Source: an uncultured Planctomycetaceae bacterium
GTDB taxonomy: Bacteria > Planctomycetota > Planctomycetia > Isosphaerales > Isosphaeraceae
NCBI GenBank assembly: GCA_963833985.1
Contig: CAWIAD010000001.1
Span: 2,144,001 to 2,208,000 of the forward strand
DNA: 64,000 nucleotides
Direction: 5' to 3'
Under the pieces are notes generated by a model that made no database searches, was not told the origin of the DNA, and saw only the letters and a program-made list of their open reading frames with translations. Below, one piece after another: positions 1 to 64,000 of this stretch (position 1 is the stretch's first letter; the number at the start of each line of letters is the position of its first letter). Made by a program: the position numbers and the translations under genes.

Positions 1-3000
1 GGCGAGGGCCGTCATCGTCAGCAGCCCGAGGGCCAGCGGCTGTGGCGCGACCGTCAGGGTGACCGTGGCCGAGCTGCCGACGGCAAGGGGTCCCAGGTCC
101 GCGGAAAGCCATCCCGAGGCGACCACCGGAGGGGCCGGCTGGGTGGACGTTTCCGCGAGGACACTTACGTCAGCTGGTAGAGGAACCGCCACGCTCGCGT
201 CCGGGTCATCGGTCGGTCCCGTGTTCACAACGGTCATCGTGTAGCGGACGGGCTGACCAACCGGCACCGACGGCAGGCTGGGGGTCATGGTCACGACGAG
301 GTTGCTGACGACTCTCACGGGCACGGTGATCGATGCCGTGTTGTTCGCCGGGTTCGCGTCCAGCTCCGCGGAAGCTGCCGAGGCTGTATTGACCAGCAGC
401 GCGCCCGGCGGCACGGTCGGTTGTACGGTGATGAATACGGTGGCCGAGGAGCCGACGGCGAGAGCGCCGATGGCCGCAGTCACGCTCCCCGCGGAGAACA
501 CGGGGGTCGCGTTCGCGGTCGACGTCGCCGAGACGAAGGTGACACCGCCGGGCAAGGTATCGGTCAGGCTTACGGCCGAAGCGTCGTCAGGTCCCGAGTT
601 GCTGACCTGTACCGCGTAGACCAGGTTCTGTCCCTCGGCCACCGGCCCGGGGTTGGCCGTCATGCTCACTGCCAGGTCGACGACCGGCTCGATGGTCAAC
701 GAGGCAGTTGCCGAGTTGTCGCTGGCAGTCGGGTCGGCCTGGTCGCTAGCGATGCTGGCCGTGGCCGCATAGGTTCCAACCTGGCCGGCCTGGACGACCA
801 CGCTGATCGTGGCCTGGCTACCCGAAGCCAGGGTACCCAGAGCGGCGGAAAGCACGCCTCCCGACCAGTTCGCCTGGCCCTGACTCGGCGTTGCCGCCAC
901 GAAGGAAAGGGCAGGCCCCAGCGGCAGCGAGAGCTCGACGTTCGTGGCCGTGGAAGGCCCCTGGTTCGTCGCGACCAGAGTGTAGGTGAAGCGATCGCCA
1001 ACGTGCGCCGTGCTCGCCGCCGGTGTCATCTGCAAGGCAAGGTCGGCCACCGTGGCAACCTTGGTGGTCAGAGTGGCCGAGTCGTTGCCGGGCGTGGGAT
1101 CAATCTCGGCGAGGGTCACCGACGCGGTATCAGTGACGGTTGAGCCAGCGGCAGCCATCACCGTTCCGGTGACGGTCACGGTGGCAACGCCACCCGCCTT
1201 GATCGTGCCCATCCTGGCGATGACCATCTGCGCCATCAGCGTGGGGGCCTGGCCCTGGCTGGAGACTTCCGAGGACGCGGAGAACAGGTAAGGCAGCTCA
1301 TCGTTCAGGACCACCTGGTGGGCATCGAGATTGCCCACATTCGAGACGGTCACGGTGTAGGTCAGCGGCCCGCTGGCGGCTGCCGGCGTCGGATTCGGAG
1401 TGATCGCGACGGTCAGGTCCGTAACACCCAGCACGGTGGCATCCGGGGAGAACTCCGACGTGTTCCCCCCGCTGTCGGTGGCCGTGGCCGAGATCGCTGC
1501 GCCGGCCGGCGGGGCAGTCGGCAGCGTGAGACTGATCGCGGCGTTGCCGCTGGAGTCAGTGGTCACGGAGGTGGTCCGCATCAGGTTCTGACCCTCCCCG
1601 TAACCGGAAGGATCAGCGCTCGGGCTCCAGAAGACTTGCAGCGTGTAGGTGCTCGTCGGCATCCCCAGCAGGTTACCGTGGACGGTGGTCGTCTTGCCGT
1701 CGGTCTGCGCCCCGTTGAAGACCGGAAAGTTCTGGAAATTATTCGGGCCCGGCGTTCCCGGCTGGTGACTGGGAGTCGGTCCGCTGCCCAGGTTGATGCC
1801 GAGACCGGCATTGTCGTGGATGGAATTGGAGAGGATGGTGTCCTGGTTCACCAGGCCGACGAGCTGAATTCCCGCCCCGACATTCCCGATGCCGTTGTTG
1901 GCGATCACGTTGCCCGCACCGCTACCGGTCCCGCCGATCATGTTGCTGCTGCTGCCCAGGCTGAAGCCATTGACCCGGTTGCCTAGCGCCATCGTCCCCG
2001 AGCGGTCGGTACCGACCTCGTTGCCCTGGAACAGGTTGCCGGTCGCGGAGTTGACCGTTTCCACCCCGTTGCCCTGGTTGCCCGAGAAGACGTTGCCGTC
2101 GGCCGCTCCTGTCCCGCCGATGGTATTCGCGGTCGACCCGTCGAGCAGGATGCCGTCACCGCGATTCCCCAGGACATGGAGACCATCGGACGTGGTGCCC
2201 ACCAGGTTGCCGGCCACCAGGTTCCCCGTGGCGCCGGCCGCCAGTACGATGCCGTTCTGCTGGTTTCCTGAGATCACATTGCCGATGGCGGGCGCCGTCG
2301 CCCCGACGAGGTTGTTGCTGACCCCTTCCAGCAGGATGCCGTCTCCCTGGTTGCCCAGGGCAGCGGTGCCGTCGCCCGTGGTGCCCACGAGGTTGCCCAG
2401 GATCAGGTTCGCTGTGGCATCCACCGTGGAGCGGTCGAGCTCGATGCCCGCTTCCAGGTTGCCCGATATCACGTTCGCCGCGCCGGTGGCCGTTCCGCCA
2501 ATCGTATTGAACGATGAACCGATGATCTGGATGCCCGTGCCGTTATGCCGCGCGACCGTTCCACTGGCGTCGGTGCCGACCCGGTCCCCCTGGATCAGGT
2601 TGCCACTCCCGCCGTCCAGAACGATGCCGGCTCCCGTGAACCCAGAGATGGCCAATCCCTGGATGGTGCTCTGACCCGCGGCGAGGACCAGGCCGTTGCC
2701 CTCCGCGCCGGCAGCGGCGCCGTTGATCTCGATCAGCGGCTGACCCGCAAAGCCCGGCTGGCTCGTGCCATCCAGAAGCACCGGAACCGTGATCCGCGGA
2801 AGCGGACTCTGGAGCGCGATTTGCTGCACTCCCGTGCCAGGGATGTCAAACTGGATCACCCCGGGGCTGGAACTCTCGTTCAGCTGGAGGATCGCCCAGC
2901 GCAAGGTGCCGGCGCTGCCGTCATCGGCCGTGCTCTGCACGACGAACCCGGTCAATAAAAGGCGCTCTTCCATGAGCTCCACCCGGGGCCCATGGCACCT

Positions 3001-3048
3001 GCGGCGCGGCCGCATCGCTCGGCGCTTGGATTCGTTACTACAGCTCAT
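1..3048 (-). CDS. Large planctomycete surface/secreted protein (LEPRxLL-type N-terminus, parallel beta-helix repeats, DUF11 repeats); 3' end beyond window
   Basis: Not in the ORF track because it runs off the edge. Manual translation from ATG 3048 gives MSCSNESKRRAMRPRRRCHGPRVELMEERLLLTGFVVQSTADDGSAGTLRWAI. Repeats of GNLVGTTGDGTAALGNQGDGILL type and DUF11-like segments (LTYTVTVSNVG, YTLVATNQGPSTATNV) follow. The same frame reads sensibly at position 1-60. Confidence 0.85.
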   Translation of the reverse strand, partial: MSCSNESKRRAMRPRRRCHGPRVELMEERLLLTGFVVQSTADDGSAGTLRWAILQLNESSSPGVIQFDIPGTGVQQIALQSPLPRITVPVLLDGTSQPGFAGQPLIEINGAAAGAEGNGLVLAAGQSTIQGLAISGFTGAGIVLDGGSGNLIQGDRVGTDASGTVARHNGTGIQIIGSSFNTIGGTATGAANVISGNLEAGIELDRSTVDATANLILGNLVGTTGDGTAALGNQGDGILLEGVSNNLVGATAPAIGNVISGNQQNGIVLAAGATGNLVAGNLVGTTSDGLHVLGNRGDGILLDGSTANTIGGTGAADGNVFSGNQGNGVETVNSATGNLFQGNEVGTDRSGTMALGNRVNGFSLGSSSNMIGGTGSGAGNVIANNGIGNVGAGIQLVGLVNQDTILSNSIHDNAGLGINLGSGPTPSHQPGTPGPNNFQNFPVFNGAQTDGKTTTVHGNLLGMPTSTYTLQVFWSPSADPSGYGEGQNLMRTTSVTTDSSGNAAISLTLPTAPPAGAAISATATDSGGNTSEFSPDATVLGVTDLTVAITPNPTPAAASGPLTYTVTVSNVGNLDAHQVVLNDELPYLFSASSEVSSQGQAPTLMAQMVIARMGTIKAGGVATVTVTGTVMAAAGSTVTDTASVTLAEIDPTPGNDSATLTTKVATVADLALQMTPAASTAHVGDRFTYTLVATNQGPSTATNVELSLPLGPALSFVAATPSQGQANWSGGVLSAALGTLASGSQATISVVVQAGQVGTYAATASIASDQADPTASDNSATASLTIEPVVDLAVSMTANPGPVAEGQNLVYAVQVSNSGPDDASAVSLTDTLPGGVTFVSATSTANATPVFSAGSVTAAIGALAVGSSATVFITVQPTVPPGALLVNTASAASAELDANPANNTASITVPVRVVSNLVVTMTPSLPSVPVGQPVRYTMTVVNTGPTDDPDASVAVPLPADVSVLAETSTQPAPPVVASGWLSADLGPLAVGSSATVTLTVAPQPLALGLLTMTALA

Positions 3049-3279
3049 GGGAGAGATTCAAGAGGAGGCAACAGAGCTAGGCACTGAGGATGGCGAGTCG
3101 TCGCAGTCAACGACTCAAGCACTCATGGTGCCGGGGACGTGTCGAGTCACGCTACTCCCCATCCTCGGATCAGATCAATAATACAAGCGAGGGAAGAAGC
3201 AGGTCGAGCGAAATCTTTCGTGCGCGCGTGGGAACTCGAGGATCCCCGGCGTGCCGTGGCGTATCCGCCGCACGAGCAT

Positions 3280-4449
3280 TCAGACGGGCAAGGCGGAACT
3301 CGGGGCCGCGACAGGCAAATGATACAGCATGAGGTAGATCACAACGCCCGTCACTGAGACATAAATCCAGATGGGAAAGGTTGTAGCGGCGATACTGCGG
3401 TGGCCGGCACGGTCGCGGCGAATGGCCCGCAGAAGTGTCAGCAGGACGAGAGGCACGACGCCGAACGTGGCGAGCAGCGTGTGTGACAGGAGCACCGTGA
3501 AATAAAGCCAGCGCATCGGCCCCTGACCCAGGAAAGGGACGCTGCCTGCGTGGTAGTGATACACCAGGTAGAAAGCCAGGAAGAGCGTGGAGGTGAGCAC
3601 GGCAAGGATCATGCACAGGCGGTGAGCACGGATGCGCGGAGTATCGGGCCAGGAGGTTCCTATCGCCGGCTGGCGATCAAGGCGAGCGCTCTCGCTTCGA
3701 GCCGTGCCGAGGCCGTCGCGGCCCCGGATCAGCCTCCAGCCGACCAGAAGCAGAAGGGCGCAGGTGGCGTTCAGGCTGGCATTGACGGCAGGTAGTGCCC
3801 GGACCCAGGAAGGCAACGACCGTCGCCTGGCCTGAGCCACGAGCGTGCCGATTGCCGCGGGTTCGTTGGAATCGAAAAGGCCGATGACCCGGCCGCGATC
3901 CACCAGCGCGAGCCGATCGCTGTGGGCAATGAGCTCGGATCTTCCCTCCGGATCGGGGGCCGGGTTTTCCATCACGCTGAGCTTGAACCTGCTCTCGATC
4001 AGGTCGTAGATGAGCGCACGTGAGCCCGTGAGAAACCACCACCGTGCGGGGTCCGCGTCGAAGCGGCCGGCATAGTCGGCCAGCACCGTTGGAGTATCGT
4101 GTTCAGGGTCGACCGAAAGGCTGACGAGGAGGACGCCGGAGCCGGCCAACCGCGGCTGCAAGCTCTTCATCACGGAGGTGATCCGCGGACACGAGAGCTG
4201 GCAGCGCGTGAAGATGAACGAGACGATGCACACCCGGTCCGCCAGGTCGGCCTGCGTGATCGTCCGGCCCGATCGCTCGACGAGCTGAAAGTCTCCCAGT
4301 GCCTCCGCCCGCTCGCCCAGGTCCTGTGCGGCGCGGGGCGGAGAGAGCGCTGGCCGCGACCCGGCCAGCAGCAAGACCGTCACGGCCGAGGCCAGCACGG
4401 TCACCAGGACGATCTGCACCCCGCGAAGGTATGAGCGGCGAACACTCAT
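3280..4449 (-). CDS. SCO1/SenC copper chaperone fused to DUF420 membrane domain
   Basis: FTRCQLSCP (CxxxC) and IAHSDR His; C-terminal LPAVNASLNA...HRLCM...YLVYH...LLSHTLLA...PIWIYVSVTGVVIY is typical of DUF420; last gene of the cox operon. Confidence 0.9.
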   Translation of the reverse strand: MSVRRSYLRGVQIVLVTVLASAVTVLLLAGSRPALSPPRAAQDLGERAEALGDFQLVERSGRTITQADLADRVCIVSFIFTRCQLSCPRITSVMKSLQPRLAGSGVLLVSLSVDPEHDTPTVLADYAGRFDADPARWWFLTGSRALIYDLIESRFKLSVMENPAPDPEGRSELIAHSDRLALVDRGRVIGLFDSNEPAAIGTLVAQARRRSLPSWVRALPAVNASLNATCALLLLVGWRLIRGRDGLGTARSESARLDRQPAIGTSWPDTPRIRAHRLCMILAVLTSTLFLAFYLVYHYHAGSVPFLGQGPMRWLYFTVLLSHTLLATFGVVPLVLLTLLRAIRRDRAGHRSIAATTFPIWIYVSVTGVVIYLMLYHLPVAAPSSALPV

Positions 4450-4910
4450 GAAGAGAGGCCGAAGCGATCAGAACCGGAAGGGACGGAAGGACGGCGTGGT
4501 AACAGGGCACACACGCTCGGGGCCGTTGCGTCCTCGAGAGCCGGGCGCGGGGAAACCCACGTCTCATCCTCGTCTGCGTTTTCCTCGTCGACCGGCTTCA
4601 TGGCCATGTCCGGGCAGAGGGCCAGTGTCAGGAAGACGGCCATCACGCAGGCCGGGATGATGAGAATGTAAACCCACTTCTTCTCGAACTTCAGGTGCAT
4701 GAAGAACCAGCCGACCATGGCGGCCTTCACCAGGGCCAGGGAGACCAGGCCAATCACGAGGACCCCGAAGTAGCTCTTGAAGAGGAACGCATAGAAGTAT
4801 TCCACGGCGGTCAGGACCGCCAGCAGGAACCATACTTTCATGTAGGGAGCGTGCGACTCGACGGCAAGCTCTTCCGCCATGTCGGGAGTCACGGAGTGTG
4901 CCTCGGCCAT
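4446..4910 (-). CDS. ctaF: Cytochrome c oxidase subunit IV family protein
   Basis: LAVLTAVE...LALVKAAMVGWFFMHLKFE motif, 3 TM segments, operon context. Confidence 0.85.
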   Translation of the reverse strand: MAEAHSVTPDMAEELAVESHAPYMKVWFLLAVLTAVEYFYAFLFKSYFGVLVIGLVSLALVKAAMVGWFFMHLKFEKKWVYILIIPACVMAVFLTLALCPDMAMKPVDEENADEDETWVSPRPALEDATAPSVCALLPRRPSVPSGSDRFGLSS

Positions 4911-4965
4911 AGATCACGTCCTCTCAGGAACAGGCAGGGCGCGGAGCGAATCCGGTCGCCGGCGG

Positions 4966-5916
4966 TCAGATCAGGTAAACGATGGTGAACAGGATGATCC
5001 ACACGAGGTCGACGAAGTGCCAGTACAGGCCGGCGAACTCGATGGGGTTGTAGTGGGTCTGCGTGTAGACTCCGCGCAGCGACTGGATGAAGATGAGGAT
5101 GAGCGTGATCACGCCGCCGGTGACGTGCAGACCGTGAAACCCCGTCATGGTGAAGAAGCAGGACGCGAACAGGCTGACATCCGGCCGGAAGTGCCCGGTG
5201 GCGCTGATGCCGGGCGGGTAGCTCCTGCCGAACATCAGCTCGTAGTACTCGATCACCTGGATGCTCAGAAAGACGCTGCCGATGAGGATGGTTGCGCCCA
5301 GGAACACCAGGCTGCGCTTCCGCTTACCCTGCTGGATGGCCGAGAGCGAGAGCACCATGGTGACCGAGGAGCAGATCAGGACGAAGGTATTGAACGCCGT
5401 CAGGTCGATGCTCAACGGGTTGGTGAGCTTGTCGTAAGGTTTGGGCCAGTTGTGCGTCACCAGTTGTTCCACGTGGGCGTCGACGCCGGTCGCCTGTAGC
5501 TTGCCGGCGAGCTCCTCAGCCTTCGCCTGAGTCAGCCGGTTGACCACCGTCACCTCGTGCGCTTCCTCAACTATCTTGCGGGCGGCATCGGCGGTCACGG
5601 CCGGAGCCGCGGCACGGATTGCTTCCTCGGCCTGCTCCGGGCTCGAGCCGGACGATGCCAGGACCACCCCGTATGTGTCGGCCAGTTCGTGCAGGTTGGT
5701 GGTCGGCTCGTAGAGGTTCGAGTAGTACGTGGAGGGACTCCCCGAACGGAGCACGATGTATGAGCCGATCAGCCCGGTGAAGAACATGACTTCCGTGGCA
5801 AGGAAGAGCCACATGGCGACCTTGCCGGGAGTGACCGGGGCGTGATGGTCGTGGGACGGCGATCCGCCGTGAGTCGCAGGGGCGGCAGCGGTGGGAGAAG
5901 CGGTGGCGTCGGCCAT
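4966..5916 (-). CDS. ctaE: Cytochrome c oxidase subunit III, with large loop insertion
   Basis: KVAMWLFLATEVMFF, NTFVLICSSVTM, MTGFHGLHV, LYWHFVDLVWI; start taken at ATG 5916. Confidence 0.93.
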   Translation of the reverse strand: MADATASPTAAAPATHGGSPSHDHHAPVTPGKVAMWLFLATEVMFFTGLIGSYIVLRSGSPSTYYSNLYEPTTNLHELADTYGVVLASSGSSPEQAEEAIRAAAPAVTADAARKIVEEAHEVTVVNRLTQAKAEELAGKLQATGVDAHVEQLVTHNWPKPYDKLTNPLSIDLTAFNTFVLICSSVTMVLSLSAIQQGKRKRSLVFLGATILIGSVFLSIQVIEYYELMFGRSYPPGISATGHFRPDVSLFASCFFTMTGFHGLHVTGGVITLILIFIQSLRGVYTQTHYNPIEFAGLYWHFVDLVWIILFTIVYLI

Positions 5917-5979
5917 CGTGTTGGGATCCCTCGAAATCAAGGCCAGCGGTGCGCGCCGGCCGGTCCGGGCAAGAATGCC

Positions 5980-6912
5980 TCAGGCCGGCAGCGGATTGAG
6001 TACCAGGAGAATCAGGACCAGAGGCAAGTACAGGAACGACATCCGCAGGAGCCGGCGTGCCGCTGTTTCGGAGACGTTCATCCAGAAGCCGACGGCCGCG
6101 GCAAGGTAAACCAGTCCCAGCACGAGTGATCCGGCGAAGTAGACCGCTCCCGCCATGCCCACGGTCGCCGGCAAGAGCCCGGCCGGCACAAGCGCCAGGG
6201 CGTACAGAGAAGCTTGCCGGCTGGTGAGTATCCCCGCGGGATCAACCCGTGGCAGCATCTTCAGGCCGCCCCGGGCATAGTCTTCCCGGTAGATCCAGGC
6301 AATCGCCAGAAAGTGAGGGAATTGCCAGAGGAACACGATCAGGAACAGAGCGAACGCCTCGATGCCCAGGGTGCCCGTGGCGGCCGCCCAGCCGATCACC
6401 GGCGGGAGGGCCCCCGGAACGGCGCCGATGGCCGTATTCAGGGTGGTCCACGGCTTGAGCGGCGTGTACACGAACACGTAGAGCAGAAGCGTCGCCATGG
6501 CGACCGCGGCCGCGAGCCAGTGGCAGGCCGCGAGCAAAAGCGCCGAGCCGGCCAGTCCGAGACCGGTGCCAAAGAGGGCCGCCTCGCCGGCGCCCAGGCG
6601 GCCGCGCGGCAGAACCCGGTTGGCGGTCCGGCGCATCCGCGCGTCACGCGCCCGCTCCATCCACTGGTTCAGCGCACTGGCGCCTCCGGCCACCAGCCCC
6701 GTGCCCAGCAGGGTCAAGGCCAGCTTTGCGGGATGCGAACTGCCTCGAGCCCCCAGCACGAAGCCCACGCCCACCGTCACCAGCACCATCACCACGATGC
6801 GCGGCTTCGTGAGCGAGACGTAGGCGGACAACCGGTTCGCGGCCGCGTTCAGCAAGGCGTCCGTGGAGGACGCAACCAGGACAGGTTTCGCAATCGTGAC
6901 CGCCGTTTTCAA
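5980..6912 (-). CDS. ctaB: Protoheme IX farnesyltransferase (heme O synthase)
   Basis: LTKPRI, LNQWMERARDARMRRTANR, YTPLK, LWQFPHF; TTG start at 6912 after GGAGG, overlapping the upstream TGA. Confidence 0.93.
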   Translation of the reverse strand: MKTAVTIAKPVLVASSTDALLNAAANRLSAYVSLTKPRIVVMVLVTVGVGFVLGARGSSHPAKLALTLLGTGLVAGGASALNQWMERARDARMRRTANRVLPRGRLGAGEAALFGTGLGLAGSALLLAACHWLAAAVAMATLLLYVFVYTPLKPWTTLNTAIGAVPGALPPVIGWAAATGTLGIEAFALFLIVFLWQFPHFLAIAWIYREDYARGGLKMLPRVDPAGILTSRQASLYALALVPAGLLPATVGMAGAVYFAGSLVLGLVYLAAAVGFWMNVSETAARRLLRMSFLYLPLVLILLVLNPLPA

Positions 6913-7913
6913 AGTGCGACCTCCAGACCACCGGGAACTGCCGGGCCGCCGGTGTGCAGGGAAAGAGCTTCTCCGGCGGCAAGGCGCTCGGCTGCCGTCA
7001 TGGACCGCAGATGCCGGCGGGCCCGCAGGGCCAGGACGACGCTCGCGGCCAGCAGCAAGGCGGCACTCGTCTGGTGGCCGGTGCGTACGACCGCCTCGTA
7101 GAACCCCGTCTGGCGGGGCATCCCATCCAGCGGCAGGATGTACACCAGTGCCGCAAGTCCGAGCGCCGCCTGGACCAGGACGGCGATCGCGAGCAGGCGA
7201 GACGGAATCAGCAAGGCCGGCACGTCGCGGCGATGCCGCTGGACCCGCCCCGCAAGCCAGAGCGCGTGGGTCAGTACGGCCGCGGCGCACACGGCGTGCA
7301 CGGCCACGGCCGCCGGGGTTGCGTAATGGCGAACCCAGGCACCCAGCATGATCTGGCCGTAAACCAGCCCGAGCATCACCAGCGAGCGCCGGCGGAACCG
7401 GTGGTGATCCGGCGCGGGGACCGCCGGACCGTGCCAGTCGCGGCCGGTCAGGACGCAAAGTGCGATCATCAAACCGAAGAACGCTTGCCCGGTGCAGCCG
7501 TGCACGGCGGCCAGCAGAGTGGAGACCTGCGTGACTCGCGTGCCTCCGAGGATTCCCTGCACGATCACCGCGGCCAGGGCACCCACCCCAAGCGCCTTCA
7601 TCCACCGCCGAGGCTCGTAGCACAAGAACCAGAGGGCCAGGCCCACGGTGGCCAGGCCCACGGCCGCTCCATAAAGCCGGTGCAGATGTTCGACCCGCAC
7701 GCCGAAGGGCGCATTCCAGAAATCGTACAGGAACATGTTGAAGCCGAACGTCGTGGGCCAGTCGGGTACGGCCAGGCCCACCCGGTACGTCGTCACCGAG
7801 CCGCCCACGAACAGCAAGGGAAGCGTGAAGACCGCGGCCAGAACCGCCAGCGCGTGCGGGCTCCAGCGGTAGCCGGACCGAGGTGCCTGGGATGAAAGGT
7901 CGGGTGCCGTCAT
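6909..7913 (-). CDS. ctaA: Heme A synthase (COX15/CtaA)
   Basis: GLAVPDWP, VEHLHRLYG, QGILGG, conserved His residues in TM helices; lies between coxA and ctaB. Confidence 0.88.
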   Translation of the reverse strand: MTAPDLSSQAPRSGYRWSPHALAVLAAVFTLPLLFVGGSVTTYRVGLAVPDWPTTFGFNMFLYDFWNAPFGVRVEHLHRLYGAAVGLATVGLALWFLCYEPRRWMKALGVGALAAVIVQGILGGTRVTQVSTLLAAVHGCTGQAFFGLMIALCVLTGRDWHGPAVPAPDHHRFRRRSLVMLGLVYGQIMLGAWVRHYATPAAVAVHAVCAAAVLTHALWLAGRVQRHRRDVPALLIPSRLLAIAVLVQAALGLAALVYILPLDGMPRQTGFYEAVVRTGHQTSAALLLAASVVLALRARRHLRSMTAAERLAAGEALSLHTGGPAVPGGLEVAL

Positions 7914-8017
7914 GGTGGCGATATCAGGTCCAGCTCGAGGGCAAGGAGGCGTTCAGCAAACCGTACAAGGCAAACCGCGGGCCGATCGCATGCGACCGGT
8001 CCGCGGATCGTGGCAGG

Positions 8018-9880
8018 TCACGCCATCACCGGATCGAGAACGATGCCCGCGGGCATCGGCTCGGTCTGGGGCAGATAATCGTCGGGGACGCCCGGTACGC
8101 TGTACTCGTAAGGGGCGTGGTACACAGTCGGAATCTTGGCGAAGTTGTAATGCGGGGGCGGCGACGAGATCGACCACTCCAGCGTGTTGGCGTGCCAGGG
8201 GTTGAGCGGCGCCTTGGGACCGATGAAGAGGCTGCTGATAAAGTTGTACGCGAAGATGAGCTGGGTGAGCCCCAGCCCGAACGCGCTGTAGGTCATGAAG
8301 GCGTTCATGCCCATGATGCCCGCGCCCTGAAGATACGGGTAGATTGTCGGATCGGCAATCCGCCGCGGGTGGCCGTGCATGCCGACGATGTGCATCAGGA
8401 AGAAGGTGCCGTTGAAGAAGATGAACGAGAGCAGGAAGTGGATGAGCCCCAGCCGCTCGTTCATCATCCGGCCGAACATCTTCGGGAACCAGTAGTAGAT
8501 CGCGGCGAAGATGCCGAAGGTGCTGCCGCCGAAGAGGACGTAGTGGATATGGCCCACGATGAAGTACGTGTCGTGAATATGCATGTCGACGGGCGTCGCG
8601 GCCATGAAGATGCCCGACAGGCCGCCGATGATGAACATGGCCACGAACGCCATGGCGTTGAGCATGGCCGCGGTGTACTGGATGCGCCCGCCCCACATGG
8701 TTCCCAGCCAGTTGAACACCTTGATGGCCGACGGTAGCGCGATCATCATCGTCGAGAGCATGAAGGTGGCACCCAGCGCGGGGTTCATGCCCGACTGGAA
8801 CATGTGGTGCCCCCAGACGATGAAGCCCAGGCCCGCGATACCGGCAATGGCCAGCACCATGGGCTTGTAGCCGAAGAGCGGCTTGCGGGAGAAGGTGGCG
8901 ATGATGTCCGAGACCATGCCCATCGCCGGCAAGATCATGACGTAAACGGCCGGGTGCGAGTAGAACCAGAAGAGATGCTGGAAGAGCAGGGGACCGCCGC
9001 CGCCGGTCACGGGGGGGGCGTTCGCCACCGTCCAGCCTATCGGGCTGAAGAAGTTGGTTCCGGCCAGCCGGTCAAGCGTCTGCATGATCAGCGCCGAGGT
9101 CAGTACGGGTAGGGCGAAGGCCTGGAGGATGGCGGTGATGAACATGGCCCACACCGTCATGGGCATGCGGAACATCTTCATGCCGGGCGCCCGCAGCATG
9201 ACGATGGTGGTGATGTAGTTGATCGACCCCATGAGCGACGAGATGCCGGCGAAGAGCAACGCCAGCAGCCAGAACGTCTGCCCGTTCAAGGACCCCGGCG
9301 TCGACCAGCGGGCAATCGAGAGGATCGGGTAACTGGTCCAGCCGGCCTCGGGCGCACCTCCCTCCACCAGAAAGGAATAGGTGATCATTACGAACGCCGG
9401 CCACATGAACCAGTACGAGAACATGTTCAGCCGCGGGAAGGCCATGTCGCGGGCGCCGATCATGAGCGGGATCAGGAAGTTGCCGAACGCACCCGTCAAG
9501 AGCGGGATGATCACGAAGAAAATCATGATCGTCGCGTGCATCGTGAACAGCTTGTTGTAGAACTCCGGAGGCATCTGGTAGCCCAGTGAGGGGCTTGACC
9601 AGAGCGCCTGGCTGAGAATCGGTATCGGCTTCCAGGGCCAGGCCAGCTGCCAGCGAATGGCCATCGCCAGCAGGCCGCCCAGGACGAAGAAGATCAGCCC
9701 GGAGAACAGGAACTGCAGACCGATGATTTTATGATCATGCGAAAAAACATACTTGAAGATGAAGTTCGAGGGAGCCGGATGAATGTGGTCGTCGCCGTGG
9801 CCGTGGTCGGATTCGTGACCGTGCGAGGCCGCCACGGCTCCGGAGCCATTGCCGATCGCTGCCGAGTTCATGCCTGTCAC
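8018..9880 (-). CDS. ctaD: Cytochrome c oxidase subunit I (A2 type)
   Basis: DHKIIG, TMHATIM, DMAFPRLN, FWFYSHPAVY, WGHHMF, GHIHY. Confidence 0.97.
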   Translation of the reverse strand: MTGMNSAAIGNGSGAVAASHGHESDHGHGDDHIHPAPSNFIFKYVFSHDHKIIGLQFLFSGLIFFVLGGLLAMAIRWQLAWPWKPIPILSQALWSSPSLGYQMPPEFYNKLFTMHATIMIFFVIIPLLTGAFGNFLIPLMIGARDMAFPRLNMFSYWFMWPAFVMITYSFLVEGGAPEAGWTSYPILSIARWSTPGSLNGQTFWLLALLFAGISSLMGSINYITTIVMLRAPGMKMFRMPMTVWAMFITAILQAFALPVLTSALIMQTLDRLAGTNFFSPIGWTVANAPPVTGGGGPLLFQHLFWFYSHPAVYVMILPAMGMVSDIIATFSRKPLFGYKPMVLAIAGIAGLGFIVWGHHMFQSGMNPALGATFMLSTMMIALPSAIKVFNWLGTMWGGRIQYTAAMLNAMAFVAMFIIGGLSGIFMAATPVDMHIHDTYFIVGHIHYVLFGGSTFGIFAAIYYWFPKMFGRMMNERLGLIHFLLSFIFFNGTFFLMHIVGMHGHPRRIADPTIYPYLQGAGIMGMNAFMTYSAFGLGLTQLIFAYNFISSLFIGPKAPLNPWHANTLEWSISSPPPHYNFAKIPTVYHAPYEYSVPGVPDDYLPQTEPMPAGIVLDPVMA

Positions 9881-10695
9881 CTTTCCTGTGAGTCCGTGAC
9901 CATGGTGAGCTGACTACGGTTCTGTTCCGCGAGTTTCTCGTCAACCCATTTCTGGAATTCTTCTTCGGTCTCGTGGACCGTCACATTCGCGCGCATCTTG
10001 TAGTGCCCCCACCCGCACAGCTCCGCACAGGCGAGCTCGAACTTGCCGGCGGTGTCCGAGTCGAACCAGACCGGAATTGTCAGTCCCGGGACCGCGTCCT
10101 GCTTGATGCGCATTTGCGGCAGGAAGAAGGAGTGGATCACGTCGGATGACTTCAGGTAAATCAGTGCCGTCCGGTTCTTGACGAAATGGAGGTCGTTGAC
10201 GGTGAACAGATCATCGCGAGTGTTCAGCTTGCCGTCGGGGCCCGGATAGCGCATCACCCACTGGAACTGACGGCCGGTGATCTCGGCCAGGGGCGGCACC
10301 TTCGGTGCGGCGCTGCGGAACTTGATGCTGGCCCAGGTCCCCATCTGGTAGAGGGCGATGAACACGAGGATGGCAGCCGGGATAATGGTCCAGATAACTT
10401 CCAGCCGCTGACTCCCATGAAAGTAGAGAGCCTGCCGGACGGGCTTGCCGTTCTCGTCCTTCCTGTCCGCATATCGATAACTCGCCCACACCAGCACGAT
10501 TTGCGTACCGATGAAGACCAAACCCGTGATGACGAGAATGATGACGAAGAGGCTGTCGATATCCCGGCCGAAGGTAGAGACGACAGGGTGGCCGGTGGGA
10601 TTGGGCAGCCACCATTCCGGGGCGAAGGGGGCGTAGAGGAACGTCCCCACGCTGAAGATGGCGGCCAGGGCGAACAGGATGCTCCAGTAACGCAC
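9877..10695 (-). CDS. ctaC: Cytochrome c oxidase subunit II (CuA)
   Basis: LEVIWTIIP, DVIHSF, KQDAVPG, CAELCGWGHYKM CuA motif. Confidence 0.95.
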   Translation of the reverse strand: MRYWSILFALAAIFSVGTFLYAPFAPEWWLPNPTGHPVVSTFGRDIDSLFVIILVITGLVFIGTQIVLVWASYRYADRKDENGKPVRQALYFHGSQRLEVIWTIIPAAILVFIALYQMGTWASIKFRSAAPKVPPLAEITGRQFQWVMRYPGPDGKLNTRDDLFTVNDLHFVKNRTALIYLKSSDVIHSFFLPQMRIKQDAVPGLTIPVWFDSDTAGKFELACAELCGWGHYKMRANVTVHETEEEFQKWVDEKLAEQNRSQLTMVTDSQER

Positions 10696-10775
10696 GGAAA
10701 TAGGCTCCCCTCATCGGCTGGATATTGACCAGACTGCAATGCGATTCGCGGCCGGGCGCCGGCTTCCCGGGCGAC

Positions 10776-12050
10776 CTACCGCGTGGCCATGACCGGCATC
10801 TCGGCAGCCCCGGGAGCGGGCGCCTGAGTGAGCAATTCCGGCTCGTAGGGCAGGGCCAGGACGAAGTTCACAAGGTCCCAGACCTGCTTCTCGTTGATCA
10901 ATCCCGGATAGTGGGACGGCATCTGGGCACCCGTGATGCCCTTGGCGATCCGCCAGTAAATATCGAGGGGCCGGCGGCCTCCCTTGTAGACCCCGCGATT
11001 CAGGTTCGCCGGTCGCAGGGGATTGCCCCAGTCGTCAAGCTTCTGGCCCCACAGGTCCTTGGTCTTCTGATCGAGCTGCGCGATCCGCTCTTCGCGCTCG
11101 CTGGGGTTGCCGCTGAAGACCACGAAGTTGAAGACGTTCTGGCTGACGAAGCTCTGGCCGTCGCCCCGGGCCAGCGTGCCGTGGCAGTCGGTGCAAACGA
11201 GCTTTGCTTCCTTGACGCGTCCCAGGAAAAGCTCACGGCCGCGCAGAATGCTCTCACGCGTTGACGGCGTGCGCGGGGTTGTGGGGTTCATCACCAGCCG
11301 CTGAGCGGTCTTCCACTTGTTGATCACGGCGTCCACGGCCTCGTGGCCGACGTCCAGCGACAGCGTGTTCACGTCGTTCTCGTCCGAGGTCGCACCGATA
11401 TCGATGAGCTCCAGTTCGGTCTCGCCGCGGATGCTCAAGAAAATGACGTAATCCACGACCTGCGCGATCTCGTCGTCCGTCAGCAAGGCCTCGAACGCCG
11501 GCATCGAGGTGCCGTGCAGACCATTCTTCACCGTGCGAAGCAGGTCGTCGCGGGCCGGCCGGGCACCGTTCGGTGTGGACGTGAACTTGAAGAGCCCCCT
11601 GCGATAATCGCGGGGAGTTGGATACAAAAATGCCGACGTGGGACCGTCCCCAGCCCCGGAAACACCATGGCAGTGCAGACAGTTGCGGCGGTAGAGGCCG
11701 TAACCTCCGGGGACCGTGGCGCCATCCTTGGTGACGTTGCGGGCCACGCTCTCGCCGACTTTCTGGTAATTGCCCAGCCGGGCACCACCGCCAGTCAGTA
11801 GAACGCCCATTCCCTCCGGCACGGTGATCCGGGTGGGATTCTCCCCGAACAGCTTCGACAGCACCGTGCGGACCTTGTCTTGTAGCTTCGGTTTTCCAGC
11901 AAGGCTGGTCTTTCCCTTGACCTCCCTGGTCAGGGCGTCGTTTTCCACGTACTTCATGGGTCCCATGAGAACGCGATCGGAACAGCCGGCGAACGCAAGA
12001 AGGAGGGAGCAAGAGCCGATACAAACCAAACGACGACACCACACGATCAC
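10776..12050 (-). CDS. Diheme c-type cytochrome, probable lipoprotein
   Basis: Two CxxCH motifs (CLHCH, CTDCH) with downstream Met ligands (TSMPAF, AQMPSH); lipobox LAFAGC; GTG start at 12050 after GGGGAGG. Confidence 0.88.
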   Translation of the reverse strand: MIVWCRRLVCIGSCSLLLAFAGCSDRVLMGPMKYVENDALTREVKGKTSLAGKPKLQDKVRTVLSKLFGENPTRITVPEGMGVLLTGGGARLGNYQKVGESVARNVTKDGATVPGGYGLYRRNCLHCHGVSGAGDGPTSAFLYPTPRDYRRGLFKFTSTPNGARPARDDLLRTVKNGLHGTSMPAFEALLTDDEIAQVVDYVIFLSIRGETELELIDIGATSDENDVNTLSLDVGHEAVDAVINKWKTAQRLVMNPTTPRTPSTRESILRGRELFLGRVKEAKLVCTDCHGTLARGDGQSFVSQNVFNFVVFSGNPSEREERIAQLDQKTKDLWGQKLDDWGNPLRPANLNRGVYKGGRRPLDIYWRIAKGITGAQMPSHYPGLINEKQVWDLVNFVLALPYEPELLTQAPAPGAAEMPVMATR

Positions 12051-12465
12051 GCGATCATCCTCCCCACGACAGGTGCAATCACAGCCCGCCAGAAGCCAGC
12101 GGTGACCCATCACCAGAGGGCCAGTATCAGAGGTCGATCTCGAAGATCCTAGATGGCAATCAAGGTGGCGGGATGCCTCGCAGCAGCGTCCAGCCGGCCC
12201 GATCTCGTTGTGGTCATCCGAGCGGAAGTCAGTGATGACCAAAGTGTGAGGGTATTTTGAGATCGGCGCATCACGCCGTCAAGGCAGCGCACGGTACCAC
12301 CAGGGATGTTATCCTAATCGCCCCTGCCGAAGGATACAAGGCACGCGAAGTTTTCATAGAATTCGCAAAAAACAAAAATTATGACGCGATCAAAATTTCG
12401 CGATACTACCTGAGGGTCGAGTCTTTCCTGCCGCTGGCCGATCGATCAGAAATGTGCGAATCACC

Positions 12466-13298
12466 ATGCCCACGATCATACTGACGGACCGGGCGCTGTC
12501 GGCGACCGCCGTACCATCCGTGCCCGGAGGCAGGGCGGCCGCAGGCGAGGCCCCGCGCCGCCGCCCCTCCTACTGGGCCAGCACCAGGCGGCCGCTGCCG
12601 TCGCTGGTCCTGGTTCTTCCACTCATGCTCGCGTACGAGCTTGGCGTACTCTGGCAGGGAGGAACGGCCTCGACCGCCATTCGCACCGGCGCCGATGCCT
12701 GGATGCGCCACGTCCTGGCGTCGCTGGGGCTTGTGGATCAGTGGCTGCCTCCGCTGGCCCTGGTCGTGATCCTGCTGGGCTGGCAGGCGGTGAGCCCGCG
12801 CGACTGGAAATTCTCACCGTCGATCTTGCCGGTGATGGTCCTGGAAAGCTGCCTGCTCGCCGTGGCACTCGTCGGCTTGAGCCGGCTCATCGACCTCGGA
12901 TTCGCCGTGCTCGAGCCCGATGCCCCGCCGGCCCTCGCCGTGGCCCTGACCCCCGGGCGCATGAGCCTGACGCCGCTGATCGGCTACCTGGTGCGGGAGT
13001 CTACGAGGAAACCCTGTTCCGACTGGTCCTGGTGCCCGTCCTGTACGGGACCCTCCGATTGCTGCAAACCCCCAGAATCCTCTCCAGCGCACTTGCCGTG
13101 ACAGGCTCCGCGCTGCTCTTCTCGCTGGCCCACCACGCAGGCATGCCCGGGGAAACATTCACCTGGTTCGCCTTCGTCTTCCGCTGGATGGCCGGCGTGT
13201 TCTTCGCCTGGGTCTTCGTCATCCGGGGCTTTGGCATCGCGGTCTGCACACACACCGCGTACGATATCCTGGTCGGCTGGATGGGATGGCACCTCTGA
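12466..13298 (+). CDS. CPBP/Abi-family intramembrane glutamic protease (apparent frameshift ~12990)
   Basis: Two overlapping frames join as GYL/GAGVYEETLFR...FSLAHH...HTAYD (EExxxR, FxxxH, H motifs). Confidence 0.82.
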
Positions 13299-13365
13299 GC
13301 CGGGGAGTGGTGCAGGGCAAGCGCATCGTAATCCGTGACGGCCAGAAGAGTAAGCTTGATCCTCC

Positions 13366-14283
13366 ATGACGTCTGATCCTCGCACGATCCGGCTGGTGCA
13401 CATTTCCGACATCCATTTCTGGCAGTACGCCTTCAACCCCTTTCTGCTCTTCAACAAACGACTGCTGGGCATGGCCTCCCTGCTGGTCCGCAGAGCACGG
13501 AAGTTCCGCCTGGAGCGGGTCCAGGAGGTCGTCGAGCGCGTGCTCTCGCTGGCTCCCGACCATATCCTCATCACCGGCGACCTGACGACCACGGCGCTGC
13601 CTGTGGAGTTCCGGGCCGCCCGCCAGGCGCTTGATCCCTGGCTGCGAGACCCGTCCAGAGCGACCGTACTGCCGGGAAATCATGATCGATACACGCACGG
13701 TGCTCTCAGGAAACGGTTGTTCGAGCAGTATTTCGGCGAGTTCGCCCCGGAGCCGGCCTACCCCTGGCTGCGCTTCCTGGCGCCCGACACGGCCATTCTC
13801 GGTCTGGACCCGACTCGACCCGCCCTGACAGCCCGGGGCAGGTTACCGCATCGGCAACTGGAGCGAAGCAAGGAGTTGATTGCGGGGCAGGGCTCGCGCA
13901 TCCGCCGCCTGATCGTCGCCTGCCATTATCCCGTCGAGGTTCCGCGGCCATACCGGCAGGACCTGGCCAGCAAGAACCTGGTCAACTCCGAGGAGCTCGG
14001 GCGCTGGCTGGCCGCGGTAGGCCCCCACCTGTATTGCTGCGGACATGTCCATGCCGCCTGGGCCTTCGTTCCCGAGAAGATCCCCGGCCAGCTCTGTCTG
14101 AACCCCGGTGCGCCGCTGCTGCACGACCGCACGGGCAAGCGTCCTCCCGGCTTCTTCGAGATCCTCATCGAAGACGGTGACGTGACTGTGCACCAGCACG
14201 CATGGCTCCCGCAGGGCTGGAGAACCCTCGCGCTTCAGCACGCCAGGGGATTCTTCCATCCCGCGACGGTGCCGGCCCGCTGA
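13366..14283 (+). CDS. Calcineurin-like metallophosphoesterase
   Basis: HISDIH, ITGDLT, PGNHD, CHYP, GHVH motifs. Confidence 0.9.
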   Translation: MTSDPRTIRLVHISDIHFWQYAFNPFLLFNKRLLGMASLLVRRARKFRLERVQEVVERVLSLAPDHILITGDLTTTALPVEFRAARQALDPWLRDPSRATVLPGNHDRYTHGALRKRLFEQYFGEFAPEPAYPWLRFLAPDTAILGLDPTRPALTARGRLPHRQLERSKELIAGQGSRIRRLIVACHYPVEVPRPYRQDLASKNLVNSEELGRWLAAVGPHLYCCGHVHAAWAFVPEKIPGQLCLNPGAPLLHDRTGKRPPGFFEILIEDGDVTVHQHAWLPQGWRTLALQHARGFFHPATVPAR

Positions 14284-14314
14284 CCGTGGCCGCGGAACCT
14301 CCCTCTCGCCCGGT

Positions 14315-16174
14315 TCATTCGAACCGGACCTCGTCAATCTGGAACGTGAACGGTCCCGCCTCGGCGCTGCCTCCAAAGAAGAGGCCCAGCAAACCGCTGC
14401 CGTCACAGCCGCTGAACTCGTCGAGGTCGAAGCGGTATTCCTTCCAGTTCTTGCCCGGCACGAAGGGCTTCATGCTGGGCTCGAACCCGTTGGCCTGGAA
14501 GAAGAGCATGACCGTCGCGGCCTTGCCGTCGCCCTTCGCCCAGAAGCGAATGGCCTTCCTGGCCGAGAGGTTCGCGGGAGCCATGCTTCGGGGCCCCGGT
14601 GAAAACAGGACGCCCGCCCAGCGCATGGGAGGATCACCCGCGACCGTTCCGCTGATTTGCAGCGAGCCCTTGCCGCCCTGCGCGCCCTCGGGCACGAGCT
14701 TGAACCGGGCCTTCGATTTGCCTCCCATCATCGCATCGGTCGAGATGCTCCACCCGCCGCCGAACCGCGCCGACGCTGTTCCATCCTCGAAATCGCTCAC
14801 CAGCCCGGATTCCGAGCCTTTGGGCGGCGCAGCCTTGCGGAGCGCGGCCAGCCCTTCCGTTGCGCGGCGTACGGCACCACGGCGCGCCTCACGATCGACG
14901 GTCTGCCCTCCTTTCCAGACCCCCGCGATGGCGCGCGTGGCCTTGATATCCGTGCAGGGGTCGCCCACGACCAGCACCAGGTCCGCCCGCATCCCCGGCG
15001 CAATTCGACCCCGATCGCCAAGGCCGAAGATCCGCGCCGGTGTGCTCGTCGCTGCCGCCAGTGCCTGGATCGGCGTCAAACCGGCAGCGACCAGGAGCTC
15101 CAGTTCCCCGTGCAGGCTCGCGCCGTGCGCTGTGCCCGGGTTGGTGGCGTCGGTCCCCGCGAGCACGGGCACACCCGCCTCGAAGAGTTTTCGGGTCGCG
15201 TCGTCGGGAATTCGGCGCGGCAGGCGCGAGAGCGCCTGCTCCGAGATGGGAAATCGTGATCTCAGGGCGTGCCGGTCCACCGGGTTCAGGTAGGGCGCCA
15301 GCTCCGGATCCGCCGCGAGCGAGGCTCCATTGCCGTCCCCCGCAATGTTCTTGAGTACGGTGAGTGTGGGAATGACAAAAGCCTTGCTGGTGACGGCAAG
15401 CTCCAGCAGACCGGCGTCGACCGGCTGATCGACGAACAGGTGGACCAGGCCGTCCGCACGCTCCTCCAGCGCCTGGCGGGCGAACTCGCGGGCCAGTACG
15501 TGGACCACGGCCAGCTTCTTGTGGGCGTGAGCCTCCGCGATCACCGCGCGGAGCGTGGCGCGATCGATGGTCGGCCACGCCAGCCCGATCTCCTTGCCGT
15601 CGTCATAGACGATCTTGATGAAATCCGAACCCTCGGCAAGCCGGTCCGCCACGAATTGCACGGCATCGCCGGGCCGGGCGATGGTGGGAATGCGCAAGCT
15701 ATACTCTGTTCCGTGACCGCCGGCGGCCGTCACCAGCGTGCCGGCGGAAACCAGGTCCGCCCTGTCAGGCGCCTTGCCCGTCTGCTGCTCGGCCCGCATC
15801 GTCGCCGCGAACTGGTGGCTCGTGAACATGTCGATCCCGGTGGTCACGCCAAAGACGACAGACTGTTTCAGATCCGCTACGGAGGTGGCGTGCACGTGGG
15901 AGTCGATCAGCCCTGGCAGCAGTGTCTTTCCGTCGCCCGCGATGACCGCCGCGCCAGCGGGCACCGTCAGATCGCTGCCGATTTGCACAATCCGGCCATC
16001 GGCGATGACGACATCGACTCGGGGGATCCGCTTCAGTCCGTCGAAGACCGAGACGTTGCGAAAGTAAACCGTCTCCGCGGAACGGCCAACGCATGGCACA
16101 AGCAGCAGCACCGCTGCCACCGCCAGCCTGCCAGGCCGGCACCATGGTTTCTCTGCCTGGTCGCAAAAGCGCAT
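14315..16174 (-). CDS. Secreted amidohydrolase with C-terminal CIA30/carbohydrate-binding-like domain
   Basis: LLPGLIDSHVH, LAGTDA, GRIAPGMRADLVLV; C-terminal SDFEDG...STDAMMGGKS...RFWAKGDG...QIDEVRF; hydrophobic signal peptide. Confidence 0.85.
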   Translation of the reverse strand: MRFCDQAEKPWCRPGRLAVAAVLLLVPCVGRSAETVYFRNVSVFDGLKRIPRVDVVIADGRIVQIGSDLTVPAGAAVIAGDGKTLLPGLIDSHVHATSVADLKQSVVFGVTTGIDMFTSHQFAATMRAEQQTGKAPDRADLVSAGTLVTAAGGHGTEYSLRIPTIARPGDAVQFVADRLAEGSDFIKIVYDDGKEIGLAWPTIDRATLRAVIAEAHAHKKLAVVHVLAREFARQALEERADGLVHLFVDQPVDAGLLELAVTSKAFVIPTLTVLKNIAGDGNGASLAADPELAPYLNPVDRHALRSRFPISEQALSRLPRRIPDDATRKLFEAGVPVLAGTDATNPGTAHGASLHGELELLVAAGLTPIQALAAATSTPARIFGLGDRGRIAPGMRADLVLVVGDPCTDIKATRAIAGVWKGGQTVDREARRGAVRRATEGLAALRKAAPPKGSESGLVSDFEDGTASARFGGGWSISTDAMMGGKSKARFKLVPEGAQGGKGSLQISGTVAGDPPMRWAGVLFSPGPRSMAPANLSARKAIRFWAKGDGKAATVMLFFQANGFEPSMKPFVPGKNWKEYRFDLDEFSGCDGSGLLGLFFGGSAEAGPFTFQIDEVRFE

Positions 16175-16315
16175 GGGTGATTTCTCCCGGTCCTCACTGG
16201 GCGAACAGAATGTCCGACCGAGAACGTTCGTGTGGAACAAGGAGATATTCAGCGGCTTGCTCATGCCTGCCGGCACGGGGCAGGGAGGTTTGACGAGAGC
16301 GGACTGGCAGAGGCA

Positions 16316-16759
16316 CTAATGTTTGCGGACGCGCAGCATGGCGCGGCTGCGGGCGATCGCCTTCTGCTTGTCAGCGAACTCATGGTCGGTGCGGGCCAGC
16401 TTTTCCTGGGCCTGCTCGAGCTCGCGCGTGGCCGCGGAAGCATCGATGGCGTCGGCGGCCAGTGCCCGGTTGGTCAGCACGGTGACCACGTTGTCGCGAA
16501 CCTGCGCGAAGCCGCCATCAACGTAGTAGCGACGGGTCTGGTCAGCAACTCGGGTGCGAAGCTCGCCATAGCCCAGGCGGCCGATCAGGGGAGCCCGGCC
16601 CGGAAGGACGCCGAGCTCGCCGTCGTAGAGGGGAAGCGACACGAAGTCCGCCCGATCATCGAGCAGCGTTTTCTCAGGGGTCACCACGACGACGTGCAGC
16701 GCTTTTTGAACCGCGCCGGCCGACCGCTGCTCCGCACTCGATTCCGTCTGGGCTGCCAT
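16316..16759 (-). CDS. atpC: ATP synthase F1 epsilon subunit
   Basis: VVTPE, GELGVLPGRAPLI, YVDGGFAQV; last gene of the atp operon. Confidence 0.95.
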   Translation of the reverse strand: MAAQTESSAEQRSAGAVQKALHVVVVTPEKTLLDDRADFVSLPLYDGELGVLPGRAPLIGRLGYGELRTRVADQTRRYYVDGGFAQVRDNVVTVLTNRALAADAIDASAATRELEQAQEKLARTDHEFADKQKAIARSRAMLRVRKH

Positions 16760-16835
16760 GGCAACTCACTCTCTTCCGTCTCGAACCAGCCGATCATCTG
16801 TCCCGGAACAGGGGCGACACCACCCGATCTCGATC

Positions 16836-18305
<1,470 letters not shown>

Positions 18306-18365
18306 TCAGGTAGGTCAGGTTGTCCGGTTTCCACAGGAAAAGCAGAGGATCGTCGGCCGGCGAGG

Positions 18366-19298
18366 TCACGAGAGGGCGGCCGCGGCTCCAACAATATCGG
18401 CCAGCTCTCGGGTGATCTGCGACTGGCGCGCACGGTTGTACTGCCGTGTCAAGGACTTGATCAGGTCGTCGGCATTCTGAGTGGCCCCGCGCATGGCCAC
18501 CATCCGCCCGATCTGCTCGCTCACGGCGGCGTCCAGGAAGCATTTGAAGAGCCGCACCTTGAAGGAGACCGGCACGATCTCCTCGAGGATCCCCCGCGCG
18601 TCGGGCAGGAACTCGTAAGGGACACGCGCCTGCTCGCCCCGGCGTTCCGGTGCTGCCGCCTCGCCGGAGGCACTCTGAACATGGCGCACCGATGGCTCGA
18701 CGGCGCCGATGTCCGCGGTGATGATGGGCAGCAGGGTCGCCGCCGTGGCCACCTGTCGAGCCGCGCTCTCGAACTTCGTGTACACCACGTCGAGACGGTC
18801 AATCTGGCCCTGAAGGTACATGGAGATGTACCGCTCCGCCAGCACTTCCACCTCATGAAACTGAGGACGGTCCTCGAACTGCGTGTAGGTTGCCTCCATG
18901 GGCACCCGGCGATACCGCATGTAGTTGATGCCGCGCTTGCCGGAGATTTCGATCCCGACCGCGGTGCCCTCGGTCTGGAGGTCCTGGTAGTTGCGGAAGG
19001 CGAGCCGAAGCACGTTGCCGTTGTAGCCGCCGGCCAGTCCGCGGTTGCTTGTCAAGACCAGCAGCAGCGCCCGCTTCACTGGGTCGCGGCGCTCGAGCAG
19101 CGGATGCGTCACGCTGCGCGAGGTTTCCCCCAGGTCGGCGACCAGCTCGGCAATCTTCCTCGTGAACGCCTCGGCCTCGGTGGCTCGGTCGAGCGCCTTG
19201 CGGAACTTGGCGGTGGCAATCAGCTCCATGGTCCGCGTGATCTTGCGGATGTTCTGGACCGCCTGCCGGCGCTTGATGATCGATCGGGCCTTGGCCAT
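18366..19298 (-). CDS. atpG: ATP synthase F1 gamma subunit
   Basis: KITRTMELIA, SNRGLAGGYN, YNRARQSQITREL. Confidence 0.98.
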   Translation of the reverse strand: MAKARSIIKRRQAVQNIRKITRTMELIATAKFRKALDRATEAEAFTRKIAELVADLGETSRSVTHPLLERRDPVKRALLLVLTSNRGLAGGYNGNVLRLAFRNYQDLQTEGTAVGIEISGKRGINYMRYRRVPMEATYTQFEDRPQFHEVEVLAERYISMYLQGQIDRLDVVYTKFESAARQVATAATLLPIITADIGAVEPSVRHVQSASGEAAAPERRGEQARVPYEFLPDARGILEEIVPVSFKVRLFKCFLDAAVSEQIGRMVAMRGATQNADDLIKSLTRQYNRARQSQITRELADIVGAAAALS

Positions 19299-19377
19299 CG
19301 CGGATTCTCGTCTGCTCGGTCGGGATTTCGGGGTGATCGGTTACCATTTGCCGGCAGGGCGCCGACTTTTTCTTACG

Positions 19378-21087
19378 TCAGGCGGAAGCTGCCGCCAGTG
19401 CGGGAGCCGCCGCCGATGCGGAGCGGTAGTGCTTGAGCTTGAATTCCTGGAGTGCGGCTTTCAGGTCGGCGGCGATCTTGTCGGTCAGCTTCTTCTGCTG
19501 ATCGAGCGCCGCGCGGAGTTCGGGCTTGAGGTCGCGGACGAAGGTCAGGAACGCCTTCTCGAAGCTGGGCACTTCCTTGATGGGGATGTCGTCGAGGAAC
19601 CCCTCGGAGCCGGCGAAGATGCTCATGACCTGGTCGATCGCCTGCATCGGCTGATATTGCGGCTGCTTGAGCAGCTCCACCATGCGGTAGCCGCGGTCGA
19701 GCTGCATCTGCGTGGCCTTGTCCAGCTCGGTGCCGAGCTGCGCGAACGCTTCCAGCTCGCGGAAGGCCGCCAGGTCCAGCCGCAGTCCGCCCGCCACCTT
19801 CTTCATGGCCGGGATCTGAGCCTTGCCACCCACCCGCGAGACGCTGATGCCCACGTCGATCGCCGGCCGCACGCCGGCGAAGAAGAGGTCCGGCTGAAGG
19901 TAGATCTGGCCGTCGGTGATCGAGATCACGTTGGTGGGAATGTAAGCCGAGACCTCGCCTTCCAGCGTCTCGATGATCGGCAAGGCCGTGAGCGAGCCAC
20001 CCGAGAGCGTGGTCTTGACCACCTTGTGGCCGCCTTGCGGAAACTCGTGTTTCAGGGCGTGGTTGGCCTCCTCGAGCCCGGGCACACCAATGTAAACCTT
20101 CTTGTTGACCCCCATCTCCTCGGTGACGCTTTCGGTCGGGGCCGATTCGGGGAGGATGACGTAGCGGTTGGCCAGCTTCGCCGAGCGCTCCAGCAGTCGC
20201 GAGTGGGCGTAGAAGATATCGCCCGGGAACGCCTCGCGACCGGGCGGCCGGCGGAGCAGGAGCGACACCTCGCGGTAGGAGACCGCCTGCTTGGAAAGGT
20301 CGTCATAGATACAAAGCGTGGGCTTGCCCTGCTCGTACATGAAAAACTCGGCCATGGCACAGCCGGCGTATGGGGCGACGTACTGCATGGGCGCCGGATC
20401 GCTGGCGCCGGCGGCGACAACGATCGTGTAGTCCATGGCTCCGTGGCGGCGGAGGATGTCGACCAGGCCGGCCGTCGTCGACTCCTTCTGGGCGATCGCC
20501 ACGTACACGCAGATGACGCCGGTGCCCTTCTGATTGAGGATCGTGTCGATGGCGATGGCCGTCTTGCCGGTCTTGCGGTCGCCGATGATCAGCTCACGCT
20601 GGCCGCGGCCGATGGGGATCATGGCGTCGATCGCCTTGATCCCCGTCTGGAGGGGCTCGTCCACCGGCTGCCGGTCGGCGATGCCCGGCGCGGCGGATTC
20701 GAGCGGACGCGTCACGCTGGTGAGGATCGGTCCCTGATCGTCGATCGGCTCGCCGAGGGGGTTCACCACCCGGCCGATCAAGGCCTCGCCCACCGGCACG
20801 CGCAAGAGCTCGCCGGTCGCGGTGACGGTGTCGCCCTCCTCGATCCGGGTGTAGTCGCCAAGCACGATCACGCCGACCGAGGACTCCTCCAGGTTCAGGG
20901 CGATTCCCTTGACCCCGTTCGGAAAGGCGACCATCTCGCCGGCCATGACGCCGGAAAGCCCGTACACTCGGGCGATGCCGTCACCCACCTCGAGCACCTG
21001 TCCCACCTCGGTGCGCGTGATCTCGGGAGTGAACTGTTCGATCTCACGCTGAATGACTGAACTGATCTCGTCGGCTCTGAATTTCAT
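19378..21087 (-). CDS. atpA: ATP synthase F1 alpha subunit (with ~50 aa insertion)
   Basis: [40 protein letters not shown]. Confidence 0.99.
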
Positions 21088-21691
21088 GCGTCTTTCCTTC
21101 GATCAGGCGCTGGCGCAGCATTGCGAGACGATTGCGTACCGAGGCATCACAGATCTGATCGCCCACCTGGACGATCAGGCCGCCGATGAGTGCGGGGTCG
21201 GTCTGGATTTGAAGGATGGGGGTGGCGGCGATCATGGCGGCCACACGCTCACGAAGCGTTTGCTCCTGAGCAGCGTCGAGCGGCACGGCCGTGCGCACCA
21301 GGACCGGCACCCGCCTGTGCCGATGATCCCATATCTGCCGCGCGGAGCGGCAGATATGAGGCAGCAGGCCCAGCCGGCCATGCCGGTTGAGCACGCGCAG
21401 GAACCGAAGAACCACGCCGGATACCCGATCGCCGAAGACGTCGACCAGCATGCGGTCTTTTTCCGGGCTGGATACCTGCGTGGAGCCCAGGATGTCGCGG
21501 AACCGGGGATGAGCGCGCAGCACCTCGCTGTCGATCGCATCGAGGTCCGCCAGTGCGGCCTCGGCCTGGTTCTCGGCAACCGCGGCATCGACCAGGGCCT
21601 CGGCGTAATGCCGGACCACGACGGCATCATCACCGGCCGATTGCCGCGTGCTGGGAAGATCGGCCGGCGCTTCCACGGGAGCTGCTGTCAT
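21044..21691 (-). CDS. atpH: ATP synthase F1 delta subunit
   Basis: [28 protein letters not shown]. Confidence 0.95.
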
Positions 21692-22404
21692 CGGGCCCCA
21701 CCTCCGTGACCGTTCGACCCCACGGGAGCCGCCGGCAGCTCCTGCATGGCCAGGTCCAGCAAGTGGCGGTGCTCATCCGCGGTCAACTGCTTGGAGAGCA
21801 CCCGTCCGGCCACCGAAACCGCGAGGTCGGCCGCCTGGCTCCATATTTCCGACAGTGCCTGGTCTCGTGCGGTCGCGATGTCGCGCTGCGCCCGCTCGCG
21901 GGCTGCGTCAGCCTCGGAGCGCGCGGCGCGAACGATCTCCTCTCCGCTCGCCTGGGCGTCCTTCTGAGCCTTATCGAAGATGGCCCGCACGCGCTCGTCG
22001 GCCTGGGCCATGAGGCGACGATGTTCGGCCAGAAGCTGTTCGCTCTCGTTGCGGGCCTTCTCGGTCTGCAAGAGCGTGTGCTCGAGGTGCTCCTCGCGCT
22101 GGTGCAGGGCTTCGGAGAGCGGCTTCCACGCAAACCGCTGAAGGAGGAACAGCAAGAGCAGAAAGACCGCCACCGTCCAGATGGCCAGGGTGGGCTGAAG
22201 TTCCATCGGGTTCTGCTTCACTTCAGCCTCGCCACCATGCGTGGCGGTGCTCGCCGTATGGCCCGGTTCCGCCTCAGCCTTCATCGCGCCCCCGGTCGTG
22301 GGCGCTGGCGTGGCCTGGGCGCGCGCCGGCGGTGCGGCCAGAAGCAGGAGGATATTCGCACACACGAGCCCGACACCCAGGGACATGATCGAACGCCGCA
22401 GCAT
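21688..22404 (-). CDS. atpF: ATP synthase Fo subunit b, with N-terminal signal-peptide-like extension
   Basis: AIWTVAVFLLLLFLLQRFAWKPL followed by a long coiled coil; start at ATG 22404. Confidence 0.93.
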   Translation of the reverse strand: MLRRSIMSLGVGLVCANILLLLAAPPARAQATPAPTTGGAMKAEAEPGHTASTATHGGEAEVKQNPMELQPTLAIWTVAVFLLLLFLLQRFAWKPLSEALHQREEHLEHTLLQTEKARNESEQLLAEHRRLMAQADERVRAIFDKAQKDAQASGEEIVRAARSEADAARERAQRDIATARDQALSEIWSQAADLAVSVAGRVLSKQLTADEHRHLLDLAMQELPAAPVGSNGHGGGAR

Positions 22405-22545
22405 GAGTGGTTTCTCGCCGGATCTCTCAAAAGGAACAGGGTTATCTTCGCGGAACAGTTCGGTCCGCCCGGCGCCGCCCCGGATCGCAAGTCCGCGTTC
22501 CGCGGCCCGCGCCCGGAGCCACACGGGAGCCGGACGGAGGGGCAC

Positions 22546-22875
22546 TCAACCAGCGAAGAGGACCTGGAGCAGGATGATGATCAGCGCGAAGAACGTCACG
22601 CCCTCGATGAGGGCCGCGGCGATGATCATGGCGGTCTGGATGTTGCCGGCGATCTCGGGCTGGCGGGCCATGCTGTCGACGGCTGCCTTGGCCAGGTTGC
22701 CGATGCCCAGGGCCGCGCCCACGATCACCAGACCCGCACCGATGGCCTTCAGATCAGAGAACGGCGCGTGCACCACTTCGGCGGCCGGCGTGGCAGTGGT
22801 TCCCTGGGCGAAGGTCGCACCGTGGGCGAAAAGCAGCAAGCCGAACGCCAGGGCGGCAGTCTTGAGAACTTTCAT
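22546..22875 (-). CDS. atpE: ATP synthase Fo subunit c, with N-terminal signal-peptide-like extension
   Basis: IGAGLVIVGAALGIG...ARQPE...AALIEG. Confidence 0.97.
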   Translation of the reverse strand: MKVLKTAALAFGLLLFAHGATFAQGTTATPAAEVVHAPFSDLKAIGAGLVIVGAALGIGNLAKAAVDSMARQPEIAGNIQTAMIIAAALIEGVTFFALIIILLQVLFAG

Positions 22876-23075
22876 CGGAACCTTGACTCCTCGTTGAAAC
22901 GCAAAAAATGGCTAGGGGGGCCTCACGACGCCCCGCAGCAGAGTAGCAGGCGAAACCCCCTTGGCCTCGCCTTGAACGATCAAGAGCCGGCCAGCGCAGG
23001 GCTCTGGCGAGCATTCCGGAGCGTCTCATTCAAATGGGTGCAGCCTTGATACTGGCCCTTCCCGCCCGGCCCCGC

Positions 23076-23903
23076 TCAGTGCGGGTGCACCGCCGAGCCG
23101 ATGAAGAGCGCCGAGAGAAACGTGAAGATGTACGCCTGTAAAAATGCGACGAAGAGCTCCAGGAGGCTCAGGCAGACGACCCCGCCGATACTTGCCGGTG
23201 CCACGAGCCCCAGTGTCCACCAGCTGTTGTACGCCATCAGGATGAAGCCGAGGATGACGGCCAGAACCACGTGCCCGGCGAACATGTTGGCGAAGAGCCG
23301 GACCGCCAGCACGATGTGGCGGATCATGAGTCCGGCCACCTCGATGAAGAACATGAGCCCCCAGAGGAACGGCTTGAGGACGCCGGGAACGTCCAGGTGC
23401 GGTACGATGCCGACCCAGTAGCCGACAAAACCCAGCTCCTTGACGCCGGCCATGATCACCGTCGCCAGCGTCATCAGGGCCAGGGCCGCTGTGACGTTGA
23501 TGTTGCCCGTGGCCGAGGCGCCTCCGGGAATCATGCCGAGCAGGTTGTTGAAGAGCACGAAGAAGAACATCGTCCAGAGAAAGGGCAAGAAACGATCGGC
23601 GCCGTGGCCGCCGATGGCGGGTCGCGCGACGTCGTCACGAATGAACAGGAGCATCGCCTCGATCATGTTGGCGAAACGCCCGCGGCTGACGTGGTTGCGG
23701 ACGACGTGCCGCACGATCGGAATCATCACCGCGAGCACCAGGGCCGCGGCGATCAGCTCCATCACCATGAAACGGCTGAGCTGGATGCCGAAGACCGAGG
23801 GAAGATGGATCTTGTGCTGGAACGCCGGGTAATTCACCCAGGGAATCTCGAGTTCGTTGTGGTCGAGCACGTGTTCCAGAGGGTTCGTGCCATGCCCAGG
23901 CAT
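23076..23903 (-). CDS. atpB: ATP synthase Fo subunit a
   Basis: NNLLGMIP, LAVRLFANMFAGH, AFLQAYIFTFL; start probably ATG 23903 (frame open to 24014). Confidence 0.96.
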   Translation of the reverse strand: MPGHGTNPLEHVLDHNELEIPWVNYPAFQHKIHLPSVFGIQLSRFMVMELIAAALVLAVMIPIVRHVVRNHVSRGRFANMIEAMLLFIRDDVARPAIGGHGADRFLPFLWTMFFFVLFNNLLGMIPGGASATGNINVTAALALMTLATVIMAGVKELGFVGYWVGIVPHLDVPGVLKPFLWGLMFFIEVAGLMIRHIVLAVRLFANMFAGHVVLAVILGFILMAYNSWWTLGLVAPASIGGVVCLSLLELFVAFLQAYIFTFLSALFIGSAVHPH

Positions 23904-24026
23904 GTGGACTCGCTCATCAAAAGGGGCGGCCAGATCGTCGAGCAGATGCTCAACGGCAAATACCGGCAAGGCCGGCTGAAGGTCGCTGCGGGTCGGGGTT
24001 GTCGTCCTCAACATTCACGAGCCGGG

Positions 24027-24284
24027 TCACTGTTTCTTGCGGCCGGCAGCCGTCAGTTCCGCGGCCATCCGCACCAGGTGCGTCATGCCCATTGCCAGCC
24101 CCAGGAACACGCCCAGGATTGTCATCCAGGGGAGTGTTTTCCACCAGCGATCCAGGCCGAAGCCAAGAAGAGCCGGCAGCCCGAACTCCAGACCGATGGT
24201 CGTGATTCGCGTCCCCCAGTCGATCCCGATTGCGATGGCCGACCTACCCTCGGGTGCTGGACTCACCGGGATCTCCACGGTCAC
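24027..24284 (-). CDS. AtpZ/AtpI-family ATP synthase accessory protein
   Basis: GLPALLGFGLDRWWKTLPWMTILGVFLG; first gene of the atp operon; GTG start uncertain. Confidence 0.82.
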   Translation of the reverse strand: MTVEIPVSPAPEGRSAIAIGIDWGTRITTIGLEFGLPALLGFGLDRWWKTLPWMTILGVFLGLAMGMTHLVRMAAELTAAGRKKQ

Positions 24285-24410
24285 AGCAGCTCGCCATCGA
24301 ATTCGAGGAGCCGTCTTGACTCGTCTGATGCCACCAGCCGGAACCACCGCGGAGCCGATGAACCGTGGTGAACAGCAATCCCTGGGGCGGGGACCTCCGC
24401 ACGTGGTTCC

Positions 24411-24438
24411 TTTATACAGTGCCACAGCGGGCTGTCAA
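24411..24438 (-). promoter_or_regulatory. Sigma70-type promoter of the atp operon
   Basis: Minus strand reads TTGACA-16 nt-TATAAA about 130 nt upstream of the first atp gene. Confidence 0.65.
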
Positions 24439-24858
24439 CCACCCAGAGAGGTGGATCGAGAAATTTTTCACAAAGTTCGCCCGACGACCGCGGCACGGTT
24501 CGGGTGCACAGCTTCGATGCTCCAGAAATGTACAGGTCCTGCCGCCCCACCGAGCCGCCCGGGTATCCTTCAACGTTTTTTTCTCGTCGCGACTTCCTGC
24601 CGGAGTCAAATCTCCTGGTTCGCGTACATCCCTCGCTTTATCAAACCTTCTCGGCAGCCCCGCGAAATGTACGTTTTCGAACACAGCCGGGACAAGCTCA
24701 TTGACAATCATCATGTGGCTATGGTAAGAGGTTTGTTACGAACAAGTTGACGGACGGTGATCTTGCCTTGCCTTCCGTGGCTCTGCTTCGACCCAGTGCG
24801 GGGACTCGCCATGTTGTTAGCCAGGCTCGGAGAGTCCGACTCGAGCGAATTTCCATTG

Positions 24859-24900
24859 CGGCCTCAGCCTCCGAAGAGCGGCTGAAGGCCGTTTTTTTTT
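24859..24900 (+). terminator. Rho-independent terminator in the intergenic region
   Basis: CGGCC-TCAGCC...GGCTGA-A-GGCCG stem followed by T9. Confidence 0.75.
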
Positions 24901-25081
24901 GCCGAATGCCCACCGCAGCCTTTCGCTCGTTGCTGGGTAAGAATCCTCCATCGGTCGTGTGCCCCCTTGTCCGGGTAACAGGGAGTTTTCCGGACCGGTC
25001 CACTCACGGATGAAGCACGCCATTTGACATCCATCGCATGCGTCGCATTACCACGCGTGCGGTACCCTGGAGTGGTTCCGT

Positions 25082-26191
25082 ATGACAGCCGATACGCTGA
25101 AGGACTGCAACAAGAAGAACCTGGCCCAGATGGCCAAGGAGCAGGGGATTTCTGGGTGGCACGCGATGCGTAAGGATCAACTGATCCGGGCCCTGACGGT
25201 GACCCGCGGCGCACGTTCGTCGCGATCGGCCAAGCCGTCCGGCCCTGCACCGAGGGTGATGCCGCCACGAACCAAGCCGCACGCGCCCAGGAAGCAGGTG
25301 GCCGGCGGGTCGGAACCCGCCGTCGCGGCCCGGCGCGCCAACCTTGTGGCAGCGTCGGCTGCCGCTGTCCCGCACACGCTGGACCACGCTTCCCAGAAGG
25401 ATCGGATCATCGTCCTGGCGCGCGACTCCTACTGGCTGCACGCGTACTGGGAATTGAGCCGCACCACGCTGGCCCGTGCTCAGGCGGCACTGGGCCAGGA
25501 CTGGCACAGCGCCCAGCCAATTCTCCGCGTGATGGATGTCACCAGCGAGGACACGACCACCTCCACGGAGCGGCAGATCCGCGACATCGCCATTCATGGC
25601 GGCGTGAACAACTGGTACATCGACGTCGTTGAGCCCCCACGCACGTTCCGGGTGGATATCGGCTACCTTTCCCGGGGCAAGAAGTTCTACGTGCTGGCGC
25701 GCTCGAACGTGGTCTCCACGCCCAAGGCGGGAGTGAGCGACGCCCTTGACGAGAACTGGAACAATGTCCAGCAGCAGTTCGAGCGCGTCCAGAACCCGTC
25801 CTCGATCGGTTCCAACCGCGTCAATTCGGTGCTCGACCTGCGCGAGCTGTTCGAGGAGCGGCTGCGGCGTCCGCTCTGTAGCGCAACGCTTCAAAACATG
25901 TCGGTGAGCGGGCTGCCCAGCCTGGGACGGAAGTTCCATTTCGAGCTCGATGCCGAGTTGATCGTCTACGGCACGACCGAGCCGGGAGCCCAGGTCACCC
26001 TCCAGGGCGAGCCTGTGCATCTTCGCCCTGATGGAACCTTCACAGTGCGCTTCAGCCTGCCCGACTCACGGCAGATCATCCCCGCGGTTGCCTCCAGCGG
26101 CGACGGGGTGGAGGAGCGGACCATCGTCCTGGCGGTGGAGCGAAACACCAAAGAGCTTGAGCCGATGATCCACGACAACAACGAGATCTAA
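25082..26191 (+). CDS. DUF4912 protein with N-terminal Rho-N-like domain
   Basis: LAQMAKEQGISGWHAMRKDQLIRAL (Rho-N-like); ARDSYWLHAYWE; DAELIVYGTTEPGAQVT...DGTFTVRF. Confidence 0.85.
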   Translation: MTADTLKDCNKKNLAQMAKEQGISGWHAMRKDQLIRALTVTRGARSSRSAKPSGPAPRVMPPRTKPHAPRKQVAGGSEPAVAARRANLVAASAAAVPHTLDHASQKDRIIVLARDSYWLHAYWELSRTTLARAQAALGQDWHSAQPILRVMDVTSEDTTTSTERQIRDIAIHGGVNNWYIDVVEPPRTFRVDIGYLSRGKKFYVLARSNVVSTPKAGVSDALDENWNNVQQQFERVQNPSSIGSNRVNSVLDLRELFEERLRRPLCSATLQNMSVSGLPSLGRKFHFELDAELIVYGTTEPGAQVTLQGEPVHLRPDGTFTVRFSLPDSRQIIPAVASSGDGVEERTIVLAVERNTKELEPMIHDNNEI

Positions 26192-26436
26192 GCCGAGGCG
26201 AAGGCTGCCACTCCCGGTACCTGGAAGGGCCGGCGCTGTGGCGTTCGGGCCGCACAACAGCCGTGGGACTGATGGCCCGGGAACGTCGCGCGACTGCAGG
26301 GCGCGCGCGGCGTTCGCCGCTTGCATGTTGCCAGCGTTTCGCACTGGCCTTACACTGGAAAGGAGGCCGCGAGCAGGCAGTGAACGCCTCACCCTTGAGG
26401 CATCGCGAGGGATGTCGGCCCGCCGGGAGAGAGCCC

Positions 26437-27207
26437 GTGAGTCAGGACATTTCTTCCATTCTGGCCGGCTGGGAATTCAACCCCGACGAACTTCAGGTCC
26501 GGATCATCCGCCACGAAGATGGCACCGAACGCATTCAGATGCGGGTGGACCTGGGGGTCCTCCAGATGGAGCTGGCCGGGCGGCCGGACGGCCAGAAACC
26601 CTCGGGCTTCGAGTCACTGCTCGACCTTTACGAAGCGCGCCAGAAGAACGCCGAGGCGGCCGGGAAAGATTTCGCCCTGGATCATCGTGCCTGCGGGAAC
26701 CTGATGCGTGAAGGGCTGCAATATTACCATCGCTACCTCTCCGCCTTTCACCTTCAGAAATACGATCTCGTCTCCCGGGACACCGAACGAAATCTACGCC
26801 TCTTCGCGTTCGTGGTGAAACATGCCTCGCAGCAGCGCGACAAGATCGAGTTCGATCAGTACCGCCCCTATGTGCACATGATGCGTACCCGGGCACTTGC
26901 ACTCAGGACCCTGGCTGAGGGCGACTTTCGCAGAGCCCTCACGGAGATCGACGAGGGCATCACCCACATCCGCGCCTTCCTTCGAGAGTACAAGCAGGAG
27001 GACCGCGAGGCCGACTGCTCGGAACTTGGCTTCCTGGTGCGATGGCGCCGCGAGCTCGAGCGGGAACAGCCGATGAGCCCGCTGGAGCGCATCCAGGAGC
27101 AACTGGAACTGGCCGTCTCACTCGAGGACTACGAAGAAGCCGCTCGCCTCCGCGACCAGCTCAAGCAGCTCCGCGGTCCCTCCGTCGAGGAGAGCCGGCG
27201 GCCTTGA
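26437..27207 (+). CDS. Conserved protein with C-terminal UvrB/UvrC (UVR) motif
   Basis: IQMRVDLGVLQMELAGRPDG; C-terminal LELAVSLEDYEEAARLRDQL; GTG start after GGGAGAG. Confidence 0.82.
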   Translation: MSQDISSILAGWEFNPDELQVRIIRHEDGTERIQMRVDLGVLQMELAGRPDGQKPSGFESLLDLYEARQKNAEAAGKDFALDHRACGNLMREGLQYYHRYLSAFHLQKYDLVSRDTERNLRLFAFVVKHASQQRDKIEFDQYRPYVHMMRTRALALRTLAEGDFRRALTEIDEGITHIRAFLREYKQEDREADCSELGFLVRWRRELEREQPMSPLERIQEQLELAVSLEDYEEAARLRDQLKQLRGPSVEESRRP

Positions 27208-27271
27208 TCCGAGGCCTCTTGCCAGCCCGGACAGGGTCCGCGATCGGTACTCGTTTTTGGTGGCCTCACCC

Positions 27272-27300
27272 TTGCCAGACGGTAATCCCGGAGCTACGAT
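27272..27300 (+). promoter_or_regulatory. Sigma70-type promoter of ssrS-ygfA
   Basis: TTGCCA-17 nt-TACGAT immediately upstream of the 6S RNA candidate. Confidence 0.6.
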
Positions 27301-27326
27301 GACATTGTTCGGTTTCGGCCGATCTA

Positions 27327-27486
27327 GCCTCTGCCATGTTCGACAGGGGGCGTACTTTTGGCGAACCAACATTTAACCCGTAGGGACCCAGTATCGACCT
27401 CTTGAAGCTCCGGTTTCTCGAAGGTCCGAGGCTCCCACTTGAACTGCGGGTTCTCAAAAGCGCCCCAACGGCATTACGGTGGAGGT
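27327..27486 (+). ncRNA. ssrS: 6S RNA
   Basis: Long closing stem: CCTCTGCC/GGTGGAGG, and GGGGCG-TA-CTTTTG-GC-GAACC pairs with GGTTC-T-CAAAAG-CGCCCC. CACTTGAACTGCGGGTTC...CGGCAT resembles the 3' strand of known 6S RNAs. Lies directly upstream of ygfA (established ssrS-ygfA synteny). Confidence 0.82.
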
Positions 27487-27492
27487 GAATCA

Positions 27493-27530
27493 CCCGTGCC
27501 AGCCCTCTTCTGAGGGATGACACGGGTTTG
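27493..27530 (+). terminator. Hairpin downstream of 6S RNA (terminator or processing signal)
   Basis: CCCGTG-CCA-G-CCCTC-TTCT-GAGGG-A-TGA-CACGGG followed by TTTG. Confidence 0.5.
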
Positions 27531-27585
27531 CTGTTTCATGAGGCGAAATCGGCTGTTCCCAGGTTCTCATGAGCCTGCATCATTC

Positions 27586-28185
27586 ATGGATCAGATCAAC
27601 TCGTGCAGGCACTCCAAGCAGGCACTTCGGCGCCTTGTAAAGCGGACCATTCTGAGCCTCTCGCCCGACCTCCGCACCACCTTCGAGAACGACCTGCACG
27701 CGCGTTTTCCGGAGCTTCCCGGCTACGGCCACGCCACAACGGTACTGCTCTACGTCACAGCCTTTGCGGAGGAGATCAGCACCCGGCTCTGCCTGCTTCA
27801 CGCCTTGAACGCGGGCAAGAGGCTCCTCTGCCCGCGAGTCGACCGCGCGGGCAACCGTCTGCGGCTTTTCCAGATTGGCTCGCTGGAAGCCGATCTTGCG
27901 CCGGGGATGCTGGGGATTCCTGAACCGCGGCCAGGGTGCCCGGAGGTCGATCCGGCGGAGGTGGACTGGGCACTGGTTCCCGGCCTGGCCTTCGACCCTG
28001 GAGGATACCGCCTGGGCCGGGGCGCAGGCCTTTATGACCGCCTCTTACCCGCCCTGCGCCCGGATGCCCCGTGCTGGGCGTTGAGCTTTGAGTGCCAGAT
28101 ACTCGCCAGCCTGCCGGTGGAACCGCACGATGTACCGATCGACGGGGTCCAGACCCCAATGCGCATGATCAGGCGTCACGCGTAG
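27586..28185 (+). CDS. ygfA: 5-formyltetrahydrofolate cyclo-ligase
   Basis: KQALRR, GIPEP, LVPGLAFD...RLGRGAGLYDR, EPHDVPID. Confidence 0.93.
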   Translation: MDQINSCRHSKQALRRLVKRTILSLSPDLRTTFENDLHARFPELPGYGHATTVLLYVTAFAEEISTRLCLLHALNAGKRLLCPRVDRAGNRLRLFQIGSLEADLAPGMLGIPEPRPGCPEVDPAEVDWALVPGLAFDPGGYRLGRGAGLYDRLLPALRPDAPCWALSFECQILASLPVEPHDVPIDGVQTPMRMIRRHA

Positions 28186-28200
28186 CCCGCGGAGCCGCGA

Positions 28201-29421
28201 TCATTGACCCTTCACCTCGATGATCGGCGGCTCCTTGAACTGGTCGTATGCGCTGGCGATCTGCGCCGCGGCCGCGTCGCCCTCGTGCAGGATGACGCGG
28301 TAGGAGAAGGTCAACGACTGGCCCGCGGGCAAAGTGTAGTCACCGGCCTTTCCAAGGCCGAAGTCGTGCCATCCAAAAGGGTTGGCCGCGAACAACCCGT
28401 AGGTTCGCACGTGCCAGGTGGTCGGGAAGCGGAAGCTGCGCGGGTGGTTGAGCACGGCGATCCCCACGGTCTTACCGCCAATCTGCCCGGAGTAGTCGAC
28501 CCAGGGCGAAGCCTTGCCCCACGCCTGGGCGTCGGCCAGTCCCTCGGCGTTGACGATCTTCCCCCCCTGGCGCCTGTCGACATCCATACTGCTGGCCACC
28601 CGCAGGCCGAACATGCCTTCCTTCGTATCGCCGAAGGTCACCGCCCCGGCCGAAGCTTCGATCACGACATCGAAATCGATGATAGTAAACCGTTTCGTTC
28701 GATAGAATGTGAGCGCTCGCTGGTCGCCGCAGACCTTGCGGCCGTCCGGGCCAATCCAGTCGTCGCTGGTGCAGAGCCGCGCCAGCACGGGCCCCGCCAC
28801 GGTGCACCGACGCGCGGTTTCCCTGATGGATCCGTGGCGGCCTTGTTCGGACCAGAAATCGATTCCGTTGACTTTCCCGTGAGTGAACCAGAACGACCGC
28901 TGGTGCGGATGGTCGTGATCCTCGCCGGGTCGATTTTCCATCGGAAAAGCGCGGGTGTAAGAGAGGCCGGTAGGCCCCATGACGGGGAACAGAAACGGCT
29001 TGGGGCCTGCGTCGACGTGATACTCCGCGATCAGGCCGCCGTGCCACGACACCGACAGGTTCAAGCCGCCGGGCTCCATCTGAAAGCCCTCGGTCGCCGG
29101 CGGAGCCGCAGCCAGCGGGCGCAGCGCATAGGCCCCGGGACGGCTGGCCGCCGGCAGTATGCTGGCGAGGTACTGCTTCCCTGAGTCGCCGAAGACCTGG
29201 GCGATGGTGGGAGCCGATCTTCCGGGCAGTTCCAGCGCGTAGACGCCCCGTGGCATTGAGGCCGCTTCCACCAGGACCGGCAGATCGAGGGACTCGGTGC
29301 GGCCGCTGCCGATCTCCAGTCGCCATTCCTCTGCCCCGGCCAGAGATCCGTGGGCGACCAGGGTCAGCAGAGCGGCCAGTCCCGGCGATAAAAATGCGCG
29401 AGGGTTGATGAAACGTGCCAT
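28201..29421 (-). CDS. Secreted PmoA/DUF6807-family protein (not particulate methane monooxygenase)
   Basis: KPFLFPV, DHPHQRSFWFTHG, FGDTKEG, WHVRTYGLFAANPFG; signal peptide. Confidence 0.82.
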   Translation of the reverse strand: MARFINPRAFLSPGLAALLTLVAHGSLAGAEEWRLEIGSGRTESLDLPVLVEAASMPRGVYALELPGRSAPTIAQVFGDSGKQYLASILPAASRPGAYALRPLAAAPPATEGFQMEPGGLNLSVSWHGGLIAEYHVDAGPKPFLFPVMGPTGLSYTRAFPMENRPGEDHDHPHQRSFWFTHGKVNGIDFWSEQGRHGSIRETARRCTVAGPVLARLCTSDDWIGPDGRKVCGDQRALTFYRTKRFTIIDFDVVIEASAGAVTFGDTKEGMFGLRVASSMDVDRRQGGKIVNAEGLADAQAWGKASPWVDYSGQIGGKTVGIAVLNHPRSFRFPTTWHVRTYGLFAANPFGWHDFGLGKAGDYTLPAGQSLTFSYRVILHEGDAAAAQIASAYDQFKEPPIIEVKGQ

Positions 29422-29702
29422 GGTGAGTGTGGTCCCCACTTCACAAGACCGTGAACGCATCGATGACGGCTGAGGCGGCGGAACGATCAAGCAGCGCGCG
29501 CCGGTGCATCGAGCTTAGCGGTTCGGGGCAACGCATGCGATGTTCCAGCGGTCTGCCAGGGCGGGTTTCAGCGGCCTGGGCGGACCGGGCCGCATCGACA
29601 GCCCGAGCGGCGACAGGCGTCGCTTCCTCTGGTTTGCGGGCCCCGGCGCATCCGGCCGATGCCGGTAGGCGTCGATCGTTTTCATAGCAGCCGCTTTTCT
29701 CG

Positions 29703-29731
29703 TTGAAAAGAGTGAACAGGCCTCATATAGT
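29703..29731 (+). promoter_or_regulatory. Sigma70-type promoter of the RRM gene
   Basis: TTGAAA-17 nt-TATAGT. Confidence 0.6.
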
Positions 29732-29784
29732 GAACCTACCAGCGTTTCAGCGGTCCGAGGAGAGCCTGGTTGCGGGCGAATGCG

Positions 29785-30096
29785 ATGGCGAAAAGGCTTT
29801 ACGTCGGGAACCTCAAGTACACCGTGACTTCCGAGCAGCTCGAAGAGCTGTTCGAGCAATTTGGGGTCGTGAACTCGGCCCAGGTCTTGATTGATCGCGA
29901 CACGGGGCGGAGCCGTGGATTCGGCTTCGTCGAGATGCAAAATGATGACGAGGCAGACGCGGCCATCGAGTCTCTCGACGGCCGCGACCACGACGGCCGC
30001 CGTCTTACCGTCAACGAGGCCAAGCCACGAACCCAGGGGGGCGGTGGGGGAAGCGGAGGCGGTTACCGGCGCGGCGGTTACGACCGAGACTACTGA
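29785..30096 (+). CDS. RRM (RNP-1) RNA-binding protein with Gly-rich tail
   Basis: LYVGNL (RNP2), RGFGFVEM (RNP1), LTVNEAKPR. Confidence 0.95.
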   Translation: MAKRLYVGNLKYTVTSEQLEELFEQFGVVNSAQVLIDRDTGRSRGFGFVEMQNDDEADAAIESLDGRDHDGRRLTVNEAKPRTQGGGGGSGGGYRRGGYDRDY

Positions 30097-30120
30097 GGCG
30101 AGCCGCGAACCGTTCCGCAC

Positions 30121-31374
30121 ATGCCGTTCCGGGAGGCAACCATCCAGAAACTCATCGCCGGCTCGCCGGCCACCCGGAATTCGCCGTCGCTCGAGATGCC
30201 AGCACCTGACGCGTGCTCAGCCCGGAATGAGGCTGATCCCTCGTGGATCCGGCCGCGCGCCGCGTACATACACGTTCCATTCTGCGCCCACAAGTGCGGC
30301 TACTGCGACTTTGCATCGCTGGCGGGTTCCGACCACCTCGCGGAACGCTACCTGCAAGCCCTGGAGCACGAGATCGCCACGGCCCTGCGACAGCCTCAAC
30401 CGGTGACGACGATCTTCGTCGGCGGGGGGACGCCGACCAGGCTCGGCCCTGACCAGCTCGATCGGCTGATGGCAATCATCGGGCGCTGGTTTTCCCTGGA
30501 GCCGGGGGGGGAATGGACCGTCGAGGCGAACCCGGGAACCGTCGACGTATCGAAGGCGGACATCCTGGCAGCCGCCGGCGTCAACCGCGTCAGCCTGGGC
30601 GCGCAGTCGTTCCGGCCGTCGCTGCTGGCCGCGCTGGAACGGAATCACGGTCCGGACGAGGTCGCTACCGCGGTGGAATTGATTGCCGCTCGATTCCCGC
30701 GCTGGTCGCTCGACCTCATCTTCGGCATCCCCGGATCGACGCTCGCCGACTGCCAGGAGGATCTCGCGACAGCGCTCGGGCTCGGGCCCGCGCACATTTC
30801 GTGTTACGGCCTGGTCTACGAGAAGGGGACCAACCTCTGGAAAGAATGGCAGGCCGGGAAAGTGATGGAGGTGGATGAAGCGACCGAGCGGGCGATGTAC
30901 GAGAGCGTGATGGACAGGCTCTCCGCATCGGGGCTGGAGATGTACGAGATCTCGAACTTTGCACGGCCCGGCCACGAGTCGCTTCATAACCTGGTGTACT
31001 GGGTGAACGACGCCTATTTCGGGTTTGGTCTGGGCGCCGCGCGATACGTCGCGGGAGTGCGCTCGGTCAACACGCGTGACCTGGCGGCCTACCTGCGCCG
31101 GATCGAGGCGGGCGAACCGGCCACCGGACCGAGCGAGCGGCTTGATCCCGAGGCGCGCGCCCGCGAGACGGCCATGCTCATGCTCCGCCGCACCAGGCTG
31201 GGGATCGACCGGGACGATTACCGGAGGCGCACCGGCTTCACCGTGGACGCGCTCTTCGGCGATCTGGTGGCTCGTTTCGTGGACAGGGGCTTGCTCGAGG
31301 ACAGCGGCCAGCGAGTCCGGTTCACCCGGGAGGGGCTGTTCCTGGCTGACATCGTGCTTCGCGAGCTGGTCTGA
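30121..31374 (+). CDS. hemW: Radical SAM heme chaperone HemW (HemN-like)
   Basis: YIHVPFCAHKCGYCDF, GGGTPT, YEISNF, HNLVYW; start may be a later ATG. Confidence 0.92.
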   Translation: MPFREATIQKLIAGSPATRNSPSLEMPAPDACSARNEADPSWIRPRAAYIHVPFCAHKCGYCDFASLAGSDHLAERYLQALEHEIATALRQPQPVTTIFVGGGTPTRLGPDQLDRLMAIIGRWFSLEPGGEWTVEANPGTVDVSKADILAAAGVNRVSLGAQSFRPSLLAALERNHGPDEVATAVELIAARFPRWSLDLIFGIPGSTLADCQEDLATALGLGPAHISCYGLVYEKGTNLWKEWQAGKVMEVDEATERAMYESVMDRLSASGLEMYEISNFARPGHESLHNLVYWVNDAYFGFGLGAARYVAGVRSVNTRDLAAYLRRIEAGEPATGPSERLDPEARARETAMLMLRRTRLGIDRDDYRRRTGFTVDALFGDLVARFVDRGLLEDSGQRVRFTREGLFLADIVLRELV

Positions 31375-31418
31375 AAAGACCCGCGCCGTGCGGCCGTGAA
31401 CGTTCACCCGGGACTGAA

Positions 31419-32300
31419 TCAGCTTCGACGTAGCTGGTCGGCACGCGCGGCGAGCTTGATGACGGCAGCGTGGAAGAGCCCCCGGGCGTTCGGGCTGGCC
31501 GAGCGGTAGCTGTCGACGAAGCCATCAGCCTGGGTCCACGTGATCACTTGCATGATCTGGCGTGACATGAGCTCGAGTAGCTCATCGATGGTCGGGGCCG
31601 AGACCGAGACCGGGCCTTCGCTGGCGACCGAGCGAGGGTCCGGCTCACCCTGCCAGTGAATCTCGTCAGCGGCCTTTCCCTTGGCCCTGGAAGGCCCGGC
31701 CGCTTCGATGGGGGGAGCCGCCGTCGCGCCCATGCCACGGCGACCGCTTTCTGCGCTGTCGTCGGCATCTTCCGGCTTGCTCTTGGGCCGTTCCGGCTGC
31801 TCGCGGGGAATCCCGGCGGAAGTGTAGAGCTTGCCATCGGAGCCAACCCGTCCCGGGTTATTGGGAATCTGGTTGCCTTCGATGAGCTGCCGGCGGATCT
31901 TGGCGACGAGCTCGCGGCTGACGGCGAGTTCTTCGGACATGCGACGGTCCGACCAGTCGTGATGCAGCTTGAGCTTCACCTCCACGGCGCGCCGACGTTC
32001 CGATCGGCTCAGCGGCAGGCCGTGGAAGAGGTTGACGCTGGCGACGAAGTCGAGCGCGTCGGTGAAGCTGCCGACGACGATCTCGGCGGGAATGGTCCGC
32101 TTGCCCAGCATCACGGCGGCGGCGTGACGGTGAAAGCCGTCGGCGACCAGCCATTTGCCATCCACCTCGTATACGGTGATCGGCGGCAACCGATCCCACG
32201 AATCTGCATAGCGTTCGACCGTGAAGTCGTCGAGCCGGTCTCTCAGGTTGAGATTGGGATCGAGGACCAGGTCGCTCAGTGGCACGTTCCGGATGTCCAT
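31419..32300 (-). CDS. ParB/Srx N-terminal domain protein with HTH
   Basis: LPPITV...LVADGFHRH (GxxR), NLFHGLPLSRSERRRAV, WSDRRMSEELAVSRELVAKIR. Confidence 0.8.
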   Translation of the reverse strand: MDIRNVPLSDLVLDPNLNLRDRLDDFTVERYADSWDRLPPITVYEVDGKWLVADGFHRHAAAVMLGKRTIPAEIVVGSFTDALDFVASVNLFHGLPLSRSERRRAVEVKLKLHHDWSDRRMSEELAVSRELVAKIRRQLIEGNQIPNNPGRVGSDGKLYTSAGIPREQPERPKSKPEDADDSAESGRRGMGATAAPPIEAAGPSRAKGKAADEIHWQGEPDPRSVASEGPVSVSAPTIDELLELMSRQIMQVITWTQADGFVDSYRSASPNARGLFHAAVIKLAARADQLRRS

Positions 32301-32453
32301 CGCGGCCGCTCCCACGTTGCTCGTACAAGAAAGGAAATGTGCGCTATCGAGTCGTTTCCCAGCAGGCTCTGTTGGCCTATGATCGGCAGAGCGATCGCGC
32401 GGCTTGCGAAAGATCGAAAGATCGATCAGATCCAGGGTGGGGAGCTAACGAAG

Positions 32454-33329
32454 ATGAGGATTCTCGTGACGGGAGCGACCGGGCAGCTAGGTTCGTACCT
32501 TGCTCTCGAACTGGCTCGCGACGACGCATGGCAGCCGATTCTCTGGAGCCGCCAGACGGAGAAGAGCCTGGCGGGACTGAGCGTTCGTTCTGTCGACCAG
32601 ACCGATCCAGACCTCTTGCTCTCGGCCCTCGACGAGGCGGACCCTGAGGTCGTCATCCACGCGGCCGCGATGAGTGCGGCCGAGTCCGTACGCCAGGCAC
32701 CCGAAGCCGCCTGGAGAATCAACGTGGAGGCGACCGGGCGGCTTGCTCGCTGGTGTCGGCAGCACGGCCGCAAGCTGGTCTTCACGTCGACCGACCTGGT
32801 CTTTGACGGCACGCGCGGGTGGTATCGCGAGAGTGACACACCGGCGCCGGTGCTGGCCTACGGCCGCACCAAGGCCGCGGCCGAGCGTCTGGCGCTCGAG
32901 GCTCCCGGCGCCGTGGTCGCCAGGCTTGCGCTGCTGTACGGTGCCTCGTGCGCCGGCCGCCCCTCGTTCTTCGACCGTGCCATCGAGCGACTGAAAGCTG
33001 GCGAGCCGCAAACATTCTTCGAGGACGAGCTCCGAACGCCACTGCATTACGCCACGGCGGCCCGGGCGCTGCTTCACCTTGCCAGGACTGAGGCAAGCGG
33101 CGTCGTCCACCTTGCGGGCCGCGAGCGAGTGAGCCGGTACGAGCTCATGCAAAGAGCCGCGCAGGCGCAGGGGCTTGACCCCGCGCTGGTGCGTGCGAAC
33201 CGGCGGCAGGATGCGGCTCTGGCCGAGCCTCGACCGGCCGATGTCTCGCTGGACTGCCGTCTGCTCGAATCGCTCTTGCCCGCGCTGGAGCGGCCCTCCA
33301 TCGAGGCCGCGCTCCTGGCCAGCGCGTGA
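32454..33329 (+). CDS. RmlD-like extended SDR (dTDP-4-dehydrorhamnose reductase family)
   Basis: LVTGATGQLG, STDLVFDG, YGRTK, RPADVSLD. Confidence 0.88.
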   Translation: MRILVTGATGQLGSYLALELARDDAWQPILWSRQTEKSLAGLSVRSVDQTDPDLLLSALDEADPEVVIHAAAMSAAESVRQAPEAAWRINVEATGRLARWCRQHGRKLVFTSTDLVFDGTRGWYRESDTPAPVLAYGRTKAAAERLALEAPGAVVARLALLYGASCAGRPSFFDRAIERLKAGEPQTFFEDELRTPLHYATAARALLHLARTEASGVVHLAGRERVSRYELMQRAAQAQGLDPALVRANRRQDAALAEPRPADVSLDCRLLESLLPALERPSIEAALLASA

Positions 33330-33350
33330 TGGCCGGCACCGTGGCACGGG

Positions 33351-34843
33351 TCATGTGACGCCAGGGGGGCGACGGCGCGAGAGGATGCTCCACGCGGGGA
33401 GTCCCAGCAGAATGAGGCCGATACCAGCCAGCGCCTGCACGCGGCTCTGCACGTCCAGCAGCATGTTGCCCAGCAGCAGGACGGCGGCCACGGTGTAGAG
33501 GAGTGGAGTGACCGGATAGCCCCAGGTGCGATAGGGACGGGGCAGGTCCGGCTGCTTGAACCGCAGCACGAAGACGCTGGTGATGGCCATCAAGTAGAAG
33601 AGGTTGGCGCCGAAGATCACGTAGGTGAGCAGGATGTCGTACAGGGGCGTCTGGTTCAGTGCGCTCCAGGCACGGACAACGGGTGCCAGGAGCAGGTCTG
33701 CGTTGCCGCCTGAAAGCCGCGGGGGCGGTATGAGGATGAGCGCCGTGGCGGCGATGGTGAGCAGGCTCGCCCACAGACCCTGGGCAATGATGGCGTTGGC
33801 CGGGGTCTCGAATCGGTCGTGGACCCGGCAGAACGCGCGCGGCAAGAGGCCGTCACGGGCCATGGCGAAGTAAGCCCGTGGCCCCGTGAGGGCGTTCCCA
33901 TTCAGCGAGATGAACGTGGAGCACATCACCAGCAGCGAGATCCCCACCACCCCGGGTTCGCCCAGCAGGTGGCGGCAGTAGACGGCCGCGACCGCCTTCT
34001 CGATTCCGTCTTCCTCCTGGTTGGCCGAGGCAACCTCCTGGAGCGGGAGCACGTAGTGGTAAGCCAGCGTCATGCCCAGGTAGACGGCGATGAGCGTGGC
34101 CATGCCGAGGATGAGGGCACGCGGCAGGTTGCGTCCCGGCTCACGCACCTCCTCGCCCAGCGGGGTGATGTTCACCCAGCCGTCGTAGGCCCAGAGCACA
34201 TGGACCATGGCCGCCATCATTCCGGTGAGCAGTGAGCTTGAGTAAACGGCTGGCCAGACGGGCTGAAGGTGGCGTGCCGAGCCCTGGCCCAGCAAGAGCG
34301 GCAGCAACATGAGCAGGAGGATGCCTCCGACCTTGATGGCGGTGCCGGCGACCTGGAGTGCACCTCCCCGGCGCGTGCCGAGCACGTTCACCACCGTGAC
34401 AAGGGCGATGGCGGCCACGGCCGCAACCGCTTGCCAGACGCGATCGTCGATGGCACCCGTCGGCCGGACGAGCAGGACGAAGTAACGCGCGAAGGCCGCC
34501 GCCAGCGTGGCCATGGAGCCGGTCCGCGCCACGGTGAACTCGGTCCAGCCGAAGAGGAACGCGGGCAGGCGCCCGTAGGCCGCGCGCAGGTAGACATAGG
34601 GTCCGCCCGCCTGCGGCATCATGGCACCCAGCTCGGCGAGGGTCAGCGCCCGGCCGCGCTGAAGATCCCCCCCACAATCCACACCAGGGCGATGCCGCCG
34701 AAGTACGGCACCTCGCCGGCAACCTTCGCCGGCACGAGGAAGATACCCGAGCCGATCACGCAGCCAACCACGACGCAGAACGCCTGGACCGGCCCGAGCA
34801 CGCGCGGCAGGGTGACGCTCCGCTGTTCCAGGTCCAGGCTCAT
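33351..34843 (-). CDS. APC-family amino acid permease (apparent frameshift ~34650)
   Basis: IGSGIF in one frame continues in the other as LTLAELGAMMPQAGGPYVYL, WAYDGW, RPYRTWGYP. Confidence 0.88.
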
Positions 34844-37290
34844 TCACGTGGCTCCCGGTCAAGGCCGCCGGTCTTGATCGCCTGCATCACGCGTTCCAGT
34901 GCGCCGCTCGCCCGGTCGATCGCACGTGCGGTCAGGTCGATGGCCGGCCCAAGCTGCTCGGGCTTCTTCTCCTCGAGTACCTGCCGGACCGCCGGCAACG
35001 GCCAGGCGCCGTAACCGGTCGTGACGCCCGGCGCATACACGGCGTGCTTGAACCAGGTGCGGCCCGCCAGGCCCTCGGGCAGCAGGAACGCGCGCTCGAC
35101 GCGCGCCAGCGCGGCGTTCACCGGCTCGATTGCTTCGGCGGCAAGGGAGTGCCGGCGCGCGACCTGATCGAGCGCGCGGTCGACCTTGGCCGCCCGGGCC
35201 TGGAACCCGCGGACCGCTGTGATCAGGGGCAGGAACAGCTCGGTCACTTCGGCGGCCTCCGACGACTTCCGCGCCGGGTCTAGCTTGCCGCGAAGCTGGC
35301 GGACCCGAATGAGGCGCAACTCGTCAACATGGTCGCGCAGCGCCTCGCCGTACGGGACGAATCGCAAGGGGAGCAGTTCGGCCCCGGCCGCCCGCATCAT
35401 AAGGATCGTGTACAGCCGGGCGGCGGTCGCGTGCGTCAGGAATTCGGGGTCGCCAAACTTCTCCATCCAGTTGAAGTCGTCATAGATGGAATGGTAAACG
35501 CCGTAGCTGCCGGAGAAGCCCATGTCAAAGGATGGAATGGCCAGGTGATCCAGAAAGGCAGTGTAGTCCGAACCAGAGCCGAGCGGGTGAAGCTGGGCCA
35601 CGAAACCACGCGGCTGCTTCGGCGACGGGTTCCCCTCGGAACTCTCACCGTTGCGTTCCCAGACCGGGTCGCTGGTATCCAGCGGGCTTGTGGAGGTCCA
35701 GGCCGAGCGTCTGGCATCCATCCAGATGTCGTGGAGGGTCTTGCCGGTACGGAGGTCGGTGATGGCCCTGGCGGAGTCGAGGGCCAGATCGCGGAGTGAT
35801 GGAACACCGCCCATCTCGAGGTCGCGCCCGCTCACGGCAGAGTCCACGTTCAGCAGCAGTGCCAGCTTCTGATCGACGGCCCGGGCGTGTTCCTCGGCCC
35901 ACTCGGTGGAGCCCACCAGCCCGTACTCCTCCGCGTCCCAGCTTGCATAGACGAGCGTGCGCCTGGGCTTCCAGCCGGTCTTGACCGCCTCGCCAATCGC
36001 CCGGCACATCTCCAGCGTCGCGGCCGTGCCGCTGGAGGGATCGACGGCCCCGAAGACCCACGCATCACGGTGGTTTCCCACCATGATCCAGCGATCGGGC
36101 TCCACGGTACCGGGAATGGTGGCCATCACGTTCCAGATCGGCCGCAGCTTGTAGTCCATCATCACGGAGAACTCGACCTCGGCCGGGCCGGGCCCCACGT
36201 GATAGGCCAGCGGCAGACCGCCCTGCCAGCCAGAAGGAACGTTCGGGCCGGCCAGTACCTGGAAGATCTCACGCGCGTTGTCATAGCTGATCGGCAGCGA
36301 GGGGATCGTGGCGTAGTAGTCCTGGCGCTTCAGGCCGGTCTGCGTTTGCCAGTCCTTGACGGAAACCGGATTGCGTGGGTGGAGCACGTTCGTCGCGGGA
36401 CGGTCGAGGGGAAAGCCGTAGTCCTCGTCGAAGGGGAGCCGCTCGGCGTTCTTGACCGATGGACCGCGCGGCGTGGAGGGATCACCCGGGCCCAGCGACA
36501 GGAACTGGACGCTGCCGCGCTGGATTGCCGAGCCCGGTCGATACGGGCCGGCAGGGTAGACGTCGCCCCGGGCAAAGCCGTCATCGGCCGGATCCGAGTA
36601 AATGAGGATGCCGCGCGCGCCATGCTTCTGAGCATTGAGAACCTTCAGCCCGCGGAAGTTGCCGCCATAGCGCGCCAGCACAACCTTGTCCTGCACCGAG
36701 ATTCCCAGCTTCTCGAGCGCGTCGAAGTCTTCGGGCCGGCCGTAGTTAACGTAGACGACCTGCCCGCTCGCCAGGCCGCTGATGCCGTAGCCATGGAAGG
36801 CGCCGAACGCCTGGGAACTGGCGGAGTCCTTGTCGACCGCCAGGGGCGCCTCGTCCACGCGCAGGGCCTTTATGACCGGCAGGCGGAGCTGGAGCGATGG
36901 CCGGCCCAGGGGAAAGTTCAGCAACACCTCGTACGAGACCATCTCGGCCTTCCAGCCCCACTCCGCCAGCCGGTCGCGGACGAAGAGCGCCGTCTTGTAG
37001 TCGCCCGGCGTACCGGCGACGTGCGGCTCGGCGGTGAGGGTACGCAGCCATTTCCGGGCACTTTCAGGAGTGGGCACGCCGAGCGCGTGGCGCTCGGCCG
37101 CAAGCTGCCGTGCGCGCGAGGCTTCACTGAAGCCGATCGGCGAGGGCGACGCTGCTGCCGATGCCGGCGCATCCGCGCCATGAGCTTTCGTGTCGCCGCC
37201 GGCTCCCTGCGGGCCTTGCCCGAGTGCCGTTGAACCGATCAGGAAGAACGCTGGGAGAAGCTGAACCAGGCCGAAACCGGGTCGCCGCAT
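34840..37290 (-). CDS. M28 glutamate carboxypeptidase II-like peptidase (PA and TfR-dimerisation domains)
   Basis: EPHVAGT, GNHRDAW, DPSSGTA, WDAEEYGL, GSGSDY, YHSIYD; signal peptide. Confidence 0.92.
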   Translation of the reverse strand: MRRPGFGLVQLLPAFFLIGSTALGQGPQGAGGDTKAHGADAPASAAASPSPIGFSEASRARQLAAERHALGVPTPESARKWLRTLTAEPHVAGTPGDYKTALFVRDRLAEWGWKAEMVSYEVLLNFPLGRPSLQLRLPVIKALRVDEAPLAVDKDSASSQAFGAFHGYGISGLASGQVVYVNYGRPEDFDALEKLGISVQDKVVLARYGGNFRGLKVLNAQKHGARGILIYSDPADDGFARGDVYPAGPYRPGSAIQRGSVQFLSLGPGDPSTPRGPSVKNAERLPFDEDYGFPLDRPATNVLHPRNPVSVKDWQTQTGLKRQDYYATIPSLPISYDNAREIFQVLAGPNVPSGWQGGLPLAYHVGPGPAEVEFSVMMDYKLRPIWNVMATIPGTVEPDRWIMVGNHRDAWVFGAVDPSSGTAATLEMCRAIGEAVKTGWKPRRTLVYASWDAEEYGLVGSTEWAEEHARAVDQKLALLLNVDSAVSGRDLEMGGVPSLRDLALDSARAITDLRTGKTLHDIWMDARRSAWTSTSPLDTSDPVWERNGESSEGNPSPKQPRGFVAQLHPLGSGSDYTAFLDHLAIPSFDMGFSGSYGVYHSIYDDFNWMEKFGDPEFLTHATAARLYTILMMRAAGAELLPLRFVPYGEALRDHVDELRLIRVRQLRGKLDPARKSSEAAEVTELFLPLITAVRGFQARAAKVDRALDQVARRHSLAAEAIEPVNAALARVERAFLLPEGLAGRTWFKHAVYAPGVTTGYGAWPLPAVRQVLEEKKPEQLGPAIDLTARAIDRASGALERVMQAIKTGGLDREPRE

Positions 37291-37562
37291 GGCCGGACCT
37301 CACTTCAATAACGGGTGCTTGACAGAACGGGCTGGCCGGCGTCACACTCTGGCCTGGAATGATGGCTGAACCACCGCGGGGCGAGGATCCCGGTTCTTCA
37401 CCGTCCACTCGCACTCCTGCTGGCGCCGGGGAGAGGAACCCAGGATACGGTTCCAGGCCCCTCGACACCAGACTCACGCGGCAAAGAGGCGCGGACCAGC
37501 GCCAGTCACATCCTGCGAGATGCGGGACTCCCTCAGGCTCAGACACGATTGCGAGACTCACG

Positions 37563-39114
37563 ATGATGGGAGTCGTGCCCGTGGTGCTCATCCTGCTGGC
37601 CCAGGCCGGCCCCGACGCTGCCGGGACGGCACGCCCACTCGCCGCCGGCGGTTACTGCCCTACCGGGTCGATGACTGAGCTCCATGACACCGGACTGCTG
37701 GCGCGGCTGCGTGACCCGGAAGCGCGGCCGCTCGGGTTCAGCTCGTACGACCGCACCGGCGGCAACAACGACGGGTTCAGCGGAACGTACTCAAAGCTCA
37801 GAACCGAGGGCGACAACTCGGTGCTGGCCGAGGTGGACGGCCCGGGAATCATTCAGCGCATCTGGTTCACGCACACGTCCGGTGAGCGCCCCGGCCTCCT
37901 CGACCATAAACACGAGCATATCAAGATTTTTCTTGATAACATCGAGCGGCCGGCTCTGGATGTTCCACTGGAGACGCTCTTCTCCGGAGCCCATCCGCAC
38001 TTTCCCCGTCCGCTGGTGTCCGAGGGATCGGGCGGGTTTGTCTCGTATGTCCCGGTTCCGTTCCGGCGCGGCTGCAAGGTGCTCATCGAAGGTCAGGGGG
38101 TGCGGTTCTACCAGATCGGCGTGCTGGCTCTGCCGGAGTCGGCGGCTGCCGCGGTGACGTCGTTTACCGCGGAGCCCAGGTCCCAAGAACGCACCGAGCT
38201 GGCGCATGCCGCGGCCGTGTGGGACCGGCCTGGCGCGTACGAGGAGAGCGAGCTGTCCGCGGCCGACGTGGCGAGCTACGAAGTGCAGGGCGTGGCAGGC
38301 AGCCGTCACGATTACGTGCTCCGCGCAGGCCCGGCCACCGTGCCGCTCACTGGAGGTGATCCCCGCGGCAACATTCGAAGAGGCGTGGAGAGAGGCCCGC
38401 CTGCGCATGGTCTGGGATGATGACGACACGGAGCATGCCGCGGTGGATCTGCCGCTGGGCCTGGCCTTCGGCTGTGTCGATGCGGCGCGTCCTTACGAGT
38501 CGCTTCTGATGGGCCAGCGCAGGCGCGCCTGGTATAACCGTTTCCCTATGCCGTACCGCCGCCAGGCCCTGCTCAGGATCGACACCGCAAGACCGCTCAA
38601 AGGGACCATCCGGGTCCGCTCCGTGCGCGGGACGGCGCCGGAGGCGGGCTTCTTGCATATGGCTCTGAAGGAAGCAGTGCCGGCACGTGCGGGCGAGGAC
38701 TTCGGGTGGCTCAAGGAAGAAGGCCGCGGTCATTTCGCGGGGGTCCTGCTCTTGACCGAGGGCAAGGCCCGGCTGCCCTTCTGGCTGGAGGGGGATGACC
38801 GGTTCGTGGTGGATGGCCGGCTTGCCATCCACGGCACGGGGACCGAGGATTACTTCAACTGTGGTTGGTATGCCTTGCCGGGCCGGCTCGACGGGCCGGC
38901 GGCCTATCCTGTGCATGGCTTCCCCATCTACCGCCAGCAAGGCGAACGCTGGCAGGCGGCGGCTTACCGCTGGCACCTGAGCGACCCGGTGATGTTTGCT
39001 CGCTCCATCACCGCGGGAATTGAGCATGGTGGAGAGAATAACGTCGCGGCGGACTACCGCGCGGCGGTATGTTGGTACTCGGAACGCCCCGGCAGTGGCC
39101 GGACCTATCCCTGA
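37563..39114 (+). CDS. DUF2961 (GH172-like) protein (apparent frameshift ~38343)
   Basis: SSYDRTGGNNDG, GPGIIQRIWFT; second frame has FPMPY, LEGDD, HGTGTEDYFN, IEHG. Confidence 0.82.
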
Positions 39115-39179
39115 GCTCGTCCTTCACCCGACGGCAGGCGGCTTCTTCTCTCCCGGTCCGATTCCTCGAGGTGAGCACC

Positions 39180-39718
39180 ATGTCCTTGCATTTCACAGTC
39201 GGCGGCGCCCGCGACACCTTTGAGCCCGGCTATGCCGCGGAGGTCGCCGAACTGCTCGACAACGCCTTCGGCGCGGAGAGCCAGTGGGAACGCTCCACGG
39301 CGCTGCATTACGGCGAACAGGCGGACTGGGGCTGGTCCGAGCTCCAGCGCCGCGCCACGGCGGAGCTTGATCCCGCGGCGATCCCGAACTTGCTGGCGAT
39401 CGCGGCGGAGCAGGGGGAGTCTTCCTGCCGGCACACGTCCGGACCATCTCGCTGCCGCTCTCGGCCGGCGTGCCGCTCAAATGCGCCAGCCTGCACGGTC
39501 TGCGTGGCGAGCTTGCGGAACTGGCACGCTGCTGGGAACTGCCCCAGGATGACCAGGGCTTGCAGCAGCTTCTGGAGGTTGCCTGCGATCCCGATGACGG
39601 CTGCGTGGCCGAGCCACCGGAGATCCTCACCTTCGCCCGGCTGGCGCTCGCCGCCAACGAGGCGGCGCGGCGCGATTGCCCGCTCTGGCTGGTGGGCAAG
39701 ACGGGGCTGGGAGACTGA
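39180..39718 (+). CDS. Hypothetical protein, ~180 aa (apparent frameshift ~39415)
   Basis: ATG after GAGGTG; two frames join at a G5 run; GC3-rich codon usage; no recognisable motif. Confidence 0.6.
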
Positions 39719-39792
39719 CGGCCAAGCGCCATCCAGTCGCCGCGGCTCAGGGCACCATGATCTGGATGGTTGCATAGGGAGGGAGCACGGGG

Positions 39793-40542
39793 TTGCCCGC
39801 GCAACGGTCGCTGGCGCTGGTGGTGCGCACGGTCGAGGTCTTCGAGACCAGCCTGGTCGTGACGCTGTTCACCCGTGAGCTGGGCAAGGTCTCTGCTCTG
39901 GCCAAGGGGGGCAGGCGGCTCAAGTCGCCCTTCCAGGGTGGGCTTGACCTGCTCAGCGTTTCGGATATTGTCTTGCTGCCCAAGGCGTCAGAGTCCCTCG
40001 ACCTCTTGACCGAGGCCGTGCCTCTGGAGCGCTTCGCATGTCTTCGCCGCGATCTGGCGGCCCTGTATGCCGGCTATTACGTTGCCGAACTGCTGACCGA
40101 TCTGACCGACTATCACGATCCGCACCCCAAGCTGTTCGAAGCGGCCAGGACCACCTTGCGGCACCTGGGGGATCCCGAATTGCGGACGCGAAGGGTCTTG
40201 AGATTCGAGCTGGCCTGTCTTCGTGAGCTGGGACTCATGCCCGCGCTGGACTGCTGTGCGCATTGCGGAACGCCCGTCGAGATGCGTGGGGACGTGGCTT
40301 TCGGCCTGGCGACCGGGGGAGTGCTCTGTCCGTCTTGCAGGCCGGGACAGCCGCACGTGACCACGCTCTCACCGGCTGCACTCGACGCCATCCGTGTCCT
40401 CGCCAGCCCTGGACGGGCGTGGCGTGATCTGGCGGCCGGTCCGCCGGGTTCCAACCTTGGTGCCGCGCGACAGACCGTCGGCGCAGTGATCAGTCACATC
40501 CTGGGGCACCGCCCCCGGGTCTTGCCTTTTCTCGGAGCGTGA
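39793..40542 (+). CDS. recO: DNA repair protein RecO
   Basis: ETSLVVTLFTRELGKVSALAKG, FELACLRELG, CAHCG...CPSC zinc finger. Confidence 0.93.
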   Translation: MPAQRSLALVVRTVEVFETSLVVTLFTRELGKVSALAKGGRRLKSPFQGGLDLLSVSDIVLLPKASESLDLLTEAVPLERFACLRRDLAALYAGYYVAELLTDLTDYHDPHPKLFEAARTTLRHLGDPELRTRRVLRFELACLRELGLMPALDCCAHCGTPVEMRGDVAFGLATGGVLCPSCRPGQPHVTTLSPAALDAIRVLASPGRAWRDLAAGPPGSNLGAARQTVGAVISHILGHRPRVLPFLGA

Positions 40543-40546
40543 ACCG

Positions 40547-42052
40547 ATGAGCCTGGTCCCCCGGAACATCGGCGGGTCGCTCGCACCGTGGGGCGCGGAG
40601 CAGCCGGACTTGTGCTGGACCCCGAGCCATGCGATGCCGCATGAACCCAGCAAGCAGTGGGCGTCCTTTCCCTCCCTCCGCGGGTTGGCAAGAAACAACC
40701 CGACCGCCAGATCGATGGTCCAGACCGTCCTGGGGGCGTGCCTCGTCACCGCCCTTGCGGGATGCCAGGGGCTCAATATCCCGTTCGCGCAGTGGTCGGC
40801 GGGTTATGACCCCTCGCTGGCCAAGAAAATCACCGCGGATGAAAAGAAAGGGGGCGCCTCGGATAAGGTTGAGGAACCGCGGACGCTGATCCAGCGCTGG
40901 TTGAACCCCAATGCCAGCGTCGATACCAAGGACGAGAGCACGAAGCTGCCGTCCTCCAATTCACCCTCCTCGTTGATTCTTGGCTCCGACGGCTGGCGGC
41001 CGATGATGAAACCCGCGAAGAACCCGGAGGCCGAGAAACAGTTCGACGAGGCGATGAAACTGTTTCAGCAGGGCAAGTTCGCCGAGGCGGAGAAAGCCTT
41101 CGCCGCCATGGCCAAAAAGTGGAAAGACACGCCGCCCTGGGGCGAGAAGTCAGAGTACTACCTGGCAGAGAGCCAGTATCAACAAAAGAAATACGTCAAG
41201 GCCAACGATAGCTACGAGCGTCTCTTCGCGGACCATCCCGGCACCGATTACCTGGACAAGCTGGTCAGCCGCGAGTACTCGCTGGCGCAGCTCTGGCTGT
41301 TGCAGGCCGACCCGAAGGTCAAACCCGAGCAGAGACTTCCATGGTACTCGCATTTCACGGGTGAGCAGCCGCTCATTGACACCCAGGGCACAGCGCTGAA
41401 GGCCCTGGAACACGTCCGCCATCACTGGTCGGAGGGGCCGCTGGCCGACGACGCACTGATTCAGATCGCCGAATATCACATGAACAGCCACGATTACGAA
41501 TCGGCGGCCACCTACTACGATTATCTCATCGCCGACCACTCCAAGAGCCCCTTTTTCCAGAAAGCACAGCTCGCCGCAATCGACGCCCGCATGAAAGGCT
41601 ACCTCGGCCCCGAGTACGACGGCGCGGGGCTCGAGAAAGCCCGCGAGCTGGTCAAACAAACGATGACCAGCTTCCCCGACCACGCGAATTACGAGAACCT
41701 CTACCACACGCTCGACCTGATCAACGACCAGGAGGCGGAACGCACCTTCAGGATCGGCGAGTACTACAAGCGGATCGGCAAGGTCACCTCCGCCGAGTAC
41801 TACTTTGGCAAGCTCCCCCAGCGCTGGCCTTCCAGCCACTGGTCTGTGCAGGCGAAGACCGAACTCGCTCAGCTTGCCAAGCTGCCGCGGAAACCCTCCG
41901 TGCCCAGCAAGATCATGACCTCGCCCGGCTCCAACGACCCGTACTACAGCGCCGGCATGGGCGGCATGGGGCTTGGCGGTATGGGTGGCATGGGCGGCAT
42001 GGGCGGCGGTATGGGTGGCATGGGCGGCGGTATGCCGGGAGGCATGGGATGA
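40547..42052 (+). CDS. bamD: Outer membrane assembly lipoprotein BamD-like (TPR)
   Basis: Lipobox LAGC, TPR repeats, AEYYF...WPSS; followed by lptE; true start may be ATG 40715. Confidence 0.8.
   Translation: MSLVPRNIGGSLAPWGAEQPDLCWTPSHAMPHEPSKQWASFPSLRGLARNNPTARSMVQTVLGACLVTALAGCQGLNIPFAQWSAGYDPSLAKKITADEKKGGASDKVEEPRTLIQRWLNPNASVDTKDESTKLPSSNSPSSLILGSDGWRPMMKPAKNPEAEKQFDEAMKLFQQGKFAEAEKAFAAMAKKWKDTPPWGEKSEYYLAESQYQQKKYVKANDSYERLFADHPGTDYLDKLVSREYSLAQLWLLQADPKVKPEQRLPWYSHFTGEQPLIDTQGTALKALEHVRHHWSEGPLADDALIQIAEYHMNSHDYESAATYYDYLIADHSKSPFFQKAQLAAIDARMKGYLGPEYDGAGLEKARELVKQTMTSFPDHANYENLYHTLDLINDQEAERTFRIGEYYKRIGKVTSAEYYFGKLPQRWPSSHWSVQAKTELAQLAKLPRKPSVPSKIMTSPGSNDPYYSAGMGGMGLGGMGGMGGMGGGMGGMGGGMPGGMG
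41954..42049 (+). repeat. Gly-Gly-Met low-complexity coding repeat
   Basis: GGCATGGGCGGCATG units encoding [32 protein letters not shown]. Confidence 0.85.
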
Positions 42053-42097
42053 CGATCCACTCCCGCGTCCAGGCCGCAAGCAGGGAGAGCGAGGGCC

Positions 42098-42682
42098 ATG
42101 CATAAGATGCGTATTCGACCGCCCAGCCTCGTTCGATACGCTGCGCCGGACTCCGGGCGTTGTCTCACACGCGGAACGCTGGCCTTGCTGCTTCTTGCCG
42201 CCATGGTTTCCGGCTGCGGATACACGGTGCGGGCACCATTCGACAAGAGCGTGCGGACCGTGTTTGTTCCTGTCTTCCGCACCCAGTCCTATCGCCGCGA
42301 CCTGAATCTCAACCTCACCGAGATGATCCAGAAAGAGATCATGCAGCGCAGCCCCTACAAGGTGGTCGGGAACCCCAAGGAAGCCGACACGATTCTGGAC
42401 GGCACCATCAATTACGCAGACAAGAACATCGTGGTCGAGAACCCCTTCAACATGCCCCGCGAGCTCAATGCAACGATCGCCGCCTCGGTGAAGTGGACGC
42501 ACAACCCGCCCACGGATGACGAGCTGAAACGCGGAACGACGATGGTATCCGAGACGGTGAACTTCGTTCCGGAGGCCGGCGAGACCACTCTGACCGCCTT
42601 CTATCGCGTCAACCAGCGCATCGCCGCGCAGATTGTCGATATGATGGAGCAGACGTGGTACACCAGTGACGAGCTGAAGTGA
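42098..42682 (+). CDS. lptE: LPS assembly lipoprotein LptE family
   Basis: VSGCGY lipobox, VRTVFVPVF, ADTILDGTI, IAAQIVDMME. Confidence 0.82.
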   Translation: MHKMRIRPPSLVRYAAPDSGRCLTRGTLALLLLAAMVSGCGYTVRAPFDKSVRTVFVPVFRTQSYRRDLNLNLTEMIQKEIMQRSPYKVVGNPKEADTILDGTINYADKNIVVENPFNMPRELNATIAASVKWTHNPPTDDELKRGTTMVSETVNFVPEAGETTLTAFYRVNQRIAAQIVDMMEQTWYTSDELK

Positions 42683-42697
42683 CGAGACGAGGCGAGC

Positions 42698-43555
42698 ATG
42701 ACCCGCTGGGAAGCACGAGGCCGAGTGATCCTGGCGGCCGATGATCAGGCTCCGCTGGTGATGGGCATCGTGAACATCACTCCCGACAGCTTTTCCAATG
42801 GCGGGAGGCCGCTCCCCACCGAGGCCGCGGTGCAACGAGCATGGGACCTGCTCGACCAGGGGGCAGACCTGCTCGACCTGGGCGCCGAGTCCACCCGTCC
42901 GGGCGCACAGCCCGTCCCACTGGACGAGGAGCTGAAACGGCTTTTGCCGGTCCTTGACGCGCTGGGGGAAGGGCCCGATCTGCCTCTTTCAATCGATACC
43001 TCCAAGGCCAAGGTCGCCGCCATGGCGCTGGCCCGAGGCGCCTCGATCATCAACGACGTCACGGCCCTGCGAGCAGACCCTGACATGGCCCGCGTGATCG
43101 CGGACTCCGGCGCAGGGGTCGTTCTCATGCACATGCAGGGCACGCCCGCGACCATGCAGGCCCGGCCCCGGTATGACGACGTGGTCGGCGAGGTCCGCGC
43201 TTTCCTGATCGAGCGCATCGCCTGGTGCGAGCAGTGCGGAATCGCGCGGTCGCGCATCGCCGTGGACCCGGGCATCGGCTTCGGCAAGACGTTTGAGCAT
43301 AACCTGCAACTGTTGCGAAACCTTGATCAACTTGCCAACCTGGGCTGTCCCCTGCTGATCGGCACTTCCCGGAAAGGATTCCTGGGGACGATCACCGGCC
43401 GTGACGTGCTCCATCGCGACCTGGGATCGGCGGTCTCATCGCTGGCGGCCTGTGCCGCCGGCGCACGCGTTGTGCGCGTGCACGACGTGGTCGCGATGGT
43501 GGACGCCATCAGTATCTGGACACAGTTGAGAGGGTGGGGAGGCAGTACATCGTGA
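42698..43555 (+). CDS. folP: Dihydropteroate synthase
   Basis: MGIVNITPDSFS, GAESTRPG, DPGIGFGK, GTSRK, RVHDV. Confidence 0.96.
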   Translation: MTRWEARGRVILAADDQAPLVMGIVNITPDSFSNGGRPLPTEAAVQRAWDLLDQGADLLDLGAESTRPGAQPVPLDEELKRLLPVLDALGEGPDLPLSIDTSKAKVAAMALARGASIINDVTALRADPDMARVIADSGAGVVLMHMQGTPATMQARPRYDDVVGEVRAFLIERIAWCEQCGIARSRIAVDPGIGFGKTFEHNLQLLRNLDQLANLGCPLLIGTSRKGFLGTITGRDVLHRDLGSAVSSLAACAAGARVVRVHDVVAMVDAISIWTQLRGWGGSTS

Positions 43556-44854
43556 GCACCTCGATCATGGGCCCGGAACATGCGTCGGGATCCGAATCAG
43601 CCGACCTTGAGGCCGTCTGCCGTACGCTGGCAGAACAGGCGAAGGTGGCAGCGCGGCAGATGGCGCTGGCCTCCGGCGCTGCCAGGAACCGTTGGCTGCG
43701 GCGGTCGGCCGAGGCACTGCGCGCGGACGCCGGAGATCCTCGAGGCGAATGCTCGCGACCTGGCTGCGGCGCCCGGGATGGGGCTGGGCTCCGCGGCCAT
43801 CGAGCGCCTGACGCTCGACGGCCGCCGGATCGACGAGATGGCCGGATCGCTGCTCGAGGTGCTGGCCCTGCCTGACCCGATTGGCGAGCTGGTCACGGCC
43901 AGCCGCCGGCCCAACGGCCTGGACGTGAGCCAGGTACGCGTGCCCCTGGGCGTCATCTTCATGATCTACGAGAGCCGGCCGAACGTCACCGTCGATGCTG
44001 CCGCGCTCTGCATCAAGAGCGGTAACGCCGTGATCCTGCGGGGCGGCAAGGAGGCCATCCACACGAACCGCGCCTTGCACCGCGTCCTCGCCGATGAGCT
44101 CGGTCCTTCCGTTCTGCCCGAGCACGCCGTGCAGCTTCTGGGCACGACGGATCGCACCGCGGTCGGAGTCCTGCTGGGTCTGCCGGATCTCATCGACCTG
44201 GCCATTCCGCGGGGTGGCGAGAGCTTGATCCGGCGGGTCGTGGCCGAGGCGAAGATGCCGGTGATGAAGCACTACCAGGGAATCTGCGCCGTGTACGTTG
44301 ACGCCGCGGCCGACTGTGACATGGCGACCCGCATCATTACCAACGCGAAGGCTCAGCGCCCGGGGGTCTGTAACGCCGCCGAGACCCTGCTGGTCCATCG
44401 CCAGATCGCTCGGGAGTTTCTCCCCCGCGCCTGCCGGGCACTGAGCGAGGCCGGCGTCACATTCAGAGGCGACGAGGCCGCGCGCTCGGTCGTTCCTTCC
44501 ATGACCCCTGCGCAACCGTCCGACTGGGACACCGAGTTTCTCGACAAGATCCTGGCCGTGAAGGTCGTGGAGTCTATCGACGAAGCCATTGCTCACATTG
44601 CCGCTCACGGCTCGGCCCACACCGACGCGATCGTTACCAGGGACCTGGCCGCGGCCCGCCGGTTCGTGGCCCAGGTGGACAGCGCGGTGGTGATGGTCAA
44701 CGCCAGCACCCGGTTCAACGATGGTGGTCAGCTTGGCCTGGGCGCCGAGATAGGCATCAGCACCGACAAGTACCACGCCCGCGGCCCCTGCGGCCTGCGC
44801 GAGCTGACCAGCACGAAATGGGTCGTCATCGGCGACGGCCAGGTGCGCGAGTGA
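43552..44854 (+). CDS. proA: Gamma-glutamyl phosphate reductase (apparent frameshift ~43722)
   Basis: VPLGVIFMIYESRPNVT, CNAAETLL, NASTRFNDG, GAEIGIST; GTG start overlaps the folP stop. Confidence 0.94.
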
Positions 44855-44885
44855 CCCACAGTCGGAGCCGTCCGATCGATCGTGG

Positions 44886-47872
44886 TCACCGGGCCACCGC
44901 GCTGAGCTGGCTCGCCCTGGAGATGAGCTCGACCAGTTCCTTGCGGTAGCCCATCGGGTCATGAGCCAGGGTGGGAGTGGCAAGCTCCAGGACCACGGGA
45001 TACGTGAGATTGCCTTTGAAGGATGAGTTCCGCAGGAGCATGCCGAACCCGGCCACGGCGCTGGCGAGCTTGAAATCGAGCGAGGCGTGGCTGTAATCGA
45101 GGCCCTCGTCCACGACGCCGCGTTCGATCAGTGTGCTCACATCGCCCTCGGGCGGCTTGGAGCGCACCCGGACCGAGAATGACTCGGGGCTGTCGTCCTT
45201 GACCTTCGCCGGCTGCACATACTTCGAGGCTTCGATGCTGGCGGCCGCCGGCTGCTTGACGGCCGGAACCAGCTCGTAAAGCGCAGTGACGTGGTGTCCG
45301 GCGCCGATCTCGCCGGCATCCTTGGCGTCGTTGGAAAAATCTTCCTTAGTCAGCAGGCGGTTCTCGTAGCCGATGAGCCGGTACGCCGCCACCTTCGCCG
45401 GGTTAAAATCAACCTGGATCTTCACGTCCTTGGCAATCGTCACGAGCGTCGAGCCCATCTGGCGGACAAGCACGCGGTACGCTTCATCGGTACTGTCGAT
45501 GTAGGCGTAATTCCCATTGCCCTTGTCGGCCAGGGCCTCGAGCGTCCCGTCCTTGAGATTGCCCATGCCAAACCCCAGTACCGTGAGGAACACCTTGCTC
45601 TTCGCCTTCGCCTCGATGAGCTTCGTCAGTTCGTCGCGCTGGGTGATGCCGACGTTGAAGTCGCCGTCGGTGGCCAGGATCACGCGGTTGATTCCTCCGG
45701 TCTTGAAGTTCTTCGAGGCGATCTCGTACGACTGCTGGATGCCCGCGCCGGCATTCGTGGAACCCTCGGCATGAAGCTGGTCAATCCGCGAGACGATCTC
45801 GCGCTTGTGCTCGGCATCACAGCGCGTGGAGGGGAGATAAAGCCCCGAGGCACCGGCGTAGACGACGATGGCGACCTGGTCCCGCCCGTCAAGCTGCTCG
45901 ACAAGCTTGCGCAGCGACCACTGGACCAGCGGCAGCTTGTTTGCGTCGGCCATCGAGCCGGAGACGTCGATGAGGAAGACAAGGTTACACGCCGGCCGTT
46001 CGAGTGGATGAATCGGCTTGCCCGTGATGCCGATGCGGGCCAGGCGATGCTCGCCGTTCCAGGGACAGCGTGCCACTTCCAGGCGGATGGCGAAGGGGTC
46101 GGGCCCATTCATGGGCGGAGCCGGATCCTGGTAAGAAAAGAAGTTGATCAGCTCCTCGATGCGCACCGAGTTCGGTGGTGGCAACTGGTTCTGTTGCAGC
46201 AGGTAACGCCTGAGGTTGGTGTAGCTCGCCGTGTCCACGTCGATCGAGAAGGTGGAGAGAGGCTGCTCCATCGCCGGGATGAACGGATTCTCCTGGATCG
46301 CATCAAACGCCTCGAAATTGCCGGCCGCGCCAGCCGCCTGCATCCGAAAGTCATTTGTCTGGCCGTCCAGAAGCGCGGCTACAGGGGCCGGGACAACAGG
46401 GGTCGGGACAGGCGCGGCTCCAGATGCGGGAGCCGCTTGCTGAACCGGGGTCGGGACAGGGACGGCTCCAGGTGCGGGAGCCGCTTGCTGAACCGGCTCG
46501 CCAGAGACCGGAGGCAGGAACCCCGGCGCGACAGCTCCAGCCGGCATTCCAGTCTGGGCCTGCTGGACCGGCGCGTTCGGATTCTGTGCCGCCTGCTGTG
46601 CGGGAGCAGCCAGAGGTTTGCCCTCCATCGGCGATGGTGCAGAGGAGATACTGAGGATCGACGGAGGGGTGGCGGCAGCGGCCTCCTGGAGCTTCGATTC
46701 CTTCTGCTTGTCCTTGGCGAAGAACGCCGAGCGGCCAGCAGTCCTCTGGCCCTGGCCGGCCTCGTTCTGCTGAGCGTACGGTCCGGACGAAGGCAATGCG
46801 GAGTTCGCGACCAGGCCCGGCATTGCGTTATTCTGCGCCGCATTCTGAGCGAGTGACGCCGGGCCCTGGGCGCCCAGGTTCGAGGCGTCCTTCCCAGGGG
46901 ACGGATTGTTCCCCGGATAGGCATAGCCGGCGGGCGGCTCGGCGTAATGCTCTCGCGTTCCTGGAATTCCGCCGCCCATTCCGCCACCCATTCCACCCAT
47001 GGAACCCGCCATCGCTTGCTGCGCTGCCGCGGGTCCCTGTTGCGGTCGAACGCCCGATGACATCATGCGCGACCCGAACCCGCCGGAAGGTTGTCCAGCG
47101 GGAGCCTGGGCCGCCGGACTGGCTGCCGGAGCCCGCGTGGAAAGAGGACGCGCACCCGCCATGAACCTGCGCGAATCCCGGCCGAGCAGCTCTTCCTCTC
47201 GTTGCATGCGGTCGCGTTTCGCACCCGCCAGGAGCTGCCGCGTTTCCCCGCGCGAGCAACCTCGGCCGGCTTGCTAGCCTTCTCGTCAATGGCCGGAAGC
47301 GCAGGGGAATCGGCTCGCACCCGGGCAACGAGAGCTTCGGCGCTCTTGACCCGCAAGGCGTCGCTTGCCGGGTCTTGCCCGGGCTGGGCGGGGTCAGGCT
47401 TTGTTGACCTCAGAATCAAGTTGATCTGCGGTTCCTCGCTGGGGGCCTTGGCAAGTTCCGGTCTGAGCTCGCGTCGCGCCAGGGGCGCCGCGTCCAGGGC
47501 GATCCCAGGCGCTCTCATCTGGGGACGATAGGCATTGAGCGTGAAGAACCCGACCGTTGCGCCCACCAGCAGCGTGGCGGCCATTGACAGCACGCGGTAG
47601 GGCCTCCGCCACCAGCGGCGGACCGGAGCCGGGGACGTGGCTTTGAGGGCCTCATCAATCCGCTGATGGTGTATCTCCGCCAGGGCGGAGGCGGCTGCCG
47701 GCTCCCTGCGGAGTTCGTCAGCCAGCCAGGCGGCCGTCTGGCGGATCTCGGCGACCGAATTCCTGGCCTCTTCGCTCTCATCGAGAAGCTGGTGAAGTTC
47801 GTCTTGCTCGAGCGGGTCCAACTCGCCCAGGGCATAGGCCGTCAGCCGAGGGTCATTCGGGTCAAAGTTCAT
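44886..47872 (-). CDS. Membrane-anchored anti-sigma-like protein with C-terminal YfbK-type vWA domain (apparent frameshift ~47250)
   Basis: N-terminal [10 protein letters not shown] anti-sigma-like segment plus a TM helix; C-terminal [18 protein letters not shown] (MIDAS), [18 protein letters not shown]. Confidence 0.85.
46399..46496. repeat. Tandem 48-bp duplication encoding QQAAPAxGAxPVPTPV
   Basis: Two near-identical copies starting at 46399 and 46447. Confidence 0.85.
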
Positions 47873-47893
47873 CGGGGATCTCCTTTCAGCTCT

Positions 47894-48436
47894 TCAGGCA
47901 CGGGCCTCGACCGGCTGGCCGTCGAATAGTTGTCCGCGAAGCGTTTTGATTCCCGCGTGGATCAGGTAGCCAACGTTCGAGACGCTGTGCCCGCTGATCC
48001 GGCTGATTTCCTGGTAGGAGAACCCGTTCTGAAACTTGAGACGGAGCACTTCGCGCTGGTTCGGCGGAAGCGTTTCGAGCAAGGAGAGGACTCGTACTCC
48101 CAGGTCGTGCCGCTCGGCCGCCTCGAGCGGGCCGGGGGCGGGGCTCAGGCAATGATTCACCTGTTCGTCGCTCAAGCGAGTCATGCGATGCTCCTTGCGC
48201 AAGACATCCAGGGCCCGGTTGCGGCACACCGTGAAGAGCCATTCCGCCAGATGATCCCCGACCGCGGCGTGGTTTTGGCCGCAGAGGCGCAGGAACGCGT
48301 CCTGGACAACGTCGCGGGCGGCGTCCGCATCCCCCAGCAGGCGCGTGGCATAGATGAGGAGCGGCTTCTCGAAACGGCCGACCGCCTCGTGAACCCACGC
48401 CCCGTGCTGGCTCTCGAAATTCTCTGTCATCACCAC
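47894..48436 (-). CDS. ECF RNA polymerase sigma factor
   Basis: DVVQDAFLRL, WLFTVCRNRALD, LPPNQREVLRLKFQNGFSYQEIS. Confidence 0.94.
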   Translation of the reverse strand: MVMTENFESQHGAWVHEAVGRFEKPLLIYATRLLGDADAARDVVQDAFLRLCGQNHAAVGDHLAEWLFTVCRNRALDVLRKEHRMTRLSDEQVNHCLSPAPGPLEAAERHDLGVRVLSLLETLPPNQREVLRLKFQNGFSYQEISRISGHSVSNVGYLIHAGIKTLRGQLFDGQPVEARA

Positions 48437-48682
48437 TCTCGCCAGGCGATGTGAGGCCGTTCGATCTTACTACGCACCACGCAGGCGTTTCTTAGAGGCG
48501 GGCCCGCGGATTTCCAGACCAACGCGTTCCCCGCCATGATCCGGCACCCTCATCGGACCACGCACGCCGCTTCCTCCACGCATCCCAAACCGCGGCTTGG
48601 CTCTTGAGTCCAGAACCGCAGTCCCTGAAACTAGCATCTGGCGGGTTCGGATCGCGATCGTCCACCCGGAGGGTCATGCAAG

Positions 48683-49836
48683 ATGGCTTGCCGTGCATTC
48701 GTCCTCTTCATCGCTCTCATGGCCCTGGCGGCCTCGTCTGCGCCGGCCCTGCAACCTCCTCCGCCAGCGGCCAGCTCTTCCATCTTGCCGATCCGCCCCA
48801 GCGCCGATGGTTCCCATTTCGTTCGCGCGGGCTCAGACCGGCCCTTCCTGATCTGGGGCGTCAATTACGACCGGGATGACTCGGGCAGGCTGCTCGAGGA
48901 TTACTGGGCCCAGGAGTGGCCGGCCGTGATCCAGGACTTTCAGGAGATGAAAGCGCTGGGAGCGAACGTCGTGCGCGTTCATCTCCAGCTCGCCCGGTTC
49001 ATGCACAGCTCGGAAGAGCCCGGCCAGGAGAACCTCGCGAGGCTCGAGAAACTGGTGCGTCTGGCCGAGGCCACCGGGCTGTACCTCGACGTCACCGGGC
49101 TGGGCTGCTACCACAAGCAGGACGTTCCCGCCTGGTACAGCGGCCTGGACGAGACGGCACGATGGGCCGTTCAGGCTCGCTTCTGGAAGGCGATCGCCGG
49201 CGTGTGCCAGCGGAGCCCGGCCATCTTCTGCTATGACCTCATGAACGAGCCGATCGTCGCCGGGGGAGAGCGGAAGGACGACTGGCTGCCCGGCCCAGCG
49301 CTCGGCGGCAAATACTACGTGCAACGGATCTCCACCAACGCACGGGGGCGGACCGACAAGGAGATCGCCGGTGCCTGGGTCAAGTACCTGTGCTCCGCCA
49401 TCCGTTCGATAGACACGACGCACATGATCACTGTTGGCGTTATTCCCTGGGCCCAGGTCTTCCCGGCGCAAAGCCGCTATTCCACGATCCTGAAGTTGGC
49501 AGACCGCTGGACTTCGTGAGCATTCACCTTTATCCCAGGGCCGGCAAGCTCCAGGCCGACCTGGACGCCCTGAAGGTCTATGAGATCGGCAAGCCGCTGG
49601 TGATCGAGGAGATCTTTCCGCTCGGGGCGAGTTACGAGGAAACCGAGGCGTTCATCGAGCGCTCGCGGCCGATCGCCGACGGGTGGGTCAGTTTTTACTG
49701 GGGCAGGACCATCGAGGAGTATGACGGGGCAGGCGGCCTGAACAATGCCCTGATCGCCGGCTGGCTGCGCCGTTTCCGGGCGCTGGCGCCTCGTATGACG
49801 GGAAACGAACCGTCCGAGAAGACAGGCGGTCGATGA
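48683..49836 (+). CDS. Secreted GH5-like glycoside hydrolase (apparent frameshift ~49465)
   Basis: WGVNY, GANVVRVH, YDLMNEP; second frame has DFVSIHLYP, KPLVIEE. Confidence 0.83.
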
Positions 49837-49867
49837 CGTTCGCTAGCAGTCCAAGAGGGACCGTTGC

Positions 49868-50905
49868 ATGAAAGTCTGTATCGTCGGCGCGGGTGCGATC
49901 GGCGGGATGGTGGGAGTCCAGCTTGCACTTGCGGGTCAGGACGTCACGTTCGTCTGCCGCGGTGCCACGCTGGAGGCCGCCCGCGCGCGCGGCTTCACGC
50001 TCATCCTCGAGGACGGCACCCGGCGGCAGGCTTTCCCGGTGACGGCGATGGACCGGGTTGCGGATGCCGGCGTGCACGACGTCGTGATCCTGGCGATGAA
50101 GGCGCACCAGCTTCCCGCCGTGGCCGGCGAGGTGCGGGCGCTGCTCGGTCCCCAGACTGTCGTGGTGACGATGCAGAACGGGATTCCCTGGTGGTACTTC
50201 CTCAACCTCCCTGGCCCATTCCACGGCACGAGGATCGAGGCGGTGGATCCGGGGGGAACGATCGCGGCAAACCTGGAATTCCAGCGCGTGATCGGCTGCG
50301 TCGTTTACCCCGCGGCCGAGACGATCGAGCCCGCCGTCATCCGCCATGTGGAAGGCCTCCGGTTTTCGTTGGGCGAGCTGGACGGGTCTGACACGCCCCG
50401 AGTGCAGCAGATCGCCGAGCTCCTCCGCGCCGCGGGATTCAAGGCTCCGGTCAGCAGCGATATCCGCTCGGAGATCTGGTTGAAGCTCTGGGGAAACGCC
50501 TCGTTCAACCCCATCAGCGCCCTGTGCCATGCGACACTCGTGGACATCTGCCAGTTCCCTCTCAGTCGCGAACTGGCCGCCCGGATGATGAGGGAGGTGC
50601 AAACGATCGGCCAGAAGCTGGGAGCGAGCTTCCGGGTGTCGCTCGAGAGGCGGATCGCGGGCGCCGAGGGCGTGGGCAAGCACAAGACCTCGATGCTCCA
50701 GGACGTCGAGCACGGCCGGGCCCTGGAGATCGAGGCGCTCATCGGTTCGGTCGTGGAGCTCGGCCGGCTCACGGAAACTCCCACGCCCAGCATCGACGCC
50801 GTGTACGCGTTGACCAGCCTGCTGGCGCGGACGCTGCACGAGCAGAATGGACGGTTGAGGATCGAGCCGGCGGTTGGAACACATTCTTCTGAGGCGCCAC
50901 TTTAG
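49868..50905 (+). CDS. Ketopantoate reductase family protein (PanE2-like; possible oxalyl-CoA reductase)
   Basis: IVGAGAIGG, MQNGIPWWYF, IWLKLWGN, HKTSMLQD. Confidence 0.88.
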   Translation: MKVCIVGAGAIGGMVGVQLALAGQDVTFVCRGATLEAARARGFTLILEDGTRRQAFPVTAMDRVADAGVHDVVILAMKAHQLPAVAGEVRALLGPQTVVVTMQNGIPWWYFLNLPGPFHGTRIEAVDPGGTIAANLEFQRVIGCVVYPAAETIEPAVIRHVEGLRFSLGELDGSDTPRVQQIAELLRAAGFKAPVSSDIRSEIWLKLWGNASFNPISALCHATLVDICQFPLSRELAARMMREVQTIGQKLGASFRVSLERRIAGAEGVGKHKTSMLQDVEHGRALEIEALIGSVVELGRLTETPTPSIDAVYALTSLLARTLHEQNGRLRIEPAVGTHSSEAPL

Positions 50906-50907
50906 CA

Positions 50908-52444
50908 ATGCAGGCCATGAAGATCGAGCAAACCATCTTGAGTCTCCTCGAGGCCGGCGACGACGAGGCATCTGCGATTGCCGCACCGGGCGTCCGTTCG
51001 CTGAGCTATGGCGCGTTGCGCGCGCAGGTCCGCTCCACCGTGGAGACCCTGAATCAACTGGGAATTGGCCGGAACGACCGGGTGGCGATCGTCCTGCCCA
51101 ACGGGCCAGAGATGGCGACGGCGTTCCTGGGCATCGCGGCCGGCGCATCGGCCGCACCGCTGAACCCGGCCTACCGCAGTGACGAATTCGAGTTTTACCT
51201 CTCGGATCTCGCCGCGCGGGCCATCGTCGTGGAGCAGAACAGCGACTCCCCGAGCCGCCAGGTCGCCCAGCGGCTGGGGATCCTCGTCCTCGAGCTCCAC
51301 ACCGCCGGGACCGATCGGCAGGCGGGCGCTTTCCATCTCAAGGCGACTGGCTCCGTTTCGGAGCCGGCGGCGACGGGCGGCTTTGCCCAGGAGGATGACG
51401 TGGCACTCCTGCTGCATACCTCCGGGACCACCTCGCGGCCCAAGCTGGTGCCGCTTTCGCAACGCAACGTGACTGCCTCGGCGCGGAGCATCCAGGCCAC
51501 GCTCGAGCTCACCGCCGGCGATCGCGGTCTGAACATCATGCCCCTGTTTCATATCCACGGGCTGATGGCTGGCCTGCTGGCTCCGCTAGCGGCCGGCGGG
51601 CGGGTGTTCTGCACGCCGGGCTTCAACGCCCTGCGGTTCTTTACCTGGATGAGCGAAGCGCACCCCACCTGGTACACGGCAGTGCCCACCATGCATCAGG
51701 CGATCCTCACGCGCGCCGGGCACAACCGCGAAGTGATCGCCGCGAACCCGCTCCGGTTCATCCGCTCATCGTCTTCCTCGATGCCCCCCCAGGTCATCGC
51801 CGCACTGGAAGAGACCTTTGCGCGCCGCTCATCGAGTCCTACGGCATGACCGAGGCATCGCACCAGATGGCCAGCAACCCACTGCCTCCCCGCAGGCGCG
51901 TACCGGGCACGGTGGGTCTCGCCGCCGGGCCCGAGGTGGCCGTCATGGACGAACAGGGGGCGCTGCTTGGACCCGCGCAGACTGGCGAGATTGTGATCCG
52001 TGGCGAGAGCGTCACACGTGGTTACGAGCAGAACCCGCGGGCCAATGCCGAGGCGTTCACGAACGGCTGGTTCAGGACCGGCGATCAGGGAGTTCTGGAC
52101 GAATCGGGCTATCTCACGATCACCGGCCGGCTCAAGGAGATCATCAACCGGGGCGGCGAGAAGATCTCCCGCGCGAGGTGGACGAGGTGCTCATGGACCA
52201 TCCGGCAGTCTTGCAGGTGGTCACCTTCGCCTACCCGCATGAAAAGCTGGGCGAGGACGTGGCGGCCGCGATCGTGCTGCGCGAGGGGGCGTCCGCCACG
52301 GAGCAGCAGATTCGCGAATTCGCAGCCCGGCGCCTGGCCGATTTCAAGGTCCCCCGCAAGCTGCTGTTCGTGACCGAGATTCCCAAGGGAGCCACCGGAA
52401 AGCTCCAGCGCATCGGCCTGGCCGACAAGCTGGGGCTGAGCTGA
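50908..52444 (+). CDS. Acyl-CoA synthetase, oxalate-CoA ligase-like (apparent frameshifts ~51820 and ~52170)
   Basis: [75 protein letters not shown]. Confidence 0.85.
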
Positions 52445-52516
52445 GGCGGCCTGCCGGCAGGGCGCCGAGGTGGCAGGGATAGCCTCACGACTCTGGTCAT
52501 CACGCTGGATAAACTC

Positions 52517-53140
52517 ATGCAAAATGGATCGCGCACGATTCGCGAGGAGATCCACGCGGTGCTCCTGTTCGTGGGGGCCATCTGGCTGGTCTTCTTCATC
52601 AGCCTGGCCGTCCCGGCCATCGATCAGTTCGGCGTCATCCCGCGGCGGATCATCGGGCTCGTGGGGGTCGTGGCCATGCCTTTCCTGCATGGAAACTTCC
52701 AGCATCTGATCTCGAACACGATTCCGCTCGTGGTCCTGCTCACCCTGCTGTCGGGCTCGAGGGGCAACTCGTGGCAGATCGTGCTGGAGGTCACCCTGCT
52801 GGGCGGCCTCCTGCTCTGGATCTTCGGCCGTGAGGCCGACCACATCGGTGCCAGCGGGCTGATCTCCGGGCTGACGGCGTTCCTCATCGTCTCCGGTCTG
52901 CTCGAACAGCGGATCGTCCCGCTGCTGATCGCGGTGGTCGTCGGCATCTTCTACGGCGGATCGCTGATCGCCGGTGTGATTCCCCGCTTTGGATCAGACA
53001 TCTCGTGGGACGGACATCTTTGCGGGGCAATCGCCGGTGGCATCGTCGCCTGTGCGCTCACCCGTCCCGCCTCGCCAGGACGCGCCGGCAGCTTCCTCGG
53101 GGGACGGAACCGTGGCCTGCTGAAGCATCTGCGGAGCTGA
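52517..53140 (+). CDS. Rhomboid-family intramembrane serine protease
   Basis: PFLHGNFQHLISN, HIGASG, SWDGHLCG. Confidence 0.9.
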   Translation: MQNGSRTIREEIHAVLLFVGAIWLVFFISLAVPAIDQFGVIPRRIIGLVGVVAMPFLHGNFQHLISNTIPLVVLLTLLSGSRGNSWQIVLEVTLLGGLLLWIFGREADHIGASGLISGLTAFLIVSGLLEQRIVPLLIAVVVGIFYGGSLIAGVIPRFGSDISWDGHLCGAIAGGIVACALTRPASPGRAGSFLGGRNRGLLKHLRS

Positions 53141-53188
53141 TGTTCCGGTCCGGCTTCGCTCGGCCGAATTGCCGTCCCGCGGTCCCAC

Positions 53189-54487
53189 CTATCCTGCGCC
53201 ATTGGAACCGGACGCCACGGGATGCAGGTCGATGAGCACCCGGCCAATGGCATGGTCATGCACGTCGAGGACAGTGAACTCGATGCCATCGTGACGGAAC
53301 TTCGCACCAGGCTCGGGCAACCGGCCCAGCTCGTGGAATGCCAGGCCGCCCAGCGTCTGGAAATCTTCCTGCGTGGGCAAGTGCAGGTCGAGACGATCGT
53401 TGAGGATGTCCAGGGGCAGGGTCGCGTCCGCCTCGTAGCGCGTCTCCCCGAGCGGCTTGATGGGATCTTCGGGGGTCGGGACGTCGTGCTCGTCGTCGAT
53501 CGGTCCGACCAGTTGCTCCAGCAGGTCTTCGAGCGTCACCAGACCGGCCACCGCGCCATATTCGTCGAGCACGATGGCCATCTGGGTGCGGTTCGTTCGC
53601 AGCTCGTCGATGAGCTGCAAAGCATCATTCGTCTCCGGAACGAAGAACGCGGGGCGGAGGAGCTGCGGCGGAATGACGGTATGGGGGTCCTCGTTCTCCA
53701 GCATCAGGTCCCACAAATCCTTGCCAAGAAGGATGCCGGTGATGTCGTCGCGATTGGCCCCGTAGATCGGAATCCGGCTCCGGCCGGTCCGGCGCAGGGT
53801 TTCGGCGGCCGTGCTGACGGTGGCGGTGGCTGGGAGACTGATGATGGCCGTGGAGGGAATCATGATCTCCGAGACGCTGGTTCGGGACAGCTCTACAACA
53901 CGTTGCAGGAGAGCGCGTGTGGCTTCGGGAAGCTCCGCCTCAACGTCCTCGGAAGTCTCGCCCTCCTCGGTGCTGATCTCCACCTCCACGCTGGCGGGCC
54001 GTGGTCCGTTGCCGGGATGGCCGGCGAACCGTTCGGTGAGATACTCCAGCCACTCCGCGCCCTTGGCCAGCGGCCAGGCTGCGGCGCGGATGATGAACGC
54101 GGACGGCCAGAAGGTGTGGATGATGGGTTCGGCGTAAACCTTGCCGACGACGCCGGTCAGGACGTAGCCGAGGCCGCCAATCACAAGCACCAGCAGCAGC
54201 AACAGCTCGAGCCGTGGCGGAGAGTGCCAGAGGTCAAGTCCCACCCCGATCAAAGCGGCCAGCATCAGGCCGGTGACCACGGCCATCGCCTCGGCCGCCC
54301 GCTCCGTGGCCGTATCGAGATGAGCCACCTCGACCGCGCGCTCGGGCTTACCGTGATCGGCGCAATACTCTTCGAGCCGGCTCCGGGAATACGATTGCAG
54401 CGCCTTGGTGAGGGCGATGGAGGCCAGGTGCACGGCCAGGGCCGGCACGGCCAGCACCAGCATGACCAGGGGGGAGAGCCCGATCAC
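53189..54487 (-). CDS. Hemolysin/CorC family protein (CNNM-CBS-CorC)
   Basis: [14 protein letters not shown]...[25 protein letters not shown]. Confidence 0.9.
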
Positions 54488-55086
54488 GACGCCAGCTCCC
54501 GCACCGAGGCTTCACCCTGCGGCGCCTGCACCCGGGGAATGCTCCGGAACCCGCCGTGGGAGTTCAGGTAGTCGCGCTCCAGCGAGTGCATCATGTCGCT
54601 GCCGCTCTCCGTGGCATCGTCGTATCCGCAAAGGTGGAGAACACCATGGGCAACATAGAGCGCCAGCTCCGCTTCGGCTTGCTCACCGAGCTCGGCAGCG
54701 CTGGCGGCTGCCATCTCGGCCGAGACGACCAGCTCTCCCGATAGTCCCTCAGCGCTGTTCCCCGAGAGGTTGAAGCTGATGACGTCGGTGGCCCAGTCGT
54801 GACCAAGATGCTGACGATTGATACGGTGGATGGTGGAATTGTCAACCAGGGCAATCGAGACCTCTCCGCGCTCGATCCCCTCGCTCCGCAGGATCAGGCG
54901 AGCCAGCCGGGCCAGGCCCGCGGCGTCAACGGGCAGAAAGCCCTGCGTGCTCGAGACCTCGACGCGGATGGCATTGGGTTCGGTGCCGTGCGGATGGCGG
55001 AACCGGGAACGGGCGGGCGTGGACATGAGGCTGGGGCTCGCGCGGTGCTCAGGCGGTTCGTTGTTCGGGATACTTGACGCGGCCAT
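54484..55086 (-). CDS. ybeY: rRNA maturation endoribonuclease YbeY
   Basis: INRQHLGHDWATDVISF, AHGVLHLCGYDD. Confidence 0.9.
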   Translation of the reverse strand: MAASSIPNNEPPEHRASPSLMSTPARSRFRHPHGTEPNAIRVEVSSTQGFLPVDAAGLARLARLILRSEGIERGEVSIALVDNSTIHRINRQHLGHDWATDVISFNLSGNSAEGLSGELVVSAEMAAASAAELGEQAEAELALYVAHGVLHLCGYDDATESGSDMMHSLERDYLNSHGGFRSIPRVQAPQGEASVRELAS

Positions 55087-57289
55087 GGTAAATGCCGATG
55101 AGTGACTTGATCAGGCTTTCACGGATCTCGGCGATCTCGCGCAGGGTCAGGCCGCATTCATCAAACTGTCCGTCACGGAGGCGCTTGTCGATGAGGTCGC
55201 TGACCAGGCCCTCGATGCGCGAAGGGGTCGGCTCGGAGAGCGTGCGGCTGGCGCTCTCCACCGAGTCGGCCATCATCAGAATTCCGGCCTCGCGAGTCTG
55301 CGGCTTGGGACCGGGATAGCGGAAGGCGCTCTCGTGCACGGTCGAGCCGTCCGGGCAGGCGCCGTTACGGCGGTTGGCTTCATGGAAGAAGTACTCCACC
55401 AGCGTCGTGCCGTGATGCTGTTCGATGAGGTCGATGATAGGCTCGGGCAGGTGGTGCTGACGGCCAAGGTCCACGCCGTCCTTCACGTGGCCGATGATGA
55501 TCAGCGTGCTCATCGCCGGAGCCAGGTTGGCGTGACGGCTAGTCGAGCCCACCTGGTTCTCCACGAAATAGTGCGGCTTGAGCATCTTGCCGATATCGTG
55601 AAAGTACGCACCGATACGAACCAGCAGGGCATTGGCGCCGATGCGCTCGGCCGCGGCCTCGGCTATGGCGCCCACGGTGATGGAGTGGTTGTGCGTCCCT
55701 GGAGCGCGGCGGACGAGCTCCTGCAACAACGGGTGCGTGATATCGCCCAGCTCCAGCAGGCTGATGCCGGTGACAATTCCGAAGGCGTTCTCAAGAAACG
55801 GCAAGCTGCCGCCCAGGAAGAAGCCGGCCATGAGCCCCCAGCCGGCACGCCAGAGACCGTCGCTGCGCACCAGGTCCATGGGCTGATGCTCCCAGAGACC
55901 GGCCGCCCAGGTGAGAAGCAGGTAGCCCAGGGCCGCCGTGGCGCCGACCTTGATGAGCTTGGTGCGGGTGCGCACCTCGTTCAGCGCCAACGCGCCGGCG
56001 GCGGTTCCGCCCATGACCACCAGGAAGTACGAGATGCCGCTCCCCAGCGTCATGCAAGTCAGCAGGGAGAGACCAAAGCTGGCCATGAGCGCGAAGTTCG
56101 GTCCATAGGCAATGGCGAAAATCATGGCCGCGATGGCGACAGGCACGATCTCGGCATTCCAGGTCTGGTTGGCCAGCAGCCGGACGGTCGCCAGGCAGAG
56201 CACGGCCAGTCCGCACACCGTGGCGATATGCTTCAGGTCGCCGGCGATCCGCGGTTCGTGCCAGAAGATGTAGTAGGCTGTCAGCAGAAAAAGCGCGGTG
56301 ACCAGCCCGAGGATGCCCACGGCGCGGCGCAGCCGGTCGCCCAGCGTCAGCGCGAGCCGCCCGGCCTCGTGTTCCATCTTCAGAAGGATGAGCTGTTCCT
56401 CGCTGATCGGCTGGCCCTGTTCCACCAGCACCTCGCTCTGGGTGTAGGTGTCGAAATGATCGCTGACGCTGGCACGCGCCTGGTCGCGCAGCTTGGCGGT
56501 GATCTCCGGCTCGTAGGTCAGCGTCGGGCGGCTGTCGATGCGATCGGCGAGGAGCTGGAAGAGAACCTCACCGGTACGGGGCGCCGTGAATGCCAGGACG
56601 AAGTCCTGCTGCACGGGGCCGCCCGGCTTGACAATTCGCTCCGGCACAACTCGTTCCCGGGGCACTGGGCGGGCTTCCGACCAGGGCCGGCCGACGTTGT
56701 GAATCGCCAGCATGGAGCTCGATTCCTCGGTGCGCGGCAGCGCTTCGGGGCCCAGGACCCCATGCTCCACCAGCGGCAGGAAAGCCTTCTGAAGCTGGGC
56801 ATGGAGGTTGTCCCGGCGTTGCGGCGTGTCGGTGGCCGCCTTGATGTCCAGGTAGGCCTCGGGCTTGAGCTTCCAGGTCGTCCGCACGGTCTCCGGCACG
56901 TCCTCGAAACGGCTCGACTTGGCGATGGTCACCGTCAGGTCGTCGAGCCGGTCTTCCAGGTCCTTGATGGGTGCGGGATCGTTGACCATCGACGGCGGCA
57001 CCTTGTCGGCCGAGACTTGGCGCTCGTTGCTGGTCTTCGTCAGGTTGCGGACCTTGAACTCCTTGACGTTGACCCGGATCTCCCGGTCGGGCCGCTCGCC
57101 GAGGCGAAAGCAGAAGGGAGGCCCGGAGCCATGCACGATCGCGGCGCAGGTCACCACGGTGAGTGCCACGACCGACGCGCAGATGAAGCGGGTGCGTTGG
57201 CGTGCCAGGCGGCTCTGCTTGGTCGATGCGGAGGGAAGGGTCCGGAGCTGGGCCCTGGGTAGTTTCGGGCGGCGTTTACCAATGCTCAT
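55049..57289 (-). CDS. 7TM-HD (HDIG) phosphohydrolase, PgpH-like c-di-AMP phosphodiesterase
   Basis: Extracytoplasmic domain, multiple TM helices, APGTHNHS, YFHDIGK, QHHGT, MADSVESA; phoH-HD-ybeY synteny. Confidence 0.88.
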   Translation of the reverse strand: MSIGKRRPKLPRAQLRTLPSASTKQSRLARQRTRFICASVVALTVVTCAAIVHGSGPPFCFRLGERPDREIRVNVKEFKVRNLTKTSNERQVSADKVPPSMVNDPAPIKDLEDRLDDLTVTIAKSSRFEDVPETVRTTWKLKPEAYLDIKAATDTPQRRDNLHAQLQKAFLPLVEHGVLGPEALPRTEESSSMLAIHNVGRPWSEARPVPRERVVPERIVKPGGPVQQDFVLAFTAPRTGEVLFQLLADRIDSRPTLTYEPEITAKLRDQARASVSDHFDTYTQSEVLVEQGQPISEEQLILLKMEHEAGRLALTLGDRLRRAVGILGLVTALFLLTAYYIFWHEPRIAGDLKHIATVCGLAVLCLATVRLLANQTWNAEIVPVAIAAMIFAIAYGPNFALMASFGLSLLTCMTLGSGISYFLVVMGGTAAGALALNEVRTRTKLIKVGATAALGYLLLTWAAGLWEHQPMDLVRSDGLWRAGWGLMAGFFLGGSLPFLENAFGIVTGISLLELGDITHPLLQELVRRAPGTHNHSITVGAIAEAAAERIGANALLVRIGAYFHDIGKMLKPHYFVENQVGSTSRHANLAPAMSTLIIIGHVKDGVDLGRQHHLPEPIIDLIEQHHGTTLVEYFFHEANRRNGACPDGSTVHESAFRYPGPKPQTREAGILMMADSVESASRTLSEPTPSRIEGLVSDLIDKRLRDGQFDECGLTLREIAEIRESLIKSLIGIYHGRVKYPEQRTA

Positions 57290-57456
57290 GGAAGCGTCTC
57301 AATCGGCGTGGTCGGCGGTCTGTCGCCCCACGCTGAGATGTGCCGGTGCCACGTGGCACCCGCTTCGCGAAACCAGCACGCACCCTGTATCAGCCCCCGA
57401 AGTTCGATGACTTTCTCCCTGGCGGGGGACACCGATGCGATCGCTTCCGCGCCGCC

Positions 57457-58482
57457 TCACCCCGAGGCGGACGAACCGGATGGTGACATCGTCTGAGGGC
57501 CAGACTCCTGTTCCGGCGGGTCGGATCGAACCTCGCGATCCCGGCTCGGCTCCTCATCCTCGTACGCATTGACGATTGCCTGCACCAGCGGGTGTCGAAC
57601 GATATCCGCACGGTCCAGCAAAACCGTCGCGACACCCGCGACGTTGCAGAGACGGTCGATGGCGTCGGCTAGCCCGCTGCGGATCGACGGCGGCAGATCA
57701 ACCTGCGTGACGTCACCGGTGACCACGATGCGAGCGTTCTGGCCCATGCGGGTCAGGAACATCTTCATCTGCGGAACAGTCGCGTTCTGTCCCTCGTCGA
57801 GAATGATCATCGCGTCGTTCAGCGTCCTCCCCCGCATGTAAGCCAGGGGAGCGATCTCGATCAGGTCGTTGTCCATGTAGCGTCGAATCTGGTCATAATC
57901 GATCAGGTCATGCAGCGCGTCGAGCAACGGACGGAGATAGGGGTTGATCTTGGCCTCGAGGTCTCCCGGAAGAAACCCGAGATGCTCTCCCGCCTCGACG
58001 GCGGGACGGACCAGCACGATACGCTTGATTCGCCCTTTTCGCAAGGCGGTAACAGCCAGGGCTACCGCGAGGTAGGTCTTGCCCGTTCCCGCGGGGCCCA
58101 CGCAAAGCACCAGCTCGTTCTCCTGAAGGGCTTTCAAATAGCGTGCCTGACCGTCTGACCTGGGACGGACCACGCGGTTGCCTTCGCGAATCTCCAGCGC
58201 CCCTGTGCTGGTTTGCTCGTCATCACGCAGTGACTTATCAATGAGATCCGCCACATCAGAGGACTGGATTGTCCGTCGTGACCGGTGCAGCAGGCGCAGG
58301 TTCTCAAAGATCTGCCTGGCCTTCTCGACCCGATCGGACTCACCCTCGACACGCACTTCACCGTGCCTGGCCAGCACCTTGACCCCGAGGGCATCTCGAA
58401 CCTGCCGCAGATGCTGGTCGCGACTGCCGAATACCGCAAGCTCCTCCGCATGACCTTCAAGACTGATCGTCGCTTCCGACAT
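57457..58482 (-). CDS. phoH: PhoH-like ATPase
   Basis: GPAGTGKT, RPAVEAGEHLGFLPG, YMRGRTL, DIVRHPLV. Confidence 0.95.
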   Translation of the reverse strand: MSEATISLEGHAEELAVFGSRDQHLRQVRDALGVKVLARHGEVRVEGESDRVEKARQIFENLRLLHRSRRTIQSSDVADLIDKSLRDDEQTSTGALEIREGNRVVRPRSDGQARYLKALQENELVLCVGPAGTGKTYLAVALAVTALRKGRIKRIVLVRPAVEAGEHLGFLPGDLEAKINPYLRPLLDALHDLIDYDQIRRYMDNDLIEIAPLAYMRGRTLNDAMIILDEGQNATVPQMKMFLTRMGQNARIVVTGDVTQVDLPPSIRSGLADAIDRLCNVAGVATVLLDRADIVRHPLVQAIVNAYEDEEPSRDREVRSDPPEQESGPQTMSPSGSSASG

Positions 58483-58719
58483 TCCCGACCTCAAACGGCC
58501 GCCGTGAATCGTGCAGAACCGCGAGACCGGGTTTGATCACCCGGAGCGGACTGAATCGCGGGGCGGCAACCTCTTTTTATTATGGTATCGAATAGGGGGA
58601 AAAAACCAGCATTCGAAAAAAAAGGGGCTGGCCGCCAAACCAAGCTTGCAACCCGCGATCCAAATCAAGATAGACGCGACAATTGTGACATTCCTGCCGG
58701 ATCCGGCTGGTGCTCTGAT

Positions 58720-59631
58720 TCAAGGACCGATGGCGACCCAGTAGGCGTAGCCCACCGGGCCGGCAAAGAGGAGCGAGTCCAGGATATCCAGCACGCCTCC
58801 AAATCCAGGGACCGCCGAGGAGGCGTCTTTCCGTGCCGAGTCGCGCTTGATCATCGATTCCATGAGATCGCCAAGCTGGGCGGCGATACCCACGAGGATG
58901 CCGAAGCCGATCGCCTCGAACCGGCCCAGAACAGGGGCATGCAGCACGTCGCCGGCCAGGGCGGTGACGATCAATGCCGCAGCGACCGCGAAGAGCATCC
59001 CACCCGCGGCGCCTTCCATGGTCTTGTTCGGGCTCAGGCTGGGCCAGAGCTTGTGCCTGCCGGCAAACCTGCCCACAAAGTACGCGCCCGTATCCGCCCC
59101 CTTGGCGGTCGCAATCAACATGATCAACGGCACCAGCCCGTGGTATGGTCCCTGTAGCCAGCGCAGCTGGAGAACGAACGTGCCAAGGAGCCCCACGTAG
59201 GCCACGACCAGGATGGATCCGGCGATGGTGGCCGTCGTTTTGCCGGGCTTGACGAACTGGACGCTCTGCACCAGGAAGCTGACCATGAGAACACCCACGA
59301 ACGTGAGCAGCGGCCAGGAGAGCGAAGCCAGCGGCTGCGCCGGCATGGTGGCGAGCAGTCCCGGCTGCGATTGGGCGTTCAGGTAGTCCGCGACATGGGG
59401 CATCCAGTTGGCCGTGACGATGGCCATCACTCCGCCCAGGACCGAGTTCAGGGAGGGCGCGCATCCCGCGGCCGCCAGCAATCCTGCAAGTTCCACGGCC
59501 GCGGCCCCCATGCCCAGCATCGCCACCAGCAGCCAGAGCGGGAACCAGGGAGCGAACCACTCGTCCAGGAAGAGCACCCCGAGCAGCAAGGCGACCAGTG
59601 AGAGACCGATGAAGACGCGCGTGCCGAGCAT
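58720..59631 (-). CDS. cdsA: Phosphatidate cytidylyltransferase
   Basis: DTGAYFVG, SPNKTMEG, GDLMESMIKR...KD...PGFGGVLD. Confidence 0.94.
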   Translation of the reverse strand: MLGTRVFIGLSLVALLLGVLFLDEWFAPWFPLWLLVAMLGMGAAAVELAGLLAAAGCAPSLNSVLGGVMAIVTANWMPHVADYLNAQSQPGLLATMPAQPLASLSWPLLTFVGVLMVSFLVQSVQFVKPGKTTATIAGSILVVAYVGLLGTFVLQLRWLQGPYHGLVPLIMLIATAKGADTGAYFVGRFAGRHKLWPSLSPNKTMEGAAGGMLFAVAAALIVTALAGDVLHAPVLGRFEAIGFGILVGIAAQLGDLMESMIKRDSARKDASSAVPGFGGVLDILDSLLFAGPVGYAYWVAIGP

Positions 59632-59728
59632 GTTGAAGGGAAGGCCCAGGTGGTCTGGCAAGGAAGCGGGCTGCAAGCGTCGTGGCAAGCCATGCCGGCA
59701 AGCGCCGGGGGTTCCGGACCTAGACACT

Positions 59729-60537
59729 CTACACCACGGTGGATTCTTCCGCCAGTGAGGCAGGCAGTCCGCCGAACTTTCGCTCGCGCCCGGCGTAGGC
59801 CGAGCAGGCCTCCAGCAGGTCGTTCTCGCGGAAATCGGGCCAGAGCGTGGGAGTCACCCAGAGCTCGGTATAGGAGATCTGCCAGAGCAGGAAGTTACTG
59901 ATCCTCATCTCGCCGGCCGTGCGGATCAACAAATCCGGATCGGTCATCCCCCGCGTGTTCAGGTAGGATTCGAAGAGGCTCTCATCCACCTGCGCGGGAT
60001 CGATGCGGCCCGCGCGCACGTCGAGCGCCAGCCTCGCGCGGCGTCGCCGATTTCGGTCCGGCCGCCATAGTTCACCGCCAGGCAAAGGATCATGCCCGTG
60101 TTGCCTGCCGTCTCCCGCGTGGTCCGGTCGAACTCGGCGAGCACTTCCGGCGGCAGTCCCTCGCGCCGGCCGATCATCCGCAGCCGGACGTTCTGATCCA
60201 TCAGCTCGGCGCGCTCCACGATCAGGAAGTGACGCAGCAGCCTCATGAGGAACCTGAGCTCGCGTGGCGGCCGCTTCCAGTTCTCGACCGAGAAGCAATA
60301 GAGAGTGAGCTGCTGGAGACCCAGGCGGCAGCCTTCCTCGACCACGGCTCGGACGCTCTGGATGCCGCGCCGGTGCCCCACGATCCGCGGCAGACCACGG
60401 CGCTGGGCCCAGCGCCCGTTGCCGTCCATGATGATCGCCACGTGGCGAGGCAGCTGCTCGGGTTTCAGGCCGACCGCCGCGATGCGTGCCAGCCCTTCAT
60501 CGGTGATGCCGGCGCCTTCTCGGAATCCTGAGTGCAT
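59729..60537 (-). CDS. uppS: Undecaprenyl diphosphate synthase (apparent frameshift ~60035)
   Basis: HVAIIMDGNGRWA, FSVENWKRP, NYGGR; second frame has PDLLIRTAGEMRISNFLLWQ, RKFG. Confidence 0.94.
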
Positions 60538-60597
60538 GACTTCCTCGGTGAACGAAAGCGGGCCCGGCGGGCGCGGTCCTCCCGGCGCGGATTGCGA

Positions 60598-61899
60598 TCA
60601 GGCGTCTCTGCCCGCGGCCACCGCGATGGTCTGTCGCCGATCCGGGCCAACCGAAACAATCGACGCCGGTATGCCCACCTGCCGCGAGAGAAACTCGACG
60701 TAGTTCCTGGCATTCCTGGGCAGGTCCGCCCAGCTCCGGACCCCGGTGATATCTTCCGGCCAGCCGGGCAACGAGTCGTAGACCGGCTGGCAGTGCTCGA
60801 AGTCGGCCAGCGACGCGGGCAGGTCGGTCACGCGCTGGCCGTCCCGCTGGTAGGCCACGGCCACCTTCAGCTCCTCGATGCCGCCGAGCACGTCCAGGAG
60901 CATGATCGCGATCTCGCTGGATCCGCAAATCCTGGCCGAATAGCGCACGGCGACGGCGTCGAACCACCCGCACCGCCGGGGCCGGCCGGTGACGGTTCCA
61001 TATTCCCGGCCCACGGTACGAATTCGTTCGCCGGTCTCGTTATCCTGCTCGGTGGGAAACGGCCCTCCGCCCACACGGGTCGTGTACGCCTTGACCACGC
61101 CGATCCAGCGGTCGATGTTCCGGGTGGGCACTCCCGATCCGGCCGCAATCCCCGCGGCGCTGCTGTTGGAACTGGTCACGTACGGGTAACTGCCGTGGTC
61201 GATATCCAGCAGCGACCCCTGAGCGCCTTCGAATAGCAGCCGCTTGCCCCTGGCCAGCGATGCGTGCAGCCAGGCGGTCGTATCCCGCACAAAGGGGCGC
61301 AGTTGCTCGGCGTGCTGGAGGTACTCGTCGGCCACCGCCTTGGCGTCAAAGGGCTCGAAATCGGGTAGCATGGCCGCCAGCAAGCGGTTCTTGAAGGCGA
61401 TGATGCGGTCCAGTCGCTCTCGAAAGACGGCCGGGTGGAACAGGTCGGTCATGCGCACGCCGTGCACCCGGCCCACCTTGTCGCGATAGCAGGGACCGAT
61501 GCCACGGAGCGTGGTTCCCAGGTGGTCGGCTTTCGACGCCGACTCCTCTGTGAGGCGCTCCTCCGCCAAATGGTACGGCAAGATGACGTGCGCCCGGTCG
61601 CTGATGTGAAGCCGCTCGCCAAAATGGACGCCTTGCGACTCGAGCCGGGTGATCTCCTTCAGGAGCGCCGGGGGATGGATGACCACTCCGTTGCCAATCA
61701 CGCAATCAATTCCCGCACGCAGGATGCCGGTGGGAACCAGCGAGAGCTTGTAGGTCACCCCCTCGTGCACCACCGTGTGACCCGCGTTGGCCCCTCCCTG
61801 ATAGCGGACGACCACGTCGTGCTGGTCACACAGCAAATCGACGATCTTTCCCTTGGCCTCATCGCCCCACTGGAGGCCCACGACGCAGCTCGAGCCCAC
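60598..61899 (-). CDS. purA: Adenylosuccinate synthase
   Basis: GLQWGDEAKGK, QGGANAGHT, EYGTVTGRPRRCGW. Confidence 0.97.
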   Translation of the reverse strand: MGSSCVVGLQWGDEAKGKIVDLLCDQHDVVVRYQGGANAGHTVVHEGVTYKLSLVPTGILRAGIDCVIGNGVVIHPPALLKEITRLESQGVHFGERLHISDRAHVILPYHLAEERLTEESASKADHLGTTLRGIGPCYRDKVGRVHGVRMTDLFHPAVFRERLDRIIAFKNRLLAAMLPDFEPFDAKAVADEYLQHAEQLRPFVRDTTAWLHASLARGKRLLFEGAQGSLLDIDHGSYPYVTSSNSSAAGIAAGSGVPTRNIDRWIGVVKAYTTRVGGGPFPTEQDNETGERIRTVGREYGTVTGRPRRCGWFDAVAVRYSARICGSSEIAIMLLDVLGGIEELKVAVAYQRDGQRVTDLPASLADFEHCQPVYDSLPGWPEDITGVRSWADLPRNARNYVEFLSRQVGIPASIVSVGPDRRQTIAVAAGRDA

Positions 61900-62181
61900 G
61901 GCATTCCGCTCCGATCCAGTCGGCGACCGTCGCCAGTCGCTTGGCATTGTAAAGTTACAGGGTAACGCGGGGATTCTGCGTCGTCAATCGCGGCGGTCCG
62001 CACCTCTTTCGTCCCGCGCTCGCTTTGGCCATACTGGAATCGAGGTGCCGGGTTTGCGCGCCTTGAGCTTTCCGCTTCAACCCGACGCAGGGTGCCCGGC
62101 CATCCGCCTCGGCGCGATACCGGTACGAATCGGGACATGGTGCGGATGGGCGAGTGCTGCCGCAAGCGAAAGGGTGGATCG

Positions 62182-63420
62182 ATGCGCACAGTTCTTGTCG
62201 GATTCACAGCCCTGCTGTGGGCCATCACGGCCGCAAAAATGAGCCATGCCGGGGACCTGGCCCCGCCTGTGCACGTTCTGGCCGGAGGGCAGGCAGTGGA
62301 TGTGGCACGGGTCGGCCACGCCGCTCCTTGCTACGGCGATGTGGACGGAGACGGCGTCAAGGACCTCCTTGTCGGCCAGTTTGACGACGGGCGGATGAGG
62401 ATCTACCGCAACCTCGGTACGAATGCGAGTCCCCGGTTCGATGGCTACGAGTGGTTCGAGGCCGGCGGCAGGGTCGGGACCGTCCCGGCGGGGTGATGCA
62501 TCGGCTTCACTCCACAGTTGGTGGACCTCGATCGTGACGGCAGACTCGATGTCCTCTCCGGCTCCTGGCCTGGTGAGATCTTCTGGTTTCGCGGCCTGGG
62601 CCAGGGCAGGTTCGCCGCCGGCGTGACTCTCCTGGCAGCTTCCGGAATGGCCGTGAACGTCGGCCATGCGGCCTCGGCCTCGGCTTGCGACTGGGACGGG
62701 GACGGCGATTGCGACCTGATCGTGGGCAACATCCTGGGTGAGGTTCATCTCCTGCGCAATCTCGGCCCGGCGTCCTCGCCTCGGTTCGTTACTGCGGGTC
62801 GGCTCGAGGCCGCCGGAGAGCCGATTGCCATGGCTTCTGGCGATAGCGCTCCGGTCGTGGCCGACTGGGACGACGACGCCAGAACCGACCTGGTCATCGG
62901 CTGCGGCGATGGCAGCGTGGTCTGGTTTCGCAATGTAGGCAAGCCAGGCTCACCGCGGCTGGCCGCGGCGCAAACGCTCGTCTCTGCCAGCAAGCTGGGC
63001 TGGAACTACGACGCGGCGCGCAAGCCGGGACAGTGGGGAGCGCGGGCGAAGGTCTGCGTGACGGACTGGAACGGCGACGGCAAGCTCGACCTCTTGCTGG
63101 GCGACCTCTGCGCGGGGCATCTGGGTAAACCCGCCCAGACCGATGCCGAGAAACGCGAAGAGATCGCGGCTCGGGATGAGCTGCCCCGGCTCAAGGAGAG
63201 ATGGGTCGCCACTTATGAGGAATACGGGGAACTGCGTCAGCGGATCGCCACCGGGAAGGCTTCGGCCGGGGAGGATGATGGGAAAGCCGGCGAGTTACAG
63301 GCTGCGATGAAGCGAATCAAGGAGGAGATCGTGGCGGTGCAGAAGACCCAGGCGCGGTACAAGCCGGGGTACCAGTACCACGGCTTCGTGCGGGTGTTCC
63401 TGAGAACGGGGCCGAGCTGA
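62182..63420 (+). CDS. Secreted FG-GAP/VCBS repeat protein, putative selenoprotein (in-frame TGA 62494-62496 read as Sec105)
   Basis: ORFs 62092-62496 and 62518-63420 are in the same frame, separated by one TGA: ...GTVPAG*CIGFTPQLVDLDRDG. There is a signal peptide and five DxDxDGxxDL-type repeats spanning the TGA. Confidence 0.75.
62497..62532 (+). promoter_or_regulatory. Bacterial SECIS-like hairpin
   Basis: ATCGG(62500-04)/TCGAT(62528-32) lower stem, TCCAC/GTGGA upper stem, apical loop AGTTG beginning 19 nt after the TGA with G at loop position 2. Confidence 0.6.
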
Positions 63421-63459
63421 CACTCCACGGTCAGCCGGGCCCCGGAAACGTCCCGCGCA

Positions 63460-64000
63460 TCAGAACCGTCCCCGCAGATCGATGATGGCGTCGCCGTTCT
63501 GGGGGAGCATGTCGAAGCGGTTGTCGGGAACTTTGTTCACCGTAAGACTCTGGACATGGATCTCCTCGAGCATGACCGGCCTGTCCTTGAGATCGGGATG
63601 CGGCCTGGCGGTGAAGCTCTCTCGCCGGATGGTCATGGGCAGCCAGATCCCCGGCTCGACCTGCTTCAGGTCTGCCGTGATCCAGCGGTTATGGACCCTG
63701 CCGTCGAGTGCCATCTCGCGCTTCCGCGGCACCAGGCCGTGGTCGCGGTCAAGCCAGATCCGGTCCGTGTACTCGCCCTTGAAGAAGCCGGGCTCGATGA
63801 ACGAATTCAGGTTCCCCTTCAGGACCACGCAGGTTGCGCCGTCGACGACCTGGGTCTTCGGTTCCAGCTCGTACGAGTGGTTCTTGATCCATTCAGCGAG
63901 CTGGAAGATCGCCTGACTCTTGCGCAGGTTCGCTGCCCGCGGGGTCAGGGACGTGCAGGCCCACGGCACCAAGGTAGGAGGACACCTGGAAGAAGTTCGG
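63460..64000 (-). CDS. Hypothetical planctomycete protein, C-terminal part (possible LolA-like fold); 5' end beyond window, probable frameshift ~63930
   Basis: VDGATCVVL...RIWLDRDHGLVPRKRE...GIWLP...VNKVPDNRF pattern. Confidence 0.6.
   Translation of the reverse strand, partial: RTSSRCPPTLVPWACTSLTPRAANLRKSQAIFQLAEWIKNHSYELEPKTQVVDGATCVVLKGNLNSFIEPGFFKGEYTDRIWLDRDHGLVPRKREMALDGRVHNRWITADLKQVEPGIWLPMTIRRESFTARPHPDLKDRPVMLEEIHVQSLTVNKVPDNRFDMLPQNGDAIIDLRGRF

Follow-up and report, generated by a model that had tools for sequence, protein, structure and literature searches.

In the portion available to us of a 2026 review of bacterial selenoproteins (PMC13188914), such proteins are marked by UGA codons that alternate with Cys, a hairpin with a G early in its loop and dependence on selA, selB, selC and selD, and the gene described here shares these properties. 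The bSECIS consensus in section 5 of the review has a loop of 3 to 9 nt, a stem of 4 to 16 bp, a G at loop position 1 or 2 and a distance of 16 to 37 nt after the UGA, and section 7 describes most selenoproteins as redox proteins. The 119 families in its Table 1 are mostly thioredoxin-like proteins or metalloenzymes, unlike the present one; FG-GAP, VCBS and propeller proteins are absent from that table, and the U-C order occurs there only in the GxUC motif of the CopZ family (2Fe-2S). Planctomycete FG-GAP proteins have already been mooted as Sec candidates, with another architecture and another residue: the available part of a 2016 study (PMC4807772, Table S9) lists four planctomycete "ASPIC UnbV; FG-Gap" candidates with Gly in the closest homolog. 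Like our gene, these are planctomycete FG-GAP genes cut by an in-frame TGA, with a predicted SECIS in three of the four. They differ in carrying ASPIC/UnbV and in having Gly rather than Cys as the alternative residue, a distinction that is drawn from the descriptions in that table. Among 30 members of the family described here, none had an ASPIC/UnbV Pfam match at E ≤ 0.001.

The scaffold also has described relatives. Members of the VCBS/FG-GAP supercluster (PF13517 and PF01839; integrin alpha, PVL lectin, CRTAC1, tachylectin-2) share with our protein a DxDxDG motif between strands A and B, a signal peptide and a D-to-A loop as the likely ligand site; in tachylectin-2 and PVL this loop makes up the pocket that holds the ligand, according to the sections available of PMC8023676. 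Integrin and PVL have seven blades, whereas our family has a predicted five, with a helical hairpin in blade 5 and the Sec-Cys pair in the D-to-A loop. Five-bladed glycosidases of the GH43/GH62/GH32 type have a similar fold at 5 to 13% identity. The PQQ alcohol dehydrogenases MxaF and XoxF are likewise exported propellers with a vicinal chalcogen pair, but they are eight-bladed, belong to another family and have Cys-Cys where ours has Sec-Cys (PMC13573614, in the part available); profile searches of the read-through protein, including Pfam, gave no PQQ-dehydrogenase match. PprX, PrxL and ScsC, reductases fed by DsbD or ScsB, resemble our protein as exported redox-cysteine proteins linked to a DsbD-type donor, but they have thioredoxin folds, whereas ours is a propeller whose tie to DsbD comes from genetic linkage only (PMC3322552, as far as available).

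The window, that is, the whole 64,000-nt stretch of DNA that was analysed (G000:C1:2144001-2208000), comes from a genome of 10.16 Mb with 65% GC. The gene begins at ATG 62182, and a TGC codon directly follows the in-frame TGA at 62494-62496, after which the frame stays open to a TGA at 63418-63420. Its features are as follows.

62169..62178, + strand: putative RBS, a purine-rich stretch with AGGGTGG at 62171-62177, from reading of the sequence
62182..63420, + strand: whole gene, 412 aa if TGA105 is Sec; predicted exported five-bladed VCBS/FG-GAP propeller with a vicinal Sec-Cys pair (frame reading, family alignment and model)
62182..62250, + strand: probable cleavable signal peptide, residues 1-23 (by inspection)
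62251..62493, + strand: closing strand and blade 1 with the first DxDxDG loop, a separate protein of ~104 aa in databases (Pfam, model and database homologs)
62494..62496, + strand: in-frame TGA, Sec105 (codons at homologous sites; co-occurrence with selA)
62497..62499, + strand: Cys106, vicinal to Sec105 (Cys after 149/149 TGAs)
62500..63141, + strand: blades 2 to 4 and the first half of blade 5, with four further DxDxDG loops (Pfam PF13517/PF01839, model and fold search)
62511..62525, + strand: bSECIS core with a 5-bp stem, a 5-nt loop and G at loop position 2, overlapping codons +5 to +10 (consensus fold and family conservation)
63142..63357, + strand: predicted helical hairpin within blade 5, residues ~321-392 (helices 298-333 and 339-369 in the model of the mature protein)
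63370..63399, + strand: conserved C-terminal strand with a G-F-V-W-like motif, predicted to complete blade 5 (alignment and model)
63418..63420, + strand: true stop, a TGA without SECIS (TGA, TAG and TAA vary here in homologs)

An earlier note on this DNA had read an RBS, a signal-peptide-like start, one repeat before TGA 62494 and four in frame after it, 412 aa in all, and the sequence bears this out. Its further claim that the downstream part has no ATG, RBS or signal peptide of its own was only partly right: TTG 62518 (chosen by ORF callers) and GTG 62521, both within the hairpin, and an in-frame ATG 62647 in repeat 2 are possible starts, but no signal peptide follows any of them. A hydrophobic 10-mer was present at the place equivalent to the signal peptide in 151 of the 158 homolog sites with sufficient upstream frame. 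The read-through protein matched only FG-GAP families in Pfam (PF13517 at 84.6 bits against a cut-off of 26.9), and PF13517 was matched by 30/30 family members. The closest named homologs are from Planctomycetota, one of them from an Isosphaeraceae bin of the same genus group. The gene is present in a single copy in its genome, divergent to purA and convergent to a gene without a Pfam match; no sigma-70 promoter or intrinsic terminator was matched across 61800-63700.

Elsewhere in the window, uppS (59729-60537, − strand) and a gene for an AMP-binding enzyme (51818-52444, + strand) each lie in two frames, which suggests indel errors in the assembly. For these two, the statement in the note that the other breaks of the window are indels was accurate. 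Because both genes are frameshifted, assembly error at the TGA had to be excluded through homologs. No RNA run was listed as containing this DNA, and the best run of DNA reads shared 0.10 of words. A 151-nt contig of depth 2 covers 62368-62518 and agrees at the TGA, which sits too near the contig end for this to carry weight.

We consider it nearly certain that UGA105 is decoded as selenocysteine by SelB and tRNA-Sec, guided by the hairpin, to give one 412-aa protein. When distinct homologous sites were pooled (n=163), the codon at this position was TGA in 149, TGC in 8 and TGT in 6, and TAA, TAG and TGG were found at none of them. Cys adjoined the TGA in 149/149 TGA sites. The terminal stop served as a control; among 92 full-length TGA-form homologs it was TGA in 44, TAG in 32 and TAA in 16. 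Genome-wide recoding of TGA was considered and rejected, since TGA serves as the terminal stop of this gene and alternates there with TAA and TAG in homologs.

These sites came from several samples. Named genomes contributed 80 loci, of which 11 proved to be orthologs, 10 with TGA-Cys and 1 with Cys-Cys; the other 69, more distant FG-GAP paralogs in which the site is lacking, do not enter the counts. An order-level sample gave 35 matches from 28/121 genomes, every one with a single TGA. A Planctomycetota sample gave 143 matches from 104/401 genomes, with one TGA in 141 and no stop in 2, and the 51 matches inspected were TGA-Cys in 49 cases and Cys-Cys in 2. The patterns used for the metagenome scan did not demand a TGA; 78 sites were gained from 77/80 loci. 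TGA forms were also found in two Verrucomicrobiota bins (L029 and L092). The TGA-Cys pairs with Cys-Cys in some homologs foreseen in the note were thus found, and the Trp codons or lack of conservation that would have spoken against Sec were not, TGA forms being accompanied by Sec machinery. On a quick tree, U and C interchanged at least six times, Cys-Cys forms being interleaved with Sec forms. Six of the 21 full-length stop-free homologs fetched had no pair, one of these retaining a single Cys, and the first Cys alone was retained at 2 metagenome sites, so the scaffold can persist without the pair.

A few members depart from the common pattern. L166 (G057:C5), a divergent member, has C-U-C-C at the site, and L263 has U-C-T with one additional residue ahead of the hairpin. 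Tandem pairs of family genes, each gene with its own TGA-Cys, were found in L184 (G397) and L185 (G359), one L185 copy having a degenerate hairpin loop. The genome G119 has four family copies.

The hairpin lies at 62511-62525, with stem arms TCCAC and GTGGA around an AGTTG loop that begins 19 nt past the TGA. The loop of 5 nt, the stem of 5 bp, the G at the second loop position and the 19-nt spacing fit the consensus given in section 5 of PMC13188914, apart from a borderline energy. The free energy was −7.4 kcal/mol for the 33-nt two-stem form and −5.9 for the core, against a ceiling of −7.5 kcal/mol in that consensus, and varied with the window folded. Its stability was not above that of shuffled sequences (z of +0.45 for 87 nt and −0.12 for 33 nt), so that the single sequence is no proof and the family has to supply it. 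The RNAalifold consensus consisted of the 5-bp stem and 5-nt loop. The two-stem hairpin proposed in the note was thus upheld in its position and its upper stem, whereas its lower stem is peculiar to this gene.

Across the 149 TGA sites, all five stem pairs were formed in 130 and four in 19, and a G occupied one of the first two loop positions in 138. At the Cys sites the hairpin decays, with a five-pair stem in 0/14. The Pro codon within the stem was the rare CCA in 68/83 sites, compared with 5/201 at the same motif position in other repeats, and in 0/12 Cys forms. One stem pair was A-U in 112 of the TGA sites, G-C in 20 and G-U in 6, with a mismatch in the other 11, and the change to G-C requires both a synonymous Pro change and a replacement of Val by Ala. 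The 8 G-C carriers on a 99-row quick tree represented 8 changes, at least 6 of them forced by strong branches. These repeated A-U to G-C swaps supply the covariation that the note had looked for, the formal signal being modest in the first alignment of 33 sequences. A SECIS with some 20 compensatory G-C variants, each at the cost of an amino acid change, amounts to a clean RNA signal overprinted on coding sequence.

A search of the source genome for selA, selB, selC and selD, as advised in the note, found all four above curated cut-offs, with tRNA-Sec at 80.7 bits and selD itself containing an in-frame TGA. Among Planctomycetota, selA was present in 101/102 genomes with the TGA form, against 288/401 overall, these genomes being related by descent. 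Conversely, the TGA form occurred in 1/113 selA-negative genomes, and that genome has selB above the cut-off. In the order-level sample, 24/28 genomes carrying the family had selA. The four without it are 69 to 76% complete: tRNA-Sec was found in three of them and selB above its cut-off in two, while the last shows just a selB-like fragment where a contig ends. As for genomes with Cys-Cys forms, we found no selA, selB or tRNA-Sec in G344 and no selB or tRNA-Sec match in G521, and Sec machinery was present in G375.

We modeled the mature protein (mean pLDDT 90.3, pTM 0.79). The model predicts five four-stranded blades with an N-terminal closing strand, and two long helices in blade 5 ahead of the conserved C-terminal strand. 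The helical hairpin is variable in sequence and is missing from L026, L080 and L092 in the family alignment. In a search of 48,161 chains, the best fold matches of the model were five-bladed glycosidases (Z 18.6, rmsd 4.4, 262 aligned residues, ~10% identity), and the top Foldseek matches had TM values of 0.29 to 0.41. For a predicted structure, this match shows likeness of fold, not of function. The PDB held no close relative, the best sequence matches being single repeats of integrin alpha-IIb, ITFG2 and CRTAC1, and the propeller protein contained no thioredoxin, peroxiredoxin or other known redox fold. The model puts U-C in the D-to-A loop, immediately ahead of strand A of blade 2. Over 84 aligned locus proteins, U105 and C106 were the sole invariant residues outside the repeat scaffold; His46 (44/84) and His400 (35/84) were not conserved, and no acidic residue outside the Ca-loop motifs was conserved at ≥75%. 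This pattern favors chemistry carried out by the pair and disfavors catalytic acids of the glycosidase kind or a metal bound at a fixed site.

Selenenylsulfides formed by vicinal residues are strained and can be reduced. We infer a redox role from the invariance of U105 and C106, the interchange of U and C, and DsbD_N domains fused or adjacent to family members, and the likeliest reading, which we hold at about even odds, is that the pair is an envelope selenol/thiol redox center re-reduced by DsbD. The pair would cycle between the selenol/thiol form and a strained selenenylsulfide ring. Sec would attack an oxidized substrate on the propeller, which might be a peroxide, an oxidized cysteine or an envelope disulfide, and Cys106 would resolve the intermediate between Sec and substrate. 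The ring would then be re-reduced by a DsbD N-terminal domain, either in trans, from the DsbD of the genome, or in cis, from a fused or cotranslated domain. Such domains hand electrons to envelope substrates, as described in the available part of PMC3322552.

A DsbD_N domain was fused or encoded by the next gene at 11/14 Cys-Cys sites and was fused at 1/151 Sec sites. The fused or adjacent domain has an invariant QAC-x4-C motif and was recognized as Pfam DsbD_N in 7/10 cases. It is also fused in the database proteins P0032 and P0065, and FG-GAP occurs together with DsbD_N in 57% of an ESM Atlas cluster of 56 members. At L137:2757-3398, a stand-alone DsbD_N gene with a lipoprotein-like signal overlaps a Cys-Cys family gene at its stop. 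The source genome encodes a full DsbD with two tandem DsbD_N domains (C2:2560441-2563338, − strand; L266). A large thioredoxin-domain protein (L267) ends in another DsbD_N-like domain. Against the redox link, 10/11 of the DsbD_N-linked Cys-Cys cases bear an IY-CC signature and thus come from nearly one clade, so the association may reflect one or two events, and among Sec sites whose downstream sequence reached 700 nt or more only 1/94 has the domain. Complex prediction for a Cys-Cys propeller (A4) and its DsbD_N (A3) scored 0.04 against a mark of 0.32, with controls not folded, a result that tells neither for nor against the link. Clustering of 1,939 ORFs over 87 loci, most with flanks of 1 to 1.5 kb, revealed no conserved gene neighborhood; the clusters found were shadow frames and synteny of close kin only. 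The homologs that lack the pair and the absence of a known redox fold likewise weigh against the redox reading.

We weighed these data against three other readings. It is very improbable that there is no selenoprotein here and that the TGA truly ends translation, results from faulty assembly or is read as Cys or Trp by some other mechanism, leaving two genes or a pseudogene. The frameshifts of the assembly, which reach even uppS, the ordinary stability of the hairpin taken alone and the GTG inside the hairpin at 76/86 sites would all suit such a reading. Against it, 149 independent sites share TGA-Cys, and this TGA never swaps with TAA, TAG or TGG, whereas the terminal stop does vary. The TGA form is tied to selA, the downstream half is without a signal peptide, and the GTG in the hairpin changes to GCG together with a compensating base. 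Moreover, this very gene terminates at a UGA that acts as a normal stop.

The other two readings accept the selenoprotein and differ on what the pair does. In one, which we think rather unlikely, the Sec-Cys ring is noncatalytic and forms a stable structural wall of a pocket for a ligand or cofactor, either lectin-like or packed on a ring system in the way that the vicinal Cys-Cys of methanol dehydrogenase packs on PQQ. The D-to-A loop shapes the sugar pocket of VCBS-supercluster lectins (PMC8023676, in the sections available), the vicinal disulfide C104-C105 of the XoxF propeller sandwiches PQQ (PMC13573614, in the part available), the residue immediately before U is aromatic (W or Y) in several subfamilies, and the top fold matches are five-bladed glycosidases. 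An inert bond would hardly account for a costly Sec codon and SECIS being kept at 149/163 sites, however, and the DsbD_N partner suggests reduction; the fold matches, at 5 to 13% identity, are not joined by any conserved acidic residue outside the Ca loops. We think it unlikely that the protein instead binds, senses or detoxifies soft metals or metalloids (Cu, Hg, As) in the envelope, with the pair kept reduced by DsbD. Metal-related selenoproteins with CU or UC (SaoL, HgcA, MbdU and the GxUC protein of the CopZ family) are catalogued in the portion of PMC13188914 available to us, and both the C-U-C-C of L166 and a His or Tyr in the equivalent loop of blade 1 would accommodate a metal reading. 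Neither a conserved third ligand among the 84 aligned proteins nor a recurring metal-resistance or transport gene alongside the 87 loci was found, which argues against it.

Taken with the redox reading of the pair, the protein may, tentatively, represent a widespread and hitherto uncatalogued class of secreted selenoenzyme, in which a five-bladed VCBS propeller rather than a thioredoxin fold bears a Sec-Cys redox center at its ligand loop and receives electrons from DsbD. If so, it would point to a selenium-dependent reductive pathway in the envelope of planctomycetes and some Verrucomicrobiota, present in about a quarter of the sampled Planctomycetota genomes with up to four copies in each. 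The repeatedly converted natural Sec-Cys and Cys-Cys pairs allow the contribution of selenium to such a ring to be tested.

This is a real and widespread selenoprotein family; its Sec-insertion mechanism is the known one, and its scaffold does not occur in the catalogues that were checked. Of the database homologs of the N-terminal part, 117/119 end exactly at residue 104, that is, at the TGA, as the note had anticipated for proteins of ~100 aa ending in VPxG, and no fetched database protein contains a U residue. No NCBIfam 20.0 model scored above its cut-off for any of the 30/30 members searched. Terms for the family returned nothing from the available text of the BSepDB paper (PMC13326102), whose family table may lie outside the part searched, from the text and four supplements of the deep-Sep paper (PMC12013277) or from the text of PMC13745706, and literature searches found no description of the present family. 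With carriers in 104/401 sampled Planctomycetota genomes, the family is large and brings a new scaffold to the bacterial selenoproteome, yet nearly all of its members are misannotated as two hypothetical FG-GAP fragments. It offers a testable function for part of the huge uncharacterized planctomycete VCBS pool and hints at use of selenium in the envelope.

The source genome contains other in-frame TGAs, several of them with SECIS-like hairpins. Those with such hairpins at C2:4474173 (− strand), C2:5649228 (+ strand) and C2:4615473 (− strand) lie in genes that, by motif, we take to encode formate dehydrogenase alpha, an AhpD/CMD-like protein (CxxU) and a peroxiredoxin-like protein (UxxC), respectively. 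The hairpins of these candidates have the same type of 5-nt loop as the propeller gene, 16 to 20 nt past the UGA. A small membrane-type ORF at C2:4750085 (− strand; L268:461-727) and its paralog at C2:3624431 (+ strand) each have C-G-T-TGA (CxxU-like) and, 18 nt downstream, a SECIS-like hairpin with an AGTTT loop; neither matched Pfam or NCBIfam, and the two are possible further uncatalogued selenoproteins. An exported-looking protein of 185 aa at C2:2610171 (− strand; L270:292-846), with an in-frame C-Y-R-TGA (CxxU-like), also had no Pfam or NCBIfam match. Finally, in a very small protein at C2:6157062 (+ strand; L269:346-552), with one hydrophobic stretch and no family match, M-S-G-S-C comes after an in-frame TGA, and a hairpin stands at 19 nt.
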